NCBI GenBank assembly: GCA_002104945.1
Contig: MCFH01000054.1
Span: 186,001-250,000 of the forward strand
Source of the DNA: Piromyces finnis finn
Taxonomy: Eukaryota > Fungi > Neocallimastigomycota
Direction of reading: 5' to 3'
Length of the DNA stretch: 64,000 nucleotides
Part shown: in pieces, positions 1 through 64,000 of the stretch
How positions within the stretch are numbered: position 1 is the stretch's first letter
Layout: every line of letters begins with the position of its first letter
The notes under the pieces: generated by a model
Database searches by the model: none
Told to the model about the DNA's origin: nothing
What the model saw: the letters and a program-made list of their open reading frames with translations, nothing else
Program-made: the position numbers and the translations under genes

Positions 1-3000
1 TTAATTGTCACACACACACGCAAAAAAAATTTTTTTTTCCTTAAATTAAATAATTTTATTTATTATTAAATTAATTTTGAATGAATGGAGGATTACAATA
101 GAAAAAAAAGTTTAAATCAATGGAGTAGATTATATTGTTTTTTAAAGTAAAAAAAGAATATATCCTATATAATCATAGAAATTAGATTCTAGGCTTTTTT
201 TTTAAATAATAAATATTTGTATATAAATTCATATATTATTTTATTATTTCCTATATACAATTAATACTGTTTTATTATTATTATTATTTTTTTTAAATAG
301 AGGCCACTTTTTATAATTACTAAAAATAGTTACATTTATTTTAATATATCTTTTAATAATGATTCATAATTACAAATCAAAATGTAAAGGTCAAGAAATG
401 GAAAAGATTCATTATAAAGTTTAACTTTCCAATACAATATTAATAATAATAGTAAAAAAAAAACTTTTTTCATCTTTTTCTCATTATAATTTAGGGTAAT
501 TTTTTTTTTCATGGGAAATATATAAAATTCTATAGAAAAAAAAAGTAATTGTATATCTTTTTTTTATTATAAACAAAACAAAACAAAACAAGAGTATAAA
601 ATGAAACAAACAATCCAATATCAAGTGGAAAATAAAAATCTCTATTTTTAATTAATAGAAAAATTTAATTAATAGTAACAGAATACTATATATATTTTTA
701 TATATAAAACTATATAAGCCTTATCTATTATTTCTTATTTCTGCTTATTTTTTTTTATTCATAAATATATAAATGTCCTATACCATATATATGATAAATA
801 GAATTGAATTTAATAGAATTATTAAAATATAAACCATTTTTTTTATTTAATAGTAATTATAATTAATATAATTATATATTATTTTAAAAAGAATATATTT
901 TTTTCCATATGCAAATTAAAAAATAAACTTTATTATAAATAAATTGAATGTAGACCTTGTCATTTTTTAATATAATAAATTATTTTTTTTTCACATTCAT
1001 AATGAGTGAATTAAATTAAATTAAATAATAATAATAATAATAATAAAAGAATATATCCATTTATTTATTTATTTTTTTTTTTTAAAAAAGTATATTATAT
1101 AAAGGTGAAATAAAAAATTAAATAAAGCATTTGATATTTTTAAATTAATCAATGTATTAGTAGTATTAAAACTTAAAATGATTAATAAATAAAATATTTA
1201 TTGAGAATGGTTTATTTTTTATTAATTTATTAACATCATAATAAGTTTTATAAATAGTTCACAATAGAAAAAAAAAATTTTTTATTTTCTTCATGGTTGA
1301 TAATTATTTAATACTTTTGAAATAAATTAAATCTTCTATAATAATTAAACTTTATTTCTGATGTAGAATTTTAATTAAAGTTTTATTTATTTCCGTTGAA
1401 ACATTTTTTTATTATATTAAAATTTAAAACTTTATATATTATTACTATTAGAAATTTTATATTTTATGGATCAGCCGGGCATTTTTTTTTTTTAGTTTAA
1501 AATAAAGGTATTCTTTACCTAAATTTAAAAAAATTATTGGGTAGATATCGTTTGTGTATTAATTTTATAATTCATATTATATGTACGTACTTTATTTTAT
1601 CATTAACTAGATCTACATTACCGAAAGAAAAAAAAAATTTCTATAATATACCCATTTCTCATTTTAATTTTGGTATAAAAATGGTTTTTTTTATATAGTG
1701 TTATACTAGTCATAAATTGTTTATATGATGTAATAATAATAATGAAACAATATAAAAAAGTAATAGTGGCAATAAAGAAATGATATTATAATATATTGTA
1801 TTATATTATATTTATATTATATTATATAATCTTTAAATTAGAATAGATATAGATATTTTTTAAAAAAAATATGAACGAATGATGAGTAACAAAAACATTT
1901 TAAAACACTATATATTTTAATGAAATTCTAATGATTTAATTATATTTTTGCATATAAAATAATATAATGGTATATATTGTTATTATAACTTTAAATAATG
2001 AATAAAAATTTCATTTTTTTCCCAATAATTTTGGTGTATTTCCATAAATAAAAAAGCAAAAAAGCAAAAAAAAAAAATAAACATAAACCACCAAACAATA
2101 TATTGTTATAACTAATCTTTTTGATCTATTCAATCTATATATTTTAATTCTATAATTATTTAGATTAAATAAATAATTTTCCTAAAGCAACTCTATTGTG
2201 TATTAAATTACTATTGTTTTCTTTTTATATTCTATTATTTTTATCTCCATTGTTTGATAATTATGGAAAATAATATTAAATATTAAACCTTAATACTTAA
2301 TCTTTTTTATTTTAATTTTAAAAAAAAACAATAAAAAATAAGTGTTGTTTTAGGAAATTTTAATAACTTTATTTAGTAATAAAACAATAAATATATTATA
2401 TTAAAAATGACTAAAATGGAAATTATCTTTTTTTTTAGAATAAATTTATTTTCCTTATAGAGTTACACTAATAATAATAATTATTATAAATAAAGTTGGA
2501 ATAGAGTTATTCTATTTTATTATTTTTTTAAATTAAAGTATTTTTATTGGATGATATATAAAAATAAATATATATTATAGTCAATAATATATATTGTAAT
2601 TTAATAATATGAAGTTATTATTATTTTGTGTATAATAACAACAAATGATTGTGTTTTATTTACATTCTATTTTCAGAGTTTAAATAATTATAGTATTCAT
2701 TCATGAGTAGTATAGGTTTTTTTTTTTAAAAAAATAAAGTTTATAATAAAAAAAACTATCCAATATTTAATCCTATTGATCATTTTTTTTTTTACTTTGC
2801 TTACTATTCATTATTCTTCATGGTAATAATTTAATTTAATATATATAATAATAAAAAAAAAAACAATTATAATTTTATATTTAATAATTATTTAATTAAT
2901 TATTTATATTTATTAATATTTCTACAATATAATGTATTATATAAAAAATAAAATTATATTCATTATCGATGGATTATTTTAATTTTATATTTTTTAAATT

Positions 3001-3297
3001 AAATATATATATAAAAAGTTGGAAATTTTTTTAAAAAAAAAAAAAAATATAAATAGAGGTAAAAATTTCTTTAATTTTTTTTTTTTTTTTCATCTTTTAC
3101 ATTTATAATTTAAATTTTTATTTAAAAAAAAAATAACAAATTGATAAATACTTTTTTTTTAAAAAAAAAAATACAGTGAATACTATCTCTATTATACCTA
3201 TTATACATATATATAAAGAAAATATATAATAGATTTAAAAAAATATCTCTATAAAAACTTTTACCAAAAAAAAAAAAAAGCTTAAATAGAAAAAAAA

Positions 3298-4387
3298 ATG
3301 TCTCAATTTCAAAGTCTTTCTATTTCTGCTCATAAAAGCAAGAGGTAAATAGTTATTATAATAAAATAATAATTATAGTATAAAAAATTGTGAGTATACC
3401 TTTGTATTAATCAACAATTTTATTTTCAATCAATAAAATAGCAATTATGATGCTAAACAAAAAAAGTTTAAAAGTTCTTTAGAAAATGTAAAACATTTAT
3501 TAAATGATGATGAAAGTAAACATGACCATCAAAAAAGAATATCAAAGGCTCAAACCTATCGTTTATTAAATTGTATTAAAGTTTTAGATTATCTTAAAGA
3601 TTATGACATTCAACCATGTAACGAACGTATTTGTAGAGCTCTTAAACAATACGGTAAAAACAAGGAAAACATTTGTAAATTATGGGAACAAGTTTTATCC
3701 CATGTGAATCATAAAAAGGAAGCAATAAATTCAATACTTGTAAAGAATATTTGGACTCAAATATACTATAGTAATAATAATAATTGTAATACCAATTTTT
3801 ACGAAGGCATGACTAATAATTATAGTATGAATAATCAATGCCATTACTACAATAACTACAATAATGATAATTCATCTTATAATAATCATACTAACAATTA
3901 CAATTATTGCAATAACAATTATAACAATAATAATATCATGAATAATAATCAACCATCATTTCAAAATAATTGTATACAAAGTCCAATAAACTCTTACCCA
4001 ACACCAGATAAATATATTTTCATCAAGGATTTTAATGGCAATAGTAACACCAATACCAATTGTTATAATAATAATAGTAATAACAACTCTAATTATTTAC
4101 CATCACCAGAATTTAAACCAATGTTTATGGAAAACTCACATTATTCTTCTTCTAGTGAAAGTAATTCTTCTGACTATCATTGTACCTATCCAGCCTTTTA
4201 TAAACCAGCTTGGACTATTAGTATGGAACAATTACAAAATGGTAATAAGAAAACTATAAATTCATCATCATCATCATCACAACAACAGTATTTATCTCAA
4301 TATCCATCACCTACTTCTTCTCCAGTTTACAACCATAACAACAACAATACTAATAATTGTTATAATAATTTCCATTGTACCTATTAA
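3298..4387 (+). CDS. Putative divergent bHLH-type transcription factor with Asn/Ser-rich low-complexity C-terminus; exons 3298-3344 and 3442-4387
   Basis: ATG at 3298, GT-AG intron 3345-3441 (AG|gtaaat ... aaatag|C). The spliced frame continues into track ORF 3704-4387. N-terminus SAHKSKRSNYDAKQKKFKSSLENVKHLL...KRISKAQTYRLLNCIKVLDYLK resembles basic-helix1-loop-helix2 (compare KLSKAETLRL). The gene is well supported; the family call is moderate. Confidence 0.6.
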
Positions 4388-7300
4388 AAAAAAAAGCCCT
4401 TTTCCAATATTCTAATATTAATTAAATTATAATTTCTATCTTTTTATTTTTTTTAATTAAATTATTGACATCATTAAATTTTTTTAAAAAATTATTATAT
4501 TTTTAATTTAAATGATAATATAAATATAATATATACCAAATAATAAAATTTTTAAAAAAATTCATTGTAATATATAACAATCACTATTTAATATAATAAT
4601 ATTATTTATTATATCTTTTTTTTTTTTTTCTACTTCTACTTCTACTTCTACTACTCTATTACTAACTGAACTATTTAGTTTTTTATTTATTCAATTTTTT
4701 TAAAAAAAAAAACAAATAAATAAAAAATACACAATCTATAATAAGAATAAAAATATAAAATATAATAATAAAATATACAACCTAATAATAATACATTTAA
4801 TACACTATATAAAAAGATGCTTATTATCATCATAAATTGTTTATTCTTTCAACCTACTACCACTCATTTATTAATTATAATAAAAAATAAATTATTTTAA
4901 TTAAATTAAAAAATTCATAATGATGTGGTATTATTTCCTTTTTGGTACTTTTTTTTCTTATGCAAATTTTAATTTCAATTTTAATAATTTTTTTTATTTA
5001 TTTGTTAAATTAAAATAAAATAAAATCGATCCATCCATATCGATTTGAGAAAGTACTTAAAAACATTTTACCATTATCATTTTTTTAAATACTAAAGATT
5101 CCTTTATTTTTTTTCAATATACACATTAGGTGATTATTTTAAAAGATTTAAATATATAAATAGGAAAAGATTTTGTTTAAAAAAGAACTATACCATAAAA
5201 TTATCGTTTTTTTTTATAGAATTAAAAATAAAGTATTGATTTTTTTTAATCTTTACCTAATTTTAGTCAAAAAGAATTTTGTTATTTACGCAAACTTTAT
5301 TTATTATTATTTTTACAAAATCTAATTAATTTTAATATAAATTAATTAATTTTTTTTTTGGGTTACTAAATATTCATTAATTAATTTATCCCTTTATTAT
5401 GATACATCTTTTTTTAAATTTTTTCTATTGTTTTTATTTATTTTTAATTTAATTATAAATAAATTAAAATATAACTATTTTAAGAAATTTTAATTTATGA
5501 ACCTATTGTTCAATTTATTAATAATAAAAAATTAAAAAAGAATTAGAAAACTTAACACTTTTTATACATTCTTCTTAATAATGTAATGTAATGTAAAAAA
5601 AAGTAAGCTATTGTTTATTTTTTTTTTTTTTTATTCTAAAGAATAATTTATTTATTCTAATAATACTATAGATGAAATTAGGTATTGTTTTTTTTTTATT
5701 ATTTAAATAATGAATGGCGGCGTAGTGGTAAAATCTAATAAAAGAAGGTAAAAAAAAAAAAAAACTTTTACAAATTTTTGACATATGAAATGGAAAAAAA
5801 AGAAATATTTAATGGAATATTTTAATGAAAATCTTTTTTTTTTTTAAATAGATTTAACATGAAAAAGAAAAAAGGTTGTTGTAAATACTTATTACTATTT
5901 TATCATTATTCAGGTTAAAAAAAAGTCTTTTTTTATTTAAAAAAGAAAAGAATATTATTTTATTATTTTTTGTTTTAACTAATAAATTATATCCCAAAAA
6001 ATAAACTTTATTCTATAATGAAATAATGTCATTTTTTATTGTATTTATTTGCCAAAAAAAAAAATAACAACAAACTTTATTCAATAATAAAAAACAATAC
6101 TTTTAGAATGGCTAAAATAGTAATAGTTATTAATAGTAATAATAACAACAATAAATAACAATGATTTTTATTTAAAGTTTTATTATTTATTTTAAAAGAG
6201 ATCATCATTCTAGATTTATGGTCTAGTATTTAGATTTTAGTATTCATAAAATGTTTAAGGAGAAGTTTATTAATTTAAAAAAAAGAAAACTTTTTTTGTT
6301 GACATTGTTAAATAAAAACTTTTATTTTTTTTTAAATTGATGGCTATTCTTTATTTTATTATTATTATTATTATAATTTAATTTTTTTTTAATTAAATCA
6401 TCATCATCCATCATCATCCATCATTGTTAATTATTTTATTATTATTATATAGTTATTATATAATTATTATTATTATTATTATTAAATAGATATTATTATT
6501 ATTATATAATTATTATTAAATAGTTATTATTATTATTATTATTATTTAATATTATATAGTTATTATTATTATATAAAAATGGGTTATTATTTATGGTTTT
6601 TTTTTTAAATGGTCAATCAATAAACAAGTCTATTTATTATTTAATAAATGATTAATTATTAATTTCCAAATAATATTCAATAATATTAAAATGTATTCAA
6701 AATATTAAAAATAGAGGGTGTACTTAAAATATACCAAGTATTTAAATGTAATCAACATCATATCTCCTCATTATACCTCAATATCATATTTCAATATAAA
6801 GGATGTAATTCATTAGTAAAAGAATTATACTATTTTAATTTCTGTTTATGATGATTTAATTTCTATCATAATGATGATAAAAATGATTTAATATTATGCC
6901 TATGATTAAATATTAATATTATAGAAAAAAATGTACTTTTTTTACATATTTTATTTATGATATTAATTATTTTCTTTTTTTTTTTTTTCTTCTTTCTATT
7001 GTTCAACCTTTTTTTTTTTTTTAACTATTTATAAATGTCTCATTTTTTTGAAAAATAACATTAAAGTTTATAAAATTTTATTATTCATTTTTCTATTTTT
7101 TTTTTTCATTTTTTTACAGAAATTTGATAAATTAAATTAATTTAAAAATTAATTTATTTTATATTATTAATAAAACCTTAATTTTTATACAAAAAATGAT
7201 ATTGTTTTTTTTTTATTACCATAAAATTATAATTATTAAAGTTTTATAATATAAAAAAAAAACAATGAAAAAAAGTCAACAATGAAAAAAACTTTCCATA

Positions 7301-8284
7301 AGCAAAAAAGTGAAAAAATATATTTGATATATTTGATGTAGTAAAAAAAAAAAAAAAAAGAGAATTTTGAAAATATTTCTCTTTATATTATTATTAATTT
7401 TATTTTATTTTATTTTTTTTAAATAGTTTGAATTATTTATTTATTGAAATCAAGTTTATTATTATTAATAGTAATTATGTAATTATGTAATTATTATAAA
7501 TATTATTAATTATTATTATTTTTTATTGCTTGCCGTTCATTATTATAATTAATTTAAAGTTTTATTAAAAAAAAAGAGGAAAAGGAAATGTTTTAATGAT
7601 GTTTAATCCCTATCTATGTTTTTTATAAAAAATTATTATTTATAACAATTATTAAAAATATTATGATTAACCTAAATTTTTATTATTAATATTAAATATT
7701 ATATGGAGAAAGGGAAGAGGGGGAAAGTAGAAGGCGGAAAACATTATTTATCTAAAAGATGTTGAAATTAGATTTATATAATTGTACGAGATACTATTTA
7801 AATATACATAAGATAAAAAAAAAAAAAGTCTTTTTTTTATAATAAAATAAAATTATTTATAATAAAAGTAGTAATGGTGAATTGGAACATAAAAAAAGAA
7901 TTATAATTAATGGTTTTATATACAAAAAAAACATTATATTTAAATAAATTATCGATATTGTAAAAGATTATAATAAAATTATTATTTAGTATTTAATAAC
8001 AAATTATCTACAATACTATCATTTAGATTTCATAACCGTTTAATACTTTTAATATTTAAAAATAGTTTGAATTATCTTAATAGTTGCCTTATTTTATTTA
8101 TATTATTACTTTATTATTTAATAATATTTAAATAATTTATAAAAAATGGATAGTCTACCAAACCAAGTATAAAACCGTCTCCACATTATTCTTGATTAAA
8201 GATTGGGATTTACTCTTTTTTTGGTACGACAATGTTTAGGATGGAAGATACTTAGGATGGTAAATAATAAAATTTTAAAAATTG

Positions 8285-8319
<35 letters not shown>

Positions 8320-9500
8320 TTTTGTAGTAGTTTTAATCTTTAGTTGATAGGTTTTTTTTCTATCCATAGTATTTTACTACATTTTTTTTTATTAAAATAA
8401 AAAGTTTTATATTACAATATAGTTTATTATTTTATTTTTATGTCAATTTATAATGAATAAAAGATAATGATATAATAATGTAATTTTAATTGATCCTACG
8501 CTAGTAATTTTAAAGCTTTTTATTAATAATAAAAAAAGTTTAAGGCGCTTTTCATCTTACCTTTTTATTGAAAATATTATATTCATAATAAATTATTAAA
8601 AAAAAAAAAAAGGTTAGTATAATAAATGTATAGTTTTATTGAATTTTAATATTGAAAAATGTATTTTTTAAAAATTAAATGTATTTAAATCGTGGCATAT
8701 ATATATAATTATTAATAATATGTTTTACAGGTATTACAATAACGTTTGACATTTGTTACTAGTTTTACAATGTTGTAATAAAGTTTATTTTTTTTCTAAA
8801 AAATTTTTAAATATTATATTTGTATTTATTTTAATAGTGGCTTATGAAAATTAAATGTAATATATTTCATTATATTACGTTTATAAAGAGGACCTCATTA
8901 ATAAAAAAGAGAAATTTACAACAGTCAATAATTTCAACTCTTTTTTCTTTTTTTCCATCGTTATATGGTTAATCTTTTATTCATGTATAAAATTGAAGGA
9001 ATGAAAAAAAGTAGGTATAAACCCTACAACAGAGTGAGTTCAAAAAAAAAAAAGTTTATTTCCTTAGTCAATTATTGCCAGTAGAAACTGGTGACACAGC
9101 TAGTTTTTAAACATACTTTATTTAAAAAAAGATTTAATTAATAGAAAATATAAATATATTATAATATATTGTAATATATTAAAATTTTCATTTTTCTTTA
9201 TTAAAATGAAAATGGAATTATTATTAAAATGAATGATAATTTTTTATTTTTTAATAATAATAATAAAAAAAAAAAAAAAAGATGGTGTCATTTTATTTTT
9301 TTTTCCCTTTCAGTTCTATTCTAAAAGGAAGAAATATTATAAAAAAGTAAAAGAATGAATTAAAGATTTAAATAAATTTTTTTGTATAAATATTGAACAA
9401 TTTCTTTTAATTTTATTATTATTATTATTATTATTAAATAATAGTTTAAGATTTTAAAAAGTATTAGGAATTTATAACAACAACTACTGCTACTACTACC

Positions 9501-10585
9501 ATGATGATCAAAAACAATTTAACCGATGAAAGGAACCATTCTTTAGAAAAAAGGAAGCAAAGTGAAAAAGAATGTACTACAGGTTTCCAACAAGTTACTG
9601 TTTATCAGCCAAAAATTAACCAACTATTCAAAACTATCTTTGGGAAAATAGAGCATAAAGAAATTACCTTGAAATTTTTAAAAGATTTGGCTCATCTAGA
9701 TATGGAAGAATATGAAACGCTTCGGTTTACCAGTAATAAACATCTTGCTAATGCGTATAAGAAAAAATTAGAAAATCCAATCATTGATTTTGTTATTGAG
9801 ATTTCAGGTAAATATCCAGAAAAAAGTTTACAAGAAACTAACCAAGGTCCATCTACTTTTGGAACATTAGATAAAGAAGAGGCTGAAAGAAAAAGTGAAG
9901 AAAAAGAAGAAGAAGAAGAAGAAGAAGAAGAATATAGTAGTGATTATAGCTATGTTGATTATACATCAAAAAAACTAATTGTAGAAATGCAATTTATTAA
10001 AAATAATCCCAATTTTTTTAAATCAAATTATGTTTAATTTTAGTAATCAAATGATTTATTGTGATGATCATTGTATTTCCAGTAAAACTAAAAGAGGAGT
10101 TCTTTCCATCAACTTTTTAATGAATGATAAGATTGAAAGTTATAAATATAAACATAAATTCATTCATCATTTTAATTATAGTGATGGATTTACCGGTTTA
10201 CACTTTTGAATTTATTGATGCTGATATTTATGTTATTGAATTGTCAAAATTTGATCTTTCCAATTTTGATGATAAGGATAATAAAAATTTATGGGTTGCC
10301 TTTATAAAATGTATTATTTGTAATATTTTAAAAATGGAAACCATGAAAGAAGGAGAAGAGGAATGCTATCATCCAATGCCTCAAATTCCTACTGATCTCT
10401 ATGAAAAATTAAGTAAAATTAAAGAAATTAAAAAAGCCATCGAACTTTATCAACAACAAGACTTGACAAGTTATGACTATTATTAATGTTTATTTATTAC
10501 AGAAAAAAGTACCATGAATGATTTAACCAAAGATAATACTATGGCTATTGAAAAGGAAGATTTAACTGAAAAAAAAAAGGAATGA
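9501..10585 (+). pseudogene. Rpn family (PD-(D/E)XK nuclease, PDDEXK_2-like) gene, intronless, with two +1 frameshifts and one in-frame stop
   Basis: Motifs in family order: YQPKINQLFKTIFGKIEHKEITLKFL; IIDFVIE; LIVEMQ; then in a shifted frame GVLSINFL...KFIHHFNYSDG; then IYVIELSKF...LWVAFIK. Removing one T from run 10013-10019 and one from 10204-10207 joins the three frames. TAA at 10484-10486 is followed by 33 more in-frame codons ending at TGA 10583-10585. Confidence 0.8.
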
Positions 10586-11051
10586 AAAGTATCCTTTCTT
10601 GAGCCCTATTAAATTTATTTTTTTTTTTTAGTGTGTTGAATTTAAAATAGGAAAAAAAAAAAAAAAAAAAAAAAAAGAGATAAATATTTATACAAATTTA
10701 AAATATTAAATTTAAATAGTAAAACTCTTTATTGGATCAATGTAAAAAATTATATAAAAAAAAAAAAAAAAATAAATTTTATGGCATTAAAGAACTAAAT
10801 TTAATTTTTATAGGAAATTGAATTATTTATAAAAAATCATTTTATTTTATTTTAATTTCATTATTTTATTATGTTTTAATTAGGGATTTTTTTTTTTTTT
10901 TTTAATTAAATAATTAATACCTAATATTGATATATACATTTATAGAAGAAGGAAGTAAGATTTTTTTTTTTTTTTTATAAAATAGTTATCGCTAGCGATA
11001 ATATTAAAAAAAAATCAAATTTTCTTTTATTTTTTTTAACCATAAATTAGG

Positions 11052-11123
11052 ATATCCAGATTATATCCAGATTATATCCAGATTATATCCAGATTATATC
11101 CAGATTATATCCAGATTATATCC
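11052..11123. repeat. Perfect 11-bp tandem repeat (ATATCCAGATT) x6.5 overlapping the VPS41 stop codon
   Basis: Six exact units at 11052-11117 plus a partial ATATCC, read directly from the sequence. Confidence 0.97.
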
Positions 11124-12193
11124 GGAGGGAAGAGGTTTTCACCGGTCTTTTTATATTATTATTTGTATTTTGACTGGTGCTTTGACGTGGTTCACTATTA
11201 TTTCTAATGTATTGTTTTAGTTGAGAGGAATTCATGGTAAGGGATGAAGTTCCTCCTCTTCCACTACCAATTGAATGATGTTGATTAGATACATTGCCGT
11301 GTAAATTGGCGGATTGACATATTGGACAGTATAAACTTTTATTACTAAATAAATTTTGATTGGAATACCCTTCCATGGTAGGATCATCCTCTTTTATAAA
11401 GGTGGGTTTAATAACACGAACCCCTCTTCTTTCGGAATAGGAATCCTCATGGTCGTTAAATAAACTACTTTTATTTAGACGTCTTTTCGATTTAAATAAG
11501 GAATCTTCCCCTTGATCATCATTAAATTGATTAAGGGAGGATGAATTTAAATTTAATTTTAATGGAACGTAAACGGCTTCAATGGCTTTTGCTAATACCA
11601 TTTTTTTGGTAATTTCTTGATTATTTTCCATTTTAATTGCTTTTGAATTCATTAAATAGGCTATATTTTGAGAGGATTGTAAACATTTTTCATGGAACCA
11701 ATGACGACAAAAGAAGACAATAATAGTTGAATCAGAAGGATCCGTTACTTTTTTTTTTTTTTTAAATGTTATGATGAAAGATAAAATATATATATATATA
11801 TATATATAAATTAATAATAAATATTTTTAAATCTATATATATATATATTTTTTTTTTTAGTATTTTGTTTACTTACTATCAGTAATAATTTCATTATTAC
11901 AAATAGAACATTCAATTGAATCTTTTATGGGTGTAAAGGAAATATTATTAGTGTAATAAAATAATTATTTATAAAAATAATTCAATTATTATTATTATTA
12001 GTAATTAACTTTTATTATTATTTACCTTTAAATAACATTCCTCTTCTTTGAGCATTATAAAGTTGTTCAAATAATTCAATTGTATCACTTATTAAGATTT
12101 TTTCACATCCTTCTCTTAATGACATCTTTAATTTTTTTTTTTTTTTTTTTTACCACAATAGAATTTAATGGTAAATTGAATAATTTATATTAA

Positions 12194-12231
<38 letters not shown>

Positions 12232-15200
12232 GTATATTTAGTATGTAATTTATATCAATAATTTTATATAATATTAATTTTATAAAAATAATTTTTTTTT
12301 TTTTTTTTAATTCATACCTGTACACCAAAATCTTGCATAACTTTAATTAATGTATTTTTAAGTCCAGGTATTTCCATTTGTTCTGGAATTCTTCGAATTA
12401 ATTTAATAGGATCAATGTAGGAACTTACATTTTCTAATAATCCAACAATAAATTCTAATGGAAGAGAAAAAAAAAATATTTAATATTATTTTATCCTATG
12501 TATATTTCTTTTATTATTATTCTATTTGTATATTAAAATAAGATTTGGGGGAATAATGAACTTACTTGGTTTATCCATTGAATAATTTATTAAATCTTCC
12601 CAGAGATCTGGATCATTTTGTTGTTGAGCAAATTCAATAGCCTATACATTTATAAAAGTAGTAATATATTTTAATAAAAAAAATAAAATTGTATAAATAT
12701 ATAGAAAGAGGGAGATGGATTGCCTTAGTGATATAATTATTTATGAATAAAAATTATATTTTTATGCAATTTTTCATTCATTTATTCTTTTTTTTTTTTT
12801 TAATCGATAATTACTCTTTGAACATCGCCTAATCTACTAATGATTAAATTGAGGGCTTCCTTATTATTACCCATTTGACCAAGTAAATAGACCATTTCAG
12901 GTACAAGATCTCTTGCTTCACATATTTTATAGGCATTTTCTAGTGAATAATAATTACTTGTTCTTAAAAAGGATAATAACCTTGGATAGTCATACTCGGC
13001 ATAGAGTTCAATCTTTTAAAAATAATAATACCAAATAAAAAAAAAAAAAATTAAAAAATTGCATTAATAAATACCAATTATAATAAATAATAATAAAAAA
13101 AATTGTATTGGAGGAGGTATAATCTAATAATCATTTCTCCCTTATATTATTATTATTATTATTATTATTGTTGTTGTTGTTGTTGTTGCTGTTATTGTTG
13201 TTGTTGGTATTGCTGTTGTTATTATTGTTCTTTAATTTATATATACATATATATTTTTTTTATTTCTATTTCTACTTTTTAAAAATACATACTTGTAATT
13301 TATGATAGTCATAACCTTCATGAAAATCTTTCTTTAATAAAGCATCTAAATAGATATGCAAATATTTTGGGTAGGGATAGAGTTGATTGACAACTTGAGA
13401 AATCTAATAGTTTAATTTATCAAGATATTAATATTTTTAAATAATATATCAGCATGAAAAGGATTACATTTTTACAAAAAAAAAAAAAAAAAAAAAAAAA
13501 AAATAAATTAAAAATTAAAAAAATATTTCTGTTAAATTATTTACCAAAATTCTATCGGTATTTTCAACTAAAATTTTAACGGCATCTCCTTTAACCGCTT
13601 CACGAATTTTTTGAAGAGGTGTAAACGTAAAGGTTTCTTCAACAACTTTATTAATAAGATTAAAATTCTTTTCTGATCTTGGGGTGATATTACCTGATTT
13701 TTTAGTGTCTTCTTCATTATCACTATCCACTGTACTTGTAATATTACTAGTAATATTACTGGTTGTATTACTATTAGTCATACTACTGGTTTTACTGGTT
13801 ATACCATTTTTAATGGTACCATTAATAACTTTAGATTTATTTTTTAATGATGCTTTTTGTTGTTTTTTAATTAAACGACTTTCAACAAAATGTTCATCAT
13901 ATTTCATCATTAAAACAATTAATGGTTCTAACATACTATATAAATTATGCTTTTTAATTAAATCTAGTGCATTCGGTCTGTATATTTGTAAATAATAGGA
14001 TAGTGTCATGTCAAATTGTTTATTATAGGTATATCTTGAGGAAAAAAAAATAGTTTAAAATTAAAAAATTTCAATTTTAAAATGTAAATAATTAAAAGAT
14101 AATTATTAATTAATTATTACTTTTTTTTTTTTTTTATTTTCTATTAATACTTTTAGAAATTTTTTAATGAAAAATAAAAAAAAAAAAAAAAAAAACTTAC
14201 AAATCGGCCAAGGTACTTAAAAGAATGTCATTTTTAGAATCTTTTTCAAGTTCGGCTTCTACAAGAACAATAATTTCTGATATGTTATATATTGTTGATG
14301 GCCATTGTTCAATTTTATTATAAAATTTCTTTTTTTTTTTTTTTTTATAAATAAATATATTATTATGAGGAAAATAATGATGATAAATTAATATAATTTA
14401 TAGGATATAATTATATCAATATAGTAATAAATAGTAGAAATCTTTTTAGAATTTTGTATGAAAAAGATAATTACCACTTTATCATGCTTTAAAAGATAGG
14501 ATAATACTAATTCATATATAGATGGATTAAGTTGAGGGTTTGCATGTGGTATATATGGAATAATATCCTTTTTATATAAAGTAAAAATATATAATTTTTT
14601 TTTTTTTTAAAATTAATATTTATAAATAATACCATCAAAATAGTTATAAATACAACTAAAAAAAAAAAAAAAAAAAACATGAAAAGAAAATGAATATTTA
14701 TTTACTAAAAGTTTATCGGCTTCATTAAATGTTATAATCCATTCTTCCCATAATTTTCCATTTTGTCTTAAAATTTTTGGACATACAGCAGCAGCCTCGG
14801 AATAACGTTCTATTTTAATTTTAATTTTTTTTTTTTTTATATAATTTATTTCATTAATTAACCATTAGTTATTATTTAAAAAATGATTTTTTAATGAAAA
14901 AAAAAATATTATTCATCTTTTAAAAAGCTTTCATTTCTTACTCTCTTCTATAAGGGAAGTAATATATTTTAAACCTATATCTACTATATCATGTATAGAT
15001 CTACCACCATAGGAAGAATCTGCTTGTTCAACTGCAATTAATGCTTCTTCATAATTCTTCTTTTCTAATAACCATTCAATATGATCCTCAAGATCTCTTG
15101 GTTTTGCCAATATAATGGTTTTAGGTGATGAAATATAATATGTATTTTCTGATACAATATGTTCTATAGTTTTTTTTTTTAATTGATAATAAATTGAAAA

Positions 15201-17406
15201 AAAAAAGAGGTCATATTTATTTAATTAAATAGATATACATATTTTTTTTTATTATTACAATGACAATAATTACAATAATAATATTGTCATTATGGAAAAG
15301 ATAAAATTACCTAAATGATAATCATTTGATTTGAATCTTTCAAATTTTTGCATTGAAATAACATCTGCTGCAATTTCAACTCCATCATAATTAATCACAC
15401 GGATTTCTGGAGGTTGTGATTTCTATAAATATATTTATTCATAATATACAATATATCAGCAACTTAAAAATACTGGCAACAACAATTATAATAATAATAA
15501 TAAGAAGAACTACAAAAATCATAGTAACAATAACAATAATAAAAAATAATAATATGGATAATAAACCTGCTAAATCATATTGAATTTATTAAATGTATTT
15601 ATAACTTACTTTTCTTTTTTTTGGTGTATCAACTAAAACATCTATGTCTTTTAATTCATCTTTATCAATAATAAAAGCAATTAAAATTATTGAATCATCC
15701 AAGGTTGCTATACCCGATATAGAATAATCTGTTTTAAAACTATTGATATTTATATAGATATAGATATATTTTATAGATGAAAATATAAAATTTAAATAAA
15801 ATAATAATTTCTGCAATATTGATTATATTCATCTATTTGTATACATAATTAAAATTAATTTTTTTTTATATTGACATACTCGTAAATAACCTCAAGGTAT
15901 TTTTGAACAGATGAAGTTAAAGCTGTTAATACATCATCACTTTTAGTTTCTTTAATTTGAATAACCTTAATGTTATCTGCCCAACCACATATAAGTTCAT
16001 TATCAGACTTCCAATAAAGATGACATTTAAAAAGTTCAGCTCTTGGACTATTTTTAGGTCTTTGAATAGTACCTATTTTTGATTCTGAATTAATATCATA
16101 TACACTTATACCCTAAAATATATATATATAATATTTATATAAAATAAATAAGTTATTATTTATTTCATAGTCAAATAAAGTATTCTCTACTTTTTTATTT
16201 ATTTCTATTTTTTTAAAAAAAAAAAGATTTTGAACTATTTAATAATTAAAAATAATTTAAAATTAAAAAAAAAAAATATTTTGTTTGTCTTTCCATTTAC
16301 ATTATCATTGGCCCAAGCAATATAATCATTTCTCCATTTAATGGATCTCACAGGTCCTTCACCAGAAAATAATACAGTATCTCTATTTCCGAACCAACCT
16401 TTATAACAATATATATGATATATGTTATTTCGTATTTAATAGAGTTAAACAAATTTATAAATAAAAATTCAATGTACTTCTTATCATCAATAAATTTACC
16501 TTTTCCACTTAAAACTAATTGTTCAGCTGTACCACCTGAAACTAATTGCCTTGAACTCTTTTTACTAAAGTTTGGTTCTAAAGCAACTGATTTTACAGGC
16601 CTTTTGTAGGTATAGCTATTGGCATCGGTAGTATATAATCCATTGATTACTACACGACCTTTTGAATAGAGAAAAAAATACAATTAAATATATTGTTATA
16701 AAAAAAATTGAAATTAAATAAATAGACCTTTGAATTAATAGATTCATAAGCCTTTTTTTTTTTTTTTTTAATTTATTTTTTTCTTTGAAATTTACCATCG
16801 TCCGATGCACTAGCAACATATTCCCCATTATCATCAATACTAATTTGATTGATAGTAGCTGAATGACATTTAAAACGTTTTACTGAATTACCGTTTAAAT
16901 CAAGAATATGTATCATACCATTATGTGTACCGACAGCCTTTATTTATATTTTAAATGTAATATTAAAATGAAATTTTAATTTCAATTTTTAATTTCAATT
17001 ACTTTTTTTTTATACTTAGTTTTTATATATATATATATATATAAATTTGATTTTATTAATTATTTCTTACTAAAAATCTATCCGAAGCTGTAATAGTACT
17101 AATATTATCTCTTTTCAAAATATCCGATAATGACTCTGAATTAATAATTTGATATTTTAATTTTGGTTCTGATTCAATTTCTTCTTGGTTATCACTTTCG
17201 TCTTCACTAGTATCCTGGTCTAAATTAAAAGCGTTAATTAAAGCTTGATTTTTAAGTATATTTTGTTTATTATCGGATTCTTTTTGACTTTGATATATAG
17301 GTGGTTTTGTTTGTTCTAAATTATCTTTTATTGATTTTTCATTTTCAGTAATTTCTTCCATATCTACTATTAATTCCTTACTCCCTTTATTTTTTTTATT
17401 GTCCAT
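11116..17406 (-). CDS. VPS41: HOPS complex subunit Vps41 (WD40 propeller, clathrin-like repeat, C-terminal RING-H2); about 19 exons
   Basis: Spliced peptides EPKLKYQ; AVGTHNGMIHILDLNGN; RPVKSVALEPNF...LVSGGTAEQLVLSGKGWFGNRD; PRDLEDHIEWLL; IELYAEYDYPRLLSFLRTSNYYSLENAYKICEARDLVPEMVYLLGQMGN; AIEFAQQQNDPDLWEDLI; CSIC...FFCRHWFHEKC...CPIC. All junctions checked are GT-AG. Confidence 0.95.
13144..13228. repeat. (TTA)n/(GTT)n microsatellite within a VPS41 intron
   Basis: Visible trinucleotide runs. Confidence 0.85.
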
Positions 17407-19103
17407 ATCATTAAATTTTTTTTTATCTTTATAAATAAATTTTGATAGGGTGTATGTGTGTGTATGTTGTGTGTATGTATATGTTTTTTTTTTTTAAAAT
17501 AAATATTTTGATATGCGTTTTTTTTTTTATTTTTTGTTATCTATTTTAAAATTTAATGGTTAAATATCTTAAATTTCAAAAAGAGAACAATTATTTTAGT
17601 TTTTTATCAACATATAGGAGAGTGAACTTAACATAATTTATATTAAATATAAGTTATAAATACCTTTAAAATGGTTTATTGTATTTATAGAAATGATTAA
17701 ACTTTTAAAGTTTTTAATTATTATTTTATATAATATGAATTAAAAGCTTTTTTTAATTTTTTTTTTTTTTATATTTTTTTATGATATTTCTTTCCTTGTA
17801 TTTATTTTATGCTATTATTATTTGTTATGTTTTTTTTTTTTTTCTTTGGAATTATGTTTATATTTTACAATTATACATTATATTTTATATTAATATTATG
17901 TAAAATTAATATTATACATATAATTATGATAGTTACAGTAATATAAAGGATTTCTTTTTTTTTTTTTTTTAATTTTTTTATTACTATAAACTATTCTTTA
18001 CAAAATAAATTTTAATATTTTGGTGATTTCGTTGTTAAAAAGAAATAAAATTTCCTCTATTAAATCGAAATGTAAAAATTTGTTAATTCTTGAGAATTTA
18101 ATTTTTTTTTTTTTTGCTTAAAATGCTTCCTTTATTATTGTAAATTGCAATAAAAGAATGAATTTATAAATGAATGAATGAATATTATTATATTGTCTTT
18201 TTCATAATATTTCTTTCTTTTCTCTTTCTTTTTCTTTTTTTTTTTTTTACTTTATATATTTCTTTCTTTTTTTTTTTAAATGTTCAATTGAAGAGTTTTT
18301 TTTTTTTTTTTTATTTTTTTATTATCTTTTTATTATTATTATTATAAACTATTTTCAATATATTAATTAATTAAATAATATATAATTAAATTTATAAAGT
18401 TATATATTATAATACAATCCAAATGAATAATAATTTATTTGATAATCTTAAATTTTTTTTTTTTAAAAATTGATTATCCATAAATTTAAAATTTATTTGT
18501 TGGAAACATGAAATATAAAGTGGATAAAAAAGAAAAAGTAATTTTTTTTTTTTTTTTATAAATATAAAGTAATACTTAAAAATAAGAAAAAATATTGATT
18601 TTTATTTTAAAGAAAATGATATAAAGAAAAAAAATTGTAAATTTCAATTAATAATAATAATTATAATAATTATAATAAAAATAATAATAAAAATTAGTAT
18701 TAGTATTTTAAAATTTTATAAATTTTGATTTTTATAAATTAAAAAAAATTTTTTAAGGTAAAAAAAAAGAAAGAATCTTTTGATTAGAATTGTTTTTTTT
18801 TCTTTTTTTTTTACTTATTCTCTTTTTTTATATATAATTTTATAAAAACAAACTATTGAAAAAGTGCTTTAACTACTTTAAAAATTGAAATTCTTTGCAT
18901 TAAATAAAGTTCCTTTTCTTTTTTTAAAAAAATTCTTTTTTTCAATTATTTTAAAAAAAATTATGGAAAAAGCGTAGCTTTGATTGGATTAAATATTAAA
19001 TTTTAAAATCACTTATAAACTTTTAAATATTAAAAATTTATTATAATATTTTGTTAAACCAAAAAAAAAAAAAAAAATAAAAAAAAATAGAAAATCAATC
19101 AAA

Positions 19104-21000
19104 ATGACTTCTAAAAGTTTATGTGTTACTCGTTTAATTGAAGAAAGAAAATTATGGAGAAAAGGTATGAAATAGTGTTATACATATAATTTATAATAAT
19201 AATAAATATTTTATTATTATTTATGCTATGTATATTTCAATATATAGTAATAAGAACCATAATGATTGAAGCTATTTGGAAATGTTCATAAATGATAATA
19301 AATACATTAAACGTTTTGTTAATATTTGAAATTTGATAAAATCGTTTTTTTTTATAATCCATATAAAATGGTATTGAAATAAAGAAAAGAAAATTAATAA
19401 GGAAAAAAAAATTTATTAAAACATGAAGCAAAATTAATTTAAATTTTAAAATATTAAATCACATAGTTATTATAACGAAAAGACATATCTTTAGCAATTC
19501 ACCATCGAACTATATTTTCATAAATATATATATAAATTCTCAAAGACACAAAAATAAAAAAAATAATTTCAAAATTTTAAAATTGATTCGAAATTTCCGG
19601 AATTTTTTCTTTTCATTTATCTTTTATTTATCCATTTTATTGAAATTTTAGATCTCAAAAAAGAAATCAACTATATCCAATTAAAAATTAATAATTAAAA
19701 ATCTTTATATCGAAACTCAATAACCATTTATTAAATTTAATATTGTTGAAATATGATTTCTTTTTTTTTTTTTTTTTATTTATTCTATACTGGATAATTA
19801 TAAAAGATTATTGTGTTAACTTAATAAATAAAAAAAAAAAAAAGTACAAAAAGTATTAATACTTTTATTCTTTATACTTTATATTGAAAGACCATCCATA
19901 TGGTTTTTGGGCTAGACCATTAAAATTACCAAACGGTGATATGGATATTATGACCTGGCAAGCTGGTATCCCAGGAAAAGAGTAAGAAACTTAATTTATT
20001 TAAAAGAATCAAATGATTTTGATAATTAATTCCATGTAAAATTTTATAGAGGTACTGACTGGGAAGGTGGTGTATATAAATTACAAATGACTTTTACTGA
20101 AGGTATTTTATTAAAAATAAATAAATATATATATATCACATTGTATTATTTTGTTTTGTATTTTATTTTAATCTTTTAAATGTAATAAATTAGAATATCC
20201 ACAAAAACCACCAAAGTGTAAATTTGTTCCACCTCTTTTGTAAGTTTAAAATTAAAAAAAAATAATATATAAACAAAAATTTATATTATTATATTTTATA
20301 ATTAATATATATATATTTAATAAATAAATATAAAAATATTAAAAATTAATAATAATAGCCATCCAAATGTATATCCATCAGGTAAATAAATTGAATAATA
20401 AAAAAAAATAAATAAATAATATGGTAAATTGGTAAATATTAAAAAAAAAAAAAAATTATAATCCTACATGGATAAAACTTTAGGCACTGTCTGTTTAAGT
20501 ATTCTAAATGAAGATCAAGTATGTAAAATTTAGTTCAATTTGAAAATGATTTATAGTTTTATTAATTATTATTACATCATTTTATAAAAATATCTATTAT
20601 TTTAATAGGATTGGAAACCAAGTATTACCATAAAAGATATATTAACTGGTATTCAAGTTTTATTAAATGAACCAAATCCAGATAGTCCAGCACAAGTAAA
20701 TACAATAATAATAAAATATTTTTCAGTTTATTATCATAAAGATATTCATTATTCCTGCTATTTCTAATCGATTAAAATTTCATATATATATATATTATAG
20801 GAAAAGGCATACTACATGTATATGAGAGATAAAGAATCTTATATTAAACAAGTAAAACAACAAGCCAAGGTAATTTTGAATTCATTCAATGCCTATTTAT
20901 TTATCGTATATTTAACATGGATAGGACAAAAATATATAAATATACCTATATTCATTTTTTTTTATTTTATTTTTATTTTTTTTAGGATAATGCTGAATAA
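19104..21000 (+). CDS. UBC9: SUMO-conjugating enzyme Ubc9; 9 exons
   Basis: Spliced: [30 protein letters not shown]...[21 protein letters not shown]...[64 protein letters not shown]...KQQAKDNAE*. The ERKxWRKDHPxGF motif is Ubc9-specific. Confidence 0.97.
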
Positions 21001-21495
21001 AGTGATAAAGCTTCCCATCTCTTTTTTTTTTTTCTTCCATAATACTATGATGGAAGCATAAATAATGATAGTGAAAAAAAAAAAAAAAAAAAAAAAAATT
21101 CTATTTATATCAAATTTATTTATTACAGAATGAAACATAACTTATCCATATAATAAAATAAAAATACCTATTCCATAATAAAATTAATAATAATAATAAT
21201 CATAATCATAAAAAACTACCAATTAAAAATAAAAAGTTACGCAAAAAATGTGTGTGTGTGTGTGTGTTTTTTTTACAGATAAATATTTATTAAGTAGAAA
21301 TATTAATAATTAAAATTATATATATTAAATATATTAAAAATAGAATGACATTAGATATAATAATCATTTAGTAGAAGTAGTAGTAGTAGTAGTAGTAGTA
21401 TGACAAAATTGAAAATAAAATAAAAAAAAAATATTTAAGCAACATTTAATTTTTGGTTAAAAAAATAAAAATGTATGAACGTCTTTTTAATTCAT

Positions 21496-22790
21496 TTAAT
21501 CATCAGTAGCCATGTAAGCATCCATTTCAGCATCAAGTTGTTCTGCTGACTTTTGTGGTTCCTTAGACTTGTTGAAACGGTTGTTTCTACGGCCATTTCT
21601 ATAAAACATTAAAATAGTGTTACAAAACATTCATTATGAATAGTATCTATTTATATTGATATTTACCTTGGACCTCCTCTTCTACCTTGTCTTGAAGAGG
21701 AAACAGCGGCAGCGGCAGCTGAAGATAAAACGATTTCAATCTTCATAGCTCTTCCATCTAAAGTAACATTGTTGTATTTATCAGAAGCACGTTTAGCATC
21801 AGCTTTACGAACAAAAACAACTTGACCAGAACCTTTTCATTTGTAAATATGAATATTCCCGTTAGAAAGGTAAAATAAATTTTGCATTTGCGGTTTGTTA
21901 TTTTTGTTATTACTATTCAAAATAAATAATTACCTTTGGAACGACCATTGTGATCAAAATTTAAAGAAACTGAACGAATTGGACCAATGTCATTGAATAA
22001 TTCCTGTATTTTTGTGTTGTTGATATGAATAGTAATAATTGATTTAATTTAGGTTATTTATTAAAATATTTTTGATTAATAAACTTCATGTAGAAAAACT
22101 AAAATCACTATTATAATTGGAGTTTAATTTTTCTTTCTCAAATAAACAATAACAATTTGATTTTATCTATCTTTGACAAACGAAATATTTTGTACTGAAT
22201 TTGAATAATTATATAGATATTGATCTTATTTTATGTATACTATATACCAAAAATATAAACAACTATTTACTGTAAATGTTTTTCTTATATATATAAAGTA
22301 TCTCTTTTTTATTTTTCTTGGAATAGAATCTTATTATTTTAATCGCTTTAAATAATAAGACTTTTTTTAAATTTCAATTTATACCAATAGTATCTGATAA
22401 TACCCAAGAGTTACTTATATAAAAAAAATAACATTTTTTTTTCAATTCAATTTTTTTAAACAATTTTTTTTCCCATAAACAATTACACCAAAGTTGTATT
22501 TTTTTTTAAACTTATTAAAATTCAAAATAAAATTACAAATTAATTTTTTTAATTGAAACAAGACTCACTCTAAGATCTTTTTCAGTAACTTTGTATTCAA
22601 GATTAGAAATCATGATTTTTGATCCATCATCTCTTTTTCCTTTATGATTATTTCCTCTTCTTGAATTTAAAGTGGAAATTTTGTTACTAATACGACGGCT
22701 ACCATTATTTCCATCACGTCTTTGGTTTCTTCTTCTGTTATTCTTCTTCTTTGAGATAATTTCATCAAGACTCATTCCAATTCTTTCCAT
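21496..22790 (-). CDS. YRA1: mRNA export adaptor Yra1/ALYREF (REF family RRM protein); 4 exons
   Basis: N-box MSLDEII; RRM SKIMISNLEYKVTEKDLR|ELFNDIGPIRSVSLNFDHNGRSKGSGQVVF...YNNVTLDGRAMKIEI; C-box KSAEQLDAEMDAYM. Confidence 0.92.
22004..22568 (-). other. Long (565 nt) first intron of YRA1, phase 0 between DLR and ELF
   Basis: Donor AGA|GTGAGT at 22568 and acceptor ATACAG|GAA at 22004. Splicing restores the RRM frame. Confidence 0.9.
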
Positions 22791-23890
22791 GGTGACTTTT
22801 ATTATAGTAATATAAAATTGTGTTTTTAAAATATAATCTTTTAAAAATAGTTTATTTATAAACTCAAAGGGTATTTATTTATTTATTTATAAAGATATTG
22901 AGTATATTTTAGTTTCTTAAAAAAAAAAAATTGTTCTCAATATTCCTTTACTTTTTTTATTATTTATTTTTGGGAAAAGTAAATAAAAAAAAATATAGTA
23001 TATAATCTTAAACTTTTTTATATATATATATATAATTTATTTTTATTAATATATTTATATATAATTAATGGTTAATTATAAAAATATGGATTATTTTTAG
23101 TTTTATATTAAATTTAATTTTATTATTTATTAAGATTCATTATTTGATTATTATTTTTAATATAACTTTAAATGAATTACTAAATAATCCAATCAACATT
23201 TAAAATGTAATATAAAATGTATTAAATTCTGAAGTATTACATTATTCTACCAATCATATTTTAATACCTATAGATTTGTAATTCTTTTATATTAATAGAA
23301 ATGTTTGGTAACAATATATTAAAATTTATTTTGTAATCATTTATTTATTATAATGTACAATAAAATGTTCATTAGAATAATTTTTATATAGAAAATTGTC
23401 AACATAAATTAATATTAATAATTATTCCACTCCCTTTTTTATTTGAAAAAAAGAAATGGAGAAGGAGAATTATGTGAAAAAGAGGTTTACGTATTGTAGT
23501 ATAAACTAGAATAAACTAGTTAAAGACAGTATAATCATTAGTTAGAATTTATTTTCATAATATGCAAAAGAATGAATACTATTTATTTATGATTATTCAA
23601 AACTTTCTTTTTTTTTTTTTTTATTTAAATATATTTGTGGGTATTAGATATGATTATGATTATGTCTTTGTTACTTTTATTATACACATCTATTAATATT
23701 TTAAAAAGAATGAATTGTTAAACCATATGTCATTTTTAAAAATTATTTTAAATGTTGTAAATTTTATTTAATTTATTAATAATACATATTGTATTGTTAT
23801 TAATTCATTTAAAAGATAAAAATAGTTTATATATATATAAATAAAAAAATAAAAATTATTTATTAATTTTATTACTAAATGTAACTTGAA

Positions 23891-26800
23891 TTATTGTTTA
23901 TTTTTTGAATTTTCTAATGGTATAGAAACAATTCCATAAATTTGGGATAATGAATTAAATAATAATTCGAAATTGTTTGTTACTAATTTGTATATTTCAA
24001 CAGGAATCTTTTCTTTACTAACACCAATATAATCTACCCATTCCCATGATGTAGCGTCACCTATAACCTTTAATTGAGGTTCTAACACAATGGGTTTTAT
24101 TGCTTTAAATACCATATCATCATCATCATCTTGACTCTTAAAGAGATCTTGATGTTTTTGAGACATTATATTAATTTCATCATTAATTTGTTTTTTATAT
24201 TCTCTCATCTTTTTCTTATCTTCATTAATATCATTTTCTTTAGAATTACCTGTTCGTTCTTGTTTTTTATTATTGGATTCGACGTTATAATCAATTGATT
24301 CTAATGTGCCGGTTCCTGGATTATCTTTGGAATCATTATTAATTGTACTCAAATATAATTTTATTACATTAATTAAATAAATATACAATCCAAAGTTAAG
24401 AGCAACATCAATAGGTTCACTGAAAGATGAGTCAAAGGAATACTCTATTAATTTCTCATGCAGATATTTACTTGCATTAAGATTAATAATTGTTTTTGGA
24501 ACATTTAATATATTTTTCGATACACTTTCCTCTAAATAAGCAAACCATTTGTCAATTTCAAGAGAATTTTCATTTTGCTTAGTTACAAATTTGTAACTTC
24601 CTTTAACTACCTTAATTCCATCACAGGAGAATTTTGTTTCTTCAATAATCCTTTTAATATCTTCTTTTTTAATAACTTGTTGTGTATCATAGTTTAGCTT
24701 AACATCAAGAACTAGCTTATTAGAGTTAAGTCTTACTGAATCAGGATCTTTAAAATTATATCTAAATGCTACAATTAATGCCTTTTCTAATGTGATTGTA
24801 ATTACACCGTAGAGGGAACAGAAAATTTTTGATGAAACATCAAATATATAGTCATATGCAATCTTTTTGATGATATTTTCTTTTATCTTTTCTTTTTCAT
24901 TCTTCTTCTTTTTCTCGTTTTCCTTGTCACTAATATTATTATTTGAAGAAAGTAAAAGTTGCTTTTCTATAATAAAGGAAGAAAATCTATTGTATATAGC
25001 CATGACCATAGAAATCGTCTTTTTGGAAACACATACTTTAATATATTTAATTACTGCATCTGTCTTTAAGAATAATTTTGGTTTTTCCATTAATTGATAT
25101 AAATCACTAATTACTAGGTAGATATCAGTTATATCTAATAAGAACGTTTTATCAAATTGGTATACCAAGTCAGAATATATTCTACCAATTTTATTCAAAC
25201 TTAAAGCTGAATATGAATTATTGTCTTTCGATAGTGATAAAATTGGATTTCTGACATCACCATTCATATTAATATTATCGATTTTCAGGTATCCTTGTAA
25301 TTTTCCTTCGGTAGTTAATGATATACTCTTAATGATAAAATCCGCATTAGATCTTGGTATATTCTGTTTAATTACTTTATTATAGCATAAATTTATCATT
25401 TCAAAATTAATATCACCTTTACCTGTAATCTGACTTAAATCATAAATAAAATGAATTTTCCCAATATTTGCCATTATATAGAATGAAAAGTTATTCTTAG
25501 ATGTAGATAAATAATCTGTAAATTCCATAGAAAATGATCTCTTTTTTCCGATAGTAGAACTTGTGTGACTATTAACCGATACGCCAGTATTACTTTTATT
25601 GATAGGTTCAATGGCATAATTAGTATTGTTAACATCACTACCTAAATTATCCGTTATCTTCAATAACGTGCCTACCCATACATCATATAATATTAAGAAA
25701 TCTTGAAGATATCTTATATTAAAATTCATTTTTATTAAAGGAATATTAAATTCTCCAATGTTAGAATAGTCAAGAATACTTTCATCAATATTTAAAAATG
25801 TATAATTAACAATAATTTTAGTTAGGCAAATGTCAAAGAAATGCTCAGGAGAATAGGTATTATTAACCAATAAAGATAAATCACTAAGGTTTAATGATGA
25901 AATAAATGAATGTCTACTATCGCTGCTTAATGCGTATATTGTAGTAAGAGATATGTTATTAAAATGGAATATACACATTGCATTCGAATCTGGTTGGCAT
26001 GATAAACCAAATTTTGTTTCACCTATATGCATATTTACACATAAAATATGACCAATAAATATAGAAAGTATATCTTTTATATTTGAAGGTTTTGACACTT
26101 CATTATTCTTTACATTTTGTTTTAATTTATCCTCTGTTTTAAACCTATAATTATTAATTTGAATAATATTAATAGTTGACTTTAAGTTTATAACAAATTG
26201 ATCAATAAATCTTATCAGAGATGGCCTCAAAATATTTTCTGTTCCAGATATATCGATATTCAGGAATATTTGATCAAAATCGGTATTCGAACAATCAATT
26301 AATTTTTGATTAACTGCTTTATTAAAACATAAAAAGAAACTAATTTTAGGGAAATTGAAGATATGAAGATTTACTTTTTTATTATTGCCATATTCATTAC
26401 TGTTATCAAATTCATTATAATTTGATGATATTTTTAATACTGAGGGTTCAAATTCACATTCTACTTTTATCCTACTTAATATTGAAAGATCAAATGATTT
26501 CTGATTTTTATTATTATCTTTTTTTGCATTAACTTCATTATCATTTTCCATTGAAATTAAATTTTCATAATCACTAAATCTTCTTAAACTTCTGTAATAC
26601 AATTTTACAATAAGATCAATATATATCGAAAGATCTAAATTTAAATCAATGGATACCCCATTATTTGAACTTTTAACTAAATACATATCTTCATTATTTT
26701 CATCCTTTATAGTATTTATTAAAACTTCACATTTTGGAAGAGCAATTCTATTTTCAACTGGATGAGCTAATGGTGAAAAGTTTTTCGAATCAAAAGATTC

Positions 26801-29800
26801 AATAAATTGAATAAATATATCATAGAGTCCAAAATTAGAGGAATTTTTTAAGAAATCCGTATTGAATCTTAATAATCTTAAATACATATAAAATACTCTT
26901 CCATTTTTCGTTATTGGTGCTGAAACATTATTTATATCAGCTAATGGTATAATGGTGGCAACTCTACTTATTGTAACATCTAGTATTAAATTATCTAAAA
27001 ATTCAAATCCATTTGTATTATTATTATTGTTGTTACCATTAATATTGCTCTCTTTATTACTATTGCTATTTGTAAGAGCATTAGTACTTTCTTCTTTAAT
27101 GTTATTTTCAAATGATATTTCATTTTTTTTTATAATATTTTTCTTTGAAAAGTCATTTTGAATTTTCTGAATTTCCGTTTTAAAGGACATTGAAAATTTC
27201 ATAAACTTTTCTACAGATATTACGTGTAATATAGAATGAACATCTTGAATTTTAAGATTAATTTGTTGTTTGATATTTTCAGGATCATTATTAACCATGA
27301 TGAAGTTATTATCCAAGGATAAATCAATATAAAGATAGGCTAATCTATTACTGACTTGATAAATATTATTTGTTATTGAATTAAATGATAAACATATATT
27401 TTTTGAAGATAATTCTCCTAAAATTTTGTTTTTACTAATAAGATTTCCACTTTCAATTTCTTCGGGAGAAAAGTCGTTGATTTTTGCTTTTCCGTGTAAA
27501 CCTGTGATATTAAATGAAATATTTTCAGTTTCAGTTTTAATAATGATTTGGAAGTCTTGCAAAAATAGATATAAACATAATTTAATGTCATATTGCTCAA
27601 ATATATCTTTCTTTTCTTCTGCTTCTTTAACTTCTTCAATTTCCTTTATTTTATCTTCTGTACTTTGATATATATAGAATTTATTATATAAACTTTTAAT
27701 TTGTTCTAATTCATCATTTACTAGGTATGGTAAGAGTACAATGGCTTTTATAATTGATGAAGTAATTTTACAGTGGTACTTATTTAAAACAATATTGGTT
27801 TTAATATTAAATCCAAGATTACTTTTACTACTATCTGTGATGATTATACCTGATATGTTGACTTGTGGTAATTCTGATGAAAAATCACTATCATTACTTT
27901 CAATATACTTATTATTTGTAAGATTTAGTTTAACTTTTGGAGCAGAAATGTTTACTGAATATAAATACATGATTGAATTTGCTTGAGTTTTATCTCCAGC
28001 TTTATTTAATTCTATATAATAATTTGGGAAGTCGATGACCAAACCAGCGGATGAAAATAAATCCATTCTTAAATTAATACTGTTAAATATAAATTTGATA
28101 CCAATATTAAAATCATTAAGAAGAGAAATATCAACATCATTCCATAGTGTACTTTCTTCCTGAATGTATGCATTCTTTGATAGTGCCTTTTCATCCTCTT
28201 CTTTAGTGTTGGATTCAATTTCATTTGTCATTTCATCAATTAAATATTTATACTTGTCTAGATATTCATCAGACCATTTATCAAATATAGAATATAACAA
28301 TATAATGCTTTTTAATACATTAATATTAAGGGAACCTAATGTGACAAGTAATGAAATTTTTTTTGATTTTTCAATAGATTTTGATTTTAATTGTTCAATA
28401 ATTAATTTATTTAAACCACCATGAATACTGAAATCATTAAAATTAAGCTTTACTAATTCATTTTTAATTGGTTTTTCATTATTATAAATGTTTTTTTCTA
28501 TTAAGCTAGATGATAAAGAGGATACCTTCATAACAGTATTATGTTGAATAATCAATTTCTTTATTGTACCCGATGATACATCATTTTTATAATTATAATG
28601 AAGATTTAACGATTCAATTGTTTTGATATGGCTTGGATTGGTATTGTCAAACATTAAATTATAGGTAGATACTGATGAATTATCCAGTTTACACTTTAAT
28701 TCTATTGTGGTTGCTGATGCTTTAACACAAATAGTTTTAATGGAAAATAAACCGTGGAAAATATTTAAATTCTTATGTTTTCTTCGTGAGGATATATTTT
28801 TAATTGATTCCATAATTGTACTGTTGTTAGTATTATTATTATTATTAATTGTATTATTAGAAGGGATTTTATTTAATTTATCATCTTCTTTTTCATTCAT
28901 TTTGGATAACCAATTAATTGCCCTTATACTATGCTTAGCTAATATAAATAAATTTCCATTTAACACTATATTTATTCGACTAATACCACCATAATATAAT
29001 ATATCATAATAATATTTATTTGCTTCGTAATTCATTTGATCATTATCACTAACTAGTTCTTTTGGCTTCATTAATAAATCTGTTTGGATTTGACCAATGT
29101 TAATATGATTTTTCTCAACCTTATTATCGAATACTTGCAATTGAATCTTTCCAATCTGTAAACAAATTCTAAGATTAGATGGAATATAATTTATTATGTC
29201 AACTTCATTTTGATTTTCAATAGTGTTATTTTTAACTTGTCTATTAAATATTATGTTAATTATTTCACTATTTTCTGATACATTTTCCCAATTATACCAA
29301 TCTATTAAATTTTTCATAGTAATATTATATAAATTATTTTTATCATTAATAGGAATTAAAGTTTTTAAAATATTTCCTGGACGTTTTTGCAATTCGTTCA
29401 TAGCATAACGAATATGGAATAACAATTTCCATCCCGGATCAGATTTATGTGGACTGGTTCCCAGTCTCCACATTGGCGAAGGTTGTGTTAAAAATGTTGG
29501 ATTGGATATAATATGTAATCTATTGGATTCTTTAACAACAGTTGCTATTAATTTTTGTAACTTCCTATTGTTATTATTAAAATCATCAAGAATTGTCATT
29601 AAACTTTTAATGAAAACTATCCATCTAAATAAGGAAGAACTTATTAATTCAAGTGTTTGATTAATTATTGAAATATTAAAGTTTGTTAGATTAAATACCA
29701 CTGATGATTGTGTTAGTGTTTTTATTGGATTATAATATAATTCTAATCTAAAGTTATCGATACACATGTATAAATATGTTGGGTTATGTAATATTTTTAA

Positions 29801-31300
29801 TGTATTGTTATTATAATAATTTGTATTAATATTCTTTTCTTCATCTGGAATTAAAATACCAGTAATACTTGTATTATCAAATTCATTAATAAATCTGAAT
29901 ATATCTTGGATTTTTGAAAATTCAATAAATGTTTTTACTTCTCTCAATTCTGATAAAGATGCATTATCATTTATATTGACTTTTTGACTTATAAAGAAAT
30001 TTAAAAATAAATCTTTTATAATAAATTCGTTAAATGATAATGTATTTTCAGGAGTTCTCATACTATTTTCATTTAAAAATGTTTTTCCTACTTCCGGGAA
30101 TATGACATCTTGAATACTATGGATACAGAGACTAGGTAAGTTTATCAACAAACCAAATGATGATAAAATTTCTTTTATTTTCTTCTCCAACAATATACCA
30201 ACGTACTTTATCTGGAATAAATCAATAAACGTTTCATCTGGTAATCGCTAAATATTATATTATATAATAATTTATTATTTAATAATTTGTTAATGTTAAT
30301 ATTTAGTAAATATTTATTTTTATTTATTCTACTATATAAATTAATCAATATACGTCATAATCTAATGCTTCCACAAATTCCTGAATAATCTTTATACATA
30401 TAGGGGTAATAACAATATTTAATGATTTTGCAAAATCAATAGTTAAAAATACACTATCTTCATTTTCCCTATCCTCATTCAAATCAAAATATGACAAACC
30501 ATTTTTAAATTGTTCATTTTGTAATATTGTTTGAAATGGTAAGTAACTATCATTATCATCATTATTTGCTTCTTTGATAGCATGTATATTATTATTCTAT
30601 TTATATAAATATAATTATTTATATTAATTTAGTAAATATATATATATTCTTTTTTTTTTTATTGGTATTAAATAATTTATTTACATTTATATCATAGAAT
30701 CTATTTAGTGGAGGCATAATATCTGAATTTATTTCACTTGTATATAATGGTGTTGAATCCACTAACAATTGATAGTTATTTAAATATTTTCTATATGGTA
30801 TAGGTCTTTTTTTCGATTCTATTAAATATATTATTTAATTATTAATATTTTAATAATTTTATACTTTTTTAATAAAAAATTAATTATTAATAAAATAATT
30901 ACCATTGATAGCATTTGTTGATACAAATTTTCTTAAATCATTCTCAACATTAAAATCACTTTTACTTTTCTTCCCGGTCTTTGGTTTAAAAAACATATTT
31001 TCATTATCAGAATCACCACTTCAATATAACATATTAATATAGAATAATGTCATTTTAATAAAATTTTTAAATTACCTCTTTTATCTTGAAAATAAAATAA
31101 TATTACCTAAATTCAAAATATTCATTTGATCCATTTTCATTTTTATTCTCATATGAATATAAACTTGATGATATTGATTCACTAATTGGTATTTGAATAA
31201 ATATAGGTAAAAGTTCAAAGTTTTGTTTTCGTGAATGGGTATCTTTATAATTATGTTTTGAAACTAATTTTATAAATAATTATATTATTTTTAAAAAAAA

Positions 31301-31365
<65 letters not shown>

Positions 31366-34300
31366 AATTATTATTATTATGTTTATTATGTTTATTATGA
31401 TGTTTATTATTATGTTTATTAATATATTTTTTATTATTGATAATACCTCTAAATGGAGGAACTAAAACCGGAACATAACTATATATTTTCTCTTCTTCGT
31501 TAATACTTGAAGCATTACTATCTTGATTATCATTATTTTCATAAATAAATGTCATTCTTTTAGTTAGTCTATCCTGGTGTCTAATAAACTCAACTTGTTT
31601 TTCATATAATTCTTTCCAATCTGGTGTTTTTAAATAAATACATAAAGATAAGTTTGTTTCAATACTTGCAACTTCAATCCAAGGGTATGAAGATTCAATC
31701 TAAATTAAAATTATTATTGTTTTTTTTTCTATTAGTTATTATTTCTAATTTATTATTATTTTTAATTTAATGATTATTTAAATATAACAAACATCTTTAT
31801 TGGTTTCAGCTAATGCTAATAAATATACACCAACAAATGGGAAATCTAAAAATATTCTATTGCAATAATGAGTATTTATAGTGTTATCCATTTGAAGTTT
31901 AAAACCATCTTTTAAAAATAAAATTGTTGAACTTCCTTTTCCCCATATTGATAAATCTATTTTATTCATAGTTAATTGTAATGAAAAGAAATCACTAGTT
32001 AATGGTAATTCTAAAATTGCATTATCAAAATCTGAAAAATGATATAAAAAGGTTTCCAAAAAATTCACAAAAGATACTATAAAAAATGGATGTACTTCTC
32101 CAACTAATGATCCAATATTAAATCTCCAATCTGCACCATAAACTAATTTATATGGCATAGGACCAAACATTCTGTGTCCATATATTGATAAATCTTATAT
32201 ATTATTTAAAAAATATAATATGTATATATATAAATTTAATATTATTATAATTTTTATTTCTGTAAGTTTACAAAATCATTACCATCAATATAGAGAAAAT
32301 CATTAGAACAATTCTTTTCAAATACCATAATAGGATTCGTATTAATTTGAATATCTATAAATAATTTATCCATAATAAATTTATTTAATTTACATTCATT
32401 AAACAATTATTTAATAGTATGTGGTAAATATACCTTGAAATTGATCTGTTCCTCTAATTTCAACTTCAAGAAGTTTTGTTTTTAATGTAATATAATTCTT
32501 ATAAGTATATAAACTTTCTGGTAAATAAGCCTCTACATTTTCCGCTTGAATTAATATATTCATATCTAAAGCATTCATTGGCTCTAATTCTAATTGATTT
32601 TGATCATTACTTTTTTCTTGATTTTTTTCTCTATATTCCGATACTGTCGTGAATGAGGCATAATCACCAAAATAATTATCTGCTATTAATACAAAATATT
32701 TAATTAAATAACCAAACACTTTAAATGACACACCGGATCCCTAAATAATATAGATATGAATAATTTATGCTTAAATATTAATAATACATATTATATTTTA
32801 GATATTTTATACATATATATCTAAACAATACCCCTATTTTTAAATTCATTGAATCAACATATTCAGGATTATAGACGGCATAAAATGAATAGTCACCTTC
32901 CAATTCAAAATTATTTATAACACCTACAGGATTTGATTCTTTATTAATATTTTCACCTATTGTATGTGATTTTGGTAGTAATATATCTAAACTTAATGGA
33001 GTATTTTTTGTCTGTTTATATATATTTATTTGTATGTATATTAAATTAATGAAAAAAAGATAATATTTAAAAATGAAAATTATATTGTATTGATTCTTAC
33101 AGAAACTTTAAAGGGTATGCATGAATAAATTGGATTAAATACAGTAAATGGTAAATTTACATTAATGTCTAACAAATCTCCTGATAATGTTAAATAGGCT
33201 ATAAAGATAAAAGATATATATATTTAAATGGTTAATTTCATATTCTATATTACTTTTTTATTATTGAGTTGATTATATTATTATTAATTACAGTTTTGAT
33301 CTATTTCATTAAGTTGATTTATAATGTTGCATTCATTTATACACATTAGTATACTATATTCTTTAAATGTAATATTAATATCATATATAGTTGGAACAAA
33401 ATAATCATTTTCAATTGGTTCACCCTCTGTCCAATCTGTAATTAAATCAGTAATTAATGTTATATGATCTTTAAGTAAAAATATTTTTGTTTCTAAAAAT
33501 TGAATATCAAATGGCATTGTACGTTCTTGATTCCATTTTAATGGTGCGGGTATCGTTGCGTTAATCTAATATGAAAAATGAAAAATAAATATTATAACAA
33601 TTTTTTAAAATATAATGTACATGGTTATTGTCACTTGAAAATTTTTATTGTATTTTTTTCAAATTTATATAAATTATTGAATATTTTTGGGAAACAAACT
33701 TTTAATTGAGAGCCATTTAAAAATACTGCATAATCAATACTAGTAGTAACTTTTACATTTAATAGATTTACATCTAATTTTCCTTCATATCCTTCTTCTG
33801 ATATAAACGATGGAAGTTCATAATAAATGTGTGATCCTTCATCAAAATTTACATCAAGCCATGCATATGGTCTTACACTTTGTTCTTTTCTTTTATCTTT
33901 TTTAGATTTTTATTATCATTATCATTTTGATTTTTCCACAAATTATCCTATTATATATATAGAGAGAGATAGAGAGAGTATTTTTAATATTTATTAATTT
34001 TTTTCATTTCAATAAATGAATATATACCTTTGAATGTTCTTTCGTCGGTACTCTTGCTGTTCCTTTTTCTTCGAAAATTATAAATAATTTCATTGCTGGT
34101 GCTACTCTTAATTGACCTGATGTAGGAGGACTTACTATTTCCATATCTCTAAATGAAAGAGGATAAAAGAAATACTGTAATAATAATCTTTTAAAGAATA
34201 AATATAATTAATAAAATATATATAATATTTTAAATATATGTCATATTAAATAATAAAAATACCTATTTCTATCCGTCCATGGACCATAATTTAGTTGTGC

Positions 34301-36155
34301 ACTATATAATTTTATATCAATTCTCCATTCAGGTAAATTTTTCTGACTTTCTTCATAATATTCTGAATTGACTGGAGGAACTGGACCTAATTAATATAAT
34401 TTGTTATAAAGAATTGTACTTAATATTATGCATTTACACTTTTATCAAATTTTCGAATTTCGATGCAATATTAATATAATATATATCAACCTGTAACATC
34501 AGAATACATTGAAAGAATTAATTCTTCTGATTGAAGTAGTATGGGAACACGTGCATATTCATTTTTATCATCTTTATTTTCACTTCCTTTATAATTATTT
34601 TGGTATGTATTAAATGGAATTAAGGCTTAATTATTTACATAATATATAAATCATAATATTTATATTATAAAAAGGATATCTTGCAAGTCCAGTCCATGTT
34701 GTTTTCTTTATATTACTTTCATTTTTAGTATTTTTTATTTTTTTATTTTTATTAAATAGATAATTAAATGTAAAAACATATTTTACCCTATCTTTTAATG
34801 ATTTTTTAGAACTTTTTATATTTTTTAATATTTAATATAATAATATAAGAATAAATGTTTTTCTTTAATAAATAATATATTAAAATATACATTAAAATAT
34901 ATTATAAGATTTATGATTATTACCTATTGACAAAGTTATTAATGTCATTTTTTCTATAATTTATATGATCTGAATTTGCTCTTATACTAACTACAGGTTT
35001 TATTAAATCAACATTCAATTTCGTCATATAATAATCAAAAATTGAACTTGCCTATAAATCATTAATAATTATAAAGTATTAATTATAAATTTAAATATAT
35101 AAATATAAAATTATTACAATGACTTACTGTATCAACAGAATAGGAAACTTTCATTCCATTAAAATCAGCAACTAAAATTGAAGGAAGATCTCTGCTTCCA
35201 ATATATACAGCACCTTTATTAACTTCTACATATATTGGTAATAAACTTTTAAATAATTTATCTTTATTGACTTTATTTGGAAGAATATATTCGCCAATAT
35301 TTGTCACATTCACTTTCAAAAAAATAAAACCATCAGTTTCATTCTATTACTTTTATTATATATATTATATATATATCCATATTTATTATAACGATTTTTA
35401 TTTTTTGTTATTAATTTTTACCTGCTACGCTTTCATTAGATTCTCTTCTTAATATTCTTTTTAAATCTTCATATACTGCCATATTGTTATATATGTAATA
35501 TTCCAAACCTTCTGCAAATACTCTCACTCTTGATGGTTTTTCTTCATCATCTATATTATTTTATATTAAATTTATAATTATTTATCACACCAAATAAATT
35601 GTTAATTATTAATACATTACCTCTAAAATTTGAAACAAGTTGCATTTGTTTTTCTTTTTTCGTTTTTGCTTTATTAATGAATGACCAAAGTACTGTAATA
35701 TACCCTCGTTCAATATAGATTGATTCATTTTTTGATATATAACTCAATTTTTTAAATAATATTGTTCCACTTAAAGGACATATTACAATATTTTCTTATA
35801 TAAAATAGATATTAAATGTATATTTAATATAATTAAGGAAGGTAATAAAGATAAAACTAATTTTTATAATAATATACCTATATTAATTAAGGTATTTAAT
35901 TTGGGCCAGGTGTATATATTAATCAACTTTATGAAAATAAAAGTAAAGAATCTACTACTATAGAGTAGTAATAAATATGCTAATAAAACTATTAGCAAAC
36001 ATCTATATATATTATATAGATCAAATGTTAATAAATAATAATAAAATTATAATATTATAACTTTTATGTTGTTACCTTATTGTTAAATTTATAAATTGAA
36101 CAAATTTATCTTTCGATTGTACTGGCTCTTCGAAATAAACTTCATAAAGAGCCAT
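23891..36155 (-). CDS. CSF1: Bridge-like lipid transfer protein Csf1/BLTP1 (KIAA1109/Tweek family); about 23 exons, terminal exon 23891-30247
   Basis: N-terminal TM helix followed by LYSSRFFTFIFIKLINIYTWPK; NESIYIERGYITVLW; GLEYYIYN; LLPIYVEVNKGAVYIG; EYARVP; PEWRIDI...YGPWTDRNR; RPYAWLDV; IYGHRMFGPMP; C-terminal LEPQLKVIGDATSWEWVDYIG. These match my recollection of fungal Csf1 blocks. One apparent single-base frameshift lies near 33910. Confidence 0.88.
31305..31420. repeat. (TTA)n microsatellite in a CSF1 intron
   Basis: About 20 uninterrupted TTA units followed by degenerate TGTTTATTA units. Confidence 0.9.
34607..34679 (-). other. U12-type (minor spliceosome) AT-AC intron in CSF1, 73 nt, phase 2
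   Basis: Minus strand: GCA AG|ATATCCTTTTT...AAGCCTTAATTCCATTTAATAC|A TAC CAA. Splicing gives TTWTGLAR-YQNNY. Read-through of the unspliced intron reaches TAA. Confidence 0.85.
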
Positions 36156-37346
36156 TGTTATTTTATCTTGTCAATATTACTAATTTGTTAATTGATAATA
36201 AATTTCATATTTTTTAATTAAAAAGAATTTATATATTGTTAATGCTGCTGTTTTATTTTATTTTACTTTATTTTATTATATTTTTTTTATTAAATAGTTT
36301 GGTTTTGTTTTTATGTCAATGATATTTTAAATTCTATTATTATTTCTAATTAAAATTTTTTAGATAACAAATTTAACACGATAATATAAATTAATTTATT
36401 TTAATATTTAATAATTTTTTTTTTAAAAAAAAAACATAGTGGAAAAGAATATATTTAATTATTAATAAAATGGGTTATAATAATTATATTTCATTAAATA
36501 CTTAAAACTATGTTATTAATTATTATAGATATAAAATATTAATTAAATAGTTAAAATGTTTATTGCTTGAGTTAAAATAACCTTAAATGAATATTCTTGA
36601 TTTTTTTAATTTTAATCAATAATATTAAGTAAAATAAAATTATTAAAATCAATGGTTATTTATTAAATTATACTTTAGAGAATTAATTAGAATTAATTCT
36701 ACACTACTATCAATTTTCCATATTTTCTAAATTGCAATGAATACATATTACATTTAATTAATATTTTTAAAGCCATAAAATAATGTTTTTATCTTAAAAT
36801 ATTTACCTGCGCTATCATCACTACATTTAAAGACTTTATGCATATACAAAATTTTAATAGTAATATGGTTATATTATCACTGAAGTGTTTATTAATTTTT
36901 ATTTTTAATTATTTTTTTGTTCAATACAATCAATTATGGCAATGTTAACTGATTAAATTATACTTAATATAACTAAAGAAATAAATAATTCAAAATATAT
37001 TTTAATATGTTTTTAAATAATAAAAATGAAGTGTTAAGTAGAACAAGATAAAATTGAATAAATATTATAATATTTAACTTTTTTTTTATTAAAAGGTTAT
37101 AAATTCTTTTTTATAACCCTTTTTTTATTTATAAGTTTTTTTAGTTTTAAAAAATTTTATTAATAAACTTTTACCATCGGGTATTTTTTTTTTTTACATA
37201 TAGAATAACTATAAAAATATTTATATTTTATCCAATAAATTTTTTGTAATAATTAAATCGTTTTAAATATATATACATTAATTATTAACTTTATTAACGA
37301 CAACTTTTACTAAAAATGATAAAGAATCTAATACCAAGGAAGTAAC

Positions 37347-40300
37347 ATGTTAAACTCAAAAATTGAATCTGATGATAGTAAATTCATAAATGGTTCACAT
37401 TCACTGCGTTTGAATGTTATTATTGACTATATAATTGAGAAAGGTAAAAAAATGAAGAGATATGATAGTAACATGATCTTTTAATAAAACATTTATCTCT
37501 TTCATTAATATATTAGATATTCTAATTAATGGTGAGGTTAAGTCCAAAGAAGAAGTAGAAGAAGAAAATAAGAAAAAAAATATTAAAAATACTAAAAGTA
37601 AAAAAGTAGTAAATCTAATAAATCAACAAAATCAAGTAAAAAAAGTAAAGAAAAGGATAAAAAGAAAAAAAAAGATGAAGATGATGATACAAATTATTAT
37701 TTTTCATATTGCATTGCTGGAAAAATTGATGGAGAAGTAAAAGAAAATTATTAATAATTATTAATCAACTATAAACATATTAAATTAAAAAAAAAACTTT
37801 TTTTAAAATGTATTATGCGTTATAGACCGATGTGATTCAATATTCAGATTCAACATTTTCAACATTTCATGACATAGATATAAACATTGTATGAATATTA
37901 AAAAAATATAAATAAATTAATAACATCTATCCATAGATTTAATTCTATAGATTATTTTAATATAAATATGACATATTAAAAAAAATTATATTTTTAAAAT
38001 TCTTATAAATATTATTGTATATCATAGGACTTTTTAAAAAATTTATATAGTAAACAAGTGGAAATAAAAATATGGAAATTGATACCTAATTCAGAAAAAT
38101 CAACATCAAATGAACACATACATAAGCAAATACGAACAAAGAAGTTGAATACAAATAATAGGAAAAGTATTTGCATACCAAATCAATTAAAATTACAAAA
38201 ACAAATACCCTCTAATATTAATCAAGGAATAATACCTAATATTAAAGAAAATAAGAGTGAAAAAAATTCTAATAACGAAATGGATGATAATGAATCATCA
38301 AATCAATCATCCTTAATAAACTATAATTTTTCATTAATACCAATAAAACCAGTATATGATAGTCTTCAACAATTAAATTTCCCATTTAGTAACATTCGCA
38401 GTACATTTTCAAATTATAATTCAAAATATAAAAATAAGTTTATGAATACTGAACAATTAAGAAATCATATTTCAGGAAATGAGAATATGATGATTGGAGG
38501 TGACATTAATAATAGATATAATGGTGGAAGAAATGAATTATGGGGAAATCATCATATTAATATATTAAATGGAGATTACGTTAACGAATTTGATAATACA
38601 ATTCATATTGTACCGCACCCACATCATTTTATGGTACCCGAAAGATATTCAAGAATCCATAATTCATATTCAAGAGGAGGTTCACCAATTCGATCTTCTT
38701 CAAATAATCGTTCAAGATCTCGTACTAAAAGTAAAAAAAGAAATAGTAATTCAAAAAAAGATGAGGAAAAAAAAAATAGTAAATCTAGTAAATATGGAAA
38801 TAAATCTTATGATTGCTATTATGATGAAGAATTATATCCACGAAAAGGAAGAAGCAGGAGTAGATCAAAATCAAATAATAGAAGTAATAATAGAAGTAGA
38901 AATAATAGTAGAAGTAGAAGTAATGTTAGAGAATCAGGAATAAAAAATAGAAGGTTAAAAAATGGCAATAAAGATGATAAAAATAATAGTAAATCAAAAG
39001 GAAGTAGGAAGGGAAGAGATAAACTTTCGAAAAGAAAAGAAGAAGATCAATATGAAATGATTGGAAAAATGACATTAGATATTTGTAAATTATTTTTTGA
39101 TGAATATGAAGTAGAAAAAAAGTAAATAATTTAATTACTCTATTTTTATTTTAATATAATTAAATAATATTAAATGATCTAAATAAAATAATAATAAAAA
39201 AAAAGATTAGATTATCCAATAGGTGAAGTTAAATATTTTGGATTTAAATTATCATTGTCAGAACCATTACTATCGAAAAAACAAAGAAAATTGTATGATA
39301 ATGGATTTTTAAAATATATATTAAATAATTAAATAGTTAAATGCTTTACAAAAAAAATAATGTAATTGATTATATCTTTTTTTTTTTTTTGATTATTAGC
39401 TTAAATCCTATTGCAATAGAAATTGTTTCAGCAAAATCAATGCCACCTAAACCAACTACAAATAAAGTCAATTATGCAACAATAGCACCAACGTAACTAT
39501 ATGAATATATAAATAATATCATAATTTTTTAAACAATACTTTTTGTATTTACATTCTTTTATATATTATAATTTAAAAAATAATAAAAAAACAAGATATT
39601 GCAAATTTTCATTTATTGATAATGAAAAGGAATATAAATGTTTTGAAGAATGCCGCAAAGAAAATAACAAAATAATTTTCAATTCAGTTCATCTATTATT
39701 AAGTGGAAATATAAAAGAAGAAGATCTTTTTAATACTTTAGTGTATAAAAAACTAAATATAGAAGTAATTGTTATATTAAATATTAAAGTAAGATTATAT
39801 TTAAAGATGTTAAATTAAAAAATATATATATAATCATCATCACATAGATACATGATAGAGATTATGAAGTTCCAAAAGACAAAAAATATATTTCTAATAG
39901 TAAGTTTAATATTTCTATTTAAAAATATTTTATTAAAACTTAAAATAATGATTTAATACATATTTTAATATATTACTCTAGAATTTGATTACGTTGAAAG
40001 TTACAGAACAACATATATACCCAATATTATTTATGGTGTAGCTTCATTTTGTAATTATCATATTCATTTTCAATTTATTAAATAATAATATATGAATTAT
40101 TTTATTAATATTAATTTACATAATAAAGCATTGGCACCATTGGTAACAGGTATTAAAGAATTAACTTTAACAGCACCTGTTGAAACAAACTATCATATAA
40201 AAGGTATTAAACTCTATTGTAAATTATATCATATATAAAATTATTATTATTACATATATTAATTTTTAATAATAAATTATAAGACAAAGGAACAGACTTT

Positions 40301-42211
40301 GTGGATTCAGTAAATTATATTGAATATGGAACTTCCTTAAGAATAAAAGTTTCAATGGCATACCCAATTCTTAAAAATTCAATAACTAATATAAATGAAA
40401 TCACCAACTTTAAATTTTCAAGGATAATCATTATTGCAGAGTAATATCTTAAAAAAAATATTTTTTAATTTTCATATTTTATTACATAAAGCAAAACAAA
40501 AAAAAAATTAATAATATCGAAATAATTCATTCATTCATTTATTTATTTATTTATTTATTTATTTATTATCATTTCTATTATTAATCCAACAGCAAAAATG
40601 ATAATCAAAGTATATCATCTTTGATTAAAATTATTAGTGAGTTTAATATAAAAGAATTTTTTAATTTTGAATTAGAACAAAAGAAAAAGATGTCTATAAA
40701 TGATGTAAAATTAGGGAAAAAAGATGAATTAAACAATAAATTAAAAAATAAGAAAGTAAATAAATTAAAAGAAAATCCTAATGATGATAAAAAAACATGT
40801 AATAATAATACTTTATTAAATGAAAGTGACAATGAAAATAAATCTATTGATGTTATCGAGAATTTTGATATTGAATCATTCAGAATTGATAAAGAACACA
40901 TAAATAATCCAGAACTAGTACATATTTTATTTATATTAATATAATAAACATTAAAATACTGTTATATTAATCTTTCATTCAATAATATAAACTAGGGTGT
41001 TATAACCGGATTTCATATATATGATGAAGAACATCATATGATATTTTTAGAGGGTCCCAAAAATAATATTCAAACCTTAAGAGATATTTTAAATTCAAAG
41101 TAAAAATTTACATGAAATTAATAAATATTTATATTATATAGGATATTTATGTTAATTATTTTTTTTAATTGAATTTATTTTTTAAAACAAAATTATAAAT
41201 ATTTTGAAGTGATTTTTTAAAATTCAAGACATTCCACTCCCCTAAACTAACCTTTTATAAGAGATTATGGACATCATTTTACATATCTCCAATATATATA
41301 CACTTAAAAGATAATATACCATCATTATTACTATTAAATGATACATATTTAAAATGTCATACTCCAAAAACCACATTAGAAACATTGAAACTTTTAGAAA
41401 TTGTATTATTTAAAATTATAAAAAATTTTTTTATTAAAATATATTTAATTAACAAATTTGTTTTTTCTTCTTTTACTATAATAGATTATCGAATGTAATT
41501 CAATGGAAGAAATAAATTCAAAATTATTATTCCCAACGTATGAACAATTAAGTTCTTTAATAGGAACAGTAGGACAAAATGTTACAACATATGAATTTTT
41601 ATTACAATTAAGTACTCATCAAAAACAAGAAATAACATCTTATTATACCCCTGATGTTGTAGAAGAATCAGTTACATTATCTCAAAAGAAGGAAAAAACT
41701 AATAATAGTAAAAAAATAGACAATAATAACTATCTTTATTTAGAATTAATTAAGAAAAGACTATATAGAGAACCAAATTATATTAAACAAAATATTGTGA
41801 ATATCTATTTTTTAAAAAATAAAGTTATTATTTTTAACTTTACTAATAAATAATATTAAATTATTTGTTAAATAGGATAAATTCCATAATCTACAATGCC
41901 AACAAAGAGAAAGGGTTTATGGAAATGAAGGAATTCCTTATAATTATAGTATACAATACTTAAATAGTTCAGAATTAAGAAAAAAAATGTTACAAGAGGA
42001 ATACTCAAAGGTTAATATCAACTTTTTTTAGAATAATGAAATTATACTACTACAAAATACACATATATATATATATTTATTAATTATTTTTTTTTCTACT
42101 ACAAATTCTAAATTTTTTTTAATAATCATATAGTACATAAAGGTTTTAATTCATTCATATAATAAGAAATATAATTCACAAAATTTTGAAATATATAAAA
42201 CCGATAAATAA
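37347..42211 (+). CDS. CFAP92/KIAA1257-like (DUF4550) cilia/flagella-associated protein; about 17 exons, both ends uncertain
   Basis: Spliced blocks HDIDINIDFLKNLYSKQVEIKIW; LSLSEPLLSKKQRKFLNPIAIEIVSAKSMP; YCKFSF...IEIHDRD; YGVASFSLAPLV; VITGFHIYDEEHHMIFLEG; LFPTYEQL; YNYSIQYLNSSEL recall CFAP92 conserved blocks in the right order. GT-AG junctions are phase-consistent except for one homopolymer frameshift near 37600. Confidence 0.7.
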
Positions 42212-42531
42212 CTTTTTATTCAACATAACTATGATTATTATGTATAATAAATATCATTATAATAATTATTTTATAATTAATAAAAAAATTTCTATTTTTT
42301 TTAAAAAATACATTTAAATTAAATTAATAGAAGCAAAATGTATACAAATTTATATGTAATGTAATTTATAAATAAATAATAAAAAAGAATAATTATTTTA
42401 ATAAAATTAATAAAACCATAAAAAACCTAAAAATAATATATATTGTAAATATAAAATTGTTGTGATAATTATGAAAAATAGTGAATATATTATAGTAATA
42501 AGTAAAGTTCATTTTTAAAATTTAGGTAAAT

Positions 42532-43901
42532 ATGGGAAAGCATTCGCATGATATTCCATGGAAAAAATATAAAGAAATTCTCGAATTTGAAGGTTATTAT
42601 TTGAGTTTGTCTATTTCAATCATTCATTTTGTATAATATATATTATTTATATTATATATTAAGATCCTAATAAAATATAAAAGTTTAAACTAATTCTTTA
42701 TAATTATTGAAAATATTTTTCATATAACCCTATGTATAATTTCACATTAAACAGAGCCTCCTGAAAAACAGTATATAAAAGGTAAATATTTAATTTTTGA
42801 AATTAATTAAAAATGAATATTTAATAATTAAATATTCATTTTCTTTTCTTTTCTTTTTTTCTTTTTCTTTTTATACTTTTAATATCAAATAAAAAATAAT
42901 TCTAATTAATATATTTTTCAAATTAAAGACAAAACAAAATCTGAATTAGAATATTCTGTTCTTTTAGAAGATAATATCCTTTATAATATTATTGAAAATA
43001 ATATAAATTCGTTATAATAGTAAAACCATTTAATTATTATTCCTTAATTTCACAAAATTAACACAAGAAAATATTTAATATACCAATAGAAGATGAATTT
43101 ATAGTAGTTTCTTGTAATACTTGTAAAAAGCCAGTTTTACAAAGTGCTTTATTATACCATTTAGGTAAGCAAATTTATAAATAAAAAAATAAAAGTAATT
43201 TATATTAAATAAAAAAAAAATTTTTTAATAACATAATAAATAATTAGAAAATTGTAAAAAGATAAAAAAAATTCAAGAAGAATCTGGTCCTTTGAAAAAA
43301 GATATTCAATTAAGTGTATTCTATGCCTCTAAACCACTTCCAGTAGTAAAACCAAAGAAAAATAAGAAAAGAAAATTAACCGAGGGTAAGAAAGACAAAC
43401 TTTTTAAAAAAATTTTTTTTTTATGAAAATTAATAATTAACTAATTAATATAATAATAGATGGTCAAATTATTGAAAAAGAATCTAAAAATAAAGAAAAT
43501 GAAACTGTAAAAGAAAAGAAAAAAGCTAAAGATAATGATAATGCTAAAAAGTCAACAAAGAAAAAGAAAGGTAAGAAAAATTATTGATAATATAAGCATT
43601 AATTATAAATAAAAATTTTAAAAAATTGTAGAAAATAGATAGGGTATAATTTTTTTTTTTTTTTTTTTTGTAGTGAAATACTAATAGATTATTTAATTAA
43701 TATATATACTAAATAAATTATTTAGGTCCAATTGATCTAGATAAACAATGTGGTGTTATGACAGAAAATGGTACAGTATGTACTCGTTCTTTAACATGTA
43801 AGATCCACTCAGTATCAGCAAAACGTGCTGTCCAAGGAAGATCTCAAGATTATGATACACTATATAGAGCAACGAGTAGATTAAAAGGTAATAATAATAA
43901 T

Positions 43902-43934
<33 letters not shown>

Positions 43935-44318
43935 ATTTTATAAATACATTACAATGTGTTTATGTACTTTTACTAAAAGTAAAAAAAAAAAAAATTAACA
44001 CCTTATCATTTTTATCTTTTTTTTTTCTTTCTTTTTTTAGAAATGGCTGCTAATCAATTAGCAAATTCAATGGCAAAACAGAAAAAAGATGCAAAAGCGG
44101 CTGCTACACGTAAAGCACTTAAAGATGCTGCTGAAGCTGCTGCTAATGCAGCTACACTTGCAGCTGGTATACCTATACCAACAAATTCAGATGAAGAAGC
44201 CGAAGTTGTATATACAGCTGTTAAATATCATCAACCTACACCACTTTATATGAAAAATCCTTTCTCATTAAGAAGACGAATTGCCATGTTTCAATATCGT
44301 GAAGAATTTTGTTCCTAA
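42532..44318 (+). CDS. SGF73: SAGA deubiquitination module subunit Sgf73/Ataxin-7 family; 8 exons
   Basis: Zn[21 protein letters not shown]; SCA7 domain [44 protein letters not shown]; C-terminal [19 protein letters not shown]. Confidence 0.92.
42974..43062 (+). other. U12-type (minor spliceosome) AT-AC intron in SGF73, 89 nt, phase 1
   Basis: GAA GAT A|ATATCCTTT...TTCCTTAATTTCACAAAATTAAC|AC AAG AAA ATA TTT. Splicing gives [18 protein letters not shown]. Unspliced, the frame stops at TAA 43015. Confidence 0.88.
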
Positions 44319-44862
44319 TAATATATTATGTAATATATAAATTTTTGGTTCCTAAAAATTTTGTAAATAATAATGAAATTACTACTCTCTTTAATACCAA
44401 AGCGATGAAAAGAAAGCTGAAAAAAGATAAATAATAAATATAAATAATTAATCAATATCAATGACTGTAATAATTAAAATACATATATTATATATATTTC
44501 CTTTAATCGTTCAATTAATTTCATATTCATTTATATAATAATCCTTATTAATATATTAAATATACATGTTCATATTTTTAAGAAAAAAAAAAAAATCAAA
44601 TTTCTACTATCACTATGATTTATTATTTAAACTCATTATAAATAAAATATATCACAATAAATAATATTAAAACTAAATAAAAAATTAAAAAAAAAAAAAG
44701 AAAAGAAAAGTGATAAGTTTTCCTTTATTTTTAAAAAAGTTTTATTTTTTTTTTTATTTTTCTTTTTTTTTACTTTTGAAACCAATTTTTCTTTAATAAT
44801 ATTTTTTTGACTATAAATTTAAATACATTCCTTTATAAATAAAATTGTTAATGGGTTTAGAA

Positions 44863-45249
44863 TTAATAAATCTTCCATAAACCTAGACAACCATCTTTTG
44901 AACAAGAAATTAATTCATTTACTTTTCCACAGTCATCATTTTCCTTTTTTAAAAAATCTATTTCTTGTACACCATCTCTATGATAGGATAAAATGGCTAA
45001 TGGAATCAGTTTTTTGGCATGATATATTCTTATTCTAATAATATTAAATATATATAAACAACAAAAAAACTAAGTTTAATAATATAATAATATTGCTAAA
45101 TAATAATTATATTAATAAAAAATAATTACTTTGAATCCCATCCTGCTATAGCAAATATTTTATCATCATATCTAAATTTTATATCAGCAAACCCACAAGA
45201 TTTTGATTTTATTTCTTTATATTTAGGTTCTTTCTATAATATAAAATAG

Positions 45250-45288
<39 letters not shown>

Positions 45289-46714
45289 GGGGAATAAATA
45301 TTCATTTAATTGTTAGGTTTTATATTAATGACAAACTCAGAAAACTGTCATAAAATTAATAAATAAAATACCTGGCTAATTTCGAAATGCGATATTATAT
45401 TATCAGCTGAAACAGAAACACCATACTTTAATGAATTTGAAACGTCAATAGCGAAAACTATTTTTTATGTAAAATAATTATTATTAATATCATATATATA
45501 TATATTACAATATTGAATCTGATGATTATAAATTATTAATTTTTTTTTTTACCTGGTTCTGAATGGAATTTTTTATTCCAACAAATACTTTTATTTTCTA
45601 AATCCCACATTATAACATTTCCATATTCATATCCTGCTAGTAAAAAGAGTTTTTCATCTTTTCTTAAAAGATTCATGCACATACACATTCCTTTTTTTTA
45701 TTTATTTATTTTTATTATTAAATATCATTTTGATAGATTTATTTTTTATATTAATAAACTTTTTTCATAATAAATTCGAAAAAAAAAAATTTATTTTTTA
45801 TATACATTGCTAGGCCATAATAATAAGAATTAAGCTTTTTACCTGTTTTAATATCTATATCATTAACTCCAATATCTTCATATATTTTTGTTTTTGAATT
45901 TAAATCAATAATATCAATCTATTATAAAAACAATTCATTTGATTTTTATTATTAATAATAACAATAATAATATATAATAATTATAAAAAAAAAAAAAATA
46001 GTAATAATAATAATTACAAATTCATTTTTATTAATTTTTGGTATTGAGAGTAATAACTGTGTGGCATCTTCATTTTGAAATAAATTAAATTTACAGAAAC
46101 TTAATGAGTCGATTGCTAGTGAAGAACTGACTTTTATAGTTGTATCACGTTCCCTTTTAAATAAACCATAATCCCATAATAATAATAAATTATCTCTTCC
46201 TTGACTAGTTATTAATTATTAAAAATAATAATGATAAACTATTAATTATTATTATGAAAATATTTGCATTACTCATTATCAATGTTGTTTCTTTTCCCTA
46301 TTGTAATATTTCTTATTCCTTTTTCTTTTTATTATTATCATTAAAATTGAATTTATATAATAACCTTATTATAATGTCTTTTTTATATATATAATCAATT
46401 GACAAAATAGCGTCAGCATGGGCTTTCCATTTTAATATTTGTTTTTTTGTTTTTAAATCCCATATTATTACTTGACCATTGATATCACTTTAATTTTTAG
46501 TAAATAAATAAAAATAAGAAAAAGAAATTCTATATTAATATTGGGAATTTATAAACATTTCATTTAAAAATGGATTATTATTATTATTTTTTAAAAAAAA
46601 TATATATATATATCTATACCCTGATATGATAATATCATTTAATATTTTTACAGTATTAATTATTGAATTATGACCTCTAAATATATATATTGGATCTGGT
46701 GGTAACCTTGACAT
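44863..46714 (-). CDS. ASA1: WD40 protein Asa1/GNB1L family; 8 exons
   Basis: MSRLPPDPIYIFRGH; SQGRDNLLLLWD; SLSFCKF; GMCMCM...LLAGYEYGNVIMWD; GFADIKFRYDDKIFAIAGWDSKIRIYHAKKLIPLAILSYHRDGV; SCSKDGCLGLWKIY*. Confidence 0.82.
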
Positions 46715-47685
46715 TCACTTTTATTTCTATTTTTATCTTGACTTTATTAGAAAAATATATATGTATTCTTTATATCTATGTATTTATTAAATGTTTAAAA
46801 AAATATTTTTAATATAAAAAACTAAATATAAAAAAAAAAACCTACAAAATTTTTTTATTTTCTCTTTTTTTTTTTTTTTTTTTTTAATTCTATTTCTTTT
46901 TAAAATTTACAATGATAAAGATTTGACCCTTAACATAAAGCTTTCATAACACTAAAAAAAAAAAAAAGAATTTACAAAATATTCTATTTTGTTTTGTTTT
47001 ATTTTATTTTAAAGATACGATCTTATTACAATTTTTACTTGTTTCGTATAAATTCTAATTAAAAAATAAAAACAAACAAATAAAAAAGAAAAAATAAAAG
47101 ACAATAGATATATATATAAAAAGGGAAAAAAAAAATTAGACTTATATAACTTGAAAAAAAAAATATTGATAAAAGAATTTTAATAATAATCATTTGAATA
47201 GGAAACAGGCGTTTGTTGTTGTTGGATATGTATATTATTTTAATATCCTGTTTCCTGTAGAGTATTACTACATTTTTAAAAAAAAAAAAAATTTTTTTTT
47301 AATGATTATTATTATTTATGGTTTATTTACTAATGACTCAAAGATTTATATATATATAAAATTTAAGCTGCAATTATAATGTAAATTAGAATGATATAAA
47401 TGGTGAAAAAAATTGTTATTATTAAAAAAATCTTTTGTAAATGTTTACCAAATTCTTTTCTTCTTTGATATTATTTTTAAATATAGATACATAATTTTTT
47501 TTTTTTAAAAAAAATAAAAGTTGGATTAAAGAATTTGATTATTATATATTAGTACTTTTTTTTTTTTTTCTAATGGATAATGATTTTTATGCAAAAAAAA
47601 AAAAAAAAAATAATAATAAACTCTGATATTGATGTTTAATTTAAATATATAGAGGTTTTTTCAATTACTAAATAGTATTGGATAT

Positions 47686-50600
47686 TTATGATTTTCTTGA
47701 AACGCTAAGAACAACATTATTGAAAATTTCTTCAATCTCTGGAGCACATTTGATAAAGTTTTTATGATCCCAGAATTTGTATTTTTGGTTCTTTATTAAC
47801 TCAATAAAAGTAAAGAGTAATCCCCTAGTATTGTTGAAATAATATATAATTTTTGATGAGTATAAATTGCTTGGATTCATCGTTTTAATATCTATATTAT
47901 TCATGTATGTATTTTTTCTAAACTTACCATGGATGTGGTTTATTAATAACAAGTCTTTCTAATAATACCCTGTTTTTTTTTTTATACATTTAAAGGATTA
48001 ATGTAAAGCATTATTTTTAGGAACAATTAAAAATGACTAACAAATAAATAAATAAAAAATACCTTGTAATTTGTTCTTGTACAACCTCTTCTTCTGCTTC
48101 ATTAAATAAGTTTAATAATAATGAGCTAAAGTATTGAGTATGACGATTTGGATATCTTAATTGGTTAACAATAGCACTCAAGATATAGTAACGACCTTTA
48201 TTTTTTTTAAAAAAAAAAAAATTCAAATAGACATATATTATGTTTTAGTATTTAATAATTTATAGGTTATCTTCATTTATAAAAACATTACCTTCAGAAT
48301 CAAATTTCATTAATTGCATGTAAATATCAAATACTGTGTCTTTTGTAAATACATTTTCTGGTTTTTGATTCATTGCACTGATGGCTTGAATACCAATATA
48401 GAAAATTAATGAGTTAATTAATGGAATATTGTATCTGGATTCATTAACATCAATAACATCCTTTCCACTCTTTAACAGGATCTTAAAGAGATTTGGTATT
48501 AAAGATTCTGGTTCTTTTGTCTTCAAGTATTGATCAACATCTTGCTTTATATTATATTTAATTAAATTAGCAGTATAATCAGAAAGAATAACAGGTGGTT
48601 GTTGGAAATCTTGCAAGTTTTCAATTTTAAGGTTAGGAGTCAATGGATCAGGGAATCTCATGTTACTTGGGAAAGCACTTAAAATTAAATTACGAAGTTG
48701 AATACAAGAAGATGGGATAACATCAATTAAAACAATATGGTAACCACTCAAGAATTCAGGGAAATCGTGTAATAAAACTAAAAATACACGTAATGTACCA
48801 CTGTAAAGCATCAATATTTCTTCACTTAATTGTTGACCAGTTTGTAAAAATATACCCAAGAATTTGAATAAATCAATTATATGGCGTAGGTAATATGGCC
48901 AACCCTTTTGGTTTTCAAGTAATATTAACTTTGGCATGAAGGAACGATGGGATATTAATTGTAACCAGGAGAAAGTGAAACCTGGAACAGAAAGTGGTTG
49001 AAGTGAATGGAAAGAGTTACTGATAGATAATAAAATTTGGAAGTAGACTTGTTGAATACTCTTTTCAATCTTTTCTAATTCATAAAGAATGCTCGAGAAT
49101 AATCTGAAATAGGGTTGTTGATTAAAGGTGACCTTTTGGGTTTCATGGGATTGAACCATAACAAGAACAATGACAGAAAGAACTTGAGTAGCTAATTTTA
49201 CTTGTTCGCTTGAATAATCAGTGTCACTCTTGTTGTGAGTACTACTATTTACATCAATTTGGCTTTCAATTAATTTTGGTTTATACTTTATTAATAAAAC
49301 AATTAATTTGGCATAAGCATCAACAGGTTGATTAACAATATTCTTAATGTAGTTTCTCTTCTTAAAGAATAAGTATTGGGAAATACTAATTTCAGTAAAG
49401 TATCTAAAGAAGAAATAGGTCACATTATCACTCTTAAATAAACCTTGGCTTTGAATTCTAGTAATAAAGTTAAGTTGTTCTTCTTCACTCTTATTATGTA
49501 AACAGATAGCCATCCATTCCTTGAATAAGAAAGATAAAACTTCTTTACTTTCATTAAGAGATGCTTCACTCTTGCTAACGGTAACTTCAGAGTTCTTATT
49601 AGATTTATCTGCACCACTATCATTTTCTCCTTCTTCACCTTCCTTATTGTTTTCTGATTCTGTTGAAGTTGGCTTTACGGTTTGAGAACTAGACTTATCT
49701 CCCTTATATTGAATTTCGGAATTACGTTTTTTAATATTATTCAATAAATTCTTAACAGATTCTGGACAATTATCGTATTGTGCAATAAATTGGAATGTTT
49801 CTATGCATTTTGGGAATTCATTGGTATCTATATATAATTCCATATCTTCAAATACAGCAGCATTGATTAAATTTGCAACATAATCAATAATTTCTACCTT
49901 GTTTTTATTTAATTGTTGTGATAATTTTTCATCAAATTTCTCAGTACTAATTAATTTAGATTTAAGAATACTTTTGGTCACCGGAACATTTAATTTTACT
50001 TCACTGTCAATGGAAAGGAACCATGAAGTGATTCTTGTTGATATGTCTTCCAAAAATTTAAACAATATATTCAAAATGAAGGTGTAGACATCTTGGGAGA
50101 TGGTGGAATTACTTTTATACAAAGAGTTAATTATTTTTTCAAAAAGTATTAAAGGTATATCATCAACATTGTTATTATTTGATATTATTATATTTGGTAT
50201 CTGAATTAATAATATATGAATATCAGTAATATCTTTAATTGAATACAAAACTTCATCAGAGTATTGATTAATAATATCTTCAATTCGCTTCATTAAAATA
50301 ATTAGCTTTTCTAATATATAATTAATATAAAGTTTATAATTCATTTCTTGAGTTTGTGGGTTAACAAAATTATAACCTTGGGTATCCTGAATAAAGAGGG
50401 AAGAGTCCTTCATTTGCATCATTGCTTGGTTTTGTGATTGACCTTGATCTTGATGCATTGAAAGATTTTGTTGTTGTGAAGTTAATGGAAATTGATCTTG
50501 TTGATTGTAGAGATGAAGAAGTTGCTCATTACCTTGTTGACCTGATGCAATTGAGTTAATTGTTGGTGTTATACCACCAAAATCTTTATAAATTTGATAT

Positions 50601-53600
50601 TGAGTTGAAGTCAATCCACCCATTTTTACACTTAAAATGTCTGGGATATTAACTTGAGTATACATACTTTTAATGAGCTTCATATCAAAGAAAGACTGGT
50701 TTGGATTCTTACTACTATTGATACGATAAAGATATGGTACATTCAAATGTTTATCGACATTAATAATAGCCTTTTCAATTGCTAATCTTTCAATAACAGA
50801 ATAGGCCAAGTCGTAATTGCTATTAACGATAGAATTGATGATTTGTTCAACTTGTATATCAATATTTAATCCACTAGTTATAAATAAATTTCTAATGTGA
50901 TTATTAATATTGACTCGAAGAGAATCCTTACAATTAGCCATAACTAAATTGATAACTAAACTTTTAACAGTAACATGAGCTGCACTACGCATCTTTTCTT
51001 CACTTGGTTCCATAATGAAATCCTTTACAATAATCTCACCAGTTGTAATAACGGCAACATTAATGCATTTTTCAACTTCTGCTATAAGAATTTCTTCAAT
51101 GGCTTGATTAAATTCATTTTGAATGAACTGCTTCAATAATGGATAAGTATTGAATAAGGCATTGTTACCAAATGACATTAATTGTAATTCTGGATAAATA
51201 GAATCACTATTCATTTGGTTCATTTGTTGATTATTCATACTTAATTCAACCATAGATGGTGTGTTTGGATTATACATAGCCTGTGGATTCATACTATTCA
51301 TACCATTAGCACCATTCATATCAACTCCTAATTAAAATTATTATAAAAAAAACAAATTTATTCATAAATATTAATCACCATATAATAATCTATATAGAGG
51401 AAAAAAAAATTTTTAAATTTTACTTTGTTGAGATAGCATTTGTTGATTACCATAGTATTCGTATGGAAGATTTGCTCCCATATTGTCTTCTTGTTCATTT
51501 CTAGTTTCATTGATAGCTTTACGTTCCTTTAAGAAGTTAGATGGTTGAATATCCTTGATATCAACATCTAAACTCTTACATAATACTTCAATCTCAAATT
51601 TTAAATTTAACTTAAGATCTGTAAACTCATATAATTCAGAAAGAACCTTCAAAATAGCCATAGTCCATGGATTTGGAGGCCTAAATACAACACTCTTAGA
51701 AGCTTGTTCCAAAACTTTGCATACAAATGGAATAATAATGACTAAGCGACCATTATCATAGGCTTCCAATAAAATTTCTTTCATTGCCAAAATTCTATGT
51801 TTAATAGGTTTATTTTTAGCCAAAGTAATTCCACCAAGCCATGTACCTAAATTTTTTAATAAGGATTTTTCTGATGAATTATTTACGATATTTTCAGAAT
51901 TAATCAAAGAATAAATATTAACAAAGGTTTCGTAGATAATGATTTTCATTAATAATGGTTTATCTAATTTATCCAAAAATGAAATGTACAGAGAGTGGAA
52001 GTTTGGTTCAATACTAACACGTTGTTCAACCAAATACTGACTTAACCAATGATAATGTCTTTCCTTTAAAATTTCTCTAAATTCTTGTACTTTAATGTCA
52101 ATATTGGAAACAGAAACATTATTAATAATGAATAAAATTTTATCTTGAACTGCTTCGGAAGGAGTAGCCAAATTTTGATTATTTTTAATTGGAAAATCAA
52201 TTTCTGGATTAATGTTTAAGGACTTAAACAACACCTTTTTAGTTGGTTCAATTGAAACTGAATTAAGGAACGACTTATCTTTTTTGGTTTTATTGCTGTA
52301 TGGATTTGTTTGGTTTTCAGCTGTAATATCTTCTACAGGATAATTCATTCCATTAGTAGTAATTTCTTGGATATATCTTATCAATTCTGGATGATACTGA
52401 TGTAAATTAGTTATTTGCAATAAATTTGAACAGTAATGTGGCCACTCTGGTAGTCTTGATTTAAATTCAATTAAAGCTCTTAAACCAAAATTAAAAAGAT
52501 TTGTATTTGGTTGTTCCTTTAAAGAATCTAAAATTAGTTTTAAAGCTTTAACTAAATAATCATCAGATAAGAGATTACATTTAATCATATTTCCAATTAA
52601 TAATATTTCTGGAAAATGAATATATGTCTTTTCGCCTTCAACGATATTAGCAATCATAATATTTAAAATGTCCATATTATATTTACTTTTGGAATTTTTT
52701 AAATGAATGAATAATTCTATCATTTGTTCAATAGTAATTTGATTATTATAAAAGTGATCTAAATAATTATTAGCTTTAATTCTAATTTCCGTTATATATG
52801 CTGTTTGTTGTTTTTCATTTTCAAGTTGGGTAGGGTTAACAAATTCATTGATTTCTTCAGCATTTATATTTTTTGTTTGTGAATAGGCTTGAAGATAGGT
52901 TGTAAGTTTTTTCTTATACACTAATAGCTGTTCATTATTAAGCATACTAATAAAGTAATGTATTTATATAGACAGAGTTTTAAAATAATAAAATTAATTA
53001 ATAAAAATACAGCATCCAATTATATTATATTTTGATAAATAATATATCTATAGTATACCTAATATAATAATTAATAACTTTAATAAATATCAAAACGGTA
53101 TCATAAGATAATAAAACAGATGATTGTGTATATATTTTTTCTTCAGGATATAATTTTTGAGATATTTTCTCATCAAGAAATTCTAAACATGATGTTAAGA
53201 ATAGTTCACCATCACTTTTAATATGGTCTTGAAGCCATTTGTCAAGGTTAAGATAGTCTCTTCTTGAAGCAAGTGAAGCTAAATCAATAGCAAAATGATA
53301 ATCCTTTGTATCTAAAATTTGTGATAGACCCTAATATTATTAAGAATATTTGAGTATAAGTGAAAAAAAAAAGACATAGCTTTATTAAAAGTTTATTACA
53401 TAAAATATTTACCTTTACTTCTTGAGCAACATCTAAGATTCTTGATAAAGAAGTTGGAAATTTTTTATACATATTTACTAAACTTGTAATTAATAAATTT
53501 GGATTTATTTGCCAAACTTTTTGAACAACTGGAACAAAATTGGAATGACCTTGCATAAATACCATTAAAACATCATTCAATAACTCGGATACAACAGCTA

Positions 53601-54650
53601 ATTCACGCTTTGGTATCTATTAAATATTAGAGTAATACCAAAAAATTAATTTAATTAGTTCTTGAAAATATAATAATAATAAATTTCAAAAAAAAAATGA
53701 CAAATTGTAAAATAAAATTACATTTATCTGAGCCAAACATATTAATATTATCTCTGGTACTTCTTGAATGGCAATTCCAAAGAATTCTCTAACATATTCT
53801 TTTATATCATCATTAAGCATTAATCTAATAAGACATTTTACTAAATCAACTGAATTCCAAGGATTTTCTAATATTGCAGAGTCATGTAATTTTGCAGCTC
53901 CACTTATATTTGAGAAGGTATCTGATATAATAGTTTTTTCTTTAGATTTCTTTAATAAGTCTATTAAGTTATCAGGTTGTGACAAGATAAGAAAACGAAT
54001 AAATTGAAATTGAAATAAATAGTTATTCCATGGTTCCCATAACAATGAAATTGGAAATTCGTTCATATTCTATTTTTATTTATTTAAAATTCAATTTAAT
54101 TTTTATTCATAGCTACTTTTTTTAACTTTTACTATTAAGTATTTATTTATTTATTTATTTACCTCGTAAATATATGAAAAAGATTCAACTAAAAAATCAA
54201 ATTGCTTTTGATCGTAAAGTTGAAAATCTTCCTGATCAAAACTTTTGAAAACATTATTCCATGTCAGTGATTGATTCTAAATTCAATTTATAATCATTAG
54301 TTTTTAATTTTTTTCAATGAAATAATATTAAATTATAATAATCATACTTTATTTTTTAAAGAATCGATAAATAATTTAGTATCCCAAGATGTTAATTTTC
54401 TATATTCTTGTTTATTTGATGAAGGTATCATTGATTCCAGCATTGGACTTTCCTCGAGTCCTGAATGAGTTTGGGCCATCATTAGTAGTATTGAAGCAAC
54501 AACTTTCTCATCTAAAGATACTAAATCTGTTCCAATCTGTTTTAATACTGCTTCTAATATGTTTTGAGAAGAGGTACAACCATATCCCAAATCTTTAATA
54601 AACTTTGATATTGAGATATTCAAAGTTGCTTTATCTAAGATATCCAACAT
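47686..54650 (-). CDS. NOT1: CCR4-NOT scaffold Not1/Cdc39; about 10 exons
   Basis: [19 protein letters not shown]; [10 protein letters not shown]...[21 protein letters not shown]; [20 protein letters not shown]; [13 protein letters not shown]...[12 protein letters not shown]; QQPYFRLFS; [14 protein letters not shown]; [10 protein letters not shown]; [14 protein letters not shown]; [20 protein letters not shown]. Confidence 0.97.
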
Positions 54651-57600
54651 TTTATTATGAACTATTATTATATTTATTTATTTTTTAAAATAAAGGTTGT
54701 GTTAACAAACATATCTTTTATATTATTGATTATTTTTTATATCTTTTTTATAATTGTTTTACCTAATTTTGTTGATTATTATTATTATTAATATTATTAT
54801 TATATAAACTAATCTTTGTATAATTAATAAAACTTTAAAGTTTTTCCAGTGTAATTATACAACAAAAAGCGGGTTTTTTTTTTAAAAAAAATACCCAAAT
54901 TAAACCTATTTTTATTATTAATAATTAAATTATTAATATATTGTTTCATATGACTGTTAAATATATAAAGTATATTAATATGTTTAGTTAAATTTCTTTT
55001 CTCAAATATATTCTTTTATTATTCTAATCATTTTTATTTTTTTTTTTATTTGTTCTATTTTATTCTATCTTTTTTTATATATATAATTTTTCTTTGAATA
55101 TAATTTATTGTTATATGAATTATATGAAATGAAACATTACTGTAATTGATTATAATAATATCAAAAAGTTAAATGTTTATTACTTTTATGGTTTGCAATT
55201 TATTTTTATTTTTTTTTTTTTTTGGTATTATTGGTTTTGTTATTTCCAATTTACAATTCTTTTTCTTGCTATGCTTTGTTTATCCTTTTTTCTTTTTAAT
55301 TATTTTTATTATATTTATGTTATTCTTTTTTTCAATTTTTTGTATTGATTTATATTTTGAGTAATATAATACTTTTTAATATATTATATTACTTGTTTGT
55401 TTTTTATACTTTTATATATATATATATATATAAAGAATTAATTATTTATTGTTTTTCTTTTATTTATTCTTTTTTCTTTTTTAAAAAAAAATAATTAAAT
55501 TTATCACTAAAGAAAGTTTTATATAAATATTCTTTTTAATGTATTATTTATTATTAATTACTGTTATAATTGCTTTATCCAATAGAATTATTATACAATT
55601 ATTTCAAATAAACAAAAGAAGAGTAATAAAATAAGAATTAAAAAAAAAAAAAAAGGAAAGAAAAAGCTTTCTAAAAAAAAATAATAGTTTTATTTTTTCT
55701 ATTTTTTTTTTTTTTTTTTTAATTTTATTTTATTATAAAAGTTGTTTTAATAAAATAACTTTTGTTTGTTTGTTTGTTTTTTTAAATAAATTCAGCTTAA
55801 TGCCTCTCTTTATCAGAACTTTTTTCTTGTTAAAAAAAACAATTGCAAAAAAAAAAAAAAAAAAAAAAAAATAAAATAAAATAAAAAATTTTTTTTCTTT
55901 CTTTGTAAAAATTATAATAATAATAATATATAGTATTTCATATTTTAATATATGAAAAAATAAAATATTAAAATATTCAATATATAATTTTTTTTTTTTT
56001 TTTTTTAGATATTAAATTGAGTAATAATGATTATTGAAATAATAGTTATCTACTTAAAAATAATAATAATAATACTAAACAAACAACTGCTAAATACTTG
56101 TGTATTTTTAATAAAAGTACTTGATCTTTATAAAAGTATTTAATTCTAGTATAGTTTATATTATTAATCATTAGGAATAAAACATTCATTCCAATATATC
56201 AACCTTTAAAAATTAATATATAATAAATTAAACTTTTAAAATTAATAATAAAAAAAAACGCTTTCAACGATGATTAAAGTTTTAAAAACATTTATAATTA
56301 ATACCAATTTCTTGCTTTTTTAATTTTTGTTTCTCGCTATAAAATGAGTAGAAAAAAAAAAAAAAAAAGGTACAATAAAAGAATTCATAAAAAAATACAA
56401 AAGAATAATCTTATCTATTTTCCATTCATACAATACAAGATTTATTATTAAAACTAAACAGAATTAATTATTATTTAACCAACAATAAAAATTTTTTTAA
56501 AGTAAAAAAAAAAGGTTCTGGTACTCTTCTTTGTTCCAAAAACATAAACAGGTTACTACCATAGCAGTAGCATTCATCTGAATTGATGTATTGTACATAA
56601 AGTCAACAGAATTTCATAGTACTATTATACACCTTTAATTATTATTTAAAATACTGATATATGATTGGTTAGACTTAATCTATTTCTTTTTAATGAAATT
56701 AAATAATTTAATTAAATAATATATATTAAATTTTTATTATATACATTAATGTATCAATATACATTTTAAATGTACATATTTTATTACATTATGCTACATA
56801 ATCTTTTTATAGAAATTCTAATCATTTCATATTATCAAGGGATGATATTAGAAAAAGGCAATAGAATAATAAAAAGTTTCTTCATAATGGTTTCATCTTT
56901 TTTTATAATACTATGAAATTTTAAGAATTACAATAAAAGAAATACTTTATATTTTACTCTATATCTATGAATCTTTATCTATAAAAGAAATACTTTTTAT
57001 TTTATTTAAATTATTGTGAATTATATTATATTATGCCTCATTCTTAGATATGCGATATATGAGAATTATATCTAGTAGATTAAACATAATAAAGAATATC
57101 ATTTATGATAGTGGAGTGTTCATGACATTCTTTTATAAAGTATAAATGATTTAGTTTGTAAACTTATTAACCCTGTATATGAATAAAACAATAAAACTAG
57201 TTTTATACTTGAAAGAAGAGCATTCTATAATCCGTTATTTTCATTATACCTCAATTAATATAAATAATCCAAAGTTTAATTGAAGCTTGTTAAAACTAAT
57301 GAACATACTAGTATGTGTTTGTTAAAATTATAATGTTACTCGTATCAAAATAAATATAATTATAATAGTTATATGATTAATACAAATAAAAAAATAGTTT
57401 AATATTCAGGTTATATTATTGTTTTAATGTTTAGAGTATCGTTAAATATATATTTTTATGAAACTATTATTTTAATGCTATTTTAATATTTATTATATAT
57501 TTTTATTTTAATTATTAAATAAACACTCATACTTGATTTTATATGAAATAATATAGTCATTATTTAAAGATATTTATTAATTATAGGTTTATAGTTTTTT

Positions 57601-57841
57601 TTCTTTTTTAATATATAATGATAATTATAGTTTTTTAAAAAAAAAGATATCTATAAAAAAAAAAAAGAAAAAAAAATTACTTAAAAAAAAAGTAATTTTT
57701 TTTTATAAATAATAAATATTTATATTTTTCAATTTAAAACTTTTCATTTTAATTTTTTTTTTTTTTTTTATATTTATGTATATATATTGTTTTTAACAAC
57801 TGAAAGTATCAAAACTTTTAATTATTTTATAATATTATTTA

Positions 57842-60800
57842 TTATTCCTTGTCATTATTTTTGTCTTTAGAATTTACTATATTATCTAGAGATTTATGCT
57901 TTGTAAGTTCATTTAATACTTGTTCATTAACTGGTAATATTGATTTCCTTCTGAATCTTGGAACTTCAACAATTTCAGCTGGGTTAACCTTTTCCTATTA
58001 TTATTAAATTAAAAAGGGTTAAAATTTTAGTTATTTGATTTGATATATTTTATTTATAAATATATATGATATATTATTGTTTTTTTTTTAAAAGAAAAGA
58101 AAAATAATATAATTACTAATTCTTTAGTTAATTTATCCAAGTTTTCCAAGTTACCATCAACATCATCCATTGTAGGTGACGTTGGTGCTATTAAATATAA
58201 AAATATATGGAATGGAATCATTTATATATATGATGATAGGCTGAATTAGTAACCTTTTTAATATTAAATTTATAATTCATTATTACGCTTACAAATTGGA
58301 GCAACTTTATTTGATGTGTATGGCTTTTCGATAGTTTCACAATCATTTGCTGTTTGTATGTTACTATTTTCTGCTCTATTTTTAGCTAGTTGTTCAATAA
58401 TTTTCCATTTCTCTTCTCTTTCTTGTTGCATTTGTTTTTTACTATTTATAAAAGTAGGACGAATTTAATCGTTAGAATATTTACTTTTATATAGAGATTT
58501 AATTAAAATAAAATATATTTTATGTATTTATAGGATAGTATACATTTGTCTATTTTCTTTATATTGATTTGTGTATTCATCAAATAATTTTGGACTAATT
58601 TCCATTATTAGTTTTAATGCATTATATACTAAGCCATGAATTGATCTTTAAAGTTAAAAAATTAAATATAAATTATTTCATTAAATTATTTATTTTTATT
58701 ATTTTTAAATCTATATTTTTATTATGGGAAGAAAACTTACGGATTCCAATGAGTTTTTGAATTTTTGTAAAGAGGTGTAAACATAATTGGAAGGATGATA
58801 TTAGCATTATCACTAATTAAATTTAATATGTAATCATTATTCCAATAGAATAAAGCTCTTTCAGCAACTTGGAAGTGTGAACTTGAAACACATTTGGCTA
58901 ATTGATTAAATAATGGAACTTGAATCTTTACAAATTCTTGTGGATCAATAATGTCAAGAATTTCTTCCATTTCATTTAAGAACATAACTTCTTTGGAACT
59001 ATTAACCTTTGGCCATAATCTTAATAAACCTAAAATAACCTAAAAATTATCATACAAAATTTATTAGTGTATTATTAATAGGATTGTAATTATTTCAATA
59101 TATTATAATGATATTATTGTTGTTATTAATTAATAATTTTTTGTAGTTACAGGTTCAGTTAAAGTTGGATCTTTTTCTAAAAATTGAACGACACAATATG
59201 CTAATTGCGGATGATATAATGCCAAACATTTTCCTTTATGAAGTGGAATTAATACTCTAATTAAAAATACCTTGTGTTCTTCCTTAAGTGGGAGAGCAAA
59301 ACCATTAATAATACTTTTTATTATATATTATACATTTTTATTAATATTATTTTGAAATATAAAGAGTTAAAAAAAAAAAAATCAATCTATTTTATAGGTT
59401 TGTCATTTACCTTCCAAGAATTTCTAATAATTCAGCAATACCATTATGTCTTTCATTTTCATATATAAATTGGAAAAATACATAGTTCATTGAACGTCTA
59501 ATAAAAGCTCTTAAATTTAAGAACTTTCCGTAAATTCTGTGTAATGTTGTTTTAAGGAAATCTCTTTCTCTTGGATCTTCACTATCAAATAATTCTAAAA
59601 GCTATTTAAATTTTTAAATTTAATTTTTTTTAAATTTTATTAATAAATATATTTTTTTTTTCCTTTTTCTTTTATTTTTTTGGTAATTAATAATAATAAC
59701 ACATACACAAATAATAAAGTGTTGATCAATATAATGTTTTCCAATATTAGTATTAAAATCAGAAGATTCAATAAATCTTAAGAAAAATTCATAAACAATT
59801 TGAAGATGTGGCCAAGCTACTTCTAAAACAGGTTCATCATCTTCAGGATCAAAAGCATCACCTTCTGGATTAACTTGTGGTGGTATTGTTCTGAATAAAT
59901 TAGTTGAAAACTATAGTTTTTTTATTATTTTAATATATTATGTATTAATGATCAAATTTCTTTTGTTTCTTTTTTTTTATATAACTATTATATGATTTAT
60001 ATTAAATAATAATGAAAGAAAAAGAATAAACACCATTTTAATAATTTCAGGATATAATGGTTCAGTTATAACACCTTTATTATTAGTAATGTATTCTACT
60101 AATTCAATTAATGTTTGTCTCTTTATTTCTTTTCCTTTTAAGTTTGATTGTGCATCTGTAAAATCAAAGATAACATTACATTGATTAAGCTTTTTAATAA
60201 ACAATTCTTGTCTGTCAGATGGTGGAACATCTTTTTATTTTATTTTATTTTAATGAATAAATAATATTATAACAGGTGTATATGAATATTTTCGAAATTA
60301 ATTTATTTTATAGTATAAAAATAATTTTTATTTTTTTTTATATTAATTTTTAATTTATATTTATATTTTTACCTTTGAATTTTACTAATTTTTCTAATTC
60401 AATTTGGCCAGTAACATGGAATCTAGAAGATGCTTGTCTTTTTGGTGTTTTAATAACTGGAATAGCATCTTTTGCGGATCCTTGTTTTAATCTACTAATT
60501 TGATTAATAACTTTTGGAATTTCTTTTGTGTCATTTTGTTTTTGTTCGGATTCCTTTTTAATATTGAATGAATATAAAAATTAGTTTTTTTTTAAACATT
60601 TAATATATTAAATCCGATAGTTATAATGATTTAAGAAATTGTGTTTTTTTTTAAAAGATATATATATATTTATTATTATTATAATATATATATTTATTTG
60701 AATTATTGAAAATTATATAATAGAGTAATAAAATATATTATATATATATTTAAAAAAAATGTTAGTAGATAATTTAATATTTTGATATATGAATGTTATT

Positions 60801-61163
60801 GAAAAAAAATTACTTTTTTTGAGTTTGAAGCTACAGATGGAACAGCATCTTTTTTAACTCCTTCTCTTTTTGGAGAAGATGATTCTTTTCCACTATCAGA
60901 ATTTTTTGAACTTTTAGAACTTTTTGTACTAGATGAATCTGATGGTTTATTTTTCGAAATCTATTTTTTTATTTTTTTTTATTTTTTTATTTTTTTTATT
61001 TTATTTTAATAATATTAAAGAAAGAAGTATTTAAATATGTATATTTAAAAATATATTGATAATTTTTTATGATTGTTTTTAATTATTATTAAATATTATA
61101 TTATAAAAAAAAAAATTGAACAATGTGTACAGAAAGCATTACTCTGTTCTTTAATCCCTTCAT
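57842..61163 (-). CDS. RTS1: PP2A regulatory B56/B' subunit (Rts1/PPP2R5); about 12 exons
   Basis: [15 protein letters not shown]...KEIKRQTL; [15 protein letters not shown]; [24 protein letters not shown]; [26 protein letters not shown]; [15 protein letters not shown]; [11 protein letters not shown]; [15 protein letters not shown]; RRKSILP. Confidence 0.97.
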
Positions 61164-63196
61164 TTTTTATTACTTATTTCCAAATAAAAATATTATTTTA
61201 AGTATTTCTTTTTTTTTTTATTTTTTTTATATATATATTTATTTTTAAAATAGATTAATGATAATTTTTATTTTGAATAAATAATAAAGAAATGCTTAAT
61301 TTATTATTTATATTATCCGATAGAAATAAGAAAAAAAGACTTTTGTTAATTAATAATTATTGTAGTATTATATTATACCAGAATTATTATTATTATTATT
61401 AATAAATAATATTAATTAAGAATTGTTTATGCATTTCGAATTATCGCAAGTAATGATATAGTTAAATCCATTTTAATTATGTATATTAATATAAAAAATA
61501 TATATAAAATAAGAGATTTTTATTAATTATGTTTTTCTATTAAGAATATATAAAATCTTTTGTTTGATATATATATTTCATTTTTTCATCTTTTCAAAAG
61601 TTATATTATGTTTACATTTATAATATTCTATAATTATTCCTGCTTGTTTTCTTTTAAATTTTCTAAATGTAATTAATTCCTTTGGCAATGATTTATTATT
61701 ATTACACTTCCAGAAATAAAAATATATTTTTTTTTTATTAAAATTAAAAAAAAAAAAAAAAAAAAAAAGAAATATTCTATCTATTATTATTAATGAATAT
61801 ATTTTTTAGTATAAAGTCTAAATGATATAAAATTCTAAAATATTTATATATAATAATTCATCATAACAATTAATAATAAAAAAGTTTTTTTTTATAACAC
61901 TTTTAAATTTTCATTAAATATTAATCTATAGACAAATGAATTTATAGATTTTATTTTATTCTATTTCTAAATTCTTCATTAAAGTATATTATATAAAAAA
62001 TTATGTTTGGTAATTAATAATAATTAAAGTTAAGTTTAAATGAATTCTATAATTATCTTTTTTTTTATGTATATATATATATACATTTAAATAAATATAA
62101 ATTTTTAATTTTTTTTAATTATATATAACAATTAAAGAATCGTATTTTATAAAGTTAGCATTTTATCCTATTTCCATTTGAATCAAATTACCTATAAAAT
62201 GATATATATTATAAATATCATTTTAAGTTTAATTATAATTATTTTTTGTATACAGTTAGGTTAAATAAGGTTTTATTTTTTAGATTGACATTTATGCAAT
62301 TATAATTTTATAATATATATAAGTAAAGATATCCAACTAATTTTTTTTTTTTTTTTTTTTTTTTTTTTGTTCATTTTTTTTTAGTTATAAAGAATTAATC
62401 TTTGTTTGTATATATTACATAAATATTTAAAGAAAAAAAAAATGTTTAATTTTTTCCAGAACATATATTATAAAAGTAAGAATAAACGCATAACACGCTT
62501 TTTAAAAATTTATCTATTTAATATTTTATATATATTTGAATAAAGAGTATTACATACTACATTTTTACCATTATATTTATAATACTATACAATATAAAAG
62601 CAGGCATAAAATTAAGATGAAACTCTAATATTTTATATAATATGAATTGCTTTTAATTATTATAGTTTTAAGTTATATATATATATATATATATATATAC
62701 ATCGAGTTACTAATTTAAATATTTTTTTTAGTTTATAAATCTAAAATTATAATATAATAAAAAAGTAAAAAAGATAAATAAATGAAATGTTTTTATTTAT
62801 ATAATCAATAAATGTAGTATTTACATTGATACATGCATGTATTAAATAATAAATAACATATATATATGATATATAATTTTGTTCATTTTATTTATTAATT
62901 TATATTTAAGTCATAAATTTTATTATTGTAGTGTGTATAGTTTTATTAATTTTAGTGTGTGTTTTTTATAAAGAAAATTTTTATTACAATTGTTTAAAAA
63001 ATAGAGCATTAATTTATTGAATATAATAAAAAATGTATGAATAATATTATGAAATTAATGTAAAATATCAATATAAATATTATAGTAAACAACATAGAAA
63101 AAAAGTATAAAGTATATATTTAATATAAAAAAAAAATAAATTGAGACAAAAAAAAAAGTTTAAAGAAAATGAAAAGATATAATAGTTTTAGAGAAA

Positions 63197-63505
63197 TTAC
63201 ACTTTGTTTGATTTTAATGATTCTTCATTTCCTGATGAAACTCGTGATTTTTTAATTATTGCTTTTCTTGTTGGAACAAATATGCTTTTTTTTAGAAAAA
63301 TGATAACAAATATAAAAAGTATATATAAATATTAGAAATTAAAACATTATTTTATTATATTGTATTTAATTATGATAAAAGAATGATAATAGGATAGTTA
63401 CCATAGTAATAATGTTATAAAAATAAGAGCTAAATATATGAAAAGGAAATAATTGTATCCGTATGATAAATATTTTAATTTTTGAATTTGAATACCAAAT
63501 ATTTC

Positions 63506-63578
<73 letters not shown>

Positions 63579-64000
63579 GTTATTATTATTCAAGAATATA
63601 TATTATTTAATAATTTTTAGTGTTTTAATATTTAAAAGCTTAATTTATAATATATTATTAATAGTTTTATAAAATTACTTTGGGAAGTAGTATATTTAGC
63701 ATAACCTCCTAGAGCCGTTGATAAAAATTGAACAATTGCAACAGTAGTGAATAATATAATACCAACATTATATAACAATGAATTCATTAATGTACCTTTA
63801 ATACTATATAATAAATATTTTTTTTTTTAGGTTAGAACTATATATGTGTATATATATGTATAATCTATTTTTTAATTATTATATTTATTATTTTTCATAC
63901 ACTAATGGATGAATTGCAAATATTTCGAATTTCATGCCAAATTTCATACTTCCATTGATTACAGAAGTTAATAACCAAAATGCTAATGCAGAATAAAGAG
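63197..64000 (-). CDS. 3' part (last 4 exons) of a LIMR/LMBR1-family membrane protein; 5' end lies beyond the window
   Basis: Spliced: LYSALAFWLLTSVINGSMKFGMKFEIFAIHPLVIKGTLMNSLLYNVGIILFTTVAIVQFLSTALGGYAKYTTSQKIFGIQIQKLKYL..., which resembles the LIMR-family motif IHPMxxxxTLMNSFLFNVGLIL...QF...F..YA...IFG. Confidence 0.78.
63506..63590. repeat. (TTA)n microsatellite in the LIMR gene intron
   Basis: About 27 TTA units. They explain the poly-N and poly-L ORFs in the track. Confidence 0.92.

Follow-up and report, generated by a model that had tools for sequence, protein, structure and literature searches.

A probable U12-type AT-AC intron, missed by public annotation, in the split CSF1/BLTP1 gene of Piromyces finnis

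Results

The CSF1/BLTP1 locus and its exons

The window, by which we mean the whole 64,000-nucleotide stretch of Piromyces finnis DNA that was analysed, has a G+C content of about 19%. Its minus strand carries a multi-exon gene with short introns which, judged from the predicted protein, is a Csf1/BLTP1 homologue. The features discussed below are as follows.

23891..36155, minus strand: CSF1/BLTP1 gene, starting from the ATG at 36155, with 10 or more short N-terminal exons before a giant last exon
36155-36076, 36002-35878, 35794-35621, 35550-35422, 35312-35128 and 35051-34924, minus strand: exons 1-6, equal to the public model BCR36DRAFT_304366 except for the exon-2 acceptor
34680..34811, minus strand: exon 7 (132 nt), in frame with exons 6 and 8 and homologous to the Anaeromyces robustus protein P0008
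34607..34679, minus strand: putative U12-type AT-AC intron of 73 nt, in phase 2, which interrupts the Arg codon of WTGLARY
34679-34678, minus strand: AT terminus of the AT-AC intron, as read in the sequence
34671..34679, minus strand: 5' splice site ATATCCTTT, as read in the sequence and identical in four other Neocallimastigomycota
34619..34625, minus strand: branch-site box CCTTAAT, with the branch A at 34620 or 34621
34607..34608, minus strand: 3' terminal AC, kept in all six species
34626..34716, minus strand: in-frame GT-AG candidate intron, 91 nt, with GT at 34716-34715 and AG at 34627-34626
34491..34606, minus strand: exon 8, beginning with the third base of Arg318 and continuing as YQNNYKGSENKDDKNEYARV...SDVT
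30193-23891, minus strand: giant last exon, 2100 aa, 100% identical to the public protein P0001

Joined together, exons 1-10 gave a stop-free frame of 451 aa. The model behind it has six GT-AG introns, then exon 7 and the AT-AC intron, and three more exons after these, and the frame was open only with the AT-AC splice or an in-frame alternative. The product of exon 7 reads ...SKKSLKDRVKYVFTF...NIKKTTWTGLA plus the first two bases (AG) of Arg318, and its counterpart in the A. robustus protein reads NKKSFSEKVKYIFTL...KKTTWTGLPR. We infer the 5' boundary of exon 7; a second in-frame acceptor would put the exon start at 34787.

The full product is predicted to be about 3,300 aa, similar to other fungal Csf1, which occurs as one protein of about 3,200 aa in other fungi. 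Like fungal Csf1 and metazoan BLTP1, it combines Csf1_N and BLTP1_N matches, the arrangement WxGLxRY...EYA[KR]V, a hydrophobic N-terminal segment and this length of about 3,300 aa. It differs from them in its C-terminal exon of 2100 aa (23894-30193, minus strand), for which a Pfam search gave no match at E<=0.01, and a bridge-like lipid-transfer role is putative. Some fungal Csf1 proteins carry a Csf1_C domain (PF25038).

Two further places in the gene were noted. Near 33897 the frame shifts by one base in an A-run (around 33946-33880, minus strand), passing from DNLWKNQNDNDNKN to KSKKDKRKEQSVRPYAW; this frame change may reflect an indel in the assembly or may be genuine. Two orthologous contigs (L007, and L001 of A. 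robustus) have one continuous open reading frame across the matching region, and P0001 sidesteps the frame change by an intron that also removes the conserved GQLRVAPAMKLFIIFEEKGTARVPTKEHSK. In exon 2 (around 36002-35954, minus strand) the later acceptor used in the public model loses a hydrophobic segment, CLLIVLLAYLLLLYSS, which is probably an N-terminal membrane anchor; the Orpinomyces protein P0012 retains an equivalent hydrophobic segment, CILVALTSYMLLLYSG.

Public annotation of the gene

Two public P. finnis models cover the gene. The first, BCR36DRAFT_304366 (P0011, 257 aa), spans exons 1-6 and ends in ...NNFVNR, a read-through into intron 6 (GTC AAT AGG TAA). The second, BCR36DRAFT_586752 (P0001, 2983 aa, "hypothetical protein, partial"), has the Pfam domains Csf1_N and BLTP1_N and starts with ENKDDKNEYARV at ENKDD, within exon 8 and just past the AT-AC intron. 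Exon 7 is missing from both.

Residues 1-900 of P0001 scored 150.4 bits against Csf1_N, above the Pfam gathering score (cutoff 98), and P0011 alone scored 63.6 bits, under that cutoff. For BLTP1_N the scores of P0001 and P0011 were 64.1 and 32.1 bits, both under the Pfam cutoff of 100. The BLTP1_N profile positions run on from P0011 (66-253) to P0001 (286-554), and the two public models are therefore successive stretches of a single domain.

The public P. finnis annotation thus missed the intron and presents a single gene of about 3,300 residues as two. Predictors that expect GT-AG termini are blind to such an intron, so that one model stops at exon 6, the other starts inside exon 8 and exon 7 is lost. 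The first-pass annotation had expected standard predictors to choose the in-frame GT-AG intron instead. This is not what happened in P. finnis, where the gene was split and exon 7 dropped, but it did happen in the chytrid Quaeritorhiza haematococci, whose public model uses an enclosing in-frame GT-AG intron by which the motif is lost and SQWAGLSRYKTA deleted. The 257-aa model of P. finnis is also found in Piromyces sp. E2.

In A. robustus, too, the public annotation divides the Csf1 gene (L001:5527-17071), here into P0008 (968 aa) and P0005 (2261 aa). There the break falls just before the giant exon, and P0008 begins at an internal Met, without the first exons.

Signals of the AT-AC intron and their chance level

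Direct reading of the minus strand bore out the intron signals given in the first-pass annotation for 34679-34607, namely the 5' splice site, CCTTAAT, the terminal AC and the lack of a pyrimidine tract. The 5' splice site ATATCCTTT conforms to the U12-type pattern [A/G]TATCCTT from +1. The A residues of CCTTAAT at 34621 and 34620 lie 14 and 13 nt from the last intron base, in agreement with a U12-type branch box (TCCTTAAC-like, about 10-15 nt from the 3' end), and the stretch upstream of the box is A-rich. The termini are of a U12-type kind (AT-AC or GT-AG, without a polypyrimidine tract). The upstream exon ends at 34680 in ...TGG ACT GGA CTT GCA AG and the downstream exon begins at 34606 with A TAC CAA; joining 34680 to 34606 gives AGA (Arg) followed by TAC (Tyr), and so W-T-G-L-A-R-Y.

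We then counted the signals in the window. ATATCCTTT occurred three times against 3.04 expected from shuffles. A composite U12 signal, defined as ATATCCTT, then YYTTRAY, then 10-13 nt, then AC, occurred twice against 0.69 expected; among windows simulated with a first-order Markov model (Markov-1), 45% held at least one composite signal and 19% at least two. Both counts are at chance level, and motif counting was rejected as support for a U12 intron. The U12 signals are present yet, taken alone, not above chance in DNA of 19% GC, and the case must therefore rest on conservation and protein evidence.

The only composite match in the window besides the CSF1 intron was at 42974-43062 (plus strand, 89 nt), where ATATCCTTT is followed by TTCCTTAAT with the A 15 nt from the terminal AC. 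The third ATATCCTTT, at 14563-14571 (plus strand), has no branch box plus AC after it and looks like a chance match.

Conservation of the intron across fungi

Contigs carrying orthologues of the giant exon were compared, one from A. robustus (L001) and three derived from metagenomes (L002, L007 and L010). All four of these other Neocallimastigomycota orthologues have an AT-AC intron at the same Arg codon, reading TGG ACx GGA CTT xCA AG and then ATATCCTTTT, and in all four the exon after the intron reads ATA[CT] CAA AAT AAT TAT. Their introns are 82-90 nt long and otherwise unrelated in sequence. In the alignment ATATCCTTTT was identical in all five Neocallimastigomycota including P. finnis, and the YYTTRAY box stood exactly 13 nt before AC in all five, despite the differing lengths and sequences of the introns. 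As a control, the GT-AG introns on both sides conserved only GT or GTAA. The A. robustus intron (BCR32DRAFT_266435, P0008) shares the codon, ATATCCTTTT and the AC end with that of P. finnis, and differs in having 84 nt rather than 73 and the branch box TGTTAAC.

An AT-AC intron with the same codon and phase was also found in Q. haematococci (L013:3819-3938; protein KAJ3089847.1, P0016), where the junction reads CAG TGG GCC GGG CTC TCC AG, then the intron ATATCCTT...TCCTTGACTCCACTGAAC, then A TAC AAG. It resembles the P. finnis intron in its AT-AC termini, in ATATCCTT and in its place in the Arg codon (there of WAGLSRY), and has a branch box, TCCTTGAC, 11 nt before AC. Unlike the P. finnis intron it is 120 nt long and lies in a genome of 48% GC. 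Over the six species the only conserved parts of the intron were the 5' site, the branch box at 11-13 nt and AC. The shared AT-AC intron in Quaeritorhiza indicates that the intron was already there before Neocallimastigomycota diverged from at least one lineage of chytrids.

The intron is absent at this site in the chytrids Phlyctochytrium arcticum, Borealophlyctis nickersoniae and Lobulomyces angularis, as well as in three Mucorales, in which the motif has diverged. In L. angularis (L018:2223-2250) the sequence reads GCC AGA TAT, the Arg and Tyr codons of the spliced product elsewhere; these uninterrupted codons are as expected after precise intron loss. Missed U12 introns were considered as the cause of the absent WxGLxRY in Pilobolus, Gilbertella and Absidia and were rejected, the genomic sequence there being continuous and the motif diverged.

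The protein motif and profile test

The WxGLxRY motif, which the first-pass annotation had placed before the EYA[KR]V block of fungal Csf1, proved to be real. A search with the N-terminal protein of A. robustus gave 149 Csf1 representatives, of which 121 have WxGLxR[YF], typically about 21 residues ahead of EYA[KR]V. In P. finnis the distance from WTGLARY to EYARV is 21 residues, solely with the AT-AC splice. Across the orthologous AT-AC junction the sequence of the public A. robustus protein P0008 is ...KKTTWTGLPRYQNNYKG...EYARV, so the A. robustus annotators had already accepted this junction.

A Csf1 profile was built from 123 segments carrying WxGLxR[YF], none of them from Neocallimastigomycota. 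Against it the AT-AC isoform scored 52.7 bits, compared with 29.4 for the GT-AG isoform and 32.6 for skipping of exon 7. The first-pass reading of the site as an AT-AC intron in Csf1/BLTP1 is supported by the identity of the homologue, the conserved intron position and the profile scores.

RNA data and transcript searches

Three runs from the same organism (X1-X3) were labelled "RNA?", their RNA nature being a guess. They contained fractions of 0.47, 0.44 and 0.30 of the words sampled in 33000-36200, which comes near the proportion of exon in that region, about 0.5 by rough estimate. The GT-AG alternative would take away at least part of every 31-mer of 34680-34746. In a thin sample of three words from this interval, X2 and X3 each held 3/3 and X1 held 0/3. 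The words in X2 and X3 argue thinly against exclusive use of the GT-AG junction. X1 covers the gene region best of the three (0.47), yet it held none of the three words of the 3' part of exon 7; this gap could be due to a contig break, exon skipping or an alternative donor.

One exact and one degenerate scan of metagenome contigs gave no match to the spliced junction. Protein searches for open reading frames of P. finnis transcript contigs returned annotated genome models only.

Discussion

We conclude that 34679-34607 on the minus strand is very probably a true U12-type AT-AC intron, lying between exons 7 and 8 in a single CSF1/BLTP1 gene. We judge it to be real because its position, phase, ATATCCTT start, branch box and AC end are conserved and because its removal would restore the Csf1 motif.

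One alternative is the overlapping GT-AG candidate, which the first-pass annotation had correctly described as in frame and as deleting the motif, and whose splicing would put TLIPFNT in place of SNIKKTTWTGLAR. That the major spliceosome removes 34716-34626 as the main or only event, with the AT-AC signals a coincidence of AT-rich DNA, is very unlikely. The candidate is in frame and has a typical donor, GTAATA, the composite U12 signal is not rare by chance, and run X1 is without words from the 3' part of exon 7; but the GT is missing from L001 and L002 and the AG from all orthologues, in L007 the nearest equivalent would shift the frame (by our own count on the sequence), the splice loses WxGLxR at a cost of 23 bits on the Csf1 profile, and X2 and X3 retain sequence across the candidate donor. 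Less improbable, though still unlikely, is that the GT-AG intron 34716-34626 serves as a regulated alternative, with two spliceosomes in competition, so that Csf1 would either contain the WxGLxR block or lack it; the difference between X1 and the other two runs, X2 and X3, in the words of the 3' end of exon 7, which X1 alone lacks, could be a trace of such regulated alternative splicing.

On the public annotation there would be no intron here, and two genes, of 257 aa and of 2983 aa, would stand apart, the DNA that separates them being untranscribed or untranslated. NCBI/JGI annotate BCR36DRAFT_304366 and BCR36DRAFT_586752 as two genes and the 257-aa model recurs in Piromyces sp. E2, but the 257-aa model runs into intron 6, the second model is flagged "partial", one Pfam domain runs on from the first into the second, the exon 7 that both omit is conserved and keeps the frame, and other fungi have one protein of about 3,200 aa, so that we give this arrangement hardly any credence. 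A real AT-AC intron removed by the major (U2-type) spliceosome has just as little to recommend it. U2-type AT-AC introns do exist, as a rare class that the major spliceosome removes, but positions +3 to +9 of the P. finnis intron are TATCCTTT, unlike the U2-type pattern, its U12-type branch box lies 13 nt from the 3' end without a pyrimidine tract, and the 5' site and branch box are the only intron parts conserved in six species.

A 5' site of the ATATCCTTT type is recognised by U11 and U6atac, and the branch box by U12. Taking the U12-type AT-AC intron as real, and reasoning from established minor splicing, the U11/U12 di-snRNP would pair with ATATCCTTT and CCTTAAT together. U4atac/U6atac.U5 would then replace U11 and complete the spliceosome, the A at 34620 or 34621 would attack the 5' site, and the exons would be joined as AG|A to give Arg318.

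The intron resembles the U12-type AT-AC introns that have been catalogued in eukaryotes, P. finnis among them (Larue & Roy 2023), in its ATATCCTT 5' site, its TCCTTAAC-like box 11-13 nt from the 3' end and its terminal AC, and also in having no pyrimidine tract, a non-zero phase and a position shared by distant relatives. The P. finnis branch box, CCTTAAT, differs from the full TCCTTAAC consensus. A literature search for a U12 intron in BLTP1/KIAA1109/Csf1 found none, one apparent match concerning THOC2. Neocallimastigomycetes, including P. finnis, have minor introns and many or all of the minor snRNAs (Larue & Roy, NAR 2023, PMC10639083). An Rfam scan of 1-35346 and 35391-64000 of the window found no RNA gene and hence no minor snRNA gene, so it is the literature that gives evidence of the splicing machinery. 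Since the intron is missing from the P. finnis gene models, an annotation-based catalogue for P. finnis could not contain it.

Minor introns in P. finnis are thus already published; what is new is the missed intron in the split CSF1 gene. The CSF1 intron leaves existing knowledge of minor splicing unchanged. It adds one ancient minor-intron position invisible to annotation-based catalogues, and it is the same intron that damaged the gene models of Piromyces sp. E2 and Q. haematococci. The corrected gene model unites two P. finnis proteins annotated as "hypothetical" with an exon absent from the annotation, as one Csf1/BLTP1 gene.

Follow-up and report, generated by a model that had tools for sequence, protein, structure and literature searches.

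Two segments of the Piromyces finnis genome, one in an SCA7-domain gene and the other in the Csf1/BLTP1 gene, are very probably U12-dependent (minor-spliceosome) AT-AC introns. They lie on opposite strands of a 64-kb stretch of assembly GCA_002104945.1 (contig MCFH01000054.1), referred to as the window. The source organism is an anaerobic gut fungus, and the window is extremely AT-rich, with 19% GC overall and 15%–28% GC per 4-kb bin. Minor splicing in P. finnis has already been published (2023), and the present result is a confirmation together with a gene-model correction. New, and minor, are the finding that the public Csf1 model is split by an unannotated minor intron and a micro-exon, and the conservation of this intron across anaerobic-fungus genera. 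The predicted introns and their signals are as follows.

34607..34679, minus strand: intron 1, predicted U12-type AT-AC intron of Csf1/BLTP1, 73 nt, phase 2 (AG/A, the slash marking the junction); sequence, composite scan, conservation, protein alignment.
34671..34679, minus strand: 5' splice site of intron 1, ATATCCTTT; sequence.
34619..34625, minus strand: branch box of intron 1, CCTTAAT, with the branch A 13 nt from the last intron base; sequence, composite scan.
34607..34608, minus strand: AC terminus of intron 1; sequence.
42974..43062, plus strand: intron 2, predicted U12-type AT-AC intron of the SCA7-domain gene, 89 nt, phase 1 (A/AC); sequence, composite scan, public protein, relatives' cDNA.
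42974..42982, plus strand: 5' splice site of intron 2, ATATCCTTT; sequence.
43042..43048, plus strand: branch box of intron 2, CCTTAAT (context TTCCTTAATTT), 15 nt from the 3' end; sequence, composite scan.
43061..43062, plus strand: AC terminus of intron 2; sequence.

Both introns satisfy the sequence definition of a U12-type AT-AC intron. The 5' site [A/G]TATCCTT is present at the first intron base, as ATATCCTTT in each case. The TCCTTRAY box, which should lie ~8–20 nt before the 3' splice site, was found at 13 nt in intron 1 (GCCTTAAT) and at 15 nt in intron 2 (TCCTTAAT); in intron 1, the first TCCTTRAY position is occupied by G instead of T. Both introns terminate in AC, and excision of either one joins the flanking exons with restoration of the reading frame. 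The junctions read ...GGACTTGCAAG/ATATCCTTTTTAT...TTAAGCCTTAATTCCATTTAATAC/ATACCAAAAT for intron 1 (minus strand) and ...TTAGAAGATA/ATATCCTTTATAAT...TATTCCTTAATTTCACAAAATTAAC/ACAAGAAAAT for intron 2 (plus strand). A sequence-only reading of this DNA had claimed two AT-AC introns on opposite strands with a shared donor, CCTTAAT, proper spacing, AC ends, and a restored frame, and both were found where it placed them. The same reading contrasted CCTTAAT with the vertebrate-typical CCTTAAC. The box is indeed present in both introns, but it falls inside the standard TCCTTRAY branch consensus and represents no peculiarity.

The agreement of the two sites had also been described as very unlikely by chance. 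For the shared 9-mer alone this did not hold: ATATCCTTT occurs 3 times in the window, while 3.04 occurrences are expected, and RTATCCTT occurs 7 times with 8.8 expected. The common 9-mer is thus no evidence by itself, because it appears at chance frequency in the composition of the window. For the full configuration the statement was borne out. With the composite defined as a donor, then CCTTAAY 25–200 nt downstream, then AC or AG 9–16 nt past the branch A, 2 instances were observed versus 0.106 expected (P(≥2) = 0.005, 1,000 second-order Markov simulations), a value computed before exon placement and frame are counted. Other donor-like matches, at 14563, 10589, 33787, 25289, 51549, 50382, and 28795/28525, are not considered introns, as they are devoid of a branch box or located within ORFs.

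Intron 2 is almost certainly a genuine U12-type AT-AC intron. Its host gene has the following position.

42532..44318, plus strand: SCA7-domain (Sgf73/ataxin-7-like) gene, 8 exons, 307 aa; Pfam SCA7, exon model, NCBI protein.

The gene model comprises six GT-AG introns and one AT-AC intron. Its product contains the SCA7 zinc-binding domain (PF08313, E = 2.3e-25) and an N-terminal C2H2-like zinc finger. PF18508 was below the curated cutoff on a single exon; the precomputed family assignments of the full protein (P0158) include it. With 42974–43062 spliced out, the 307-aa product is identical at every residue to the NCBI/UniRef entry "SCA7-domain-containing protein [Piromyces finnis]" (P0158); therefore, the public annotation already contains intron 2 implicitly. 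When metagenomes were scanned with the SCA7 exon, three contigs resembling cDNA were recovered from related anaerobic fungi (L001–L003); their exons are 80%–90% identical to those of the window. These are metatranscriptome cDNA contigs of relatives, not of P. finnis. Aligned to the window by BLAST, they pass directly from ~42973 to ~43063 and likewise lack the GT-AG introns. The contigs read GAAGA[A/C]AA[C/T]AAGAAAAT across the junction, versus GAAGATA+ACAAGAAAAT in the window, and the motif LLExNKKIFN spans the junction in five more orthologous proteins. Enumeration of all single frame-keeping introns between the two flanking exons revealed no in-frame GT-AG or GC-AG intron. The registers 42974–43062 and 42976–43064 differ in one Asn codon (AAC versus AAT) and encode the same protein. 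The register of intron 2 is therefore not fixed by the protein sequence; it is the U12 consensus that sets it at 42974–43062.

The Csf1/BLTP1 gene and the exons flanking intron 1 are located as follows.

23891..36155, minus strand: Csf1/BLTP1 gene; Pfam Csf1_N and BLTP1_N, public partial model 100% identical to the window.
34680..34715, minus strand: 36-nt micro-exon (S-NIKKTTWTGLA-R) upstream of intron 1, with an inferred 5' boundary; frame analysis.
34492..34606, minus strand: exon following intron 1 (YQNNYKGSENKDDKNEYARV...), inside which the public partial model P0151 starts, at 34581.

The exons and both public models contain the Csf1_N / BLTP1_N region (PF21678, PF20413) of a ~3,000-aa protein, and a 2,100-aa ORF at 23891–30193 (minus strand) has 100% identity to the partial P. 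finnis protein BCR36DRAFT_586752. In GenBank, Csf1 is split into a 257-aa gene (36155–34920), which ends by read-through into an intron, and a partial 2,983-aa gene (34581–23891), which begins at 34581 with ENKDDKNEY.... The gap between these two models holds the 36-nt micro-exon and AT-AC intron 1. Intron 1 is absent from the public annotation and the gene models break exactly there, so an annotation-based catalogue probably missed it. The public Csf1 model also omits 30 conserved residues further on.

The existence of two separate GenBank models would be expected if Csf1 were truly two genes, or were decaying, in P. finnis, with 34582–34919 being non-coding and the splicing motifs being relics. 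This explanation is scarcely credible. Protein-level conservation of the micro-exon and of the exon after intron 1 extends to Anaeromyces robustus and another anaerobic fungus (L063), the micro-exon peptide being identical at 11 of 12 residues in both. A single annotated A. robustus model of 968 aa covers the region; in a dynamic-programming test, its 2,907 nt could be reached with or without the AT-AC intron. The joined P. finnis product can be aligned without interruption to the full-length Csf1 proteins of other fungi: the spliced sequence ...TWTGLAR/YQNNYKGSENKDDKNEYARV... does so without gaps, 46 HSPs cross the junction of intron 1, and W-x-G-L-x-R-Y is followed by a 14-residue hydrophilic spacer and then EYA, as in other fungi. 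The exon share of the region is also present in RNA: RNA runs of the same organism hold 0.37–0.49 of the sampled words of both gene regions, which is about the exon fraction, the latter being roughly half of each region by a rough hand tally. Csf1 is thus best read as one gene cut in two in the public record at an unrecognized AT-AC intron and a 36-nt micro-exon.

A single in-frame GT-AG alternative, 34638–34572, exists at intron 1, and independent evidence was therefore sought for the AT-AC intron. Genomic contigs of relatives were retrieved via exon-sized ORFs, and the comparison covered four anaerobic-fungus taxa: P. finnis itself, a close relative (L052–L054), A. robustus (L062), and a fourth taxon (L063). 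The donor AAG/ATATCCTTTT is found at the same codon position in all four, P. finnis included, and so is the 3' end AAYAC/ATAYCAAAATAATTATAA (also written AAYAC/ATAYC). The interior of the intron is unalignable among taxa, or differs by 12+5-nt indels even in the close relative. At the branch box, P. finnis has CCTTAAT and the relatives have CCTTGAT, GTTAAC, or CTTTAAT, of which GTTAAC (A. robustus) and CTTTAAT (L063) are degenerate forms. No intron occupies this position in the two fungi outside the anaerobic gut fungi that were checked (L067, L068). L067 and L068 do share the next Csf1 intron position, after ...DV(A/T)G.

If the U12-type signals of intron 1 were a chance motif match, Csf1 would be spliced via the GT-AG intron 34638–34572, giving ...GLARYPFYNINIMIYILYDKNEY.... 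This intron keeps the frame, has a typical GTAAAT donor, and is the only in-frame GT-AG option, and the ATATCCTTT 9-mer, as noted above, is no more frequent than its chance level. Nevertheless, such splicing is very unlikely in view of the comparison with relatives. L052 has no GT at the aligned alternative donor but retains ATATCCTTT as well as the branch box and the terminal AC. The segment ATACCAAAATAATTATAAAGGAAGTGA, which would be intronic under the GT-AG option, is 100% conserved and encodes YQNNYKG in the four taxa. Moreover, the GT-AG product gains a hydrophobic insert and disrupts the 14-residue spacing to EYA known from other fungi.

A Csf1 exon used as a query matched only exon-sized ORFs of anaerobic fungi and distant full-length proteins; none of the matches was a transcript-derived fragment across the junction. 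Likewise, a 125-aa peptide spanning the Csf1 junction had no match among proteins 69–219 aa long. On the evidence of its conserved ends and the continuity of the protein, intron 1 is very likely a genuine U12-type AT-AC intron, and it is presumably removed from P. finnis RNA.

Both introns are predicted to depend on the minor spliceosome. As known for this intron family, the U11/U12 di-snRNP would recognize the ATATCCTTT donor and the CCTTAAT branch box jointly, and U4atac/U6atac.U5 would join next. U11 at the donor would then be replaced by U6atac, and two transesterifications would join the exons, AG/A in Csf1 and A/AC in the SCA7-domain gene.

Alternatively, the introns could be real AT-AC introns excised by the major (U2-type) spliceosome, as is a minority of AT-AC introns elsewhere. 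An Rfam gathering scan detected no snRNA in the 64-kb window, and the lack of a minor snRNA there agrees with such a route. The donors of U2-type AT-AC introns are ATAAGT-like. Both introns studied here instead have the complete U12 donor, ATATCCTTT, together with a box of the TCCTTRAY type spaced as in U12 introns, and the donor of intron 1 is invariant across genera. In addition, minor snRNAs have been reported for P. finnis (PMC10639083). Excision by the major spliceosome is therefore most improbable, and removal by the minor spliceosome is the preferred reading.

U12-type introns have been catalogued across eukaryotes and early-diverging fungi (PMC10639083); a catalogue is also attributed to Russell et al. 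2006, as cited in PMC10639083. P. finnis is listed as one of the Neocallimastigomycetes in which minor introns occur together with most or all of the minor snRNAs (Larue & Roy 2023, PMC10639083). The highest minor-intron densities among the fungi surveyed were 0.554% and 0.272% (PMC10639083). A density of ~2%, put forward in the sequence-only reading as high if representative, far exceeds these values and cannot be representative, because the window was flagged for holding two such introns. A literature search on minor introns in KIAA1109/ATXN7 found nothing usable.

The minor splicing signals in P. finnis are thus independently confirmed, and those of the Csf1 intron are shared by different genera of anaerobic gut fungi. 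Since the Csf1 model is broken at an unrecognized intron, minor-intron counts that rely on annotation are likely too low for this lineage. The known distribution of the minor spliceosome in fungi is unchanged, and the practical value of the finding is small.

A more far-reaching interpretation is that anaerobic gut fungi may run a somewhat altered minor-splicing system, with a strict ATATCCTTTT donor, a relaxed branch box, very short minor introns, and more such introns than surveys relying on annotation report. Their number would be larger because introns like that of Csf1 break gene models and go uncounted. We consider an altered system unlikely.

Compared with known intron classes, the two introns agree with U12-type AT-AC introns in the donor ATATCCTT, the TCCTTRAY-type box 10–15 nt from the 3' end, and the AC terminus. 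They also share with this class a non-zero phase (1 and 2), old conserved housekeeping host genes, and a host species with reported minor snRNAs. There is no difference in kind; what stands out is the small size of the introns (73 and 89 nt), the extreme AT-richness of the genome, the lack of an annotation for intron 1, and the degenerate branch box that two related taxa have in intron 1. With U2-type AT-AC introns they share the AT and AC terminal dinucleotides. Neither the ATATCCTT donor nor the TCCTTRAY box is generally found in that class, whereas both are present here.

In GenBank, the Csf1/BLTP1 gene is represented by two separate models.

36155-23891, minus strand: Csf1/BLTP1, split into models of 257 aa and 2983 aa, the latter labelled 'partial'

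The annotation is interrupted (34582-34919, minus strand) exactly where the AT-AC intron and its upstream 36-nt micro-exon lie, and the two models should therefore be joined into a single gene. The 2983-aa model, P0151 (34581-23891, minus strand), lacks 30 residues (GQLRVAPAMKLFIIFEEKGTARVPTKEHSK) between SPPTS and DKRKEQS, corresponding to approximately 34004-34095 on the minus strand. In the window these residues are encoded in an open frame, and they are kept in Anaeromyces robustus and in the Csf1 of distant fungi (PGQLRV...PTKE.SK); their omission looks like a second error of the public Csf1 model. Reading of the frame further suggests that 35347-35390 is intronic to Csf1, lying upstream of an exon that starts near 35316.

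RNA-derived contigs of related anaerobic fungi covered the SCA7 gene. L002, a cDNA contig aligned to 43063-43572, had lost the AT-AC intron and still carried both GT-AG introns that follow it; the transcript is partly processed, and removal of its minor intron did not come last. L003, a 4-kb metatranscriptome contig matching 38282-44320, spanned the upstream FLJ43738-like gene and the entire SCA7 gene, with the intergenic region between them (42132-42590) present unspliced. This two-gene span either stems from read-through or UTRs that overlap, or arose when transcripts of adjacent genes were merged in assembly.

The gene order FLJ43738-like, Csf1, RRM/FoP protein, UQ_con is shared between P. 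finnis (13891-44581) and the A. robustus genomic contig L062. Csf1 of A. robustus is likewise divided between two public models, of 968 and 2261 aa. A. robustus has an ortholog of the Csf1 minor intron, as does a fourth anaerobic fungus (genomic contig L063).

L062:6256-6340: orthologous Csf1 minor intron, Anaeromyces robustus
L063:5208-5293: orthologous Csf1 minor intron, fourth anaerobic fungus

The donor ATATCCTTTT is perfect in both of these introns, and their branch box is degenerate, reading TTGTTAACT in A. robustus and TCTTTAATT in L063.

What the first reader, a model, noticed from the sequence alone, without database searches (positions are those of the whole stretch)
42974..43062. 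U12-type AT-AC intron in SGF73/Ataxin-7
5' site ATATCCTTT at 42974, branch TTCCTTAAT at 43040-43048 (A 15-16 nt from the end), and AC at 43061-43062. Of the three nearby ACs only this one gives an open frame, producing [21 protein letters not shown], which fits the Sgf73 pattern L-x-E/D...[IM]F-x-x-P-x-x-D before the zinc finger. The only canonical alternative needs a weak GTTCTT donor (42958) with AG at 43067. The intron lies just upstream of the ZnF, so slow minor splicing could limit SAGA DUB-module assembly (inference).
Basis: partly seen in the sequence, partly recalled or inferred. Interest (0 to 1): 0.85.

Follow-up and report, generated by a model that had tools for sequence, protein, structure and literature searches.

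The report
Known minor-spliceosome intron in SGF73
The 89-base stretch is a genuine AT-AC intron of the rare "minor spliceosome" type in the SGF73/ataxin-7 gene of the gut fungus Piromyces finnis, but it is already in the public gene model, belongs to a lineage already known to have such introns, and shows no sign of a special regulatory role.

Summary
ATATCCTTT at 42974, TTCCTTAAT at 43040-43048 and AC at 43061-62 are all there. They bound an 89-nt phase-1 intron in an 8-exon, 307-aa SGF73/ATXN7 gene (42532-44318, +).

The window is Piromyces finnis MCFH01000054.1. The public protein ORX43273.1 is identical to my AT-AC splice model, so the intron is already annotated.

I found other evidence instead:
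- In two sister species, RNA contigs match genomic contigs at 100%. They remove exactly the orthologous intron, and AT-AC is the only known splice type that fits.
- Across three genomes the 5' site and the last 24 of 26 intron bases are invariant. The five neighbouring GT-AG introns keep only 6-11 of 26.
- The 7 codons that the rival GT-AG splice would delete are present in all six relatives' mRNAs, with almost only synonymous changes.
- An AT-AC U12-type intron sits at the same place (within one codon, same phase) in Rhizophagus and Jimgerdemannia. It is absent in two Mucorales.

Minor introns in P. finnis were reported by Larue and Roy (2023). Nothing supports the "slow splicing limits DUB assembly" idea. 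This is a sound but ordinary finding.

The parts
42532..44318 (+). SGF73/ATXN7-family gene, 8 exons, 307 aa (public protein ORX43273.1 of Piromyces finnis)
   Evidence: The exon model translates to a protein identical to P0153. The gene range matches the annotated gene in MCFH01000054.1. It has a Pfam SCA7 domain and Sgf73 is the best PDB match.
42929..42973 (+). Exon 3 (45 nt), ending in phase 1 (...GAA GAT A)
   Evidence: Its last 16 nt (42958-42973) are kept in the mRNAs of all relatives, with synonymous changes plus one D-to-E change.
42974..43062 (+). Intron 3, 89 nt, AT-AC, U12-type
42974..42982 (+). U12-type 5' splice site ATATCCTTT
   Evidence: It is invariant in the orthologous introns of L006 and L014 and present in Rhizophagus and Jimgerdemannia.
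43040..43048 (+). Branch-point box TTCCTTAAT, with branch A at 43046/43047
   Evidence: It lies in a 23-nt block, TTCCTTAATTTCACAAAATTAAC, that is invariant in three genomes.
43061..43062 (+). 3' terminal AC
   Evidence: In L006 the next two bases are AT instead of AC, a synonymous AAC-to-AAT change. This places the 3' site at this AC and not the next one.
43063..43164 (+). Exon 4, which encodes the N-terminal Sgf73-type zinc finger (C-x2-C...H-x3-C)
   Evidence: C, C, H and C are invariant in alignment A2.
43726..43887 (+). Exon 7, which encodes the SCA7 zinc-binding domain
   Evidence: PF08313, E 4.4e-25 for the exon alone and 1.3e-27 in the whole protein.
42958..43067 (+). Rejected alternative GT-AG intron (GTTCTT...AAG), which would delete the codons VLLEDNK
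   Evidence: It is in frame. However, the 7 codons are present in the public protein and in six relatives' mRNAs under codon-level constraint.

Best explanation
Window 42974-43062 is a constitutive U12-type (minor-spliceosome) AT-AC intron. It is the third of seven introns in the Piromyces finnis SGF73/ataxin-7 gene.

By the known mechanism of this intron class, the 5' site ATATCCTTT would be read by U11 and then U6atac, and the box TTCCTTAAT by U12 snRNA. There is no polypyrimidine tract. Cleavage occurs after the AC, 15 nt past the branch A. Removal joins GAT A to AC AAG and gives ...SVLLEDNKKIFNIP... in front of the zinc finger. Retention would stop translation after about 57 residues.

The intron is old. 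A U12-type AT-AC intron of the same phase lies within one codon of this position in Glomeromycotina and Endogonales, and it has been lost in Mucorales.

Shown here: the sequence features, identity with the public protein, removal in sister species, and motif conservation. Inferred: dependence on the minor spliceosome, and removal at exactly these bases in P. finnis itself.
For: - Motifs at the stated coordinates.
- Only this junction with a consensus 5' site keeps the frame open. The only canonical alternative is 42958-43067.
- The AT-AC model is identical to the public 307-aa protein ORX43273.1. The window maps to GCA_002104945.1 MCFH01000054.1.
- RNA contig L002 matches genomic contig L006 at 100% across 7 of its 8 exons (the remaining one 99.1%) and skips L006 1508-1590. 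L020 and L025 match L014 at 100% and skip 2731-2815. Within the 1-3 nt of junction ambiguity, AT-AC is the only known splice type. All other introns of both genes are GT-AG.
- The first 9 and the last 24 of 26 intron bases are invariant in three genomes, against 6-11 of 26 in the five U2-type neighbours. The intron interior is only 30% invariant.
- The codons VLLE[D/E]N-K are present in six relatives' mRNAs, with changes almost all at third positions.
- Rhizophagus irregularis L031 850-941 and Jimgerdemannia L033 786-885 carry ATATCCTTT ... TCCTTAAY ... AC, in phase 1, directly before MKTYG.
- P. finnis is reported to have minor introns and minor snRNAs (PMC10639083).
Against:
- A word-index test was designed so that only the AT-AC mRNA would hold any words (window 42929-43097, 13 sampled words). 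It listed no RNA run. Under the AT-AC model I estimate about a 13% chance that none of the 20 informative words was sampled, so this result is mildly unfavourable or uninformative.
- The branch-to-3' distance of 15-16 nt is somewhat longer than the 11-13 nt optimum known for U12 introns. In Rhizophagus and Jimgerdemannia it is 12 and 11.
- No minor snRNA gene lies in this window, so the machinery is taken from the literature and from unchecked earlier notes.
- The protein alignment puts the Piromyces and Rhizophagus introns one codon apart unless a one-residue gap is allowed.
Confidence: 0.93

Rival explanations
1. The real intron is the canonical GT-AG pair 42958-43067, spliced by the major spliceosome. 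This would give a 300-aa protein without VLLEDNK, and the U12-like motifs would be chance matches in AT-rich DNA.
For: The pair is in frame. The combined U12 motif arrangement is expected by chance about once per ten such windows. No RNA run was listed for the words that only the AT-AC mRNA would hold.
Against: The public protein contains VLLEDNK. All six relatives' mRNAs contain these codons with a synonymous substitution pattern. Two cDNA/genome pairs splice at AT-AC, not at the equivalent GT. GTTCTT is unlike the GTAAG/GTAAA/GTAAT donors of five of the gene's six other introns (intron 1 has GTTATT). The U12 motifs are invariant across species while the intron interior is not.
Confidence: 0.02
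2. It is an AT-AC intron removed by the major (U2-type) spliceosome, like the rare U2-type AT-AC class.
For: AT-AC ends alone do not define the spliceosome. No experiment here shows U12 dependence.
Against: By established knowledge, U2-type AT-AC introns have GTAAGT-like 5' sites (ATAAGT...) and a polypyrimidine tract. This intron has a full ATATCCTTT 5' site and a TTCCTTAAT box 15 nt from the end, with an A-rich, non-pyrimidine spacer. All of these are conserved across species.
Confidence: 0.03
3. One reading: the intron is a slow, rate-limiting step that gates production of zinc-finger-containing Sgf73 and so limits assembly of the SAGA deubiquitinase module.
For: Retention would truncate the protein before the zinc finger. 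Minor introns are on average spliced less efficiently in animals (general knowledge). The intron has been kept in several deep fungal lineages.
Against: No retention data were obtained here. RNA contigs of P. finnis hold about the share of words expected for fully spliced mRNA (0.42), and none held intron words. One partly processed contig in a relative has lost the AT-AC intron but keeps three GT-AG introns. Mucorales do without the intron. The published survey favours neutral explanations for minor-intron retention (PMC10639083).
Confidence: 0.07

Closest known systems
U12-type (minor spliceosome) introns, AT-AC subtype, as catalogued across eukaryotes including Neocallimastigomycetes (Larue and Roy 2023, PMC10639083)
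   Same: A consensus 5' site ATATCCTT, the branch box TTCCTTAAY close to the 3' end, no polypyrimidine tract, AT-AC ends, phase 1, and strong conservation of the two motifs and of position across distant lineages.
   Different: Nothing essential. The branch-to-3' spacing (15-16 nt) is at the long end of the usual range. The whole 14-nt spacer is also invariant among three close species.
The orthologous SGF73 intron of Rhizophagus irregularis (L031 850-941), which the public Sgf73p model P0162 uses
   Same: AT-AC ends, ATATCCTTT, TTCCTTAAC, 92 nt against 89 nt, phase 1, directly before the [M/K]K-x-[F/Y] motif that precedes the zinc finger.
   Different: The split codon is D (G|AT) in Rhizophagus and N (A|AC) in Piromyces. 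The ungapped alignment puts them one codon apart. Branch-to-3' spacing is 12 nt against 15 nt.
Sgf73 / ataxin-7, the anchor of the SAGA deubiquitinase module (solved structures 6tb4, 6t9i, 7ktr)
   Same: An N-terminal C-x2-C...H-x3-C zinc finger, an SCA7 domain and a conserved C-terminal stretch. The match to 6tb4_C covers residues 61-306 with E 5.7e-25.
   Different: The protein is much shorter (307 aa against 657-892 aa). It has no polyglutamine tract. The Pfam matches to the N-terminal finger are below the curated cut-off.

Membership tests
U12-type intron (AT-AC subtype) | 5' splice site /[A/G]TATCCTT directly at the exon end | tested here: met
   ATATCCTTT at 42974-42982. It is invariant in the orthologues.
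U12-type intron (AT-AC subtype) | Branch-point box TTCCTTRAY about 10-20 nt from the 3' end, with no polypyrimidine tract | tested here: met
   TTCCTTAAT at 43040-43048, with branch A 15-16 nt from 43062. The spacer TTCACAAAATTAAC is A-rich.
U12-type intron (AT-AC subtype) | The intron is actually removed from RNA at the AT-AC boundaries | tested here: inconclusive
   Met for the orthologous intron in two sister species, using 100%-identical cDNA/genome pairs. For P. finnis itself there is only the public protein model.
U12-type intron (AT-AC subtype) | The genome encodes the minor snRNAs (U11, U12, U4atac, U6atac) | not tested
   None lies in this window (Rfam). They are reported for P. finnis in PMC10639083 and in earlier notes of this scan, which I did not check.
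U12-type intron (AT-AC subtype) | Splicing depends on the minor spliceosome (U12/U6atac) | not testable with these tools
   This needs snRNA depletion, or suppressor experiments with a mutated snRNA.
U12-type intron (AT-AC subtype) | Splice motifs conserved across orthologues while the intron interior drifts | tested here: met
   9 of 9 bases at the 5' site and 24 of 26 at the 3' end are invariant, against 30% in the interior and 6-11 of 26 in the U2-type neighbours.
Sgf73 / ataxin-7 | SCA7 zinc-binding domain | tested here: met
   PF08313, E 1.3e-27, 95.9 bits against a cut-off of 23.
Sgf73 / ataxin-7 | N-terminal Sgf73-type zinc finger upstream of the SCA7 domain | tested here: met
   C, C, H and C are invariant in alignment A2. 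The alignment to Sgf73 chain 6tb4_C starts at this finger. The Pfam matches zf_C2H2_13 and Sgf11 are only sub-threshold.
Sgf73 / ataxin-7 | Subunit of SAGA that anchors the Ubp8/Sgf11/Sus1 module | not testable with these tools
   This needs biochemistry.

The most novel reading that the evidence does not exclude
This SGF73 intron is a relic U12-type intron that dates back at least to the common ancestor of Neocallimastigomycota and Mucoromycota, and possibly to the opisthokont ancestor if animal ATXN7 genes share it. It is kept because its removal is used to tune the supply of zinc-finger-bearing Sgf73. The unusual invariance of the whole 23-nt 3' block would then reflect a bound regulator.
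Probability: 0.05. Interest if true: 0.5.

Novelty: already known. Interest (0 to 1): 0.15.

Why it matters
This mainly works as quality control.

There are two modest by-products. First, the SGF73 minor intron is shared (within one codon, same phase) by Piromyces, Rhizophagus and Jimgerdemannia and has been lost in Mucorales. That adds one data point on minor-intron retention and loss in early fungi. Second, several public SGF73 models in Glomeromycota and Endogonales are visibly wrong at exactly this junction, because gene predictors miss AT-AC introns.

It opens no new question about splicing or about SAGA.

Tried and rejected
Local alignments used only 42400-42625 and 42664 onward, and intron 1 was left out of the conservation analysis.
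2. I ran a discriminating word search on window 42929-43097, where only an AT-AC-spliced mRNA could hold any 31-mers. No RNA run was listed. Only 13 words were sampled, so this result is weak.
3. An exact look-up of the P. finnis protein found only the genome contig and no P. finnis RNA contig. A search with residues 1-120 found only relatives' fragments.
4. A metagenome scan with the exon-4 peptide alignment gave three loci, all of them spliced cDNA-like contigs.
5. An Rfam scan of the window found no snRNA.
6. A paper search for ATXN7 together with "minor intron" found nothing relevant.
7. I considered reaching animal ATXN7 genes with the last protein search. I dropped this because the length window and the exact-word requirement make it unlikely to work.
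8. I considered the AT-AC pair shifted by 2 nt (42976-43064, same protein). I rejected it because its 5' site is not consensus and because L006 has AT, not AC, at the second position.

Full report
**What is in the sequence.** The window has 19.6% G+C. It carries an eight-exon gene on the + strand from 42532 to 44318:
- E1 42532-42592
- E2 42755-42781
- E3 42929-42973
- E4 43063-43164
- E5 43248-43385
- E6 43460-43570
- E7 43726-43887
- E8 44041-44318

Six of the seven introns are GT-AG, five with GTAAG/GTAAA/GTAAT donors and intron 1 with GTTATT. The third intron, 42974-43062 (89 nt), begins with ATATCCTTT and carries TTCCTTAAT at 43040-43048. It has an A-rich spacer with no pyrimidine tract and ends in AC, 15-16 nt after the branch adenosines.

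- The upstream AC (43052-53) introduces a TAA stop.
- The downstream AC (43063-64) fits only with a non-consensus donor.
- Among canonical GT/GC-AG pairs, only 42958-43067 keeps the frame. It would delete the seven codons VLLEDNK.
- Leaving the intron in gives stop codons.

**How improbable is it.** Each motif alone is at chance level in this AT-rich DNA: 7 found vs 8.8 expected, and 3 vs 3.9. The ordered combination is expected about 0.10 times per window under a first-order Markov model. The sequence alone would therefore not settle the matter. The exact fit to an in-frame exon break and the comparative data do.

**Identity of gene and genome.**
- Exon 7 encodes an SCA7 domain: E 4e-25 alone and 1e-27 in the full protein.
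- The best solved relative is Sgf73 (6tb4_C, E 6e-25). The alignment runs from the N-terminal zinc finger to the C-terminus. Ataxin-7 comes further down the list.
- A search with the SCA7 exon, followed by a search with the best full-length relative, found a 307-aa protein named "SCA7-domain-containing protein [Piromyces finnis]", ORX43273.1. It is letter-for-letter identical to my AT-AC splice model and not to the GT-AG alternative.
- It maps to GCA_002104945.1 contig MCFH01000054.1 with the same gene span.

So the window is P. finnis, and the public annotation already contains this intron.

**Transcript evidence.**
- Four RNA runs of the organism hold 0.35-0.42 of the sampled words of 42500-44400. 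That equals what I calculate for a fully spliced mRNA (0.42-0.43), but it cannot separate the two models.
- A second query was designed so that only AT-AC-spliced RNA could hold any word (42929-43097). It listed no run. With 13 sampled words, I estimate about a 13% chance of that outcome under the AT-AC model. It is a weak negative, and it also shows that the RNA contigs hold no retained intron.

**Sister species supply the missing evidence.** The protein collection holds spliced RNA contigs and unspliced genomic contigs of close relatives of P. finnis (85-93% DNA identity).
- RNA contig L002 (Logan SRR8270241) matches genomic contig L006 at 100% across 7 of its 8 exons (the remaining one 99.1%), and skips L006 1508-1590.
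- RNA contigs L020 and L025 match L014 at 100% and skip 2731-2815.
- The junctions are ambiguous by 3 nt and 1 nt respectively. Within that range AT-AC is the only known splice type and there is no GT-AG.
- All other introns of both genes are GT-AG.

**Conservation.**
- Across the window, L006 and L014, intron 3 keeps ATATCCTTT and 24 of its last 26 bases, including the full block TTCCTTAATTTCACAAAATTAAC. Its interior is only 30% invariant.
- The five neighbouring GT-AG introns keep 6-11 of their last 26 bases.
- In L006 the two bases after the AC are AT instead of AC. This is a synonymous AAC-to-AAT change, and it fixes the 3' site at 43062.
- The seven codons that the GT-AG alternative would remove are present in six relatives' mRNAs. 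Their changes are confined to third positions plus one D-to-E change.

Together this rules out the GT-AG pair as the main splice.

**Depth of conservation.**
- Rhizophagus irregularis has a 92-nt intron (L031 850-941): ATATCCTTTG ... TTTCCTTAAC, then 12 nt to AC, in phase 1 directly before MKTYG. The public model P0162 uses it.
- Jimgerdemannia flammicorona has a 100-nt intron (L033 786-885): ATATCCTTTC ... TCCTTAAT, then 11 nt to AC, also in phase 1.
- In Piromyces the split codon is N (A|AC). In the other two it is D or E. MAFFT places them one codon apart, and a one-residue gap would make them the same codon. Two independent rare AT-AC introns 3 nt apart are very unlikely, so I read them as one ancestral intron. 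I state this with that caveat.
- Two Mucorales, Phycomyces nitens and Halteromyces radiatus, have uninterrupted coding sequence here.

**Function.** The mechanism is that of the class: recognition of the 5' site and branch box by U11/U12, catalysis with U4atac/U6atac/U5, and cleavage after AC. This is inferred from the motifs, not tested.

- There are no retention data.
- The RNA contigs hold no intron words.
- The one partly spliced contig found in a relative (L026/L027) has lost the AT-AC intron and introns 1, 2 and 6 but keeps GT-AG introns 4, 5 and 7. Its 3' end looks chimeric, and I infer that it derives from RNA only from a sister sample of the same series.
- Mucorales manage without the intron.

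[quoted passage not shown] They count 205 minor introns in R. irregularis, find none in Ascomycota or Basidiomycota, and provide a database for more than 1500 species. Earlier notes of this scan list many AT-AC candidates and minor snRNA genes in the same genome. I used them only as leads.

**Verdict.** This is a textbook member of a known intron class, in a lineage already known to have it, and it is already present in the public gene model. The call is correct but ordinary. Interest is 0.15.

Noticed in passing
window 34607-34679 (- strand): A second AT-AC candidate intron of 73 nt: ATATCCTTT ... GCCTTAAT, with AC 12 nt further on. Removing it opens one reading frame across the join, and leaving it in gives stops.
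   Followed up: partly
L033 786-885 (Jimgerdemannia flammicorona RBNJ01014924.1): The public model P0156 starts at an ATG inside the orthologous U12 intron, so its first ~30 residues are translated intron. An open upstream frame (...SKLAYSE) joins correctly once the AT-AC intron is removed.
   Followed up: partly
proteins P0178, P0159, P0163, P0060, P0157, P0175 (Glomeromycota SGF73 models): These public models disagree with each other exactly at the D|MKTYG junction (for example YYDILSFKHMKTYG, QEVNTYG, or a start at MKTYG). This is what is expected when gene predictors cannot use an AT-AC intron.
   Followed up: partly
L031 2360-2596 (- strand), Rhizophagus irregularis: An EnY2/Sus1-family gene (PF10163) lies directly next to SGF73. 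Both products belong to the SAGA deubiquitinase module.
   Followed up: no
window 43040-43062; L006 1568-1590; L014 2793-2815: The 14-nt spacer up to the 3' AC is invariant in three genomes, not just the branch box. This is far more conserved than the 3' ends of the neighbouring introns. It may reflect a constraint on spacing or 3'-site choice, or something bound there.
   Followed up: no
L026 and L027 (JGI 3300010976 / 3300010980): This contig of a third relative lacks introns 1, 2, 3 (the AT-AC one) and 6 but keeps introns 4, 5 and 7. After about position 1271 it runs into unrelated sequence. It is probably a partly spliced, chimeric transcript assembly.
   Followed up: partly
L034 (Phycomyces nitens) and L035 (Halteromyces radiatus): There is no intron at the SGF73 position in these two Mucorales, although the surrounding LN-x-RD-[MR]K-x-[FY]G motif is conserved. 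This points to intron loss in that order.
   Followed up: yes
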